Translations under genes and position numbers: made by a program
Notes under the pieces: generated by a model
Database searches by the model: none
Told to the model about the DNA's origin: nothing
Seen by the model: the letters and a program-made list of their open reading frames with translations, nothing else
Origin: a virus
Taxonomy: Duplodnaviria > Heunggongvirae > Uroviricota > Caudoviricetes
Direction: 5' to 3' (one strand)
IMG/VR virus record: IMGVR_UViG_2703718872_000034
DNA length: 37,292 nt
Shown here: in pieces, positions 1 to 37,292 of the stretch
How positions within the stretch are numbered: position 1 is the first letter of the stretch
Layout of the letters: each line of letters opens with the position of its first letter

Positions 1-2091
1 ATGTATGTCATTGCAAAAGAACTGATTGGCGCGCCCGGAATGCCTGCTACAACAAAAGGTATTCGCCAGGCATTACAACGTTACGTACAAGGGAAAAGCT
101 GTTGTTCCCGTCGTCGCTCAGGCTCTAAAGCAACTGAATACAGCATCGACTGTTTACCTGAAGTGACGCAGCAGGCATTACGTGAACGCTATGCCCTGCA
201 ACTGATGACGCAAAAAGCCGATGAATCACCGGCTCCGGTGGTGACAAAGGCCAGGCGCTCACCTGCCGTGGTTGATGCGGTGGAGGCATATCGCGGATCA
301 CCCCAACTGATGGTCGAACGCCTCAATGCCCTGACTGAAAATCAGCGCCAGGTGGCTGATGCACGAATCGCGATCGTCAGCGAAGTTCTGAAAGTCGCGC
401 AACAACCTGGTTTCAGCTGTGCGAAGGCTATCCGGTTTATCGTTGACAACCTGGCACGTTCGCAGCTGGACGAGCGCATTGTGGCAATGGTTGAGACGGC
501 GAACGCCAAAAAGGGAAACAGCCGCGCGTTGAGTGAAATCACGCTGAAACGCTGGATTGCAGCCTTTAACAAGGCGCAGAACGCCGCTGAACGCCTGCTT
601 TTGCTGGCACCGGGTAAACGCCAGGAAATAAAAGCCGAAGATATTAACTGGCTGCCCGAATTTCTGGCGCAGTATCGCCAGTCAAACGGCCGACCAATGA
701 CCGAGGCTTACGAGGATTTTGTTGCTGAATGGCAGCACCGGCACGCTGATGAGCCTTATATGCTCGATATCATGCCGTCTTATGACACCATTCGCCGCGC
801 AATGAAGAAACTGCCGGAAGTGGTGAAACAAAAAGGCCGGGTGACAGGCAGTGAATACCGTCAGCTTGAGGGATTCACGCGCCGCGACTGGTCCAGAATG
901 CCGGTGAATTATGTCTGGATTGGTGACGGTCACGGCATGAAGATGAAATGCAGGCACCCGGTTCACGGTCGGCCATTTGCACCGGAAGTGACCTTTGTTA
1001 TCGACGGTGGCACGCGCTTTGTGGTGGGCTGGAGCCTTGACCTGGCTGAAAATGTTTTCGCCGTAGCCGGTGCCATACAGCACGGCATTCGCCATCACGG
1101 CAAACCGTTTCTGTATTACTCGGATAACGGCTCCGGGGAAACCGCCGACATCCTGGATAAGGAGGTTGTGGGGATCCTGCCGCGACTGGGGATTAATCAC
1201 CCAACCGGGATTGCCGGTAACCCGCAGGGACGGGGCATTATCGAACGGCTTAACCGCACGTTACCGATGCGCATAGCCCGTAAATACCGCACCTATATCG
1301 GGAAAGGTGCAGATCGCGAGACGTTACGCAAAACCAACCGCGATTTACGCTCGGCATTTACTGCCCTGCAACAGGGCAAACGGCTGAACGCCCGGCAGCA
1401 GTCAGCGATGCGTGATTTACCGTCCTGGTCTGAACTGATTGATGCCATTCGTGACGGTGTTGAGTGGTACAACAACCGGCCGCACGATGAATTACCCATG
1501 AAGCCGAACGGGAAACATTACAGCCCGGCGGAGTTCAGAAAAAAACGCCTGGCGGAAGAGGACACTGAAATTGAATGGCTGTCCGATGTTGAGCTGCGGG
1601 ATATGTTCCGGCCGATGGTGGAACGCCCTGTAAGACGCTGTGAAATACGCTGGCTGAATAATATTTACTACGCGCCCGAGCTGCGTGATGAGCATGGCCG
1701 CAAGGTGCTTATCAGCTATGACATTCATGATGCCGAACGAATTACCGTACGTCGCCTGGATGGCAGCGTGATTTGCGAGGCGGTATGGGACGGTAATAAA
1801 CGCGAAGCCTTCCCGGTCAGCGCGGAATACTACAAACAGCAGCAACGCCTTAAAGGCATGCGTAAACGCGCAGAGGAAAAAATCCGCGATGCTGAGGATG
1901 AAGTGGTTAACGTGCTGGAGCACAAGCCGCAGGAGCCATGGCTGGAAAACATCTACCGCCCGGTGGGTAATACGGTGACCGTTCAGCGACCAGCCGTTGA
2001 TGATGAACCTGATGAAGAATACGAGCGTAATTTCCAGCGGGGATTGCAGTTGCTGGAAGCGAAATTAAAAGAAAATGACCCGCTGGCCTGA
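1..2091 (+). CDS. A: Mu-type transposase A
   Basis: 696-aa ORF; N-terminus resembles the MuA N-terminal DNA-binding region; WIGDGHG segment matches the region of the first catalytic Asp of MuA; followed by a MuB-like gene; start coincides with window edge so the true start could lie upstream. Confidence 0.88.
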   Translation: MYVIAKELIGAPGMPATTKGIRQALQRYVQGKSCCSRRRSGSKATEYSIDCLPEVTQQALRERYALQLMTQKADESPAPVVTKARRSPAVVDAVEAYRGSPQLMVERLNALTENQRQVADARIAIVSEVLKVAQQPGFSCAKAIRFIVDNLARSQLDERIVAMVETANAKKGNSRALSEITLKRWIAAFNKAQNAAERLLLLAPGKRQEIKAEDINWLPEFLAQYRQSNGRPMTEAYEDFVAEWQHRHADEPYMLDIMPSYDTIRRAMKKLPEVVKQKGRVTGSEYRQLEGFTRRDWSRMPVNYVWIGDGHGMKMKCRHPVHGRPFAPEVTFVIDGGTRFVVGWSLDLAENVFAVAGAIQHGIRHHGKPFLYYSDNGSGETADILDKEVVGILPRLGINHPTGIAGNPQGRGIIERLNRTLPMRIARKYRTYIGKGADRETLRKTNRDLRSAFTALQQGKRLNARQQSAMRDLPSWSELIDAIRDGVEWYNNRPHDELPMKPNGKHYSPAEFRKKRLAEEDTEIEWLSDVELRDMFRPMVERPVRRCEIRWLNNIYYAPELRDEHGRKVLISYDIHDAERITVRRLDGSVICEAVWDGNKREAFPVSAEYYKQQQRLKGMRKRAEEKIRDAEDEVVNVLEHKPQEPWLENIYRPVGNTVTVQRPAVDDEPDEEYERNFQRGLQLLEAKLKENDPLA

Positions 2092-2167
2092 AATAAAAAA
2101 ATAACCCGAGCGGCGACTCAGGTTATTTGATTAAACAAAGGTATCTATATAAACGCGAGGTAATAAT

Positions 2168-3100
2168 ATGACCGATATTAACGATGTAATCAAGACCATT
2201 GATGAACTTATTGATGGCGGCGTACTGACGCAGTATGTCATCGCCAGAGAGGCGGGAATTTCCGACGGCACATTATCGGCTTTCCGCAAAGGGAAATATA
2301 AAGGAGACAATGATGCTATAGCAGCGACTATGCTCTCCTGGTACAAAGACTGGAAAAAGCGGCCTTCCCTGCCGGAACCGCCGCAGTTTGTGGAGACACC
2401 GACGGTACGGGAACTGCGGGCGGTGTTTCAGGCGGCACGCCTGATGGGCTGTATTAACATCATTGTGGGCGTACCAGGTGTGGGTAAAACAGTCACCGCC
2501 AGCAATTATTGTCAGGAGCAACCGAACACCTGGATGATCACCCTGTCTCCCGCGCATTCCAGCGTCACTGAGTGTCTGCTGGAGCTGGCAGAGGAGCTGG
2601 GGATTGATTACACCCGCGCGAACAAGGGGGCGTTATCCCGCGCCATCCGCCGTCGCCTGATGGGAACGCGTGGACTGGTGATTGTGGATGAGGCGGATCA
2701 TCTTGGTATTGACGGTCTGGAGCAGATCCGGGCAATCCAGGACGCCACGAGTGTAGGGATGGTGCTTATCGGTAACCCGAAAGGACTGTTCTCAGAATCG
2801 CGTAGTGACACGAATAATTTAGCACGCCTGTTCAGCCGTATTGCCAGGGTTAAACAGTTGCATGAGGCCAAAAAAGAGGATGTGCTGGATATTGCCGGAG
2901 CATGGGGTATCAGTGGAGAGGAAGAGCTGGACGCCATGCAGGCTATCGCTGAAAAACCGGGAGCATTACGCGTTCTGACACATACGCTTAACCAGGCATG
3001 GATCGCTGCCAGCGGTGAAGGTACGACGCTGACAAAAAAACACATTAATACGGCCTTTAAAGAGGTTTATACAGAACCCGATTCGCTATTAAAGGTGTGA
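2168..3100 (+). CDS. B: transposition ATPase MuB-like
   Basis: 310 aa, Walker A GVPGVGKT, size and position immediately after A as in Mu; RBS GAGG upstream of ATG. Confidence 0.88.
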   Translation: MTDINDVIKTIDELIDGGVLTQYVIAREAGISDGTLSAFRKGKYKGDNDAIAATMLSWYKDWKKRPSLPEPPQFVETPTVRELRAVFQAARLMGCINIIVGVPGVGKTVTASNYCQEQPNTWMITLSPAHSSVTECLLELAEELGIDYTRANKGALSRAIRRRLMGTRGLVIVDEADHLGIDGLEQIRAIQDATSVGMVLIGNPKGLFSESRSDTNNLARLFSRIARVKQLHEAKKEDVLDIAGAWGISGEEELDAMQAIAEKPGALRVLTHTLNQAWIAASGEGTTLTKKHINTAFKEVYTEPDSLLKV

Positions 3101-3102
3101 TT

Positions 3103-3324
3103 ATGGTTGTATTTAATATTCCTGATATTTACGGACGCTTTTACCTGATTAATTTCGATAACGTGAAGGTGATTTCACTGGCCGAAAATAAAGAATGTGG
3201 CGATTTACTTTTTGAATTTAATGACCGCACACGAATGGTGATATCTGCCGGACTTGATCGCGAAGGTGCGACAGAAGTTTACAGCGGAATATGCCGTTCT
3301 GTTGGTGCGAAACAAGTCAGCTAA
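3103..3324 (+). CDS. small early protein, possible Kil-like by position and size (73 aa)
   Basis: ORF overlapping B stop; first gene after B as kil is in Mu; no motif recognised. Confidence 0.35.
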   Translation: MVVFNIPDIYGRFYLINFDNVKVISLAENKECGDLLFEFNDRTRMVISAGLDREGATEVYSGICRSVGAKQVS

Positions 3325-3336
3325 ATGAGGTGTTAT

Positions 3337-3594
3337 ATGAATATGCAATCCTGCGGTAACAAAATGAATTTATTCGACTCCCTGAACAGCGCGCGCCGTC
3401 TGACCGAACTTGCCGGTGCGGTACTGGAACGCAGCAAACGCTACCCACAGCGCTTTGCACTGAAAACCACGCCGCCGGTAGGTGAGGTTCAGGGGAGTGG
3501 TGAGGAAATTGAAATCACCGTTAAGACCAACGGCCTGCGCCGCCGTGTGAAGGCCACCCGTATAAGCGGATGCACGGTTTACTGGGAAGTATGA
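3337..3594 (+). CDS. hypothetical early protein
   Basis: ORF with GAGG RBS before ATG at 3337; longer ORF from 3325 possible. Confidence 0.35.
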   Translation: MNMQSCGNKMNLFDSLNSARRLTELAGAVLERSKRYPQRFALKTTPPVGEVQGSGEEIEITVKTNGLRRRVKATRISGCTVYWEV

Positions 3595-3668
3595 AGTTGC
3601 TTCATGGTTCGGCTCTGTCATCAGGTCAGACGCCGGGTCAGTTATCCGAACAAAACGAGGACCAGAGG

Positions 3669-3941
3669 ATGAGTAAAGTCGTACGCATTATTTTCGAATA
3701 CAAGGAGCACGTTATCCATAAAAACGCGGATGGAACAGTGCACATGGGGGTAAGTCTGGACATACGTTCAACCGGGATAAAGCAGAAAGGTGATGGACCT
3801 GCCATGATTTTTGGGGTGGTTATGCTCGCGGAAAGCAGAGACTTTGCTGAACTTGTGGCAATGAAAGCCAGTGCGCTCATGAAAGATATGAACATGAGTT
3901 CCGGGGTTATTAAAGGTAATGAATTTAATCAGCAGGGGTAA
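3669..3941 (+). CDS. hypothetical early protein, paralogue 1 (MSKVVRIIFEY...)
   Basis: ORF with internal ATG preceded by GAGGA; N-terminus homologous to next gene. Confidence 0.45.
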   Translation: MSKVVRIIFEYKEHVIHKNADGTVHMGVSLDIRSTGIKQKGDGPAMIFGVVMLAESRDFAELVAMKASALMKDMNMSSGVIKGNEFNQQG

Positions 3942-3945
3942 TTCC

Positions 3946-4239
3946 ATGAGCAAAGTACGCGTTATTTTTGAATTTGACCACGTAATGCATGAAGTAAAGC
4001 CAGCCGGTAATGATAGTAAGGAAATCACGGAGGGGGTTACTGCCACGGTAAAAATCGAACGTAATACAGAGAACAGACCGGCAGGACCCTGTGATGTTTA
4101 TGCACAAATTCTTAAATATCACAGCCCCACAATTATTCAGTTTCTGACAGATGAACTACAGGGTTCCATGCAGGCTATGGGGGTGAAAAGCAGCATTGAG
4201 CGCCGTTCTTTGCAGAACGCACCAGATACATTGCAATAA
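3946..4239 (+). CDS. hypothetical early protein, paralogue 2 (MSKVRVIFEF...)
   Basis: ORF starting 5 nt after previous stop; shared N-terminal motif MSKV-R-IFE with preceding gene. Confidence 0.45.
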   Translation: MSKVRVIFEFDHVMHEVKPAGNDSKEITEGVTATVKIERNTENRPAGPCDVYAQILKYHSPTIIQFLTDELQGSMQAMGVKSSIERRSLQNAPDTLQ

Positions 4240-4250
4240 GGAAAAACAAA

Positions 4251-4781
4251 ATGGCTAAACGCGTTACAAAATTAAAGGCCGCAGCCGAGGCTGCACCACA
4301 GACCCGTGAAGAGGTTAGCCGCGATATCCGCACCCTGGGCGATATTCAGCGAGAGGCGCTGCGCCTGGAAACGGCAATGAATGATGAAGTGGCAGAAATC
4401 ACCGCCCGTTATACGCCGCAGATTGAAAACCTTAAAAAAGAAATCAAAGTGCTTTTTAAGGGGATTCAGGACTGGTGTAAAACCAACCGCGATGAGCTGA
4501 CGAACGGCGGCAAAACAAAAACTGCCAATCTGACCACCGGAACGGTGTCATGGCGGCTGGGAACGCCATCATGCAGCGTCAGCCGTGATGTGGAAGGTGT
4601 GATTGAAATGCTGCGCCGTATGGGCCTTGAGCGTTTCATCCGCACGAAAGAGGAAGTGAATAAGGAAGCGGTCCTGGCGGAGCCGGATGCGGTGAAAGGG
4701 ATTGCCGGTATTAAGGTGAATAAAGGTGCTGAAAGTTTTTATGTCGAGCCTTTTGAACAGGATGCCGGACTGAATAAATAA
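4251..4781 (+). CDS. gam: host-nuclease inhibitor Gam (Mu Gam family, Ku-like)
   Basis: 176 aa; strong similarity by recall to Mu Gam (RLETAMNDE..., ANRDELTNGGKTKTANL, RFIRTK-E-NKEA); RBS AAGGA. Confidence 0.85.
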   Translation: MAKRVTKLKAAAEAAPQTREEVSRDIRTLGDIQREALRLETAMNDEVAEITARYTPQIENLKKEIKVLFKGIQDWCKTNRDELTNGGKTKTANLTTGTVSWRLGTPSCSVSRDVEGVIEMLRRMGLERFIRTKEEVNKEAVLAEPDAVKGIAGIKVNKGAESFYVEPFEQDAGLNK

Positions 4782-4865
4782 CACTGCATTAATCAATTAA
4801 ATATCACTTCATTTTAATTATGGCGCTTGCGTCAGGGGACTGCTCGCGCCTGAATGAGGCATATC

Positions 4866-5444
4866 ATGAGTATAAAATATCGTTATTTTAAAATGAATGA
4901 GCGCGATTCCCGTCATTATCACAGGGAATGGCTTGATTGCGCTGGCAGGGAGCGCCAGAAATTGATTGATGATTTTCTCAGTAATCATAGAGCTAAAGGA
5001 TACCTTTACTTCTGGTGTTGTGGGCATATTTTTGTCACATCAATACTGGTTCATGAGGATGTTGATGTCGGAAGAAATAAGCGGGTGCTGTCTGATAAAT
5101 TTGATGAAGATGGCCGCGTTTTATTTTCAGTTAAGCCCGACCGCAGATTCAGAGAGGGAAAAAAACTGAACAAAGCACTGAATATCTTAAACGAGAAGTT
5201 AAAACAGCTTCCGTCATTCAGTACCTGGATGGTTAATAAACTGGACTGCTATTTTGAGGTTTTTGGTGTCAGCAACGGCCGCACAGTTATGGCGTGCTCT
5301 TCTGCCGGGTTCTATGGCGACAAAGGGGCTGTTGTGGTTCGTATTCCTGTCGGTGAATCAGATAATGCCTTTTCACCTGAAAAGCTGCATCCGTCATTGA
5401 TGGCAATCAAGCATTCCGAATTCATCGCAATAACGGAGGAATAA
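4866..5444 (+). CDS. hypothetical protein
   Basis: ORF preceded by AT-rich intergenic region; GAGG RBS before ATG at 4866 (alternative ATG 4854). Confidence 0.45.
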   Translation: MSIKYRYFKMNERDSRHYHREWLDCAGRERQKLIDDFLSNHRAKGYLYFWCCGHIFVTSILVHEDVDVGRNKRVLSDKFDEDGRVLFSVKPDRRFREGKKLNKALNILNEKLKQLPSFSTWMVNKLDCYFEVFGVSNGRTVMACSSAGFYGDKGAVVVRIPVGESDNAFSPEKLHPSLMAIKHSEFIAITEE

Positions 5445-5447
5445 TTC

Positions 5448-5981
5448 ATGATTGATGCAAAAGTGCTTGAAGGGGTTAAAAACTGGCTGCGTATTTACGG
5501 ACGTCTGACCTGCGGTGTTCTGGCTGAAAAAATGAATATGCCGCCATCCTCGATGGTTTATTTTCTGCGTGATGCGGTTGATGCCGGGGTGCTGACGGAA
5601 TGTAACGGTTTTTATGATATTCCGCGTCCCCGCCCGGTGCAGCCGGTTCGTCGCAAATGCAGCCAGGAAGGTGCGGCTGATGATGTTCAGTGGTGCAGCT
5701 TCAGAAAATCCCTGCCGTGGATTGAGGGGCATGATATTCCGTCGATGGCGTGGGAATTTGCTCAGGGCGTACTGACCTGCGAAACCGTTTATGTGGTGGC
5801 TGAAGTTGATGAGCAGGCCATGAAAGAAGGCGTGCCCCAGTTTGTGATGGCGTATATCGACATCCGCCTGGGCGTCATTATCTGCGGTTTAAGCGGCTGG
5901 AATATCACCTCGCGCGTTCTGCGTTACCTGATTGTTGACCGGACAGCGGCACCGGCCGCGATTTCTGCGGAGGTGGCGTAA
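5448..5981 (+). CDS. hypothetical protein, possible N-terminal winged-helix
   Basis: ORF tightly packed after previous gene; no family recognised. Confidence 0.45.
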   Translation: MIDAKVLEGVKNWLRIYGRLTCGVLAEKMNMPPSSMVYFLRDAVDAGVLTECNGFYDIPRPRPVQPVRRKCSQEGAADDVQWCSFRKSLPWIEGHDIPSMAWEFAQGVLTCETVYVVAEVDEQAMKEGVPQFVMAYIDIRLGVIICGLSGWNITSRVLRYLIVDRTAAPAAISAEVA

Positions 5982-6496
5982 TGTTCTTTAAAACTTCAAA
6001 CCCTTCCGCGCTGGCTGCGTGGCAAAAATACCAGCAGGACTGCCAGACGGTAAAAGATGAGGCAAAACGCCTTGAGGCTGTGCTGAATGTTGCGTGCCGC
6101 CCGGTATTTGTATCCGGTATCAGTGGATTTTGTTTTAAGGGGCTGCGCTTTATGGATGACAAATATCCTTTTCATCGCGACTTATGGAGAAAACCGACTG
6201 CGTCGAATGGCTGGAGCTGCACGCCGCGCACATCACGTATACCTAAAACCCTGCGTGTTGCCTCTGATGAACTGAACAGTCTGTGGCGTGAATATTCGCC
6301 CGTCACGTATGCCAGAACCGATGCGCTGTTGTTCTGGCTGGGCATTGACTTCTCGGCAATACTGTTTGGCCCCGTTAAGTGGTTCTGCGTTGACAATGTT
6401 ATTTACCTTCAGTGCGAAGATGATTCCGCAAAACGGAAAATGACCGAAATTCTGTCTGATGAGTTTTATGCTGCTGAAAAGCGAGTCAGGGGGTGA
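5981..6496 (+). CDS. hypothetical protein
   Basis: ORF with ATGA overlap to previous gene. Confidence 0.45.
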   Translation: MFFKTSNPSALAAWQKYQQDCQTVKDEAKRLEAVLNVACRPVFVSGISGFCFKGLRFMDDKYPFHRDLWRKPTASNGWSCTPRTSRIPKTLRVASDELNSLWREYSPVTYARTDALLFWLGIDFSAILFGPVKWFCVDNVIYLQCEDDSAKRKMTEILSDEFYAAEKRVRG

Positions 6497-6499
6497 TGT

Positions 6500-7051
6500 A
6501 TGATGATATTACAACCCATGGGACGAAAAGGTCGGGCACCCGCTCATGTCCGCGCATGGACACCTGAAGAAGATGCACTGCTGATTGCGCTTTATCCATC
6601 CACCCCGGTTAAGGATATTGCTGTCAGAGTAAAAAGAAGTTACTGGGGAGTATATAACCGGATTGTTTTATTACGCGGTACTTACCCGGAGTTGCTCAAA
6701 TGCAAACGTCCCAGATTTAAACATGATGAAGATAAATTTATCCGAAAAAATGCCAGAACAATGACCGGTAAGCAAATAGGAGAATATCTGGAGCGAGACC
6801 GGGATTCTGTCCACAATCGGGCGCGATATATTGGCGTAAGCATGAAAAAATACGGAGAATTACTGCCTTTTACCCGCATACCTGACGATGATGTTCATCT
6901 TATTCGTGAATTACGGGATGCTGAATCACCACGACGTCTTACCTTCCGGGAAATAGGCGAGAAATTTGAATTATCCGAGAGTACGGTGAATTTTATTTAT
7001 CACCATCGCCGGACTGCCGGGGATGTTGTATTACGGGAGTTAACGCCATGA
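6500..7051 (+). CDS. hypothetical protein with three internally repeated helix-turn-helix-like segments
   Basis: 183 aa; repeated segments PVKDIAVRVKRSYWGVYNRI / MTGKQIGEYLERDRDSVHNRARYIG / LTFREIGEKFELSESTVNFIYHHRR. Confidence 0.45.
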   Translation: MMILQPMGRKGRAPAHVRAWTPEEDALLIALYPSTPVKDIAVRVKRSYWGVYNRIVLLRGTYPELLKCKRPRFKHDEDKFIRKNARTMTGKQIGEYLERDRDSVHNRARYIGVSMKKYGELLPFTRIPDDDVHLIRELRDAESPRRLTFREIGEKFELSESTVNFIYHHRRTAGDVVLRELTP

Positions 7052-7380
7052 TAACGACCTTATTTGTTGAATCAGACGAACCTCTGGTATGTGCCGCCGG
7101 GATGCCGGTCTGTGGCGGAACCCTGACTGGGGTTTATTTCGGGGATTTGCGCGGTTATCCCTGGCATTCACTGAATGATGCTTTCCCGCCTGATATGGAG
7201 GCTGTTGTACTGATTGTTCAGTACGGTCACCGACAGGAGCTGCGCATCGGCCATATCGGGTATGAAGGTTTTTTTGTTGATGAAGAAACCGGAGCCTGCC
7301 TTGAAGATGAGGACGGACAGGTGACGCACTGGTGTCATATTTCGGCCTTACCGGAATTACAGGGGATACATAATGGATGA
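7048..7380 (+). CDS. hypothetical protein
   Basis: ORF overlapping previous stop by 4 nt. Confidence 0.4.
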   Translation: MITTLFVESDEPLVCAAGMPVCGGTLTGVYFGDLRGYPWHSLNDAFPPDMEAVVLIVQYGHRQELRIGHIGYEGFFVDEETGACLEDEDGQVTHWCHISALPELQGIHNG

Positions 7381-7513
7381 GCAAATTGTTGAATGTCCCA
7401 CCTGTGGAAATGAGGCTCCGGAGTATCTGAAAGAGTGCCCACATTGTGGTGAGGTAAAATGTAATCACTGCGATATGGGCGACGACACTGCATGTATGAA
7501 TTGTGAGGATTAA
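7373..7513 (+). CDS. small Cys-rich protein (46 aa) with four CxxC pairs, zinc-ribbon-like
   Basis: Not in ORF track (<60 aa); ATG at 7373 overlaps previous gene end; translation MDEQIVECPTCGNEAPEYLKECPHCGEVKCNHCDMGDDTACMNCED. Confidence 0.4.
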   Translation: MDEQIVECPTCGNEAPEYLKECPHCGEVKCNHCDMGDDTACMNCED

Positions 7514-7517
7514 TAAT

Positions 7518-7805
7518 ATGGAAAAAGAAATCAAATTTGCTCCTAAAGATATCGACGAAGAACTGGCTAAAATCGGCATGCTTGAACGTATGCGGGACAT
7601 TATCGAATATGCGATAAAAGAAAATCTTGCAGCCAGAGAAGCCCTTTTGATAATGGAGCGGGAGATTAACCTGATTAAGGATGCTGTATCTCTGGATAAT
7701 AAAATAGCCCGCGAGGAATACGTTCGCCGCAGGCTCGGTGTTGATGGTTCAGCAATTCTTACATCTGAACATTATGCAAAAATTTTTAATCTTTTTCAGC
7801 GGTAA
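7518..7805 (+). CDS. hypothetical helical protein
   Basis: ORF, ATG at 7518 just after previous stop; 3' end overlaps convergent minus-strand ORF. Confidence 0.4.
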   Translation: MEKEIKFAPKDIDEELAKIGMLERMRDIIEYAIKENLAAREALLIMEREINLIKDAVSLDNKIAREEYVRRRLGVDGSAILTSEHYAKIFNLFQR

Positions 7806-8025
7806 TCCCCATGCAGGCCCGGAGATTGTCGAAATGCCAGTCGGTATTAATATATGAGCCATCCTGGATCTCTTCTGCATTTTCCGGGGTAGAGTTTTTT
7901 TGAGCGAGATTGATAATATGTATTGCCTCCTCACGGGAAATAACCCCCTTATCGAACAGGGTTACCATAAGATTTCCAGCCATTGTGAATGCGGCAACAT
8001 CAAGGGCATTTTTTATATCTGACAT
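7786..8025 (-). CDS. hypothetical protein (79 aa) encoded antisense to the early operon
   Basis: Minus-strand ORF with AAGGAA RBS about 8 nt upstream of ATG; only minus-strand gene in the early region. Confidence 0.4.
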   Translation of the reverse strand: MSDIKNALDVAAFTMAGNLMVTLFDKGVISREEAIHIINLAQKNSTPENAEEIQDGSYINTDWHFDNLRACMGITAEKD

Positions 8026-8053
8026 AGATTTTTCCTTTTATGTTAATTGACAT

Positions 8054-8081
8054 GGCGGTGCGGTAACACCGCCCATTTTTT
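8054..8081 (+). terminator. intrinsic-terminator-like hairpin (GGCGGTG / CACCGCC, loop CGGTAA) followed by T6
   Basis: Perfect 7-bp GC-rich inverted repeat plus TTTTTT read directly from sequence, 15 bp upstream of the GemA-like start. Confidence 0.45.
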
Positions 8082-8095
8082 ATGGAGCCACGATA

Positions 8096-8608
8096 ATGAA
8101 TCGCGCTTCCCTGATTACCTTAATACATGTCGCAAAACGCGATCTACAGCTTGACCGGGAGACCTATACATCCGCGCTGCTGGCAGCCACCGGCAAAACC
8201 AGCTGCCGGGATATGTCACCGGATGAGTTATCCCGCGTGCTGGATGTTTTCAAAAAACGCGGTTTTAAAGTGCGTCAGAACCCGGTTAACCGGGCCTTAA
8301 AACCGGGTACAGTGACCGCTAAAATTCGCGCCATCTGGAAGGTGATGCACCGGCAGGGCTTTATCTCTGATGGTGCGGAAACCGCTCTTAACCGCTGGGT
8401 GAAATCGCAGACGGCCGCGCAGAACGGCGGCGAAGGTGTGGCAAACTGGCAGTGGCTGGAGCAACACCCCGCCCTGGCCTCAGATGTGCTGGAGCGTCTC
8501 AAGCGATGGCACCGCCGCAAAATGCTGGCCGCGATGGGAATGCCCGAACGCACGCTGATGGGGTATGACGCCGTTTGCAGGCAGTATGAAAAATCACTTC
8601 CCCGTTAA
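8096..8608 (+). CDS. GemA-like protein (Mu gp16 family)
   Basis: 170-aa ORF in the position of Mu gemA, before the Mor/C gene; GGAG RBS; family assignment by recall only. Confidence 0.55.
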   Translation: MNRASLITLIHVAKRDLQLDRETYTSALLAATGKTSCRDMSPDELSRVLDVFKKRGFKVRQNPVNRALKPGTVTAKIRAIWKVMHRQGFISDGAETALNRWVKSQTAAQNGGEGVANWQWLEQHPALASDVLERLKRWHRRKMLAAMGMPERTLMGYDAVCRQYEKSLPR

Positions 8609-8612
8609 CCCC

Positions 8613-8644
8613 AAATCCCGCCACAACGCGGGATTTTTATTTTA
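8613..8644 (+). terminator. rho-independent terminator (9-bp stem AAATCCCGC / GCGGGATTT, loop CACAAC, T-rich tail)
   Basis: Perfect inverted repeat followed by TTTATTTT, immediately after GemA-like stop. Confidence 0.7.
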
Positions 8645-8677
8645 AACTTACCGGGAACGCGAGAACCGGAGGCTGAT

Positions 8678-9103
8678 ATGGCAGAAACTCAGATGAGCAT
8701 GTTTGGTGGTGACAGTGAGCAACTGCACGCCCTTATCGACCGCCTTGATGACATCCCTGATGATGTTCTCAAAAAGAACTGGCCGCGGACCCTGTCTGAA
8801 CTGGTTGAAGTCACCGGCGCAGAACTTCAGCGTCAGGGGATTGAGCCGGTACTGGCCGGTAAACTGGCACGCAAGGTGGCTGCGGCTCAGGCAGCCTATA
8901 TGGGCGGACGGGGTTATTACCTGCCGGTCGGGGAATCTCTCTTTGCCGAGCTGCGAAACAATGAGATATTTTCGCGCTGGGACCGGGGCGAGAAGATTGA
9001 ATCCCTTCGCCGCCATTACCGGATGTCAGAAACCCAGATTTATACCGTCATACGTGAACAGCGCCGTCTGCATCTGGCAAGAACGCAACCGCCACTTTTC
9101 TGA
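8678..9103 (+). CDS. Mor/C-family transcriptional activator of middle/late genes
   Basis: 141 aa; C-terminal HTH-like segment SLRRHYRMSETQIYTVIREQRR typical of Mor/C family; located just upstream of lys; GGAGG RBS; cannot decide between Mor and C. Confidence 0.7.
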   Translation: MAETQMSMFGGDSEQLHALIDRLDDIPDDVLKKNWPRTLSELVEVTGAELQRQGIEPVLAGKLARKVAAAQAAYMGGRGYYLPVGESLFAELRNNEIFSRWDRGEKIESLRRHYRMSETQIYTVIREQRRLHLARTQPPLF

Positions 9104-9174
9104 TATTCCGCAAAGCCTGCCGCCTTTCCTTCACCGTTACGCTGACTCAGAGAACATCATGAGACAGCGTAACA

Positions 9175-9675
9175 ATGCCAAAACTCCCCGCACCACTGCG
9201 TAAAAAGCTGATTGCCCTTGTTCTGGCCGGTGCCGGGACGTTCACGATTGCCACGCATTACACCGGTTACTGGGAAGGGAAAGAAAACTCCACGTATATC
9301 GATCCCACCGGTACACCCACCATCTGTTACGGCCATACCGGCCCGGATGTGAAACCGGGTATGACCCTGACGGATGAAGAATGTCTGAAACTGCTGGAAA
9401 AGGACATGAAATGGGCCTTTGCGGCCATTGATCGGCGTGTTCAGGTGCCGCTTACCCGTGGTCAGACGGTGGCGCTGGCTTCGTGGATCTTCTGGGCCGG
9501 TGAAACGAACTTTCGCAACTCCACGCTTCTGCGCCTGATCAATGCCGGACAGATGCCCGCGTCCTGTAAGCAGTATATCCGCTGGATTTATTCAAAGGGG
9601 GTGAAACTTCCCGGCCTTGAGGCCCGCCGTTCGGCGGATGAATGGTTATGTCGCTACGACTTGCCGAAAGTCTGA
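9175..9675 (+). CDS. lys: SAR endolysin (phage lysozyme, T4-lysozyme-like fold)
   Basis: 166 aa; N-terminal hydrophobic signal-anchor LIALVLAGAGTFTIA then E...D...T catalytic spacing (WEGKE, YID, TGTPT). Confidence 0.85.
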   Translation: MPKLPAPLRKKLIALVLAGAGTFTIATHYTGYWEGKENSTYIDPTGTPTICYGHTGPDVKPGMTLTDEECLKLLEKDMKWAFAAIDRRVQVPLTRGQTVALASWIFWAGETNFRNSTLLRLINAGQMPASCKQYIRWIYSKGVKLPGLEARRSADEWLCRYDLPKV

Positions 9676-9748
9676 ACCGCTTCTGGCGACCGCTCATGAT
9701 AGCGCTGCTGTGTGCGGTACTGCTGTTACGGGGTGTCCTGTGGCTGCG

Positions 9749-10138
9749 GTGAATAACGCCTTACCGGCCCTGATTGCCGGGGCGTGCATGGCGGCGCTGG
9801 GGACTATCGCTGTACTGGTTGCCGCGATATGGGGAATGCACCAGAAGACGCAGCGCCTTGAAGACAATAATCAGGTGCTTGTGCGTGAGCGGGATGAGGC
9901 GCGTCAGGTGCTGGCAAATCAGCAGCACACCCTGCAACTCATTTCACAAATCAGTGAGGCGGCCACGAATGAAAAACAACAGAACATTCAGCACAGCGAG
10001 GGGCAGCAGAGCGTTGTCCGCCGGTCGCTGGCAGCAGTGCCTGCGGCCTCTGCCCCTGTTCCTGATGATGTGGCTGATCGGGTGCGCCGGGCCGTCTGTG
10101 AAATACGTGCCTGTGAAGCCGGTGCCGATCCCCGCTGA
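9749..10138 (+). CDS. i-spanin (Rz-like), start uncertain
   Basis: N-terminal TM segment ALIAGACMAALGTIAVLVAAIW followed by Q/E/R-rich helical region; GTG at 9749 proposed, ATG at 9617 is the alternative. Confidence 0.45.
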   Translation: MNNALPALIAGACMAALGTIAVLVAAIWGMHQKTQRLEDNNQVLVRERDEARQVLANQQHTLQLISQISEAATNEKQQNIQHSEGQQSVVRRSLAAVPAASAPVPDDVADRVRRAVCEIRACEAGADPR

Positions 10139-10340
10139 ATGGCTGGCTGACTGCCTGGTCCCTCCTGCGCCGGAGCCGTTCACGTTTGGGGCATCGGTCA
10201 CTTACAACCTGCAACTGCTGGCGGTGATCAAGAACTGCAACGTGGACAAGGCCAGTATTCGTCGTCTGGAGGCGCGGCGACAACATGAATTTACTGATAT
10301 GGCCGGAACGCCTGCTGTTCCGGCAGGAAAGACGAAGTAA
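9969..10340 (+). CDS. o-spanin (Rz1-like outer-membrane lipoprotein), overlapping i-spanin in another frame
   Basis: Signal peptide ending in lipobox-like LIGC, Pro-rich mature region; overlapped spanin architecture. Confidence 0.55.
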   Translation: MKNNRTFSTARGSRALSAGRWQQCLRPLPLFLMMWLIGCAGPSVKYVPVKPVPIPAEWLADCLVPPAPEPFTFGASVTYNLQLLAVIKNCNVDKASIRRLEARRQHEFTDMAGTPAVPAGKTK

Positions 10341-10350
10341 GGAAAAAGGT

Positions 10351-10578
10351 ATGGATGATTCAGATCGTGCTCAGGCTGTGATGGAGCGGGGATCAGAACG
10401 CGCCCTTTGTAACCGGCTGACACGTAAGCGCCAGGCAATGGATGCTCCGGGCAGACGTGTCTGCGCGGACTGTGGCGGAGAGATCCCCGCCGCACGTCTT
10501 GTTGCTGTGCCGGATGCCATCCGTTGTGTGAACTGCCAGAACATCATGGAGGCCCGTCATGTGGGTCAGCATCGTTAA
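10351..10578 (+). CDS. TraR/DksA-family C4 zinc-finger protein
   Basis: 75 aa with CADCGGEIP...RCVNCQ (CxxC-x17-CxxC); RBS AAGGAAAAAGG before ATG 10351. Confidence 0.65.
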   Translation: MDDSDRAQAVMERGSERALCNRLTRKRQAMDAPGRRVCADCGGEIPAARLVAVPDAIRCVNCQNIMEARHVGQHR

Positions 10579-10867
10579 AGATTATGTTGTGCCGATCCTT
10601 TCGGCGACGGCAACCGCTGGCGGGATATTCATGGCGCTGATGCGCAAAACGTTTGTCCCCCGCGAGGCCTTTGAAAAACTCTCCGACCGCGTTGAGAAGG
10701 TGGAAACCCGCCTGTCGTCACTGCCGACAGAAGCCGAGGTCAACCGTCTGAATGTGGAAATCGTGACCCTGCGGGGTGAACTGAAAACCACGAACGCCAC
10801 GCTCCGCTCTGTCTCCTATCAGAACGAACTGCTGCTGGAGCAGGCTGTAAGGAAAAAAACACAATGA
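10559..10867 (+). CDS. membrane protein with N-terminal TM helix and C-terminal coiled coil (Mu gp25-like position)
   Basis: 102 aa; hydrophobic N-terminus VVPILSATATAGGIFMALM; follows TraR-like gene as in Mu. Confidence 0.5.
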   Translation: MWVSIVKDYVVPILSATATAGGIFMALMRKTFVPREAFEKLSDRVEKVETRLSSLPTEAEVNRLNVEIVTLRGELKTTNATLRSVSYQNELLLEQAVRKKTQ

Positions 10868-11154
10868 GTGATTTCATTACTGAAGATCAGCGTCTTGTCA
10901 TTCTGCGGTCGCTGGCGGATTACAACGGCGAACTGGGTGAATCCGTGCTCCAGGACTGTCTGGATGATTACGGTCACCGCGTGTCCCGCGACACCGTTCA
11001 TACTCATATTGCCTGGCTTGCCGAGCAGGGGCTGGTGCGTAAGCGCACGCTCGTTAATGGTTATTTCATCGCTGAACTGACCGGCCGGGGTCAGGATGTG
11101 GCGGAAGGCCGCGCCACCGTTCCGGGTGTGAAGAAACCACGCGCAAGGGGGTAA
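10864..11154 (+). CDS. hypothetical protein (Mu gp26-like position)
   Basis: 96-aa ORF with ATGA overlap to previous gene. Confidence 0.5.
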   Translation: MSDFITEDQRLVILRSLADYNGELGESVLQDCLDDYGHRVSRDTVHTHIAWLAEQGLVRKRTLVNGYFIAELTGRGQDVAEGRATVPGVKKPRARG

Positions 11155-11156
11155 CG

Positions 11157-11738
11157 ATGGATAAGCCAACGCGTGGCCGTGTACGCAAGGTGGACTTGCT
11201 CCCCGACAGCATCCGTAAGCCACTGCTGGAAATGCTGCGTGAAAAACGTCTGACGCAGGTCCAGATACGCGAGGAAATCAACCGTCTGATCCGTGAGGCG
11301 GGCCTGCCGGAAGAGCAGCAGCTTTCACCGGCGGCCATCAGCCGGGAAGCCTCCCGTAATGAGCTGATTGCCCGTAACCTGCGTGATTTACGCGAGCAGA
11401 CAAAAGCCATGATGGCCGAACTGGGGGACAAGCCGACCGGTGAAACCACTGCACTGATTCTGGAAATGTCCCGCGCCCTGATGTACCGCCGTCTGCGTGC
11501 CGCAACCGAATCCCTGAACAGTGACAGCGACGTGGATATGCGTCTTATTAAGGACATCCTCCTGTCAGCACAGCGTGCGGAAAGTGCCGCCGAGCGCAGC
11601 ATTAAGCGTGAAAAAGAAATCCGGGCCGCATTTGCTGAAGAGATGGCAAACGCGGTCACCGACGAGCTGCGCGGCGTGGACGGGATGAGTGAACAGCTTG
11701 AGTCCCGTATTAAGGGAATTCTGTTGGGTAAAGCCTGA
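11157..11738 (+). CDS. terminase small subunit-like protein (Mu gp27-like)
   Basis: 193 aa, highly charged, immediately upstream of large terminase with overlapping stop/start. Confidence 0.6.
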   Translation: MDKPTRGRVRKVDLLPDSIRKPLLEMLREKRLTQVQIREEINRLIREAGLPEEQQLSPAAISREASRNELIARNLRDLREQTKAMMAELGDKPTGETTALILEMSRALMYRRLRAATESLNSDSDVDMRLIKDILLSAQRAESAAERSIKREKEIRAAFAEEMANAVTDELRGVDGMSEQLESRIKGILLGKA

Positions 11739-13402
11739 TGAATAACGCCGAAGAACTCTCCCCCTTACTGACGAATACCGTCTCCACCCGCAAAATTGAT
11801 CTGGCCGGTGAAAAAGCCCTGCTGGGCGTGGATGTGCCGGACAGCCTTGATTTGCCCGGTGATATGCCGGTGTTTCTGGATTATCAGGCCCGCTGGTTTG
11901 AGGATGAAAGCGAAGTCTGCATCGCGGAAAAATCCCGACGCACCGGGCTTACCTGGGCGGAAGCCGGGCGTAACGTCATTACCGCTGCAAAACCGAAGCG
12001 GCGTGGTGGCCGCAATGTGTTTTATGTGGGGTCAAAGCAGGAGATGGCACTGGAATATATTTCTGCCTGCGCACTGTTCTCCCGTGCCTTTAACCAGCTG
12101 GCCGATGCTGATGTGTATGAGCAGACCTTCTGGGATCGGGATAAAAAAGAAGAAATTCTGACCTACATGATCCGCTTTCCGAACAGTGGATTCAAAATTC
12201 AGGCACTGTCTTCCCGTCCGTCAAACCTGCGCGGCCTTCAGGGGGATGTGGTGATTGATGAAGCCGCGTTCCACGAGTCACTGGATGAGCTTCTCAAGGC
12301 GGCAATGGCGCTCACCATGTGGGGCGCGCGCGTGCGTATTATCTCCACGCATAACGGCGTCGATAATCTGTTTAATCAGTACATTCAGGAAGCCCGCGAG
12401 GGACGCAAGGATTACAGTGTCCACCGCATAACCCTGGATGATGCCATTGCGGACGGGCTGTACCGTCGTATCTGTTATGTCACCGGCCGCGAATGGTCAC
12501 CGGAAAGCGAGCAGAAGTGGCGTGATGATCTCTACAAAAACGCCCCGACCCGTGAGGATGCCGACGAGGAATACGGCTGTATCCCGAAAAAATCCGGCGG
12601 TGCCTATATTCCTCACGCGCTTATTGAAATGGCGATGATCCGCGACATCCCGATTCTGACGTTTGAAGCCCCGGACGACTTCATCAGCCGTGCCGCATGG
12701 CTGCGTGAATCGGAGGTTTTAACCTGGTGTGAAGAACATTTAAAACCGCTTTTAGAGGCGTTAAATCCCCGTTCCCGCTTCAGCTTCGGGGAAGACTTTG
12801 CCCGCACCGGTGACCTCTCCTGCTTTGTGCTGCTGGAAATCACTGAATCCCTGGCAAAACGCGAGGTGTTTCGCGTGGAGCTGCGTAACCTGCCATATGC
12901 CCAGCAGGAGCAGGTGATGATGTACATCCTGACCCGCGTTCCGGCGCTGGTCGGTGCGGCGTTCGACGCCACCGGTAACGGCGGCTATCTGGCCGAAGCC
13001 GCGCTGCTGGCCTTTGGCCCGGACATCATCGACTGCGTGATGTTATCGCCGAAGTGGTACGGCGAGTGGATGCCAAAACTGAAGGCCGAGTTTGAGGATC
13101 AGAATATCCTCGTCGCCCGCCATCAGACCACGCTTGATGATTTGCGCCATGTGAAGGTGGTGAACGGTATCCCGCAAATCGACAAGGGGCGTACGAAGGA
13201 CCAGAACGCAACGGCTGTGAACGCCCGCCGCCATGGTGATTTTGCCGTGGCGCTCTGTATGGCAAACCGGGCGTCATACATGGAGGGCTTCATCCTGGAT
13301 GAATCAGCCTGTCAGGCGCTGCCGGAGCGGTCGCGGGCAATGGAGGGCGGTTATCGTGATGACGATGAGGCATATCATGAATTTGATCGGGGGTGCTGGT
13401 AG
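11738..13402 (+). CDS. terminase large subunit
   Basis: 554 aa; position and size as Mu gp28; ATPase/nuclease-type layout, e.g. VVIDEAAFH segment. Confidence 0.85.
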   Translation: MNNAEELSPLLTNTVSTRKIDLAGEKALLGVDVPDSLDLPGDMPVFLDYQARWFEDESEVCIAEKSRRTGLTWAEAGRNVITAAKPKRRGGRNVFYVGSKQEMALEYISACALFSRAFNQLADADVYEQTFWDRDKKEEILTYMIRFPNSGFKIQALSSRPSNLRGLQGDVVIDEAAFHESLDELLKAAMALTMWGARVRIISTHNGVDNLFNQYIQEAREGRKDYSVHRITLDDAIADGLYRRICYVTGREWSPESEQKWRDDLYKNAPTREDADEEYGCIPKKSGGAYIPHALIEMAMIRDIPILTFEAPDDFISRAAWLRESEVLTWCEEHLKPLLEALNPRSRFSFGEDFARTGDLSCFVLLEITESLAKREVFRVELRNLPYAQQEQVMMYILTRVPALVGAAFDATGNGGYLAEAALLAFGPDIIDCVMLSPKWYGEWMPKLKAEFEDQNILVARHQTTLDDLRHVKVVNGIPQIDKGRTKDQNATAVNARRHGDFAVALCMANRASYMEGFILDESACQALPERSRAMEGGYRDDDEAYHEFDRGCW

Positions 13403-14991
13403 TGGGACGCATAATTGATCTTGACGGAAAACCTTTCTCCTTTGACCCGGAGATGCAGAGTGCCGTGCTGGATATTCCGCAGATTGCCAGCCGTTATATT
13501 GAACATCCGGCCTCGGGTATCACCCCGAACCGGGCGGCACAGTGCCTTCGCGGGGCTGAACGTGGCGATCTGATTGCCCAGTCCGATCTGGCCGCTGACA
13601 TTGAAGAAAAGGATACCCACCTTTTTGCAGAGCTGGGCAAGCGACGTCTTTCCATTCAGGGCGTGCCCTGGAGTATTGAGCCGCCACCGAACGCCAGCGC
13701 GAATGAGAAAAAGGACGCGGAAATGCTCGACGAATATCTGCATTCCGCCGACTGGTTTGATGCCATGCTGTTTGATGCCACCGATGCCATCCTGAAGGGC
13801 TATTCCTGCATGGAGATTGAGCACGGGATGCTCGGTAAAATGCACATCATCCGCGCCATCCGCTGGCGTGACAGCGGGCATTTCTGCCTAAACCCGGATG
13901 ATTTGAGCGAACTGCGGCTGCGTGACGGCAGCCATGCCGGGGTGGCGTTTCAGCCCTTTGGCTGGATAGTGCATCAGTCACGTTCACGCACCGGCTACGG
14001 TGGTGCGACGGGGCTTGTCAGAACGCTTATCTGGCCGTTCATTTTCAAAAACTATTCCGTGCGCGATCTGGCTGAATTTCTGGAGGTGTACGGCCTGCCG
14101 ATGAAGGTCGGTAAATACCCGTCCGGGGCAACGCCGGAGCAGAAAAGCGCCCTGATGCGGGCGGTGATGGATATCGGGCGACGTACAGGCGGGATCATCC
14201 CGGCCGGGATGTCGCTGGAGTTTCAGGCGGCAGCGAACGGTCAGGCTGATCCGTTTGAAACCATGATTTCGTGGGGGGAGCGTTCCATCTCTAAAGCTAT
14301 CCTCGGCGGCACGCTGACCACGGAAGCCGGAGACAAAGGCGCGCGCTCGCTGGGTGAAGTGCATAACGAGGTGCGCCGGGAAATCAGGGATTCTGATTTA
14401 CGTCAGCTGGCCGCCACGCTGAACCGCGATCTGGTGTATCCGCTGTATGCCCTGAACACCGCCCACGCCATAGATATCCGTCGCCTGCCGCGTATCTGTT
14501 TCCAGACAAAAGAGCCAGGGGATATCACCAAAATCACCAGTGCGGTGATGCAGCTCAGTACGGGGATGGATATTCCTGATCCCTGGGTACGGGACCAGAC
14601 CGGTATTCCACAGCCTGCCCCCGGTGAAGCCATCTTCCGTGTCCGGCAGAGTGGCAATGAACCTGCTCAGACAGACAAAGAGATGCCACCGGGAAAACAG
14701 GAGAAGACAGAGCAGACAGCGCTGGCTGCCAGACTGCCGGAAGCAAAAAGCACGCCCCGTGATGAACTGGACGACATGGGGGATGCGGTGCCTGCCCGCC
14801 TGTTACAGGAGGCCATAGACCCGGTGCTTGAGCCGGTCATTGATGCCATCAGAACGCGGGGGCTGGCGGAGGCACTGGCAGACCTGCCTGCCCTTTACCG
14901 TGAAATGGATGATTCCCGCCTGATGACGCTGCTCAGTGATGCCATGTTCGCTGCGGAAATGAAGGGGATGCTGGATGGCACAGGGGATTGA
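13393..14991 (+). CDS. portal protein (Mu gp29-like)
   Basis: 532 aa ORF after terminase; GTG start at 13393 inferred from track. Confidence 0.8.
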   Translation: MLVVGRIIDLDGKPFSFDPEMQSAVLDIPQIASRYIEHPASGITPNRAAQCLRGAERGDLIAQSDLAADIEEKDTHLFAELGKRRLSIQGVPWSIEPPPNASANEKKDAEMLDEYLHSADWFDAMLFDATDAILKGYSCMEIEHGMLGKMHIIRAIRWRDSGHFCLNPDDLSELRLRDGSHAGVAFQPFGWIVHQSRSRTGYGGATGLVRTLIWPFIFKNYSVRDLAEFLEVYGLPMKVGKYPSGATPEQKSALMRAVMDIGRRTGGIIPAGMSLEFQAAANGQADPFETMISWGERSISKAILGGTLTTEAGDKGARSLGEVHNEVRREIRDSDLRQLAATLNRDLVYPLYALNTAHAIDIRRLPRICFQTKEPGDITKITSAVMQLSTGMDIPDPWVRDQTGIPQPAPGEAIFRVRQSGNEPAQTDKEMPPGKQEKTEQTALAARLPEAKSTPRDELDDMGDAVPARLLQEAIDPVLEPVIDAIRTRGLAEALADLPALYREMDDSRLMTLLSDAMFAAEMKGMLDGTGD

Positions 14992-16306
14992 TTTAGGTTA
15001 TGCCGCCACCCTTCCCTCAAAAGAGGCGGTGGCATACTTCCGCGCCAAAGGGGCGCATATCAGCTGGAACTGGTTCGAAACAAACGCAGATGTTCATGCC
15101 CGTTCGTTCACGGCGGCAAAAGCGGCACGCCTGGACGTACTGACCACACTACAGGCGGAAGTGCAACGGGGCATTGATGAGGGGATTTCACAGAAAGCAT
15201 TTATCCGCACACTGACCCCCCGCCTGCAAAAGCTGGGATGGTGGGGAAAGCAGATTGTGGTGGACAGCGCCGGTAACGCAGAAGAAGTGCAGCTGGGCAG
15301 TCCCCGCCGTCTGGCGCTGATTTACAACGTGAACACCCGCGTGGCTTACAATGCCGGGCGTTACACGCAGATTATGAACAACACGGACACGCATCCGTTC
15401 TGGCAGTATGTGGCGGTGATGGACAGCCGCACCCGCCCGGCGCATTCCGCCCTTAACGGTCTGGTATTCCGCTATGACGATCCGTTCTGGAATACACACT
15501 ACCCGCCCAATGGCTGGAACTGTCGCTGCCGTGTCCGGCCATTGTCTCAGGCCCGTCTGGATGCGATGGGACTGTCTGTTTCATCCGGTCAGGATCATCT
15601 ATCCACCCGCAATGTTGAGGCTGGCGTGGATAAGCAGACCGGGGAAGTCAGAGAAATGCCGGTGACCACATATTCAGATGGCACCAGAACCATGACACCG
15701 GATGTGGGCTGGTCATATAACCCCGGTTCGGCGGCGTTCGGCACAGACCAGGCGCTGATCCGTAAACTGATCGAGGTGAAAAGCCCGGCGTTACGGGAAA
15801 TGGTGGTTCAGGAGATGAACAACAGCCCGGAGCGGCAGCTGGCGTTCCGCATCTGGGCAAAAAACATCATGAAAACCCGGCGAGGCGGTAACGATATCCG
15901 CACGCTGGGCTTTATGACCGAAAGTATTGCGCAGGCGGTGGAAAGCCGGACAGGAACGCCACCGGCCCGCCTGCTGGCGATGAGCGGTAAAAATGTGCTC
16001 CATGCGGACAGCATGAAACATCAGAATGACGGTATCGCCCTGACGCCGGAGGATTTCGGGCGATTACCGGCAATGCTGGCAACGCCAAAAGCGGTACTGT
16101 GGGATAAACGCCACAACAATCTGATGTATATCGTGGAAAGTAAGGATGGCAGTGTGCAGATTGCCGTTAATGCGCCGTACAGCCTGAAGCGTCAGCCGGA
16201 TAAACTGGATGTGATTGTGAATGCTTACCGGGTTATCAATATGGATAAGCTGAAATCGGATATCCGGGGCGGAATGCTTGAGGTACTGGAAGGCGATATT
16301 GATTAA
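14975..16306 (+). CDS. head morphogenesis protein, Mu F-like
   Basis: 443 aa; conserved F-family region ...YNAGRYTQI...WQYVAVMDSRTRPAH...GWNCRCR... Confidence 0.85.
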   Translation: MAQGIDLGYAATLPSKEAVAYFRAKGAHISWNWFETNADVHARSFTAAKAARLDVLTTLQAEVQRGIDEGISQKAFIRTLTPRLQKLGWWGKQIVVDSAGNAEEVQLGSPRRLALIYNVNTRVAYNAGRYTQIMNNTDTHPFWQYVAVMDSRTRPAHSALNGLVFRYDDPFWNTHYPPNGWNCRCRVRPLSQARLDAMGLSVSSGQDHLSTRNVEAGVDKQTGEVREMPVTTYSDGTRTMTPDVGWSYNPGSAAFGTDQALIRKLIEVKSPALREMVVQEMNNSPERQLAFRIWAKNIMKTRRGGNDIRTLGFMTESIAQAVESRTGTPPARLLAMSGKNVLHADSMKHQNDGIALTPEDFGRLPAMLATPKAVLWDKRHNNLMYIVESKDGSVQIAVNAPYSLKRQPDKLDVIVNAYRVINMDKLKSDIRGGMLEVLEGDID

Positions 16307-16427
16307 CGGTCAGTGGCGGGGGTCGAACCCGCATACATGATCCACCCGGAGGCAGGCACCGACTTTACCAGTTAAGCGTACACTGACCGCCTGTTTATTT
16401 TATATTCATCCTTTATGCGGAGGCAAT

Positions 16428-16901
16428 ATGTCATCCATTGATGCCGCTGTCGTTGTTGACGTTACGCGTCTCCAGCGGGTCTTTGCCCGGCTTCAGTTTG
16501 TGGGTGGCGGGAAAGACCTGGCCCGCAGTGTGGCGTCCAGCCTTCTGTCATCCTCAGAAATGGCGTTTGAACAGGAAAAAGAGCCGGACGGCGAACGCTG
16601 GCATGACTGGTCAGATCCTTACCGCAAGTGGCGTACCCGTAAGGGATACATGCCCGGCAAAATCCTGACGCTGAACGGCGATCTGGCCCGACGCCTGACC
16701 ACGGATTATGGCGATACCTGGGCGCTGATTGGATCAAATGAGCCTTATGCGGCCATTCATCAGTGGGGTGGCCTGCCAGGTATGCCGCCTGGACCGGCGG
16801 CCATTGGTGCACGTCCGTATATGGGTTTTGATCAGGTGGCAGAGCAGGAGATCATGGACGAAATCAGAAAACGCTTTAAAAAGGCCACAGAAACACCTTA
16901 A
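16428..16901 (+). CDS. virion morphogenesis protein, Mu G-like (gp31)
   Basis: 157 aa; position after F; GGAGG RBS. Confidence 0.7.
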   Translation: MSSIDAAVVVDVTRLQRVFARLQFVGGGKDLARSVASSLLSSSEMAFEQEKEPDGERWHDWSDPYRKWRTRKGYMPGKILTLNGDLARRLTTDYGDTWALIGSNEPYAAIHQWGGLPGMPPGPAAIGARPYMGFDQVAEQEIMDEIRKRFKKATETP

Positions 16902-17076
16902 TTGTTTAAGGTATGCAAATGCATTACCTTACCCCCTTCAGGCGCGTGTCGTGATTTTCTAACCTGTATTTAACGGGCTTTAAAATCTGCGTGAAGCGCC
17001 TTTGCATTTTTCCCTGAAAATACTTCCTGAAATCCCGCAAAACCCGCCCTGAAAATTCCCGGCTTATGCTGCCGGT
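16902..17076. promoter_or_regulatory. G-I intergenic region: candidate late promoter region and candidate central strong gyrase site
   Basis: 175-bp non-coding gap with three CCTGAAA(A)T direct repeats; Mu has its strong gyrase site and the I-operon late promoter in the G-I intergenic region near the genome centre. Confidence 0.4.
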
Positions 17077-18210
17077 ATGAAGACAGAAAATCACCCAAAA
17101 GACGCAAATCGCCCCTCTGGTTTAGCCGTGCTTTCAGCTTCGCTGACTGCATCCGGCGACGGATGGTGTCAGTTACTGCCAGCAGGCAGGGTAAAGGCCC
17201 GTGACGGTCGCCCGGAAAAACCGGCTGAAGGCTGGCTGATTAACGAATCCGCCTGTAACCGGATGAAAGCCGGGCTTTCCGCCCTGAATCAGCCGTTACT
17301 GATTGATTATGACCATCACTCCATGAATGCGCAGAAAAACGGATTCAAGGCCATTGCCGCAGGTTGGGTTAAGCCGGAAAACATCGAATGGCGTGAGGGG
17401 CAGGGGATTTTCATTAAACCTGAATGGACGCCGCAGGCCCAAAAACATATTGATGACCGTGAATATGCCTATCTGTCTGCGTATATGCATTATTTCGCTG
17501 ACACCGGGGAACCCTACCTGTTGCGCATGGCTTCCCTGACGAATGATCCAGGTATTACGGGTATGAACCCTGTCGCAGCACTCAGTGCTGACGATCTCTA
17601 TGTAGTTTCCCCTTCTCAGGAGCAACACCCCATGAATGAGCAATTACGCCAGTTGCTGACGGCGCTCGGTCTGACCGTGGCTGACGGTGACGAATTTACG
17701 CCGGAGCTGGGCACGGCGGCGCTGTCTGCCCTCACCGGGATCAAAACCCGTGCGGATGCACACGACAACCTGAAAACACAGGTCGCCAGTCTGTCGGCAG
17801 AGCTGGAAACCGCAAAAGGCACACCGGCTGGCGGCAGTATTGATCTGACGAAATACGTGCCCGTTGAAACGTATAACGCCCTGCGTACCGAATACGTTGC
17901 ACTGTCGGCGCAGCACGGCAGCACCACGCTGGAGCAGGTGCTGGACAAGGCTGAATCCGAAGGGCGCATCTTCAAAAGCGAACGCGGCTATCTGGAACAA
18001 CTGGGTGGGCAGATTGGTGTTGCTGCACTTTCTGCACAGCTTGACGCCCGACAGCCGGTTGCGGCCCTGACCGGCCTTCAAACCGACACCGTAACCGTGC
18101 CGGATAAAAAGACTGCCACCGCTGTGCTGTCGGCTGAAGATATCGCGGCCGCCAAACTGCTGGGTAAAACCGAAGCCGAGTTCCTGAAAATGAAAGAGGA
18201 AATGCAATAA
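17077..18210 (+). CDS. head protease/scaffold protein, Mu I-like
   Basis: 377 aa; position between G and major head protein; Ala-rich helical C-terminal half consistent with scaffold; start uncertain. Confidence 0.65.
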   Translation: MKTENHPKDANRPSGLAVLSASLTASGDGWCQLLPAGRVKARDGRPEKPAEGWLINESACNRMKAGLSALNQPLLIDYDHHSMNAQKNGFKAIAAGWVKPENIEWREGQGIFIKPEWTPQAQKHIDDREYAYLSAYMHYFADTGEPYLLRMASLTNDPGITGMNPVAALSADDLYVVSPSQEQHPMNEQLRQLLTALGLTVADGDEFTPELGTAALSALTGIKTRADAHDNLKTQVASLSAELETAKGTPAGGSIDLTKYVPVETYNALRTEYVALSAQHGSTTLEQVLDKAESEGRIFKSERGYLEQLGGQIGVAALSAQLDARQPVAALTGLQTDTVTVPDKKTATAVLSAEDIAAAKLLGKTEAEFLKMKEEMQ

Positions 18211-19157
18211 TGCCTACCCCGATTACACCGGCGATGATCACCGCCCTGATGACGGGCTACCGTTCTGATTTTCAGGCCGGGATGTCCATGGCCCCGTCGC
18301 AGTACAAAAAAATTGCGATGACCGTGCCCTCCACATCGAAATCCAACACCTACGGCTGGCTGGGGCATGCGCCTCATTTTCGTGAGTGGATTGGTTCTCG
18401 TGTGATCCAGAAAATGAAAGCGCACGGTTATTCCATTGTAAACAAGACCTGGGAAGATACCGTCCCTGTTAATCGTGATGATTTTGAGGACGATAATCTC
18501 GGTATTTACTCGCCTTTATTTCAGGAGCTTGGTCGTGCCGCTGCTGTTCAGCCGGATGAGCTTGTATTTGCTGCTCTGCGTGATGGTCTGAAAAGTGCGT
18601 GTTACGACGGTCAGAACTTCTTTGATACCGAACACCCCGTCTACCCAAATGTGGATGGTACCGGTGATGTGGCGCTGGTCAGCAACATGTTTGTGGCAAA
18701 AACCGGCTCTGTCGGTGCACAGGCGGATTACAGCGGACCGGCCTGGTATCTGCTCGACTGCTCCCGTGCAATAAAACCCATCATCTATCAGAGCCGCCGC
18801 AAGGTTGAACTGGTTGCACAGACCAAAATTGATGAAGGTCGCGCATTCACTGATAACGAGTTTGTGTTCGGTGCATCCGTTCGTCACAACGTGGGCTACG
18901 GCTTCTGGCAGATGGCCTACATGATGCAGTCACCGCTGACGCTGGATGCGCTGTGGCATGGCTGGTCCGCCATGCGTGAGTTTACCGCTGACGGTGGCCG
19001 CAAACTCGGCATCAAACCTACCCATATTGTTGTCCCCACCTCGCTGGAAAAACAGGCGGTGCAGCTGCTGGAGCGTGAACTGTTCGCAGACGGTAACGCC
19101 ACCGTCTCTAACGAGATGAAGGGCAAGCTGGAGCTGGTTGTCGCGGATTATCTGTAA
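18210..19157 (+). CDS. major head subunit, Mu T-like
   Basis: 315 aa; TAATG overlap with I; size and position as Mu gp34. Confidence 0.8.
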   Translation: MPTPITPAMITALMTGYRSDFQAGMSMAPSQYKKIAMTVPSTSKSNTYGWLGHAPHFREWIGSRVIQKMKAHGYSIVNKTWEDTVPVNRDDFEDDNLGIYSPLFQELGRAAAVQPDELVFAALRDGLKSACYDGQNFFDTEHPVYPNVDGTGDVALVSNMFVAKTGSVGAQADYSGPAWYLLDCSRAIKPIIYQSRRKVELVAQTKIDEGRAFTDNEFVFGASVRHNVGYGFWQMAYMMQSPLTLDALWHGWSAMREFTADGGRKLGIKPTHIVVPTSLEKQAVQLLERELFADGNATVSNEMKGKLELVVADYL

Positions 19158-19164
19158 ACGGTGA

Positions 19165-19183
19165 GCCGGGCTTACGGCCCGGC
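19165..19183 (+). terminator. GC-rich hairpin after major head gene (GCCGGGC / GCCCGGC), no U-tract
   Basis: 7-bp perfect inverted repeat read from sequence; may be a stability or attenuation element rather than a full terminator. Confidence 0.3.
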
Positions 19184-19200
19184 CCCTGCGGAGGGCAAAT

Positions 19201-19590
19201 ATGAATGAACATCACACTGTGGCAGCAACAGATGATTCAGGTCTTCAGGTCAGTGGTGACAATTCTGTCACGGTGCTGGCAGAAGTGCGTTGCAGTCGTT
19301 CGGCGTTTCGTCGTGCGGGGTTCCTGTTCACGCGTGGACGTCAGCAGGTTGAGGTCACCCCGGAGCAGCTTGCCCGACTGGAGGCGGAGCCATGCCTCAC
19401 TGTGCGAATACTACAGACGCCTGCTGATGATGCGGGGAGCGTGGCGGGTGTGGTTCATGCAGTGGCCGGTACAGATTTAGCCGAAGCCGAAGCCGAAGCC
19501 GAAGCCGAAGCCGAAGCCGAAGCCGGACAGGATGCTCCCCGGAAAAAGACCGGTAACAAAGCGAAACAGGCGAAAAAGGCCCGCGCATGA
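19201..19590 (+). CDS. head-associated protein with (Glu-Ala)7 linker and Lys-rich tail (Mu gp35 position)
   Basis: 129 aa; GGAGGG RBS; contains in-frame GCCGAA tandem repeat. Confidence 0.5.
   Translation: MNEHHTVAATDDSGLQVSGDNSVTVLAEVRCSRSAFRRAGFLFTRGRQQVEVTPEQLARLEAEPCLTVRILQTPADDAGSVAGVVHAVAGTDLAEAEAEAEAEAEAEAGQDAPRKKTGNKAKQAKKARA
19480..19521 (+). repeat. tandem hexanucleotide repeat (GCCGAA)x7, in-frame, encoding (AE)7
   Basis: Seven perfect consecutive GCCGAA units read directly, followed by degenerate GCCGGA. Confidence 0.9.
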
Positions 19591-20006
19591 ATTACGCCAC
19601 TGAAACCGATATGCGGGCGCGTTACCGCGAGGATTTGCTCAGGCCGTTACTGGCTGTGCCCCGTTCGGATGAGCCGGACACGCGCAAGCTGAACCGGGCG
19701 CTGACAGATGCGTCAGCTCTTATCGACAGCTATCTGTCCGCCCGTTACACGCTGCCGCTGGAGGTTATTCCGGCCGTTCTTGTTCAGCACTGTTGCGCGA
19801 TTGCCTTTTATTACCTGTGCGATCAGCGAGCCTCCGATCAGGCGCGTGACCGTTACCGTGAAGCGCTGGCCTGGCTGAAAGATGTCATGAACGGCAATGT
19901 GCCGGTCGGTGTGGATACGAACGGTGCGGCCCCTGAATCCGGGGATTTACCGCAGGTTCAGTCTGATGCAGCGGTATTCGGGCGCAACCAGAAGGGCTTC
20001 GTATGA
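19587..20006 (+). CDS. head-tail joining protein (Mu gp36-like)
   Basis: 139 aa; ATGA overlap with previous gene; position. Confidence 0.55.
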   Translation: MNYATETDMRARYREDLLRPLLAVPRSDEPDTRKLNRALTDASALIDSYLSARYTLPLEVIPAVLVQHCCAIAFYYLCDQRASDQARDRYREALAWLKDVMNGNVPVGVDTNGAAPESGDLPQVQSDAAVFGRNQKGFV

Positions 20007-20566
20007 TTACGGAAACCGAACAGGCATACATCGCCCGTATCCGTGAGTATTTCGGGAATGAACTGGTGTCTGTTGACACGCATCCCGGCGACTGGAGCGA
20101 CAGCGTACTGCGCACCATGCTGATTAACGCCCCGGCGATCTACGTTGCCTGGCTGGGTGCCGGTGAAGGCCGTACCCGTGGTCGCCTGGTCAGTCACTGG
20201 GTGTTCTACGTCATCGGCGACATGCTCAACGGGCGTGAGGCCAGCCGTCCCGGACTGTATCAGATTGTGGCCCGGCTGATTGCCGTGCTTAACGGCTTCA
20301 GAACAGAAAAAACCTCACCGCTTTACTTTGAAAAGGCGGTCAACGGTTACACCGAAACCCAGGCAGACAGTGGTGCGGTGATGTATGCGCTTTATTTCTC
20401 CTGCGAGGAAATGATCGCACCGCTGACCGATATCAGCTCGCTGGATGATTTCCTGCGCCATTACGAAACCTTCACCGAACCGGAAGGTACACCGGTATTT
20501 GAGGCACACATCAGCCTGCCTGGTGCAACCGCCGCCGGTGAAAAAGCCGGACCGTCAGAGGAATAA
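20003..20566 (+). CDS. head-tail joining / tail completion protein (Mu gp37-like)
   Basis: 187 aa; overlapping start; position. Confidence 0.55.
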   Translation: MITETEQAYIARIREYFGNELVSVDTHPGDWSDSVLRTMLINAPAIYVAWLGAGEGRTRGRLVSHWVFYVIGDMLNGREASRPGLYQIVARLIAVLNGFRTEKTSPLYFEKAVNGYTETQADSGAVMYALYFSCEEMIAPLTDISSLDDFLRHYETFTEPEGTPVFEAHISLPGATAAGEKAGPSEE

Positions 20567-20569
20567 CAG

Positions 20570-20800
20570 ATGACAACCATTTTTATCAAACCCGCGCCGG
20601 GATGCCTGATTCGTGATCCCGACACAATGCGCCCGCTGGCACAGGAGGGGGAGGAAAAGCCCTTCACGCCGTTCTGGTGTCGGCGTCTTGATGACGGCGA
20701 TGTGATTGAGATTGAAAAAACGGTCGGTTCTGCGGATGCACCGGCAGAAAAACCCGCAGCGACTGTAAAACCCGTGGCATCTGACAAGGAGGCTTCCTGA
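20570..20800 (+). CDS. small protein (Mu gp38-like)
   Basis: 76 aa; position directly before sheath gene. Confidence 0.45.
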   Translation: MTTIFIKPAPGCLIRDPDTMRPLAQEGEEKPFTPFWCRRLDDGDVIEIEKTVGSADAPAEKPAATVKPVASDKEAS

Positions 20801-22215
20801 TGATCAACTTTGATTCCATCAGTAATACAAACCGTATTCCGCTTTTTCAGGCGGAATTCAATAACTCCATGGCGGTAACCGGTACTCCGCCGCAGCGTCA
20901 GTGTGTCCTGTTGTTCGGACAGAGAAGTTCTTCTGTTGGTGGTGTTATTAACGTTCCGTACCGTATCACAAGGGCAGAACAGGCCGCCGAGCGCTGGGGA
21001 AGAGGCTCCATGATTGCCCGCATGGTGGCTGAATTTATTGCCATCAATCCTGATACAGAACTGTATGCCATCGCACAGGATAACGGGACAGGCAAAAACG
21101 ACGCCGGAACGATTACGATGAGCGGAACATCCGTTGTTGACGGTGTGCTCAGTATTTATATCGCCGGTAAGGGGTATCCGGTGGCTGTCAGCAAAGGAGA
21201 AAAAGCGGCGGATGTTGCCGGAAAACTGGCTCTGCTCATAAATCAGGATCTGGATGCGCCTGTTGCTGCTGTGGCAAACGCCCCGTCAGACAATAGTGAT
21301 GCCACAAAAAAAGTCATCGCACTGTCAGCAAAGTTCGTCAGCGAGTGTGACCATGATGTCCGGCTGAATTATTACCCGGAGGATGTTACTCCGCTGGGGA
21401 TTACCGTGATCATCTCCGGTCGCTCAGCCGTCCCCAAAAACCCGGATATCACCCGCAGCGTGGCTGCGATGGGGGATCGGCAGTACAACTATATCGTCAT
21501 GCCGTATAAAGATGCAGCCAATCTGAAGATTCTGGCGAACGAACTGCTGACGCGCTGGGGACCGGAAAAAATGAATGATGGTATGGTCTGGATGGCGCAT
21601 ACCGGTACGTTTGGTAATGTGTCCAGCTTCGGGGAGTCCAGAAATGATTTTCTGTTTACCTGTACCGCGATCCCAAAAGCACCGGAGCCGGATTATATCT
21701 GGGCAGCCACCCTGTGCGCCACCTGTGCGCCGTCTTTATCAGTCGATCCGGCACGACCTCTGCAATCTCTGGCATTGCCTTCCCGACTGGCTCCGGCATT
21801 GTCTGCCCGCCTTACAAATGAGGAACGAAACAGTCTGTTGTATACGGGGATTTCCACGGTAACGGTGGGAGCCGGTGATGTGATGCAGATTGAGCGTCAG
21901 GTGACCATGTATCGCCAGAACGCATACGGCGAAAGCGATCCCAGCTATCTGGATGTGGAAACCATCTACACCCTGTCATATCTGCGTTACTCCCTGCGGG
22001 TATTCATTACACAGCGTTTCCCCCGCCATAAACTGGCAGATGACGGAACGCCAGTTGGTCCCGGACAGTTCATTGTGACACCGCAGATCATGAAGCTCCA
22101 GTTGATTGCTCTGGGTGAAGAGTGGATTGAACAGGGGCTGGTCGAGAATATGGAGGTTATCGATAAAGGTTCCTTTGTCCGGGATATCCGCGCCATTCTG
22201 GTCCCTGCGCAGGTA
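20800..22215 (+). pseudogene. tail sheath gene, N-terminal fragment (about 472 codons), disrupted by inversion
   Basis: ORF 20800..22485 is chimeric: protein-like up to about 22215, then runs antisense through the fibre gene; the in-frame continuation is found on the minus strand at 30977..30850 ending just before the tube gene RBS. Confidence 0.7.
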
Positions 22216-22683
22216 ACGGTTATCACCTTCGCTCTTGCTGTAAACATCCAGATTATTACGGGCGGTTCCCTTATTCTCCAGGTCGGCGAGATTCTGATCC
22301 TTCGCCAGGGCATTAACGTCACCGGGACCAAGACTGTTTTTTGTGGCAAGCGTCCCCAGACCAAGATAACCACGGGCCAGACGCTGGGCCTCCGCACCGG
22401 CATCAGCAATTTCTTTCAGGTTATTTTTCCGGGAAAAAGCATTCGCAGCGATAATGGCTTTAATAGACAGCGTAAGCTGGTTTAACTGCGCCTTATCCGG
22501 CTGAATACTGGCTTCAGCCAGAATATTCAGCAGTTCGGCCTGGAGAATATTCAGCCAGTCCTGACCAATCCAGCTGATACCTTTTTGTCCGTCACCTTCG
22601 GTAAACCAGGTGGTGGTATTACTCTGCGCCGGTGCCAGCGCAGGCATATTCGCCACGCCGGAATTATTATCAACATGAAACAT
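22211..22683 (-). pseudogene. tail fibre gene constant (N-terminal) part Sc, separated from its variable part by inversion
   Basis: Minus ORF with GAGGAGGAGAA RBS and TAATG overlap with upstream gene; fibre-like NLGLG/GDNRY-type sequence up to codon 157, then read-through into antisense sheath sequence; rejoins in frame with Sv at the gix site. Confidence 0.65.
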
Positions 22684-23243
22684 TAAATATTCTCCTCCTC
22701 GTGACTGTTTGCATACACGTAAATAAACGTCTGCCATGCAGGCTTATAACGGTTCAGAATACATTCCAGCGCACCGCCCTCATAAATACGCAGCGGCGTG
22801 AGAATATCATCCAGCACATTCATATTCCGGTAGCCGGTTTCACTGTTTATCGTGACAATACTGACCCACTGTGAATCCGGTGATGGCTGAATATCTATTT
22901 CATAACCAAACTCTGCCGCAAACCGGATATAAAATTCACGGTTCAGCGAAGGCTTCATCCGGTATTTATTCCCGGCATAACGCTGTCGTTCTGTGATGGT
23001 GGCTCCGGCCATATCACACTCGGGAAGGCCGAGATAACGCTCCCAGTCTTCCAGAAGCAGACGGGAACTGTCAGGGAAACGTTCTGCCAGCAGTTGTTTT
23101 CCCGTCCATGCAACACGTTCGGTGGAATGGCTGAGGCCAAGGCATAACGCAGCCAGTACGGATGACGGCCGCTTGTCCCAGGCCAGTCCGTCAGGCAGCA
23201 ACTGCAACAGGGCGCGCTGATGCGGAGTGAGGGTTACAGCCAT
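22683..23243 (-). CDS. baseplate/tail protein (Mu gp48-like, P2 gpI-like)
   Basis: 186 aa; position upstream of fibre gene; overlapping stop/start. Confidence 0.7.
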   Translation of the reverse strand: MAVTLTPHQRALLQLLPDGLAWDKRPSSVLAALCLGLSHSTERVAWTGKQLLAERFPDSSRLLLEDWERYLGLPECDMAGATITERQRYAGNKYRMKPSLNREFYIRFAAEFGYEIDIQPSPDSQWVSIVTINSETGYRNMNVLDDILTPLRIYEGGALECILNRYKPAWQTFIYVYANSHEEENI

Positions 23244-24319
23244 GTGATTTCCCCCACTGTCAGCAGCTCACTGTCCCCCGCCTGAACCGACGTCAGCGGG
23301 CTGCGCACTTCAAAATCCTCCAGATTTTTCACCCCCGCCACGGCACGCCAGAAAGACGACGCCAGAACCAGACCGCCGGGCCGGGATTCGTTGTATAACA
23401 GGTCAGTCAGTGCCTGTTTTACGGCCGCCTGATTCTCCGGTGTTTTCGGGATGATCCTGATACTGAAGGGCACTGGCTTATTGGTCAGTTTAAACACGGT
23501 CACCGTCGGCCCCAGCGGCTGACCGACAGGCTGACCGGTCGCCGGATCATCATGACTGCGGATATAATCCGCCACACGTTTCACATCACCTTCACCGGGA
23601 AAAATGTCCGGGTTGTTGTCCTGAACGAACGTCACCCCCACGCTGCCCGCCTGCGGCCATTCCGGGCGGCACCATGCCCGCGTCACCCCCGGCACTTCAC
23701 GCGCCCAGCGTTCAAAATCGTACTGCGTGCCGCCGGACGGCGGATTCTGCACCCGGAAAACCAGGCGGGAAAGCAGCTCCGGCACCGTTTCCACATCCGC
23801 ACCACCGGTGATCCCTGTTCCGGTCACCGTGGCCGTCTGGTTGATCCCCGCCTGCGGAGTGACAAACGTCAGTTTCGTCCCTGCCGGGGCATTTCCCGCA
23901 CGACCGGCACTTTCGGCCTCCACACTGACATTCAGCGTACCGGCTTTACCGGTCAGTGAGGAGGTGATGCGGTAAACCACGCCGTCACTGCGCTGGAGAA
24001 GCACACCTTCCGTGATCCCCGCATCCGTGGTCAGCATCAGCTGAACCGGCCCGTCACCCCGTGAGGCGGGTTTACGCATGACACCCCAGAAAGCGCAGTG
24101 CTTCAGCAACTCGGCTTCATCGGCTTCTGTCGGGATGATCTGACGTGCAATCCAGGCCAGATGTTCATGCTCCTGTGCAGACAATCCTGCCTGAGCATAC
24201 GCAATGGCATTCAGGGTGGTTTCATTCACGCCCGGCTGCGAACCGGGAAGACGCTGGCTGATATCCTGCTGTGTCTGCGTGATTAATTGTGCCAGCGGTA
24301 AAGGCTGATAAGGCATCAC
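23234..24319 (-). CDS. baseplate J-like protein (Mu gp47-like)
   Basis: 361 aa; position and size. Confidence 0.75.
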   Translation of the reverse strand: MMPYQPLPLAQLITQTQQDISQRLPGSQPGVNETTLNAIAYAQAGLSAQEHEHLAWIARQIIPTEADEAELLKHCAFWGVMRKPASRGDGPVQLMLTTDAGITEGVLLQRSDGVVYRITSSLTGKAGTLNVSVEAESAGRAGNAPAGTKLTFVTPQAGINQTATVTGTGITGGADVETVPELLSRLVFRVQNPPSGGTQYDFERWAREVPGVTRAWCRPEWPQAGSVGVTFVQDNNPDIFPGEGDVKRVADYIRSHDDPATGQPVGQPLGPTVTVFKLTNKPVPFSIRIIPKTPENQAAVKQALTDLLYNESRPGGLVLASSFWRAVAGVKNLEDFEVRSPLTSVQAGDSELLTVGEITWL

Positions 24320-24753
24320 TCCCCCTTAAGATCAGCATAAAAAATCATGGGTCTTACCGAACCATCAGGCAGGGTTATGCGCACCGAAAGCGCCAGCCGC
24401 GCGTGTCCCACACGTTCTGCATGACAGACCACGGATGACGCCACGCCATCCTGACTGAGCCAGCCCAGCGCCTCATCCGCGTAGGCACGGGCACGGCTTA
24501 TCACGGAGACCAGCGTTTTTTCCCGGCTGAGAAGCCACAGACGGGAGCCAATGGGGCGCGGGCGAAAACTGTCTCCCCACCATCCCCGGCGGTCACGTGT
24601 GCCATCAGGGATTTCATCCGATGCCAGTGCCCGGCGGTCAGTAAACAGTGAAATCAGAACCGCTGTCAGCAGGCTGTCATCTGTCAGCAGGTCTGCACCG
24701 TTCAGTTGCAGCGAACCGCATCCCTGATCCCACACAATTGCAATATCAGCCAT
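24316..24753 (-). CDS. baseplate wedge protein (Mu gp46-like)
   Basis: Start placed at internal ATG 24753 with AGGAG RBS, 145 aa; longer ORF to 24876 lacks RBS. Confidence 0.65.
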   Translation of the reverse strand: MADIAIVWDQGCGSLQLNGADLLTDDSLLTAVLISLFTDRRALASDEIPDGTRDRRGWWGDSFRPRPIGSRLWLLSREKTLVSVISRARAYADEALGWLSQDGVASSVVCHAERVGHARLALSVRITLPDGSVRPMIFYADLKGE

Positions 24754-25360
24754 TCTCCGGCGCTCCTGTCTTACTGCCTTCACCGTTATCATGATGTACA
24801 TGGCCGGAATAGGTGATTCCCGCAATAACAGCCTCGGACATCGTGAACGTACCCTGTGATTTTCCTGTGCCGTCAATGGTCAGATTACCTTTGATATGCA
24901 GGTTTTTATCCACCGTGACATTGCCTGTAAAGGTGGCTTCCGGTGTATCCACCTGAACACCTTCATCGGCGTAAATTTCCAGCGTCTTACAGGTCACAAT
25001 GATCCGACCGTTCTTTGTCAGACGTATACGGTGCCCCTCATGGTGATACACGCCGGTATCTCCGGCAGTGAGTCCGGTCGGGCGACTGCGGCGGTCTTCC
25101 ACCACAAGCACCACGGTCTGATCACGCTGCCCGCCCAGACAGGCAAAAAAGGTTTCCGCACCCGGCAGGGGAACACTGATCTGCCCGTACTGCTGGGGAC
25201 GCTCCACATCATCAAAGGTTTCGCCGTCCATGCCGGTGAGCTGCACATTCTGCATTTTCAGTTCGTCATGTGTGCCGGTCAGAACGCCCCGGCCAAACAG
25301 CAGGCGAATGCCGCGCGTTACCGGGGCAATCAGGCGGCTGAACACTTCATCATTCATCAA
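24746..25360 (-). CDS. baseplate spike/assembly protein (Mu gp45-like, gpV-like)
   Basis: 204 aa; position between P-like and wedge genes. Confidence 0.7.
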   Translation of the reverse strand: MMNDEVFSRLIAPVTRGIRLLFGRGVLTGTHDELKMQNVQLTGMDGETFDDVERPQQYGQISVPLPGAETFFACLGGQRDQTVVLVVEDRRSRPTGLTAGDTGVYHHEGHRIRLTKNGRIIVTCKTLEIYADEGVQVDTPEATFTGNVTVDKNLHIKGNLTIDGTGKSQGTFTMSEAVIAGITYSGHVHHDNGEGSKTGAPENG

Positions 25361-26474
25361 AGCTAATCCCCTGTTTTTTCATCTGCTGGCGAATAAAGGC
25401 ATCAACATCATCACCGGAACCACCACGGCCCTTACTGTCCGGCTCTGCCGGAACGATAAAGCCGTCACGCGGTGCCAGTACCAGCCGGGTGACTTCCCCG
25501 TTCTGCTCATCCAGTAAAAACTCCACCTGGCAGACCAGCAGTTCAGTCTGTTCGATACCGAAACGCAGGGCTGAAACACCGGTCAGCAGATTGACATCCC
25601 ATAACCGGCCATCATCCCGGAACCAGCCACGCACGGTGGCGGAAAACCGTTCTGAACGGGCAACCGCACGGCGCATCTCCCGCAGGGCGCGCTGCCGTGC
25701 ACCGGTGGAGTCTGTCTGCTGATCGGCGAGGATGATTTTCGGCCGGTAGCGACCGATCTGCTCATCACTGATGATGCCCACTGGGGCCGCCAGCCGGGCG
25801 GCAGATTCGCTGTCTCCCCGTTTGCCACCACCGCGTCCATGCCCCCGGACACGGTATTCGCTGTATCGTCCTCGCCAGTCCGTGTTGTAATCGGCATCAA
25901 GCAGGTTTTCCCCCAGCACCAGTCTGTCCGTCTGCTGATTTCCTGCCTGGGTGAACACCAGATCACCGTCAGCATTACTGGTCACCAGCACCCCACGATG
26001 CCGGGCCGCACGGGTCAGCGCATCCGCCACGGTTTCTGAGTTTTCCAGGGTAAAAGAGCTGAAGGGGCGTGCAGCCGTGTCGTCGTTAACCTGCCAGCGC
26101 ACGGCTATTCCGAAGGGCGCACATAAATCTGCGGCAATCTGTGCCAGCGTCCGGTTTCGCCACTGGCTGCCGGGATGGATGGCGGCACAGTCCACCAGGT
26201 CGCCGGTTTTATCCCGACCGTTAATGCTGATCTGATGACGGGTTGCACTGATCCGCTGACTGACCTGATCCAGCCAGCCACTGATGACAGTCTGCCCGTT
26301 AATTCTGAGCGTCAGGGACTGACCGGTCCGCAGGGCTGAGGGGATGCGCTCACCGGGCAGCATCAGCCCCAGTTCAAACGACCCGGCCAGATGCTCCAGA
26401 GAACGACGGACGCTTACCGTCAGCCAGCCGGAAAAAATACTGCCGCCAATATACAGCTCAATCCTGCTGCTCAC
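25350..26474 (-). CDS. tail protein P-like (Mu gp44, P2 gpD-like)
   Basis: 374 aa; position after N-like gene. Confidence 0.75.
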   Translation of the reverse strand: MSSRIELYIGGSIFSGWLTVSVRRSLEHLAGSFELGLMLPGERIPSALRTGQSLTLRINGQTVISGWLDQVSQRISATRHQISINGRDKTGDLVDCAAIHPGSQWRNRTLAQIAADLCAPFGIAVRWQVNDDTAARPFSSFTLENSETVADALTRAARHRGVLVTSNADGDLVFTQAGNQQTDRLVLGENLLDADYNTDWRGRYSEYRVRGHGRGGGKRGDSESAARLAAPVGIISDEQIGRYRPKIILADQQTDSTGARQRALREMRRAVARSERFSATVRGWFRDDGRLWDVNLLTGVSALRFGIEQTELLVCQVEFLLDEQNGEVTRLVLAPRDGFIVPAEPDSKGRGGSGDDVDAFIRQQMKKQGISFDE

Positions 26475-27816
26475 TAATCACCTCCACACTGCGACCACCA
26501 GGAACAAAAACCGGATCAGGGATGTTGTTCCTGCGGACAAAATACTGCCAGCGACGGCTGTTGCCGGTGGCACGGTACAGCGTGACCAGTGCCGGTTCGG
26601 TGGTTCTCACCATGACCAGAGAAGCACCGGGAAGATGCACGCTACGCGTTGTTAAATCCTCTGTCAGCGCAAGCCTGGCATCACGTAATGCAAGGGCGGT
26701 TCCGGTATGGCCCTGTGCGGACAAATCCAGCACCTGTTGTTCCAGGGCATCACTCAAATCCCGGTTGATCCGCTGCACATCGGCAGAACTTTCCAGCCAG
26801 GCCAGTCCGCCCTCCCGGTCTGTATCCTGAACGTGCGTCGCACTCTGCCGGACGACCTGATCCAGCAGTTTTCCTACCGTCTGCGCCTGTGACACCAGGG
26901 TTGCGCTCTGCATGACTGTCCGCAGCAGACGGATATTTTTCTGTGCCGCAGGCGTCAGACCAATCAGGATCTGCGGATCATCCTGCCCGCTGAGGGTATA
27001 ACGCAGGGAAGAAAGTGTGCGGTACAGTTGCGGCATTGCCTGCTCTGTCATGCTGTCACGATTTGTGGTCAGGCTGCCGGACGGCGTTGCGGCCTTCCCG
27101 GTCAGTGACAGGGAAGGATCGCCGGGCAGTCCCGTCAGCACCGCAAACATTCCGGCCAGAGATTCAGCCATGCGACGGGGCGAATTAATCAGGGCGGCAG
27201 CATTCCCTTTCAGGGCAGTGAAACTGGCCGTAAAGGCACTGATATCCTGCACAATCCCCATTCCCGAAACGGCATTCTCCAGCGCATCAATTTTATCGCT
27301 GATGGTGTCGGTCATGGCCTGCACATCATGCAGGCCGTCTGAAATCACTGTCCAGCCGTCTGAAAGCGTGTTAAACAACTGATTCATTGCTGAACCGCTT
27401 TTCTGCTCCAGAACGGCAGCCGTGTCTTCAGCCACCGCCGGTGCGGTATCGTCACTGGCGGGGATCACGTTGATCGTGAACTCAACCGTTCCCTGTTCGC
27501 TGGCGTTATAACGGCTTTCAAAGCTGTTTATCAGCACGTTTAAGGTGCCATAATCCGGGTGCATCAGTTCACCGGCACCGGGTGCCCGCAGCGCATCCCG
27601 CAGGCGGCTTCGCTGCGTCTGAAGATCATCGCCGATCACAAGAGCCGTGAATGTAAACTCCGGGAGTTTTGGCCCCAAATCATCCGCGCCGCCGCTTTCC
27701 CGCAGAGGATATTCACGGCGCACAATGTTACGTCCGCCCCGTTCCCGTTGTTCCTGATAAATCAGAAACGGCACACCACGAAAGGAGCCACGCCCCGGCG
27801 TGTCAGTAGAGGCCAT
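26458..27816 (-). CDS. DNA circularisation protein N-like (Mu gp43)
   Basis: 452 aa; position directly after tape measure. Confidence 0.75.
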   Translation of the reverse strand: MASTDTPGRGSFRGVPFLIYQEQRERGGRNIVRREYPLRESGGADDLGPKLPEFTFTALVIGDDLQTQRSRLRDALRAPGAGELMHPDYGTLNVLINSFESRYNASEQGTVEFTINVIPASDDTAPAVAEDTAAVLEQKSGSAMNQLFNTLSDGWTVISDGLHDVQAMTDTISDKIDALENAVSGMGIVQDISAFTASFTALKGNAAALINSPRRMAESLAGMFAVLTGLPGDPSLSLTGKAATPSGSLTTNRDSMTEQAMPQLYRTLSSLRYTLSGQDDPQILIGLTPAAQKNIRLLRTVMQSATLVSQAQTVGKLLDQVVRQSATHVQDTDREGGLAWLESSADVQRINRDLSDALEQQVLDLSAQGHTGTALALRDARLALTEDLTTRSVHLPGASLVMVRTTEPALVTLYRATGNSRRWQYFVRRNNIPDPVFVPGGRSVEVISEQQD

Positions 27817-29857
27817 AGTTCCCTCCGTTCCAGACGTTCACATCAAGGCCATGCTGTGCGGTATCATCCACATCAATACTGCGTGCCCGCCAGCCTTCAG
27901 GGGCCACAAGCTCCACCCGTGCGGCGGTTTTCGCGGTGGCCTGTCCGCCATTTTCATCACTGCCCCGTAATTTCTGCCAGGCTTCGGTCAGCCATCCCCC
28001 CAGATAATCACCGAGATAACTGCCCACCGTGGAGCCAATGGCAACCCCGACCGGACCGGCGGCAGCCCCCAGCGCGCCACCGGCGATACTTCCGGCAAGG
28101 GAACCCATGGCACCGGCTTTATCAGCTGCACTGGCGCTGTTGTCCAGCAGTACAGGAGCCGCCATGGCACCGGCCCACAGGGCACCACCGCCCAGCCGAC
28201 CGGCACCACGGAACAACCCGGCAAAACGCCCCAGCCCCATGCGGTTTCCGGCAGCCGAAAGCAGACCACCTGCACGGCTCATCATACGACCGAAGAAGCC
28301 CTGTTTACCGGCGCTCTCTGCCAGTTGTTCGCCTGCGGTCACAACGGTCGGGACACCCCGCCCACGTCCGGGGCCGCGTTTTTTACGGCCGCGCACGGTT
28401 CTGCCGTCACCGCTGACCACCACATCCCCGCCACCTGATGCCAGACCACCCGCAGGCCAGTTGGTGACCAGTACGGGCTGAACGGCAGCAGGATTTACCC
28501 CGGTAAGAAAGTTCATAAAACGCTGGCCGCGTCCTGGCTGCGTGCCCGGAACGGTGGTCTGCGGTTTACGAAAAGGCGAGGTCAGCACAGCGGCCGTGGA
28601 TAACCCGTACCCCAACAATGCCGCCCCCGGTCGCAGTGCCCCAAGACCTATGGCGCGGACAGCCTTCAGCGCACGGGTGGCGAGATACATATACAGGAGA
28701 TATTTCGCGGCGGTCTGTGCGCCCTGAGCAATGCGATCCAGCGCATCGCCATAACCGGCGTCACGCAATGCCTGAAGCGTTTCCCTGACTTTCTGAATGG
28801 CCCGGTAAAAACCCGTCGCTGCGTCTCTGGCATACTCAAACCCCTGATTCAGGGCTGAGGCTGTTTGTGTGGCCAGCTTGTCCTGTAAGCCGCTTTTCTG
28901 TGCCGCATCGGCATAATCCAGGAAGCCTTTCAGGCTCTTTTTCAGGCTGTCAAATGGCCCTTTTGCCATTACTTCACGGGCAAATCCGTCCCAGACGTCG
29001 CCCATCATGGATGTCATCCCTGTCCATGAGTTCATGGCGTTTTTCTGGGCACCTTTTGCCTGTTCGGCCATCACCTGAAATAACAGCCGAATGCTGTCCG
29101 ATCCCAGTTTTCCTTTCTCGCCTTTCTCACGGATGATCTTCTGGTTTACACCCAGTTTATCGGCCAGCAACTGGTAAACGTTTATCCCGTATCCGGTCAG
29201 AATATTGGCGTCTGCGGCCTGGATACTCTGGCGGGCAAACATCTGTTTGAGTTGCAGGGACGCACCCTGTGCATCTGACAGTGACCAGCCGTGATAGCCG
29301 CCCTGATCCTGAAGCATGGTAATAAAGCGGCGGGCTTCCCTGTCACTCATACCGAACCCGCGACTGGAGGCGTATTCCTGCATAACCCCCGCCAGCCCCC
29401 AGGTGGTTTCCTTTGCGTTCTGTACCGCCCAGGCTTTCACTGCTTCCGTTTTTGCCGTATCGCCATGATTAATGGCATTGAGACGCAGAATATAGTTCTC
29501 CATCTCTGCGGCCGGGCGGATAAAGGCTTTATTAAAACCGTAGACCGCAGCCCCTCCTGCCAGCATCCCGTAAAGGTTGCTGAGACGTCCCAGTGTGCCG
29601 GTAATACTGCCCTGAAGACGGTCAAAATCCGACGTTACCGTGCGGATACTGCCACGGACACCGGCAAGCGTACGCTGCATACGGGAGCCGACAAGCTCTG
29701 TCTCCTGACCGGCACGGCGGGCTGCATTTCCAATACCACCCAGCCCCGTCCTGCCGACGCGGGAGAACGCTCCCAGCTCCTGTGACCACTGGCGGGATTT
29801 GGCGGAAACATTGCCGAGTAAATCGACAATCAGGGAGGCTTTCAGGTTTTTTGCCAT
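27803..29857 (-). CDS. tail tape measure protein
   Basis: 684 aa, Ala/Gly-rich, helical N-terminal half, located between chaperone and N-like genes. Confidence 0.85.
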   Translation of the reverse strand: MAKNLKASLIVDLLGNVSAKSRQWSQELGAFSRVGRTGLGGIGNAARRAGQETELVGSRMQRTLAGVRGSIRTVTSDFDRLQGSITGTLGRLSNLYGMLAGGAAVYGFNKAFIRPAAEMENYILRLNAINHGDTAKTEAVKAWAVQNAKETTWGLAGVMQEYASSRGFGMSDREARRFITMLQDQGGYHGWSLSDAQGASLQLKQMFARQSIQAADANILTGYGINVYQLLADKLGVNQKIIREKGEKGKLGSDSIRLLFQVMAEQAKGAQKNAMNSWTGMTSMMGDVWDGFAREVMAKGPFDSLKKSLKGFLDYADAAQKSGLQDKLATQTASALNQGFEYARDAATGFYRAIQKVRETLQALRDAGYGDALDRIAQGAQTAAKYLLYMYLATRALKAVRAIGLGALRPGAALLGYGLSTAAVLTSPFRKPQTTVPGTQPGRGQRFMNFLTGVNPAAVQPVLVTNWPAGGLASGGGDVVVSGDGRTVRGRKKRGPGRGRGVPTVVTAGEQLAESAGKQGFFGRMMSRAGGLLSAAGNRMGLGRFAGLFRGAGRLGGGALWAGAMAAPVLLDNSASAADKAGAMGSLAGSIAGGALGAAAGPVGVAIGSTVGSYLGDYLGGWLTEAWQKLRGSDENGGQATAKTAARVELVAPEGWRARSIDVDDTAQHGLDVNVWNGGNYGLY

Positions 29858-29984
29858 GGATTACTGCTTCGTTCTGAGAATTTTTTCCGTTTGTTGGCAG
29901 TGCCGGTAAAGTTGCGATAAGGGGAGGTTAAGTGCCCATTCCGGGCCGCTTCTGGTCACCATCCCCAGCACTATTGCCGCTTCT

Positions 29985-30461
29985 TCAATCTGCGCCCGAC
30001 ACTGCGCCTGCTCGCCCCCGATCAGCCGCCAGCTTTCCGGCAAGCGCTGTATCCAGCAGGCTGACCGCTGCCATCAGACGGGAGAGATCGCGCTCGCTTA
30101 ACTGTCCAATCTGGCGTTGTGACAACGGCCCCTGAATGTCACCGACAGCGGCAATCTGGCGACGCAGCAGCGCAATACCGCGCAGGGCCGGTGATGCCAC
30201 CAGAACCGGGCCATTTCGGGTTTCCATAAGACGTTCAGCATCGGTTTCCGCATCAATGCTGTCTTTCGCCGTCAGTTCACGGAAGGTGACGCGGTATTCA
30301 CGGGATTCCCCGAACGGCAGACCGTCGAGCAGATCCACATAGCCTTTCGCCAGTTGTTCAGCCAGACCGGCGGTGCGTGGATCGCCGTCCTCAAGTGCAT
30401 CACGGATAGCCTCAATAACGGCTTCGTCAGAAACCGCTGTTTTTTTCTTACGTGTGGTCAT
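29985..30461 (-). CDS. tail assembly chaperone (Mu gp41-like)
   Basis: 158 aa acidic protein between tube and tape measure; overlapping alternative-frame ORF 29861..30043 at its 3' end. Confidence 0.6.
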   Translation of the reverse strand: MTTRKKKTAVSDEAVIEAIRDALEDGDPRTAGLAEQLAKGYVDLLDGLPFGESREYRVTFRELTAKDSIDAETDAERLMETRNGPVLVASPALRGIALLRRQIAAVGDIQGPLSQRQIGQLSERDLSRLMAAVSLLDTALAGKLAADRGRAGAVSGAD

Positions 30462-30475
30462 TTTATTTTTCCTGA

Positions 30476-30841
30476 TTACTGGACACGGGTACTGGTGGCA
30501 CTGGCGAACTTCGCGGAGATCTCCCCGCCACCGTCAAGTGAGGCCGGTTCACTGCTCCAGGCCTTCGTCATCATGTGGACTTCGCCGGTGTCCGCCACAA
30601 ACTCGATAGTGACCGCAGTCCAGGTGTTGATTTCATCAGCGGCCGGTGAACCGTCTCCGCCTGCCGGAAATTTGCAGTCCAGCGTCGCTTCACGTGGTTT
30701 CTCGCGATAGCCATAGACTTTTGCGCCTTTCACCACTTCACGCTCAAAGCCGGACGGGGAGAACGTGGCCCCCTCAAGGGTGGAGTATTCCTGACCGTTC
30801 ACACGGATAGTGGCCGTGCCCTGATACTGTTTTCCGCTCAT
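30476..30841 (-). CDS. tail tube protein (Mu gp40-like)
   Basis: 121 aa; RBS GAGGTAAG before ATG; follows sheath C-terminal fragment. Confidence 0.75.
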   Translation of the reverse strand: MSGKQYQGTATIRVNGQEYSTLEGATFSPSGFEREVVKGAKVYGYREKPREATLDCKFPAGGDGSPAADEINTWTAVTIEFVADTGEVHMMTKAWSSEPASLDGGGEISAKFASATSTRVQ

Positions 30842-30849
30842 GTCTTACC

Positions 30850-30977
30850 TCACAAAATGAAACGGATCTGCGCTGCCATGAAGCGGAACTGGTTAACCAG
30901 ATCCGGTGTACACATCACATCCAGACGGTTACGATCAGTTGTGTTACGCTCCACAAGCAGATTGTTTTTAAATACCT
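30850..30977 (-). pseudogene. tail sheath gene, C-terminal fragment (about 42 codons plus stop)
   Basis: Minus-strand frame ...VFKNNLLVERNTTDRNRLDVMCTPDLVNQFRFMAAQIRFIL-stop ending 9 nt before tube start; in frame with sheath N-terminal fragment across shared AGGTA. Confidence 0.6.
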
Positions 30978-30990
30978 CGGTTTACGGGAA
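30965..30990. other. gix-like recombination site, hybrid (degenerate left half, consensus-like right half GGTTTACGGGAA, centre TC)
   Basis: Right half nearly identical to the reverse complement of the left half of the site next to gin; resembles the Mu gix consensus core AAACC-NN-GGTTT. Confidence 0.6.
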
Positions 30991-31359
30991 ACGGTAAACA
31001 GGGCTGCAAATGCCCTGCCATCGAATGGTACAGCCGTAGCGGCAAACAAGCTGTCTGCGGCACGTAAAATTAACGGTGTTGCGTTCGATGGCACAAAGGA
31101 CATCACTATTACATCCGGGATGACCCAGGCTACAGCAGACGGCAGATATGTTCGTAATGTGCAACTTGGTGCTCAGAGCCGCCACTCTCCTGCGGGTAAT
31201 GAAGTCACCTGGGATTATAAAACGCCAGCAGGTTGTATGCTTTCCGGTATTCATGTACAGGATACCGGCTCCCGGTCTGCGGATAATATCGGTGGGGTCT
31301 ATTATCGCCCGGTTCAGATTTATATTAATAATGCCTGGAGAACGGTGAGTTCAGTGTAA
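30978..31359 (+). CDS. tail fibre variable C-terminal part Sv (no own start; fuses to Sc)
   Basis: Frame open from the gix site: GLRETVNRAANALPSNGTAVAANKLSAARKINGVAFDG...GVYYRPVQIYINNAWRTV; typical fibre repeat and C-terminus. Confidence 0.7.
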
Positions 31360-31366
31360 ACCACAG

Positions 31367-31387
31367 AAAAGGGTGCTGAATGCACCC
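31367..31387 (-). terminator. hairpin (GGGTGC / GCACCC) with A/T-rich flanks between convergent Sv and tfa
   Basis: 6-bp perfect inverted repeat; a U-tract follows the stem on the minus-strand transcript. Confidence 0.45.
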
Positions 31388-31393
31388 TCTGAA

Positions 31394-31966
31394 TTATTCC
31401 GGTTTTTCCGGCCAGGGAATCGCCTGGTAATGCCCCTCACTGGCAATATCATTAAAGTGCATTTCTTTAAGCTGTCGGATATACGCCATCCAGCGCGTCA
31501 GCTTTAATTTATTTTCATCGCTAATCATGTCCAGTTTTAATTCTGTTTTCCAGTCATCCACGGTTCCGTTGGCCTCCTGGAGCAGCGATGAGCGGCGATT
31601 TTCAGCAACCGTCTTCCAGTTTACCGGCACCTTTGATATCAGGCCATCAGAAAACTGCCAGTTACCGTCAATATTCACACCTTCCGGCAGTTCGTCCACT
31701 TCAACAACAGTAAAACCTGCCGGATATAAAGCAGAGACATCTTCAGCAACAGAGCAGATAATGCCCGTTACAGGCGAAATACAGAGTTTGTATTTCTTTG
31801 TGAAAAGCGGGATAGATTCATAAAAATCCCTTCCGTCCTCACTCTGGAAATACTGAACATCCTCACCATAGGGTTTGTCTTTCGGGTAATATCGTTTGAC
31901 ATTAATCAGTTGCATAAACATCACCATGTAAATCAATGATAAAAACAGGAATAATACTATCGCCAT
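31394..31966 (-). CDS. tail fibre assembly protein (Mu U / P2 G family)
   Basis: C-terminal ...HYQAIPWPEKPE motif typical of tail fibre assembly proteins; start at 31966 or internal ATG 31915. Confidence 0.7.
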   Translation of the reverse strand: MAIVLFLFLSLIYMVMFMQLINVKRYYPKDKPYGEDVQYFQSEDGRDFYESIPLFTKKYKLCISPVTGIICSVAEDVSALYPAGFTVVEVDELPEGVNIDGNWQFSDGLISKVPVNWKTVAENRRSSLLQEANGTVDDWKTELKLDMISDENKLKLTRWMAYIRQLKEMHFNDIASEGHYQAIPWPEKPE

Positions 31967-32036
31967 ATACAGGCAATGCTTGTCTGAAATAACGCATATT
32001 TCAGATGCTGGCTGCTGTGTGCTATGCCCCCGTTAA

Positions 32037-32404
32037 TTAAATACTTGCAGCGGATACCCAATGCCCATTAATACAATATTGTATCTGTCTGTAATAAACA
32101 CGCTCATCACCACCACGCATTTCCCAGTCTCCGTTAGTCTTAAAACCGGTAATCACATTTCCTGATGACAGGGAGTAATTATATTCCAGTCCGCCGCTTA
32201 ATGCCTGCGCTCCCAGTCTTACCCCTGTAACATAACGCTGATTGGCCGTTGATTCCGGCATTCCTGACGTAATGTTTATATCCTGCGTGCCGTCAAAGGC
32301 GACACCATTGATTCTGCGGGCATTTGCCAGCCTGCTTGCTGCAACAGCCGTACCGTTTGATGGCAGGGCATTCGCGGCCCTGTTTACAGTATCCCGTAAA
32401 CCGA
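32037..32404 (-). CDS. alternative tail fibre variable C-terminal part Sv' (no own start)
   Basis: Minus-strand frame open from gix site: GLRDTVNRAANALPSNGTAVAASRLANARRINGVAFDG...RVYYRQIQYCINGHWV; N-terminal 20 aa nearly identical to Sv. Confidence 0.7.
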
Positions 32405-32416
32405 GGTTTCAGGGAT
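32391..32416. other. gix-like recombination site (ATCCCGTAAACC-GA-GGTTTCAGGGAT), near-palindromic
   Basis: 12-2-12 inverted repeat read directly; resembles Mu gix/hix family; 55 bp upstream of gin. Confidence 0.7.
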
Positions 32417-32470
32417 GCCGTATATCTGCTTTAAAAGGCCTTTCCACCTCTTTTTAAGGAAGGTAAATAC

Positions 32471-33031
32471 ATGCTGATTGGCTATATACGCGTATCAACA
32501 AATGACCAGAACACAGGTTTACAAAGAAATGCGCTGGAATGTGCAGGATGTGAGCAGATTTTTGAAGATAAAATGAGCGGAAAAACAACGCAGCGGCCGG
32601 GACTGAAGCGGGCACTGAAGAAACTAAAACCCGGTGACACGCTGATGGTATGGAAACTGGACAGGCTGGGGCGCAGTATGCGCCACCTTGTTGCGCTGAC
32701 AGATGAATTACAGCAACAGGGGATAAATTTTCGTAGTCTTACTGACAACATTGATACGTCAACCCCTATGGGGCGCTTCTTTTTTCACATAATGGGTGCG
32801 CTGGCAGAAATGGAGCGTGAACTGATTGTCGAACGGACACGGGCTGGTCTTGCAGCTGCCCGTGAAAGGGGACGAACCGGCGGCAGACCCCGTCGTCTCA
32901 CGCAGGAACAATACGAGCAGGTCGGGCGTTTACTGGCCGGGGGTGTCAGCCGAAGACAGGTGGCACTTATTTTTGATATCGGCCTTTCAACCCTTTATCG
33001 TTATTATCCTGCGAGCGTTTCGGAAAAATAA
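32471..33031 (+). CDS. gin: serine DNA invertase Gin (Gin/Hin/Pin/Cin family)
   Basis: 186 aa; N-terminus MLIGYIRVSTNDQNTGLQ with catalytic Ser in YIRVST, C-terminal HTH; near identity by recall to Mu Gin; RBS AAGGAAGG. Confidence 0.92.
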   Translation: MLIGYIRVSTNDQNTGLQRNALECAGCEQIFEDKMSGKTTQRPGLKRALKKLKPGDTLMVWKLDRLGRSMRHLVALTDELQQQGINFRSLTDNIDTSTPMGRFFFHIMGALAEMERELIVERTRAGLAAARERGRTGGRPRRLTQEQYEQVGRLLAGGVSRRQVALIFDIGLSTLYRYYPASVSEK

Positions 33032-33130
33032 GACGCTCTCTTTGTTGGGCCTTTACTGAATTAACGCAAAATGGCGTTTATCGGTCTGTGGATATGATAA
33101 TTCTGTTTATTCAGGAACAGGCTGATTATT

Positions 33131-35173
33131 ATGACGTCCAAATGGGTTCAACTATCATCAATGCCCGGAAACTTTACCGTTAAAGTTTCCGGTGGTACAG
33201 CGGCATTTCTTGAGGCTCCCTTTCCTCCGGTCGAAACAAAAGGAGGAATGACATTTGCTGACTGTCTCATCAGTTTTAATACACGGGATTGCCTGTGGGT
33301 AAGGCCAGTATCCGGTAATCCGAGTGTGGAAATTACCGGAGCAGGTATCGGTGCGGTCATTCCGTTAAGTGCTGATGTTGCCGGTACTGCTGAACCGTCA
33401 GACTGGGATAATGCTGAAACACATACCCGTCCGTCAGGAAATGAAACTGCTTCCAGCTCCCCTTCCTGGTATTACGTGGTGGTTCTTGCTGGTCAGTCAA
33501 ACGGTATGGCTTACGGTGAAGGTCTGCCACTGCCGGAGACATATGATCGCCCCGAACCGCGTATTATGCAGTTAGCCCGTCGCAGTACAGTCACGCCGGG
33601 AGGTAAAGCCTGTCAGTATAACGACATCATTCTGGCCGACCACTGTCTGCATGATGTGCAGGATATGAGTGGAAAAAATCACCCGAAAGCGGATGTGGCT
33701 AAAGGGCAATATGGCACCGTGGGTCAGGGGCTTCACATTGCCAAAAAACTGCTGCCGTTTATTCCGGCAGATGCGGGGATTCTGCTGGTTCCCTGCTGCC
33801 GTGGTGGTTCTGCATTCACGGCGGGTGCTGACGGCACGTACAGTGACAGCGCGGGTGCTTCAGAGAACTCAGCCCGCTGGGGTGTGGATAAGCCGTTGTA
33901 TAAGGATTTAATCAGCCGGACAAAAGCGGCGCTGGCGAAGAACCCGAAAAACCGCCTGCTTGCCGTGGTGTGGATGCAGGGTGAGTTTGATATTGATGCG
34001 AAGCCGACGGAGCATTCCGCGCTGTTTCTGGCGATGGTGGAAAAATTCCGCACAGACCTGGCTGAAAAAGCAGAGCAGTGTATTGGTGGTCGAACTGAAA
34101 CTGTGCCGTGGATTTGTGGCGATACCACGTATTTCTGGAAAAAGAAAAATGAACCGGCATATCAGGCAATCTATGGCGGCTACAAAAATAAAACAGATAA
34201 AAACATTCATTTCGTCCCATTAATGACAGATGAAAATGGCGCGAATGTACCCACCAACAATCCGGCAGAGGACCCGGATATTGAATCCATTGGTTATTAC
34301 GGCTCAACGTGGCGTAACAATGCTGCCACCTGGACATCTGCGGACCGGGCCAGTCATTTCAGTGCCTGGGCGCGCCGTGGGATTGTTTCCGACCGTCTGG
34401 CCACGGCTGTTCTGACTCACGCAGGGCGAACCACAGTAAAAGCCGATGTTCCATCTTCTGAAACTGATGCGCCAACGCCGTCACCTTCAGAAGCTGAAAC
34501 AGTAACCACAACAACACTGCTGTCTTACCGTGCCAGTGAGTCTGAAGGGAAGCTGACCGAACAGGGCTGGAGTGCAGGTGGAGGTAAAGCGGAAATTGTT
34601 GCCGATGAAGGTGCAACTGGTGGAACCGCGATGAAGCTGAGCAAGGAGACGGGTAAAGGATCATGGCATCTGGAGCATGATGCCGGTACTGGCGCTGAAC
34701 TGCTGAAAAATGGCGGCTTAATCAGTTGCCGCTTTAAGGCATCCAGTGAACTGGTGGCAAATCAGTATGTCATTGCACTTTACTGGCCGGTTTCCTCTCT
34801 GCCGCAGGGTGTCACCCTGACAGGGGAAGCAGGGAATAATCTGCTGGCAGCGTTCTACATCCAGACAGACGCAAAAGACCTGAATGTGATGTACCACAAT
34901 GCAAAAGTGGCGACAAATAACCTGAAGCTGGGAACCTTTGGCGCATTTGATAATGAGTGGCATACGCTGGCCTTCCGCTTTGCCGGGAATAACAGCCTTC
35001 AGGTGACGCCGGTTATTGATGGTCAGGACAGTACACCGTTCACGCTGACGCAGTCACCGGTCAGTGCATTTGCGGCGGATAAACTGCATGTGACAGACAT
35101 TACCAAAAATGCGACTTACCCGGTGCTGATTGACAGCATTGTGGTGGAAGTGAAAAAAGCGGTAACAGAATAA
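33131..35173 (+). CDS. SGNH/SASA-type carbohydrate esterase, prophage NanS-like sialate O-acetylesterase candidate
   Basis: 680 aa; VVLAGQSNGMAYGEG motif (GQSN catalytic block of the SASA family); N-terminal non-catalytic region, central esterase region, C-terminal Thr/Ser-rich linker and about 220-aa possible carbohydrate-binding domain. Confidence 0.65.
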   Translation: MTSKWVQLSSMPGNFTVKVSGGTAAFLEAPFPPVETKGGMTFADCLISFNTRDCLWVRPVSGNPSVEITGAGIGAVIPLSADVAGTAEPSDWDNAETHTRPSGNETASSSPSWYYVVVLAGQSNGMAYGEGLPLPETYDRPEPRIMQLARRSTVTPGGKACQYNDIILADHCLHDVQDMSGKNHPKADVAKGQYGTVGQGLHIAKKLLPFIPADAGILLVPCCRGGSAFTAGADGTYSDSAGASENSARWGVDKPLYKDLISRTKAALAKNPKNRLLAVVWMQGEFDIDAKPTEHSALFLAMVEKFRTDLAEKAEQCIGGRTETVPWICGDTTYFWKKKNEPAYQAIYGGYKNKTDKNIHFVPLMTDENGANVPTNNPAEDPDIESIGYYGSTWRNNAATWTSADRASHFSAWARRGIVSDRLATAVLTHAGRTTVKADVPSSETDAPTPSPSEAETVTTTTLLSYRASESEGKLTEQGWSAGGGKAEIVADEGATGGTAMKLSKETGKGSWHLEHDAGTGAELLKNGGLISCRFKASSELVANQYVIALYWPVSSLPQGVTLTGEAGNNLLAAFYIQTDAKDLNVMYHNAKVATNNLKLGTFGAFDNEWHTLAFRFAGNNSLQVTPVIDGQDSTPFTLTQSPVSAFAADKLHVTDITKNATYPVLIDSIVVEVKKAVTE

Positions 35174-35207
35174 AAAAAATCCCGCCGGTCATGATATGGC
35201 TGGCGGG
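35172..35207 (-). terminator. hairpin (CCCGCCGG / CTGGCGGG) adjacent to an A8/T8 tract; terminator-like for minus-strand transcription
   Basis: Imperfect 8-bp GC stem followed on the minus strand by TTTTTTTT; sits right after the esterase stop codon. Confidence 0.45.
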
Positions 35208-35320
35208 AGCTACCTAACCCATAAAGGAAAATAAAAATACTACCGAAGGAGTAGTTATCAGTCACTTCGATGTTTTTACCCGATAACGAATTATGTAGTC
35301 AATATCAAAGGTAAGGTTAT

Positions 35321-35503
35321 ATGACATTCGTTCATACAATGCTGCTTTATTTCTGCGCTGTGGTCAGTGCGTTATATCTGGTGAGCGGCGGTTATAAGGT
35401 CATCAGAAATTATATTCGCCGTAAAATTGATGATGCGGCAGCTGAAAAACTCAGTAAAACAGCACAGGCACCGTCATCCCCAAACGACCCGACCCCGCTC
35501 TGA
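35321..35503 (+). CDS. small putative membrane protein (60 aa)
   Basis: ORF with AAGGTAAGG-like RBS; single hydrophobic helix LLYFCAVVSALYLVSGG. Confidence 0.3.
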   Translation: MTFVHTMLLYFCAVVSALYLVSGGYKVIRNYIRRKIDDAAAEKLSKTAQAPSSPNDPTPL

Positions 35504-35538
35504 TAACGGGGCAATATACCTGCAAAAGGAGAATATTC

Positions 35539-35784
35539 ATGCCAGAGATTAAAGGCACGGTTACTGAAGAGCTTGTCAAACAGGCACTTTATTCTGAAGA
35601 AGTGAACCGCGTGCTGAAGGCGCAGGTTCGCAAGGATTTTGAGGCACAAATTGACGCATATGTTGATGAAGTGCTGGCCCGAATGGTTGGTCGTTCTCCG
35701 GCTGAAAACAGCACGGAAAATGAGCCTCAACCCGTAGAGCAACCAGAGCCGGTCCAGCCCGGAACTGACGGTACTATGATGTAA
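35539..35784 (+). CDS. small acidic hypothetical protein (81 aa)
   Basis: Strong RBS AAAGGAGAA 7 nt before ATG; helical N-terminus and Pro/Glu-rich tail. Confidence 0.4.
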   Translation: MPEIKGTVTEELVKQALYSEEVNRVLKAQVRKDFEAQIDAYVDEVLARMVGRSPAENSTENEPQPVEQPEPVQPGTDGTMM

Positions 35785-35822
35785 CAATACCGACCGGCAG
35801 GTTTCCCTGCCGGGTGAATTTG

Positions 35823-35993
35823 TTAATGCACGTTTTGTGTATTTTCCCTCCGGGGAGAACAGGCAGGACATATCAGCATCCTGAAACAGGAAGCATTTTT
35901 TGGTTTGTATGTCTTGCCATTTTGAGATCGAGAACGGCGATAGATGAGCTGTAAGGGAGTCTTACAGGCAGGGCAAACAGGCTCTTTATCCAT
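35823..35993 (-). CDS. small Cys-rich zinc-finger-like protein (56 aa), divergent from com
   Basis: Minus-strand ORF with AAAAGGAG RBS before ATG at 35993; CPAC...C...CPAC arrangement. Confidence 0.35.
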   Translation of the reverse strand: MDKEPVCPACKTPLQLIYRRSRSQNGKTYKPKNASCFRMLICPACSPRRENTQNVH

Positions 35994-36179
35994 GATAAAG
36001 ATCTCCTTTTTATGCATCTCTGCTTTACAGGAGACCGGGGAATATCATAGGATACGCCACGAGCTCGAAGTAAAGCATTGATGCAAGTTTTTACAGATTG
36101 ACCCAGCATAGTTCCAGCTATGCTGGGTTTCCCTTTTATGTAGTATCCTGTTGATTTGAAACATACTACATATACGCGC

Positions 36180-36357
36180 GATCCTACCTTCACTGGATAA
36201 AAAGTCAATAAAATGATCATTTTATGATCGTTTTCACTCGCTAACTCTTCGTTTTCTTTAAGTAAATAATCACCTCCCTGAATCATTGTTGATGACTTTT
36301 CAATCTATTTGTTGTATCAATTAAACAAATCGAATCGATCGTTTTTGTCGATCGATT
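36180..36357. promoter_or_regulatory. com/mom upstream regulatory region with five GATC (Dam) sites and a perfect 9-bp inverted repeat AATCGATCG-N7-CGATCGATT
   Basis: GATC at 36180, 36215, 36226, 36337, 36350; palindrome at 36333..36357 about 45 bp upstream of com start; Mu mom is known to be controlled by Dam-methylated GATC sites upstream of its promoter. Confidence 0.5.
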
Positions 36358-36400
36358 GCATGAGAAAGGCATCAACAACAAAGCAGGAGGTTATGCGGCC

Positions 36401-36601
36401 ATGTATCGAAACATACGGTGCCGACACTGCAATAAGCTACTGGCACGGGCCAGTTTCAGTTATCTGGAAGTAAAATGTCCGCGCTGTAAAACCCTCAATC
36501 AAATCACATCTCCGAGCGCCACAGAGCACCCCACATACACAAGGAAATCCTGTCGTGGGGAACAGAAAGCAAGTCACATCCCGAATCATCAGCACGCCTG
36601 A
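36401..36601 (+). CDS. com: Com, zinc-finger translational activator of mom
   Basis: 66 aa from ATG 36401 with AGGAGG RBS; [27 protein letters not shown] closely resembles Mu Com; overlaps mom start. Confidence 0.8.
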
Positions 36602-37292
36602 ACTTATTCGCTATAACGACAATATCGTTGGTTATGGCTCCCGTGAGTTGCGGGTTGAGACAATAAGTTGCTGGCTGGCCAGACTGGTCATCGTCAATAA
36701 ACATTACAGCCACCGTTTCGTAAATAACTCCTACCTTCATCTGGGCATATTTTCAGAACGGGAACTTGTTGGCGTAATGCAATGGGGCTACGCCCTTAAC
36801 CCAAACAGTGGTGCACGCGTCGTAACGGGTACGCAGAACCGAGAATATATGGAGCTTAACCGGCTATGGCTGCATGACTGTATGCCGAGAAACTCCGAAT
36901 CAAGGGCAATCAGTTACGCGCTCAAGCTAATCAGACAGCTTTATCCGCAGGTACAGTGGGTTCAGTCGTTTGCAGATGAGCGTTGTGGCTGTCTTGGTGT
37001 CGTGTATCAGGCAAGCAATTTTGATTATGTAGGCAGCCATGAATCAACATTCTATGAACTTGATGGCGAGTGGTATCACGAGATTTGCAGGAATGCCATT
37101 AAACGAGGCGGACAACGAGGTGAACATCTGAGGGCTAATATCGACAGGGCCAGTGTTCATAAGTTCCGACAGTTTCGTTACATCCGGTTTCTGAACAAGA
37201 GGGCCAGAAAACGCCTCAACACAAAGCTATTCAAAGTCCAGCCTTACCCAAAACCACAAACTGTTAAAACCGGTTTGAAAGAGATTGGGTGA
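36555..37292 (+). CDS. mom: DNA modification protein Mom
   Basis: 245 aa from GTG at 36555 overlapping com 3' end, as in the Mu com-mom operon; position as last gene after gin; stop at window end. Confidence 0.75.

What the first reader, a model, noticed from the sequence alone, without database searches (positions are those of the whole stretch)
35823..35993. Divergently oriented small Cys-rich ORF upstream of com/mom
A 56-aa minus-strand ORF with a good RBS (AAAAGGAG) encodes CPAC-x25-C-x5-CPAC, a zinc-ribbon-like spacing reminiscent of small phage zinc-finger regulators of the Ogr/Delta or Com type. It sits head-to-head with the com/mom regulatory region and could be a local regulator. It is not part of the canonical Mu map as far as I recall.
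Basis: inference. Interest (0 to 1): 0.4.

Follow-up and report, generated by a model that had tools for sequence, protein, structure and literature searches.

The report
Small zinc-ribbon gene beside com/mom
The 56-codon reading frame is a real, conserved small zinc-binding protein gene of Mu-like prophages, with its own promoter and a folded RNA leader; genome annotation hides it inside a spurious longer gene, its function is unknown, and it is probably not a dedicated regulator of mom.

Summary
It is a real gene. Within E. coli relatives, 10 of 14-15 variable sites are synonymous in its frame, against 3-5 in the other five frames. A 46-48% identical homologue (52-53 aa) sits in the same place, divergent from com, in Salmonella Mu-like prophages. 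Four cysteines (C7, C10, C42, C45) are conserved; C36 is not.

NCBI's annotation pipeline (PGAP) labels the locus a "frameshifted" pseudogene, or a 154-aa protein in O157. That long frame is an artefact: it breaks at 14 to 154 codons in relatives and covers a promoter and a structured leader.

The gene looks like a self-contained unit: a sigma-70-like promoter, a leader of about 180 nt with compensatory base changes, an AUG in the loop of an 8-bp hairpin, and a hairpin after the stop.

No significant match to Com, Ogr/Delta, Lar or MqsA, and no informative fold match. Sister prophages with near-identical com-mom carry an unrelated 68-aa ORF behind the same promoter and leader, and Mu has no counterpart. 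It is therefore more likely an exchangeable accessory gene than a mom regulator. Interest is moderate.

The parts
35823..35993 (-). Coding sequence of a 56-aa basic (pI 9.8) C4 zinc-ribbon protein. Zinc ligands are C7, C10, C42 and C45. The stop codon TAA is at 35825-35823.
   Evidence: ORF list. Synonymous bias 10/14-15 in this frame only. Salmonella homologue P0036 at the same position. AlphaFold2 pLDDT 80. Charge and pI.
36003..36008 (-). Shine-Dalgarno sequence AAGGAG, 9 nt upstream of the AUG.
   Evidence: Read directly. Invariant in all Zn-ribbon-type relatives.
35983..36001 (-). Start-codon hairpin UCUUUAUC-AUG-GAUAAAGA: an 8-bp stem with the AUG as the 3-nt loop.
   Evidence: Fold energy -8.7 kcal/mol (window), -7.2 (Salmonella, where C>U gives a U.G pair), -5.0 (O157 +G variant). 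100% of cells paired in the alignment. The SD-plus-hairpin segment is 96% identical between E. coli and Salmonella types, against 51% for the rest of the ORF.
36013..36085 (-). Leader helices 3 and 4: a long imperfect hairpin in which GCAUCAAUGCUUUAC pairs with GUAAAGCAGAGAUGC. GGUCUCC in its 3' arm can alternatively pair with the SD region.
   Evidence: MFE and consensus folds. 3 pairs have changes on both sides; 96-97% of cells are paired. 85% identity between E. coli and Salmonella types. Alternative anti-SD pairing.
36100..36129 (.). Leader hairpin 2, a GC-rich stem of 10-13 bp. On the + strand it is followed by UUUCCCUUUUAU (36130-36141) and reads as an intrinsic terminator pointing towards com-mom.
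   Evidence: Terminator scan. At least 8 sequence variants keep the stem through compensatory changes. G.U pairs give no clear strand preference.
36137..36172 (-). Leader helix 1 (UAUGUAGUAU ... AUACUACAUA), close to the predicted 5' end of the mRNA.
   Evidence: 96% paired, one pair changed on both sides.
36181..36208 (-). Sigma-70-type promoter: TTGACT (36208-36203), 16-nt spacer, TAGGAT (36186-36181). A GATC overlaps the -10 hexamer. The predicted transcription start is near 36174 (inferred).
   Evidence: Scan. The orthologous site in Salmonella is TTGACT-16-TAAGAT and in L028 TTGACG-16-TATAAT. Hexamers and spacing are kept while the spacer sequence differs.
35794..35813 (.). Hairpin CCGGCAGG-UUUC-CCUGCCGG between the convergent stops of the DUF826 gene and the Zn-ribbon gene. 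It is the probable 3' end of the unit, although its U tail is weak in this window.
   Evidence: Read directly and conserved in the E. coli type. Salmonella has a canonical terminator at the same place, ACTCCAGCC..GGCTGGAGT plus TTTTCTGTT.
36024..36053 (+). Candidate antisense promoter TTTACA-18-TAGGAT. With the + strand reading of hairpin 2 it would give an RNA of about 80 nt complementary to the leader. Unproven.
   Evidence: Scans find it at the orthologous position in the window and in Salmonella. Fold of 36058-36142(+): -25.8 kcal/mol, z=-3.35. Its conservation is confounded with leader helices 3 and 4.
35873..36286 (-). 137-aa ORF (154 aa in O157 after a +G insertion) that gene callers and PGAP annotate here. 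It is judged not to be a gene.
   Evidence: PGAP labels it 'frameshifted' or 'hypothetical protein'. From the same ATG the frame runs 14, 56, 99, 106, 135, 137 or 154 codons in relatives and is closed in Salmonella. It overlies the promoter and the structured leader.

Best explanation
The ORF is a stand-alone accessory gene (a 'moron') at the right end of an Sp18-type Mu-like prophage.

Shown here:
- It encodes a 56-aa, strongly basic, hydrophilic C4 zinc-ribbon protein under purifying selection.
- It is conserved in position and sequence between E. coli and Salmonella Mu-like prophages.
- The DNA upstream carries a conserved sigma-70-like promoter and a leader of about 180 nt that folds into four helices.
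- The AUG sits in the loop of an 8-bp hairpin.

Inferred:
- Host RNA polymerase transcribes the unit leftward without a phage activator, in the lysogen or early after infection.
- The leader and the start-codon hairpin keep translation low, or make it conditional on something that opens the hairpin.
- The transcript ends at the hairpin just after the stop codon.
- The protein acts by binding nucleic acid or a partner protein through the conserved hairpin motif GKTY(K/R)PK. It works like a small RNA- or DNA-binding zinc ribbon such as Com, but is not a member of that family.
- Because unrelated cargo replaces it behind the same promoter and leader, its role is more likely an exchangeable host- or phage-interaction function (exclusion, anti-defence or similar) than control of mom.
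For: Coding signal. Homologue and synteny. The start at MDKE is conserved while the upstream ATG is not. The O157 +G insertion still leaves an in-frame ATG (MKEP...), also in L024/L025 where no long ORF exists.

Promoter conserved in three versions. Terminator after the stop. Leader fold -70.7 kcal/mol, z=-6.4. In the alignment 95.8% of cells are paired, and 8 pairs have changes on both sides against 4.0+-1.3 in shuffles and 0-4 in slid controls. The conservation peak lies on the leader and translation start, not on the ORF or com.

Cargo swap. Absence from Mu. Basic and non-hydrophobic. Present in 233 of 5426 complete E. coli genomes, and the listed members of the Salmonella cluster were seen on more than 1000 contigs.

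Against: The covariation rests on about four independent lineages. Some copies are damaged: C7Y in L023/L098/L103 and a frameshift in L029, so the gene is dispensable. Constant adjacency to com could still reflect a functional link.
Confidence: 0.55

Rival explanations
1. It is a local regulator of the com-mom operon. In this reading a basic zinc ribbon made from the divergent promoter binds the shared regulatory DNA or the com-mom mRNA.
For: It is always found head-to-head with com in E. coli and Salmonella, whether the modification gene behind com is mom or a C5 methylase. It is basic like Com, pI 9.8 against 9.9. Mu itself has a divergent promoter, momP2, at mom (PMC3378877). The apical loop of helix 4 reads CC-UAU-GAU, one base off the Com motif CC(N)2-3GAG (PMC6483171).
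Against: An unrelated acidic 68-aa ORF replaces it in prophages with near-identical com, mom and intergenic region. It is absent from Mu. It shows no homology to Com or Ogr. There is no exact Com motif next to the start-codon hairpin (read directly). Damaged copies coexist with intact com-mom.
Confidence: 0.12
2. It is a type-I-toxin-antitoxin-like, antisense-RNA-controlled module. In this reading an RNA of about 80 nt from the + strand (promoter 36024-36053, terminator 36100-36141) pairs with the leader of the Zn-ribbon mRNA, which is otherwise kept translationally inert by its structure. The small protein would be harmful when made in excess.
For: Both promoter-like sites recur at orthologous positions in Salmonella. 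The hairpin stem co-varies and carries a U-rich tail on the + strand. The leader is long and very stable and the AUG is buried. The hairpin module is tandemly duplicated in four lineages. RalR of the Rac prophage is a precedent for a small non-membrane type I toxin (from my own knowledge).
Against: The protein is hydrophilic and has no membrane segment. All elements of the antisense unit lie inside leader helices, so their conservation is explained without it. G.U pairs do not favour the + strand. The U tract is interrupted. Nothing tested here bears on toxicity.
Confidence: 0.12
3. It is the C-terminal remnant of a frameshifted gene of about 154 aa, as PGAP annotates, so the 56-aa ORF has no independent meaning.
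For: PGAP calls an intact 154-aa protein in O157 (WP_115801860.1) and labels this allele 'frameshifted'. phrog_26524 matches the long ORF.
Against: The one-base difference is a +G found only in the O157-type lineage, whereas most lineages and Salmonella lack it. The upstream frame is cut at 14, 56, 99 or 106 codons in relatives that keep the Zn ORF intact, and it is closed in Salmonella. Upstream substitutions are not biased towards synonymous changes (read). That DNA carries a promoter and co-varying RNA helices. The only homologues beyond this locus match the 56-aa part alone.
Confidence: 0.04
4. It is a chance ORF in non-coding DNA between the DUF826 gene and the mom control region.
For: It is short, lies in an accessory region and has no family assignment.
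Against: Frame-specific synonymous bias, dN/dS of 0-0.4 within lineages, and a 48%-identical homologue with all four zinc ligands and the start conserved.
Confidence: 0.03

Closest known systems
Com of phage Mu (Pfam PF10122), translational activator of mom
   Same: A small (about 60 aa), very basic C4 zinc-ribbon protein encoded next to mom. The regulated gene's start codon sits in a hairpin, as the mom start does in its translation-inhibition structure.
   Different: No profile match. The spacing between cysteine pairs is 31 residues, against about 17. It lies on the opposite strand with its own promoter. There is no CC(N)2-3GAG loop next to its start hairpin. It is present only in Sp18-type and Salmonella Mu-like prophages, not in Mu.
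Ogr/Delta late activators of P2/P4 (Pfam PF04606)
   Same: Small phage zinc-finger proteins.
   Different: No profile match. The cysteine spacing differs (C-x2-C-x22-C-x4-C, from my own knowledge). There is no link to late promoters here; Mu-type phages use C.
Phage morons (autonomous promoter-gene-terminator units in prophages)
   Same: It has its own sigma-70-like promoter and a downstream hairpin or terminator. It is inserted between conserved modules, present in some relatives and absent or replaced in others.
   Different: The unusually long, conserved and structured leader is shared by different cargo genes. Expression from the prophage has not been shown.
Type I toxin-antitoxin loci (for example zorO-orzO, tisB-istR, ralR-ralA)
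   Same: A small ORF, a long structured 5' UTR that hides the translation start, a possible antisense RNA, a prophage location, and tandem duplication of the RNA module.
   Different: The protein is hydrophilic and zinc-binding, not a membrane peptide. The antisense RNA and any toxicity are untested.
YgiT/MqsA-type zinc finger (TIGR03831)
   Same: CPxC ... CxxC with about 30 residues between the cysteine pairs and beta strands in between.
   Different: The score is below the cut-off (14.2 against 20.2 bits, and only for the Salmonella homologue). hhalign against MqsA gave 3.8%. There is no HTH domain and no mqsR-like neighbour.

Membership tests
Com (Zn_ribbon_Com, PF10122) | Match to the family profile | tested here: not met
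   No PF10122 hit at E<=1 for the ORF, while the window's Com scores 3.2e-12. hhalign against the window's Com: 18% probability over 17 columns.
Com (Zn_ribbon_Com, PF10122) | Encoded upstream of, and overlapping, the modification gene on the same strand | tested here: not met
   The ORF is on the opposite strand, 407 bp from the com start.
Com (Zn_ribbon_Com, PF10122) | Binds an RNA hairpin loop carrying CC(N)2-3GAG next to a translation-inhibiting stem | not testable with these tools
   Motif taken from PMC6483171. The window's com-mom junction has CC-ACA-GAG at 36519-36526. The ORF's leader has only a near match, CC-UAU-GAU.
Ogr/Delta (PF04606) | Match to the family profile and C-x2-C-x22-C-x4-C spacing | tested here: not met
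   No Pfam hit. The observed spacing is C-x2-C-x31-C-x2-C.
Lar/RalR restriction alleviation (TIGR03655) | Match to the family profile | tested here: not met
   NCBIfam gave no hit at E<=10.
YgiT/MqsA zinc finger (TIGR03831) | Match to the family profile above its cut-off | tested here: not met
   14.2 bits against a cut-off of 20.2, for P0036 only. No hit for the window protein. hhalign against MqsA: 3.8%.
Zinc ribbon fold (generic C4) | Two CxxC knuckles flanking beta hairpins, with all four Cys conserved | tested here: met
   C7, C10, C42 and C45 are invariant between the E. coli and Salmonella types. AlphaFold2 pLDDT 80 with four strands. Zinc binding itself was not tested.
Moron (autonomous prophage accessory gene) | Own promoter upstream and terminator downstream | tested here: met
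   Consensus scans at orthologous positions in the window and in Salmonella. The window's own terminator has a weak U tail.
Moron (autonomous prophage accessory gene) | Present, absent or replaced among otherwise related phages | tested here: met
   Absent from Mu. Replaced by a 68-aa ORF in L063, L069, L071 and L121.
Moron (autonomous prophage accessory gene) | Expressed from the repressed prophage | not testable with these tools
   No transcript data were available.
Type I toxin-antitoxin | Structured mRNA leader that hides the translation start | tested here: met
Type I toxin-antitoxin | Antisense or partly complementary small RNA | tested here: inconclusive
   A + strand promoter-like site and a terminator-like hairpin recur in Salmonella, but both lie inside conserved leader helices.
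Type I toxin-antitoxin | Small hydrophobic or otherwise toxic protein | tested here: not met
   GRAVY -0.88 and no hydrophobic 19-residue window. Toxicity cannot be tested here.

The most novel reading that the evidence does not exclude
The promoter plus the structured leader next to com-mom is a conserved expression port into which Mu-like prophages of E. coli and Salmonella plug different small effector genes: two zinc-ribbon types and a 68-aa helical protein. In this reading the port is gated at the RNA level, by the start-codon hairpin, a competing anti-SD pairing, and possibly an antisense RNA of about 80 nt ending at the co-varying hairpin. The zinc-ribbon protein would be a new small anti-defence, exclusion or toxin-like effector. 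The leader would be a cis-regulatory RNA family not yet in Rfam.
Probability: 0.18. Interest if true: 0.65.

Novelty: new member of a known kind. Interest (0 to 1): 0.4.

Why it matters
It corrects an annotation repeated across complete E. coli genomes: the locus occurs in 233 of 5426 of them, including O157:H7 strains. There, a promoter and leader are read as a 135-154-aa protein or as a "frameshifted" pseudogene, and the real 56-aa gene is missed. It adds an uncharacterised small zinc-ribbon family, restricted to Mu-like prophages of E. coli and Salmonella, to the set of candidates for phage-host interaction functions next to the anti-restriction gene mom. It also points to a conserved structured leader that has no Rfam match and can be tested directly with reporter fusions.

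Tried and rejected
- hhalign against MqsA, RalR and the window's Com gave 3.8%, 1.3% and 18%.
- The weak Trm112p Pfam hit (E=0.0067, below cut-off) was dismissed as cysteine-knuckle noise. In addition, the partner modification enzyme differs between relatives (Mom or a C5 methylase).
- Rfam found no family for the leader on either strand.
- Genome representatives of 185,579 species gave no relative by protein pattern, and the 29 hits to a 17-mer from the leader are all in unrelated, non-enterobacterial genomes. Further leader and start-region patterns found no new IMG/VR loci.
- A search for a second copy or a trans target of the leader inside the window found 6 exact 11-mers, against 4 expected by chance.
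- The strand of action of hairpin 2 could not be decided: some variants have G.U pairs on the minus strand, others on the plus strand.
- A 17-codon upstream ORF in helices 3 and 4 (36025-36078, minus strand) stays open in both types, but it has no SD and mostly non-synonymous changes, so I treat it as a by-product of the structure.
- A literature search for an sRNA in Sp18 found only an unrelated sRNA, HnrS.

Full report
**What the window is.** The DNA around the finding is 97.7-99.9% identical to Mu-like prophages of E. coli. Two copies are inserted in Stx phage genomes. The locus is present in 233 of 5426 complete E. coli genomes, many of them O157:H7. The annotated order in relatives is: gin-like recombinase, a 680-aa SASA/DUF6645 esterase, DUF1378, DUF826, then a minus-strand "hypothetical protein", then com and mom.

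**The observation.** The ORF list shows the minus-strand ORF 35823..36017. AAGGAG lies 9 nt upstream, and the pattern is CPAC-x25-C-x5-CPAC (C7, C10, C36, C42, C45). The ORF is divergent from com, whose ATG is at 36401.

**The annotation conflict.** PGAP annotates this place as a 154-aa hypothetical protein in O157 (WP_115801860.1). In the allele carried by this window it is called a "frameshifted" pseudogene. The alignment shows one extra G in O157, ATGGATGAAAGAG against ATGGAT-AAAGAG. That insertion fuses an upstream 137-aa frame (35873..36286) to the zinc-ribbon frame. So there were two readings to separate: either a long gene is broken here, or the small ORF is the gene and the long frame is accidental.

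**Which reading is right.**
- The long frame is not conserved. Starting from the same ATG it runs 14, 56, 99, 106, 135, 137 or 154 codons in different relatives. The zinc-ribbon ORF stays intact in most of them.
- In the Salmonella type the long frame is closed by a stop.
- In L024 and L025 the +G insertion occurs without any long ORF, yet it creates an in-frame ATG (MKEP...).
- Within E. coli relatives, 10 of 14 variable sites in 35823-35993 are synonymous in the zinc-ribbon frame (P=1.2e-4). With metagenome variants added the count is 10 of 15, against 3-5 in each of the other five frames.
- An exhaustive HMMER search found a 53-aa Salmonella protein, MDKEARLCPSC...CPKCSP, 46-48% identical to the window protein. 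The listed members of its cluster were seen on more than 1000 contigs.
- That Salmonella gene lies in Mu-like prophages at the same position, about 390 bp from com and divergent from it, whether com is followed by mom or by a C5 methylase.
- Between the two types synonymous sites are saturated (pS 0.78) while pN is 0.32. Within the Salmonella type dN/dS is 0.19-0.42.
- C7, C10, C42, C45, the first four residues MDKE and the motif GKTY(K/R)PK are conserved. C36 is not.
- The upstream ATG at 36017 is replaced by a stop context in L026 and L028, so translation starts at 35993.

I conclude that the 56-aa gene is real and that the 137/154-aa ORF, and phrog_26524 built on it, are artefacts.

**What lies upstream.** The DNA that the long frame covers is the best-conserved part of the neighbourhood. 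Between the E. coli and Salmonella types the SD-plus-start segment is 96% identical and 36010-36082 is 85% identical. For comparison, com is 68% identical and the rest of the ORF 51%. Three features stand out.

- *Promoter.* A sigma-70-like promoter, TTGACT-16-TAGGAT (36208-36181, minus strand), is found by the scan. It recurs at the orthologous place as TTGACT-16-TAAGAT in Salmonella and as TTGACG-16-TATAAT in L028. The spacer sequences differ between them.
- *Leader structure.* From there to the AUG the RNA folds very stably: -70.7 kcal/mol, z=-6.4. The consensus fold of seven distinct sequences has four helices plus a start-codon hairpin. On that structure 95.8% of cells are paired. Eight pairs have changes on both sides, against 4.0+-1.3 in shuffles (1 of 500 reach 8) and 0-4 when partners are slid. 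Hairpin 2 (36100-36129) alone has at least eight sequence versions that keep the stem. The sample covers only about four independent lineages, so this is supportive rather than conclusive.
- *Start codon.* The AUG is the 3-nt loop of an 8-bp hairpin, UCUUUAUC-AUG-GAUAAAGA (35983-36001). Its energy is -8.7 kcal/mol. In Salmonella it is -7.2, where a C>U change gives a U.G pair. In the O157 +G allele it weakens to -5.0. GGUCUCC in helix 3/4 can alternatively pair with the SD region.

After the stop there is a GC hairpin (35794-35813). In Salmonella the same position holds a canonical intrinsic terminator. Rfam has no family matching either strand.

**Strand ambiguity.** On the + strand, hairpin 2 is followed by UUUCCCUUUUAU and scores as the best terminator in the region. 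A + strand promoter-like site, TTTACA-18-TAGGAT (36024-36053), recurs in Salmonella. Together they would give an antisense RNA of about 80 nt (fold -25.8 kcal/mol, z=-3.35). The hairpin could also stop read-through transcription into the toxic mom operon. All these elements lie inside the leader helices, and G.U pairs do not favour either strand. I therefore keep this as an open rival or add-on, not a finding.

**What the protein is.**
- It is basic (pI 9.8, 11 K+R against 3 D+E) and hydrophilic.
- AlphaFold2 gives a four-stranded zinc-ribbon model with pLDDT 80, from a shallow alignment of three sequences.
- The window's true Com hits PF10122 at 3.2e-12, whereas this protein does not hit it at all. 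hhalign against Com, MqsA and RalR gives 18%, 3.8% and 1.3%.
- The only repeatable weak hits are phrog_9584, of unknown function (E about 0.01 for both types), and the YgiT finger, below its cut-off.

It is therefore a new small family of the generic zinc-ribbon kind. I found it only in E. coli and Salmonella Mu-like prophages.

**Is it a mom regulator?** In Mu, gin ends 94 bp before com, so there is no counterpart there. Mu does have a divergent promoter, momP2 (PMC3378877).

More telling is a group of relatives: L063/L067/L074, L069, L071, L121 and L097. They have near-identical com, mom and intergenic DNA, and the same promoter and leader helices 1-4. Behind that leader sits an unrelated acidic 68-aa ORF, and in L063 a convergent small ORF faces it. 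In those loci the zinc-ribbon-specific SD and start hairpin are missing.

The Com recognition motif CC(N)2-3GAG (PMC6483171) is present at the window's com-mom junction (36519-36526). It is absent next to the zinc-ribbon start. Damaged copies, C7Y and a frameshift, occur beside intact com.

The locus therefore behaves as a cargo-exchange site with its own expression signals. This favours an accessory ("moron") role and weakens, without excluding, a dedicated regulatory role.

**Most likely mechanism.**
- Shown: a real gene, zinc-ribbon sequence features, a conserved promoter-like site, a structured leader, a buried AUG, a downstream hairpin, and cargo replacement.
- Inferred: leftward transcription by host RNA polymerase; translation throttled or conditional because of the start hairpin and the competing anti-SD pairing; a protein acting through nucleic-acid or partner binding; an accessory function.

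Rivals and the experiments that would separate them are listed in the other fields.

**Verdict.** It is a new member of a known kind, with a modestly interesting conserved leader and a clear annotation error.

Noticed in passing
window 33131-35784 (+): A 680-aa SASA/DUF6645 esterase, a DUF1378 gene and a DUF826 gene lie between the gin-like recombinase and com-mom. From my own knowledge this trio resembles the nanS-p cassette of the late regions of Stx/lambdoid phages. It looks like an imported module in a Mu-like prophage.
   Followed up: partly
window 35873-36286 (-); L003 4124-4588: PGAP, gene callers and PHROGs (phrog_26524) treat a promoter-plus-leader region as a 135-154-aa protein or as a 'frameshifted' pseudogene. 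The frame length varies from 14 to 154 codons among relatives.
   Followed up: yes
window 36335-36357: A palindrome CGATCG-N7-CGATCG with two Dam sites lies about 45-65 bp upstream of the com ATG and is conserved in the Salmonella type. It is a candidate Dam/OxyR control site of the mom promoter. More GATC sites sit just upstream of, and inside, the -10 of the leftward promoter (36214-36232 and 36180-36183).
   Followed up: no
window 36519-36560 (+): The com-mom junction carries CC-ACA-GAG, which fits the published Com motif CC(N)2-3GAG. It is followed by a stem CCCCAC...GUGGGG that includes the mom GUG start at 36555. This is the same arrangement as the Mu translation-inhibition structure.
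   Followed up: partly
L006 165-1217, L013 165-1217, L014 4398-5450: In some E. coli and Salmonella relatives the gene behind com is a C5 DNA methylase (PF00145) instead of mom. Com-type control therefore seems to be reused for a different modification enzyme.
   Followed up: no
L063 8039-8444; also L069, L071, L121, L097: An alternative cargo sits behind the same promoter and leader: a 68-aa acidic ORF (MDKLTTD...). In L063 it is faced by a convergent, overlapping ORF of 66-78 aa (not checked in the other loci). Neither has a family assignment. L097 has the start codon mutated to ATA.
   Followed up: partly
L026, L028, L069, L071 (leader region; alignment): The module 'ACTACATAAAGGG - hairpin 2 - GCATCAATGCTTTAC' is tandemly duplicated in four contigs, two of the E. 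coli type and two of the Salmonella type. This gives two successive hairpins in the leader, or two terminators on the other strand.
   Followed up: partly
L014 6362-7274 (+): In Salmonella three more small genes (100, 81 and 122 aa) follow the zinc-ribbon gene's terminator on the same strand. The last matches phrog_5954 (5e-17, unknown function). L026 has a paralogue of the 81-aa gene upstream of the leader in place of the promoter.
   Followed up: partly
window 36025-36078 (-): A 17-codon upstream ORF (MLYFELVAYPMIFPGLL) lies inside leader helices 3 and 4. It stays open, with the same stop, in the E. coli and Salmonella types, but it has no Shine-Dalgarno sequence and its changes are mostly non-synonymous.
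   Followed up: partly
L023, L098, L103 (C7Y); L029 (frameshift): A sub-lineage of E. coli prophages carries Cys7 changed to Tyr in the first zinc knuckle. One Salmonella-type contig has a 1-base deletion in the ORF. The gene is evidently dispensable in some lysogens.
   Followed up: partly

What the first reader, a model, noticed from the sequence alone, without database searches (positions are those of the whole stretch)
36180..36400. GATC cluster and perfect GATC-containing palindrome immediately upstream of com
Five GATC sites lie within about 220 bp upstream of com. Two of them are embedded in a perfect 9-bp inverted repeat, AATCGATCG-N7-CGATCGATT (36333..36357), located about 45 bp before the com start. 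In Mu, mom expression is repressed unless Dam-methylated GATC sites upstream of the promoter block OxyR binding. This architecture suggests a methylation-sensitive operator, but its layout with a perfect palindrome so close to the start codon differs from what I recall for Mu, so a different repressor could be involved.
Basis: partly seen in the sequence, partly recalled or inferred. Interest (0 to 1): 0.5.

Follow-up and report, generated by a model that had tools for sequence, protein, structure and literature searches.

The report
Dam/OxyR operator upstream of com–mom
The GATC-containing palindrome in front of com is very probably the prophage's copy of a known methylation-sensitive OxyR binding site (as in phage Mu mom and E. 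coli agn43), placed about 27 bp closer to the gene than in Mu.

Summary
In detail: GATC at 36180, 36215, 36226, 37 and 36350, and a perfect inverted repeat AATCGATCG-N7-CGATCGATT at 36333-36357, 43 nt before the com ATG (36401). The five sites are not one unit. Only the last two lie in the ~110-bp com control module (36292-36400) shared by all relatives. The other three lie in variable cargo DNA.

The palindrome is not new. Mu has AATCGATC-N9-GATCGATT (its GATC sites 2 and 3). E. coli agn43 has ATCGATCG-N7-CGATCGAT and P22 gtr has GATCG-N7-CGATC; all are Dam-sensitive OxyR half-sites with GATCs 13 bp apart. A partner half-site lies 31 bp upstream (36307-36321), the spacing seen in Mu, agn43 and gtr. 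The pair occurs upstream of com only in enterobacterial hosts.

The layout does differ from Mu. The last GATC is 51 nt from the com ATG, against 78 in Mu. No Mu-type C-activator box is present. The operator probably overlaps the core promoter, whose exact position is unresolved. A different repressor is not supported. No binding or methylation data were available.

The same module precedes com followed by Mom, a C5 methyltransferase or an N6/N4 methyltransferase. Verdict: a variant of a known system, of moderate interest.

The parts
36338..36352 (.). Predicted OxyR half-site 2, ATCGTTTTTGTCGAT. It carries both Dam targets (GATC 36337-36340 and 36350-36353, 13 bp apart).
   Evidence: It has the same form as the agn43 half-site ATCGTTTATATCGAT, gtr ATCGGTAACAACGAT and ATCGCTTGTATCGAT, and Mu ATCGGTAATACAGAT. 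It matches ATAGnTnnnAnCTAT at 9/10 positions when C3/G13 are allowed. It is invariant in 13 variants. Across 19 distinct com-linked 17-mers, G4 is found in 15/19, T6 in 15/19 (p=0.0017), A10 in 14/19 (p=0.0006) and C12 in 15/19.
36333..36357 (.). It is half-site 2 plus symmetric flanks.
   Evidence: (I14).
36307..36321 (.). Predicted OxyR half-site 1, ATTTGTTGTATCAAT (7/10, no GATC), 31 bp upstream of half-site 2 (start to start).
   Evidence: An offset of -31/-32 gives the best or joint-best partner in Mu (8/10), agn43 (9/10), gtr (10/10), L039 and L095 (9/10), and L037, L092 and L107 (8/10). The chance of scoring 7 or more at one fixed offset is 0.018. The sequence is invariant in the class.
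36292..36320 (+). Promoter candidate A (agn43-like): -35 ATGACT 36292-36297, 17-bp spacer, -10 TATCAA 36315-36320. The predicted start is near 36327, which puts the operator at about -20 to +26.
   Evidence: It is the best + strand sigma-70 candidate shared by all four class variants tested (8.6-9.7 bits; the true gtr promoter scores 8.2 and agn43 12.0). Both hexamers are invariant, and ATGAC marks the left edge of the conserved module. Inferred, not mapped.
36345..36375 (+). Promoter candidate B (gtr-like): -35 TTGTCG 36345-36350 or TCGATC 36348-36353, -10 CATCAA 36370-36375. The predicted start is near 36382, which puts half-site 2 at about -44 to -30.
   Evidence: Sister modules have a clear -10 just after the pair: TATCAT in L182, TATACT in L036/L037, TATAGT in L038. 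Class members L016, M18 and L024 have TATCAT at this spot and L005 has TATCAA. The window's copy matches only 3/6, and this stretch is the most variable part of the module.
36386..36391 (+). Shine-Dalgarno AGGAGG of com.
   Evidence: Sequence; invariant.
36401..36601 (+). com, the zinc-ribbon translational activator (66 aa).
   Evidence: Pfam PF10122 Zn_ribbon_Com, E=1.9e-12; PGAP annotation.
36555..37292 (+). mom, the DNA-modification enzyme. It overlaps the end of com, and the window ends at its stop codon.
   Evidence: Pfam PF25680 Mom, E=2.5e-77; 80% protein identity to Mu Mom.

Best explanation
The palindrome is the GATC-bearing half of a two-half-site binding site for the host regulator OxyR (about 36307-36352) that gates transcription of the com-mom operon.

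When the two GATCs (36337, 36350) are unmethylated, an OxyR tetramer binds both half-sites and blocks RNA polymerase. When Dam has methylated them, OxyR cannot bind and the operon can be transcribed. Com then permits translation of mom.

The element is homologous to region I of the Mu mom promoter. In this lineage, however, about 27 bp are missing between it and com, including the Mu-type C-activator box. The operator therefore most likely overlaps the core promoter itself. It would cover either -10/+1, as in agn43, or the -35 region, as in P22 gtr, rather than sitting upstream of an activator site.

Shown here: sequence identity of the core with experimentally defined operators, the partner half-site at the canonical spacing, conservation, and restriction to enterobacterial hosts. 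Inferred: OxyR binding, methylation sensitivity, and the position of the promoter.
For: 1. Direct sequence comparison. Mu reads AATCGATCGgtaatacaGATCGATT, preceded by ATCAATTAAA as in the window. agn43 reads tATCGATCGtttatatCGATCGATa. P22 gtr OxyR(A) and OxyR(C) read GATCG-N7-CGATC. PMC2909390 shows experimentally that in gtr each such pair, 13 bp apart, lies in one OxyR half-site and that methylation abolishes binding.

2. A partner half-site at -31/-32 is the best-scoring offset across lineages, including the window (7/10; P=0.018 at a fixed offset).

3. In 19 distinct com-linked GATC-N9-GATC elements the free positions follow ATnGnTnnnAnCnAT, while positions 5, 7, 8, 9 and 11 drift.

4. The palindrome is invariant in 13 variants, while the adjacent 16 bp vary.

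5. The 13-bp pair lies upstream of com in 5/6 Enterobacterales loci and 0/9 loci from Pseudomonas, Desulfovibrio, Rhodospirillaceae and others (Fisher p=0.002). This fits a host-factor site.

6. It is unique in the window even at 3 mismatches, so it is not a recurrent phage activator or repressor box.

7. Layout: the last GATC lies 51 nt from the com ATG in the window and 78 nt in Mu. There is no ccATAAcCcC box. Sister modules place a good -10 starting 11-13 bp after the start of the second GATC.
Against: - There are no binding, footprint, reporter or methylation data for this locus. The one methylome paper on a strain that carries the prophage (95JB1) does not list its 28 unmethylated GATCs.
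- The window's half-site has G rather than A at position 10.
- The partner half-site matches only 7/10 and has lost the GATC that Mu and agn43 carry there.
- The promoter is unresolved. Candidate A lacks the -7 T. Candidate B matches 3/6 in the window and lies in the least conserved stretch.
- Whether the C-type activator (8678-9103) acts here is unknown. Its box could not be defined.
- The lineages in the conservation and enrichment tests are related to each other, so the p-values are optimistic.
Confidence: 0.72

Rival explanations
1. The palindrome is the operator of a phage-encoded protein. Candidates are the C-type late activator (8678-9103), another repressor, or the small divergent zinc-ribbon protein.
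For: It is a perfect dyad of the size used by dimeric HTH proteins. Under promoter candidate B it sits about where Mu C binds (dyad centred at -43.5; PMC2582627). The window's activator is only 39% identical to Mu C, so its specificity could differ. A divergent Cys-rich ORF lies nearby.
Against: - The motif is unique in the window at up to 3 mismatches, whereas a late activator must also act at the lysis, head and tail promoters.
- The identical core occurs at chromosomal agn43 and in P22 gtr, which lack these phage proteins.
- The pair tracks host clade rather than phage lineage.
- The divergent cargo gene is different or absent in relatives that keep the palindrome unchanged.
- The 154-aa ORF has no Pfam match and is frameshifted in the window.
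Confidence: 0.1
2. The palindrome acts as a nucleic-acid hairpin. It would be either a structured element in the com leader RNA or a terminator for leftward (antisense) transcription.
For: A 9-bp stem forms in the predicted RNA. The consensus scan lists it as terminator-like on the minus strand, with tail CGATTTGTTT. Under promoter candidate A it would be transcribed.
Against: - The leader fold is not more stable than shuffles (z=-0.84; 38 of 200 shuffles fold as well).
- There is no U-run after the stem on the + strand, and no Rfam family matches.
- In other lineages the arms are fixed only at the GATC/OxyR-contact positions. Mu's arms are AATCGATC/GATCGATT with a 9-nt spacer. Variation follows a protein-contact pattern (G4, T6, A10, C12), not compensatory pairing.
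- No gene upstream on the minus strand would need terminating there.
Confidence: 0.06
3. It is an inherited relic. The sequence would be conserved only because the prophages are recent relatives, and would have no present function in this lineage.
For: Most E. coli copies are 95-99% identical over the region. Both promoter candidates in the window are weak. L211-type relatives have lost the operator yet keep com and the payload.
Against: - Within the same alignment the 16 bp next to the palindrome have changed at many positions, while all 24 bp of the palindrome are invariant.
- The element persists in Com lineages only 50-70% identical, with drift confined to non-contact positions.
- com and mom are intact.
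Confidence: 0.08

Closest known systems
Phage Mu mom promoter region I (Dam/OxyR control of Pmom)
   Same: Homologous DNA: ATCAATTAAA...AATCGATC-N9-GATCGATT, with GATCs 13 bp apart. The downstream operon is the same, com overlapping mom, with 80% Mom identity. The partner half-site has the same spacing. Control of Pmom by host Dam and OxyR is published (PMC3378877; PMC2909390).
   Different: Mu has three GATCs (-109/-91/-78 from the com ATG) and the window has two (-64/-51). Mu has about 40 extra bp between operator and SD. They carry the C box (ccATAAcCcC, dyad at -43.5), the T-run and TAAGAT. The window has none of these. In Mu the operator lies upstream of the activator site. Here it must overlap or abut the core promoter.
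E. coli agn43 (flu) Dam/OxyR phase-variation operator
   Same: The core ATCGATCG-N7-CGATCGAT is identical in arms and spacing. The partner half-site is 32 bp upstream and overlaps the -10. Under promoter candidate A the geometry is the same: the operator spans the -10 and the early transcribed region.
   Different: agn43 has a third GATC in half-site 1 at +1, while the window has TATC there. agn43 has a strong promoter, TTGTCC-17-TAGAAT (12 bits against 8.6). It is a chromosomal adhesin gene, not a phage modification operon. Phase variation has not been tested here.
Salmonella/P22 gtr (and opvAB) Dam/OxyR switches
   Same: GATC pairs 13 bp apart sit inside single OxyR half-sites of the form GATCG-N7-CGATC, with half-sites 32 bp apart. 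In gtr one pair sits at -46/-33 and overlaps the promoter (PMC2909390). Under promoter candidate B the window's pair falls at about -45/-32. Both are phage-borne and both control a surface or DNA modification function.
   Different: gtr has three half-sites and four GATCs, which give alternative activating and repressing OxyR positions. The window shows one pair and one partner, with no second pair 64 bp upstream.

Membership tests
Dam-methylation-sensitive OxyR operator (mom / agn43 / gtr type) | A 15-bp OxyR dimer half-site matching ATAGnTnnnAnCTAT. | tested here: met
   36338-36352 ATCGTTTTTGTCGAT matches 7/10 strictly and 9/10 with the C3/G13 substitutions that all GATC-type half-sites carry. 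agn43 and gtr score 10/10 and Mu 9/10 on the same scale.
Dam-methylation-sensitive OxyR operator (mom / agn43 / gtr type) | A second half-site at tetramer spacing (about 32 bp start to start in agn43 and gtr). | tested here: met
   36307-36321 scores 7/10 at offset -31. The same offset is best in Mu, agn43, gtr and 9 other com lineages. The chance of this at a fixed offset is 0.018. It is the weakest partner of the set apart from L038 (6/10).
Dam-methylation-sensitive OxyR operator (mom / agn43 / gtr type) | GATC sites placed inside the half-site, at its two ends, 13 bp apart. | tested here: met
   GATC at 36337 and 36350. The placement is identical in agn43, gtr and Mu.
Dam-methylation-sensitive OxyR operator (mom / agn43 / gtr type) | The host has Dam and an enterobacterial OxyR. 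| tested here: met
   The prophage is found in 233 of 5426 complete E. coli genomes. The pair is restricted to Enterobacterales com loci (5/6 against 0/9, p=0.002).
Dam-methylation-sensitive OxyR operator (mom / agn43 / gtr type) | OxyR binds unmethylated but not methylated DNA, and expression depends on dam and oxyR. | not testable with these tools
   This needs EMSA or footprinting and reporter fusions. The methylome paper for carrier strain 95JB1 gives no site list.
Dam-methylation-sensitive OxyR operator (mom / agn43 / gtr type) | The operator overlaps or adjoins the regulated promoter. | tested here: inconclusive
   Both promoter candidates are overlapped by the operator. Sister modules have a clear -10 starting 11-13 bp after the start of the second GATC. 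No start site has been mapped for the window.
Mu-type C-dependent late promoter (Pmom architecture) | A C-binding dyad with the ccATAAcCcC box centred near -43.5. | tested here: not met
   The box was derived from the four Mu late promoters. There is no + strand match at 2 mismatches or fewer between 36250 and 36400.
Mu-type C-dependent late promoter (Pmom architecture) | A weak -35, a 19-bp spacer with a T6 run, -10 TAAGAT, and about 44 bp between the last GATC and the -10. | tested here: not met
   There is no T-run or TAAGAT. Only 51 nt separate the last GATC from the com ATG, against 78 in Mu.
Mu-type C-dependent late promoter (Pmom architecture) | A com-mom operon with overlapping reading frames downstream, and a Mor/C-family activator in the phage. 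| tested here: met
   PF10122, PF25680 and PF08765 all match. The activator is 39% identical to Mu C.
Intrinsic terminator | A G+C-rich stem followed by a U-run on the transcribed strand. | tested here: not met
   On the + strand the stem is followed by GCATGAG. Only a weak minus-strand match exists, with no gene to terminate.

The most novel reading that the evidence does not exclude
In this short version of the module the OxyR operator sits directly on an activator-independent sigma-70 promoter. The prophage's DNA-modification cassette (Mom here; a C5 or a promiscuous N6 methyltransferase in sister phages) would then be an agn43-like heritable ON/OFF epigenetic switch. Alternatively it could be a copy-number timer: OxyR keeps the single prophage copy unmethylated and silent, and replicative transposition outruns OxyR so that Dam methylates the new copies and turns them on late. 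Either way it would not be a classical C-activated late gene. Lysogen populations could then contain a subpopulation with hypermodified DNA.
Probability: 0.18. Interest if true: 0.7.

Novelty: new variant of a known kind. Interest (0 to 1): 0.4.

Why it matters
Mom and the methyltransferases that replace it are toxic, restriction-evading DNA modifiers. How they are kept silent in lysogens is understood only for Mu itself.

This analysis suggests that one small Dam/OxyR-gated com module is reused in enterobacterial Mu-like prophages. These include the Sp18-type element common in O157 and other STEC. The module sits in front of at least three unrelated modification enzymes.

In most of these phages the operator sits on the promoter and there is no Mu-type activator box. 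If that is confirmed, control of these genes would look more like bacterial phase-variation switches (agn43, gtr) than like the textbook Mu late promoter. Several simple experiments could test this.

Tried and rejected
1. blastn of the region against phages found no Mu match upstream of mom. The homology appeared only by direct reading and MAFFT.

2. I looked for the palindrome as a recurrent box at other promoters in the window and found none.

3. I looked for the Mu C box and for any motif shared between the com upstream region and other + strand intergenic gaps. Nothing convincing appeared. Only the regions before lys and before 16428 share TAC(G/A)CTGAC.

4. I first assumed a partner half-site at the 22-bp 'oxidised' spacing (36316-36330, 7/10). 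The cross-lineage scan showed -31/-32 to be the consistent offset.

5. I first favoured CATCAA as the -10, then found it to be the least conserved stretch, then found comparative support for it again. It is left open.

6. I sought direct methylation evidence in the 95JB1 SMRT paper and its supplements, but no site list is held.

7. Bolker & Kahmann 1989, Hattman & Sun 1997 and Casadesus & Low 2006 are not held. The Mu OxyR footprint coordinates are therefore not cited.

8. Rfam and RNA folding gave nothing.

9. An EHEC TSS dataset was located, but I could not place this prophage in that strain.

Full report
**Observation.** The window ends with a com-mom operon. com runs from 36401 to 36601 (Pfam Zn_ribbon_Com, E=1.9e-12). 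mom runs from 36555 to 37292 (Pfam Mom, E=2.5e-77). GATC occurs at 36180, 36215, 36226, 36337 and 36350. AATCGATCG-N7-CGATCGATT at 36333-36357 is a perfect inverted repeat.

By composition alone the cluster is only mildly unusual. It is the densest 221-bp window, with Poisson P of 7.5e-4 per window and about 0.1 after scanning. The palindrome's 16-base core is unique in the window even with three mismatches allowed.

**Context.** The window is a Mu-like prophage found in 233 of 5426 complete E. coli genomes. It is 100% identical to one in strain 2012EL-2448 and is common in O157 and other STEC. I take it to be the Sp18 type described for O157 Sakai (PMC2669165; PMC3299994); this is an inference. 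It encodes one Mor/C-family activator (8678-9103), which is 39% identical to Mu C and 27% identical to Mor.

**The five GATCs are two separate things.**
- Relatives with unrelated cargo upstream of com (M18 = L004, JE86 = L005) share homology with the window only from about 36292 to com.
- JE86-type phages lack the three upstream GATCs, and M18 keeps two of them.
- In O157 those three sites fall inside an annotated divergent 154-aa ORF. That ORF is frameshifted in the window and has no Pfam match.
- They also coincide with a leftward promoter-like site, TTGACT-16-TAGGAT.
- The com control module is therefore about 36292-36400, and it holds only the GATC pair in the palindrome.

**The palindrome is conserved, known sequence.**
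- blastn missed it, but Mu reads ...ATCAATTAAATCGATCGgtaatacaGATCGATT..., that is AATCGATC-N9-GATCGATT. These are its GATC sites 2 and 3, 13 bp apart.
- The K-12 agn43 operator reads tATCGATCGtttatatCGATCGATa. Its arms and spacing are identical to the window's.
- P22 gtr has GATCGgtaacaaCGATC and GATCGcttgtatCGATC.
- Broadbent et al. (PMC2909390) showed for gtr that each such pair lies within one 15-bp OxyR dimer half-site. They also showed that Dam methylation abolishes OxyR binding. They note that Dam and OxyR also control Mu mom.
- A five-way MAFFT alignment puts the window, Mu, agn43 and two sister modules in register over both half-sites.

**A full operator.** I scored ATAGnTnnnAnCTAT, allowing the C3/G13 substitutions that GATC-type half-sites carry, at every offset from the GATC-pair half-site. 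A partner 31-32 bp upstream is the best or joint-best offset in these loci:

| Locus | Partner match |
|---|---|
| gtr | 10/10 |
| agn43 | 9/10 (contains its -10 and GATC-I) |
| L039, L095 | 9/10 |
| Mu | 8/10 |
| L037, L092, L107 | 8/10 |
| window (ATTTGTTGTATCAAT, 36307-36321) | 7/10 |

The probability of 7 or more at one fixed offset is 0.018. The predicted operator is therefore 36307-36352.

**Selection pattern.**
- In 13 distinct variants of the E. coli class the 24 bp ATCGATCGTTTTTGTCGATCGATT are invariant. The next 16 bp are the most variable part of the module.
- Among 19 distinct GATC-N9-GATC elements upstream of com-like genes, the positions not fixed by GATC follow the OxyR consensus. 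G4 occurs in 15/19, T6 in 15/19 (p=0.0017), A10 in 14/19 (p=0.0006) and C12 in 15/19. Positions 5, 7, 8, 9 and 11 drift.
- This is a protein-contact pattern, not a stem-pairing one. The sequences are related to each other, so the p-values are optimistic.

**Host restriction.** I scanned species-representative genomes with a Mom alignment. Among loci with a recognisable com, the 13-bp pair is present in 5 of 6 Enterobacterales. It is present in 0 of 9 from Pseudomonas, Desulfovibrio, Rhodospirillaceae, Neptunomonas and others (Fisher p=0.002). This fits a site read by host Dam and OxyR rather than by a phage protein.

**How the layout differs from Mu.**
- The last GATC is 51 nt from the com ATG in the window and 78 nt in Mu.
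- The alignment shows Mu carrying about 40 extra bp between operator and SD. These hold the C box (ccATAAcCcC, derived; dyad at -43.5 per PMC2582627), the T-run and the -10 TAAGAT.
- The window has no such box.
- This short layout is not peculiar to the window. L036-L038, L092 (Edwardsiella) and the Com-anchored loci L170-L215 all have the pair at about -64 to -67 and -51 to -54.
- Those loci carry a good -10 (TATACT, TATAGT or TATCAT) that starts 11-13 bp after the start of the second GATC. There the half-site lies on the -35/spacer of the promoter.

**Promoter in the window: unresolved.**
- Candidate A is ATGACT-17-TATCAA (36292-36320). It is the best + strand sigma-70 match shared by all four class variants tested. 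It scores 8.6-9.7 bits on a crude matrix that scores the true gtr promoter 8.2 and agn43 12.0. Both hexamers are invariant, and ATGAC marks the left edge of the module. It would put the operator at about -20 to +26, as in agn43.
- Candidate B has its -10 at 36370-36375. That hexamer is TATCAT in L016, M18 and L024, TATCAA in L005, and only CATCAA in the window. It looks like the sister modules' TATCAT displaced by about 9 bp. It would put half-site 2 at about -44 to -30, as in gtr.
- Either way the operator overlaps the RNA-polymerase site. I could not define the C-type activator's box, so whether the promoter depends on that activator is unknown.

**Rivals.**
- A phage-protein operator is disfavoured by three results. 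The motif is unique in the window. The same core occurs at agn43 and gtr. The divergent cargo gene varies while the palindrome does not.
- An RNA or terminator role is disfavoured. The fold gives z=-0.84 and there is no + strand U-run and no Rfam hit. The variation pattern also argues against it.
- A functionless relic is disfavoured by the sharp contrast between the invariant palindrome and its variable neighbour.

**Limits.**
- No binding, reporter, start-site or methylation data exist for this locus in what I could read.
- The 95JB1 methylome paper reports 28 GATC positions not detected as methylated but does not list them.
- The primary Mu OxyR papers are not held, so I give no published footprint coordinates.
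- My placement of the Mu half-sites at about -100 to -86 and -68 to -54 is computed. It assumes +1 at L001 position 1247.

**Verdict.** The 'methylation-sensitive operator' reading is supported. The 'different repressor' reading is not supported. The 'layout differs from Mu' reading is supported. This is a variant of a known system and is of moderate interest.

Noticed in passing
L002 3704-4910; L170, L176, L177, L179, L182 (about 1301-2500); window 36401-37292: The same short Dam/OxyR-com module precedes different payloads at the mom position. These are Mom (PF25680), a C5 cytosine methyltransferase (PF00145; also in the Mu-like phage inserted in Stx phages LC727895 and LC727881), and a DPPY N6/N4 methyltransferase (PF01555; 29+ IMG/VR loci). 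The payload start overlaps the end of com at the same point in each.
   Followed up: partly
L211 about 1165-1300 (3 loci): These are variants of the N6-MTase module in which the whole GATC operator is deleted (acaaatcaatttgtTATCAT). The -10, com and payload remain. They are natural operator-less controls.
   Followed up: no
window 36181-36225: An 18-bp perfect palindrome, ATAAAATGATCATTTTAT (36208-36225), is centred on GATC 36215. It abuts the -35 of a leftward promoter-like site, TTGACT (36208-36203)-16-TAGGAT (36186-36181), whose -10 overlaps GATC 36180. It is degenerate in M18. It may be a separate, possibly methylation-sensitive control for the leftward cargo gene.
   Followed up: partly
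window 35823-36286 (minus strand): PGAP calls this a frameshifted hypothetical gene. The O157 version is an intact 154-aa ORF with no Pfam hit. A small zinc-ribbon ORF (ATG at 35993, SD AAGGAG, CPAC...CPAC) is intact in both. The long ORF contains three strong palindromes, so it may be spurious.
   Followed up: partly
window 36024-36138 (+ strand): A promoter-like site, TTTACA-18-TAGGAT (36024-36053), is followed by a strong terminator-like hairpin with a T-run (36100-36129, 11-bp perfect arms). Together they could give a small RNA of about 75 nt, antisense to the leftward transcript. The hairpin sequence differs in L002 but still pairs.
   Followed up: no
L036, L037, L038 about -35 to -18 from the com ATG: The com leader in these sister modules has a small hairpin. 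It reads GCCAC..GTGGC in L036 and GCCG..CGGC in L038, an apparently compensatory change. It is absent from the window's leader.
   Followed up: no
window 36373-36381; L012: The CAA repeat in the com leader varies in length (caacaacaa in the window, caacaacaacaacaa in L012). L015 has a 1-nt deletion in the AAA run between TATCAA and the palindrome. Small spacing changes are therefore tolerated.
   Followed up: no
window 9137-9145 and 16381-16389: The regions upstream of the endolysin gene and of the gene at 16428 share TAC(G/A)CTGAC with a CTTTnCC about 9 bp upstream. These may be the late-promoter elements of this phage. com lacks them.
   Followed up: no
L182 about 1270-1285 and L001 1208-1216: The 9-mer TAACCACAC, which forms part of Mu's C box and -35, occurs in the L182 com leader just upstream of the SD. 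The window has CAACAACAA there. This hints that Mu's promoter segment is an insertion relative to the short modules, or that the short modules carry a deletion.
   Followed up: no
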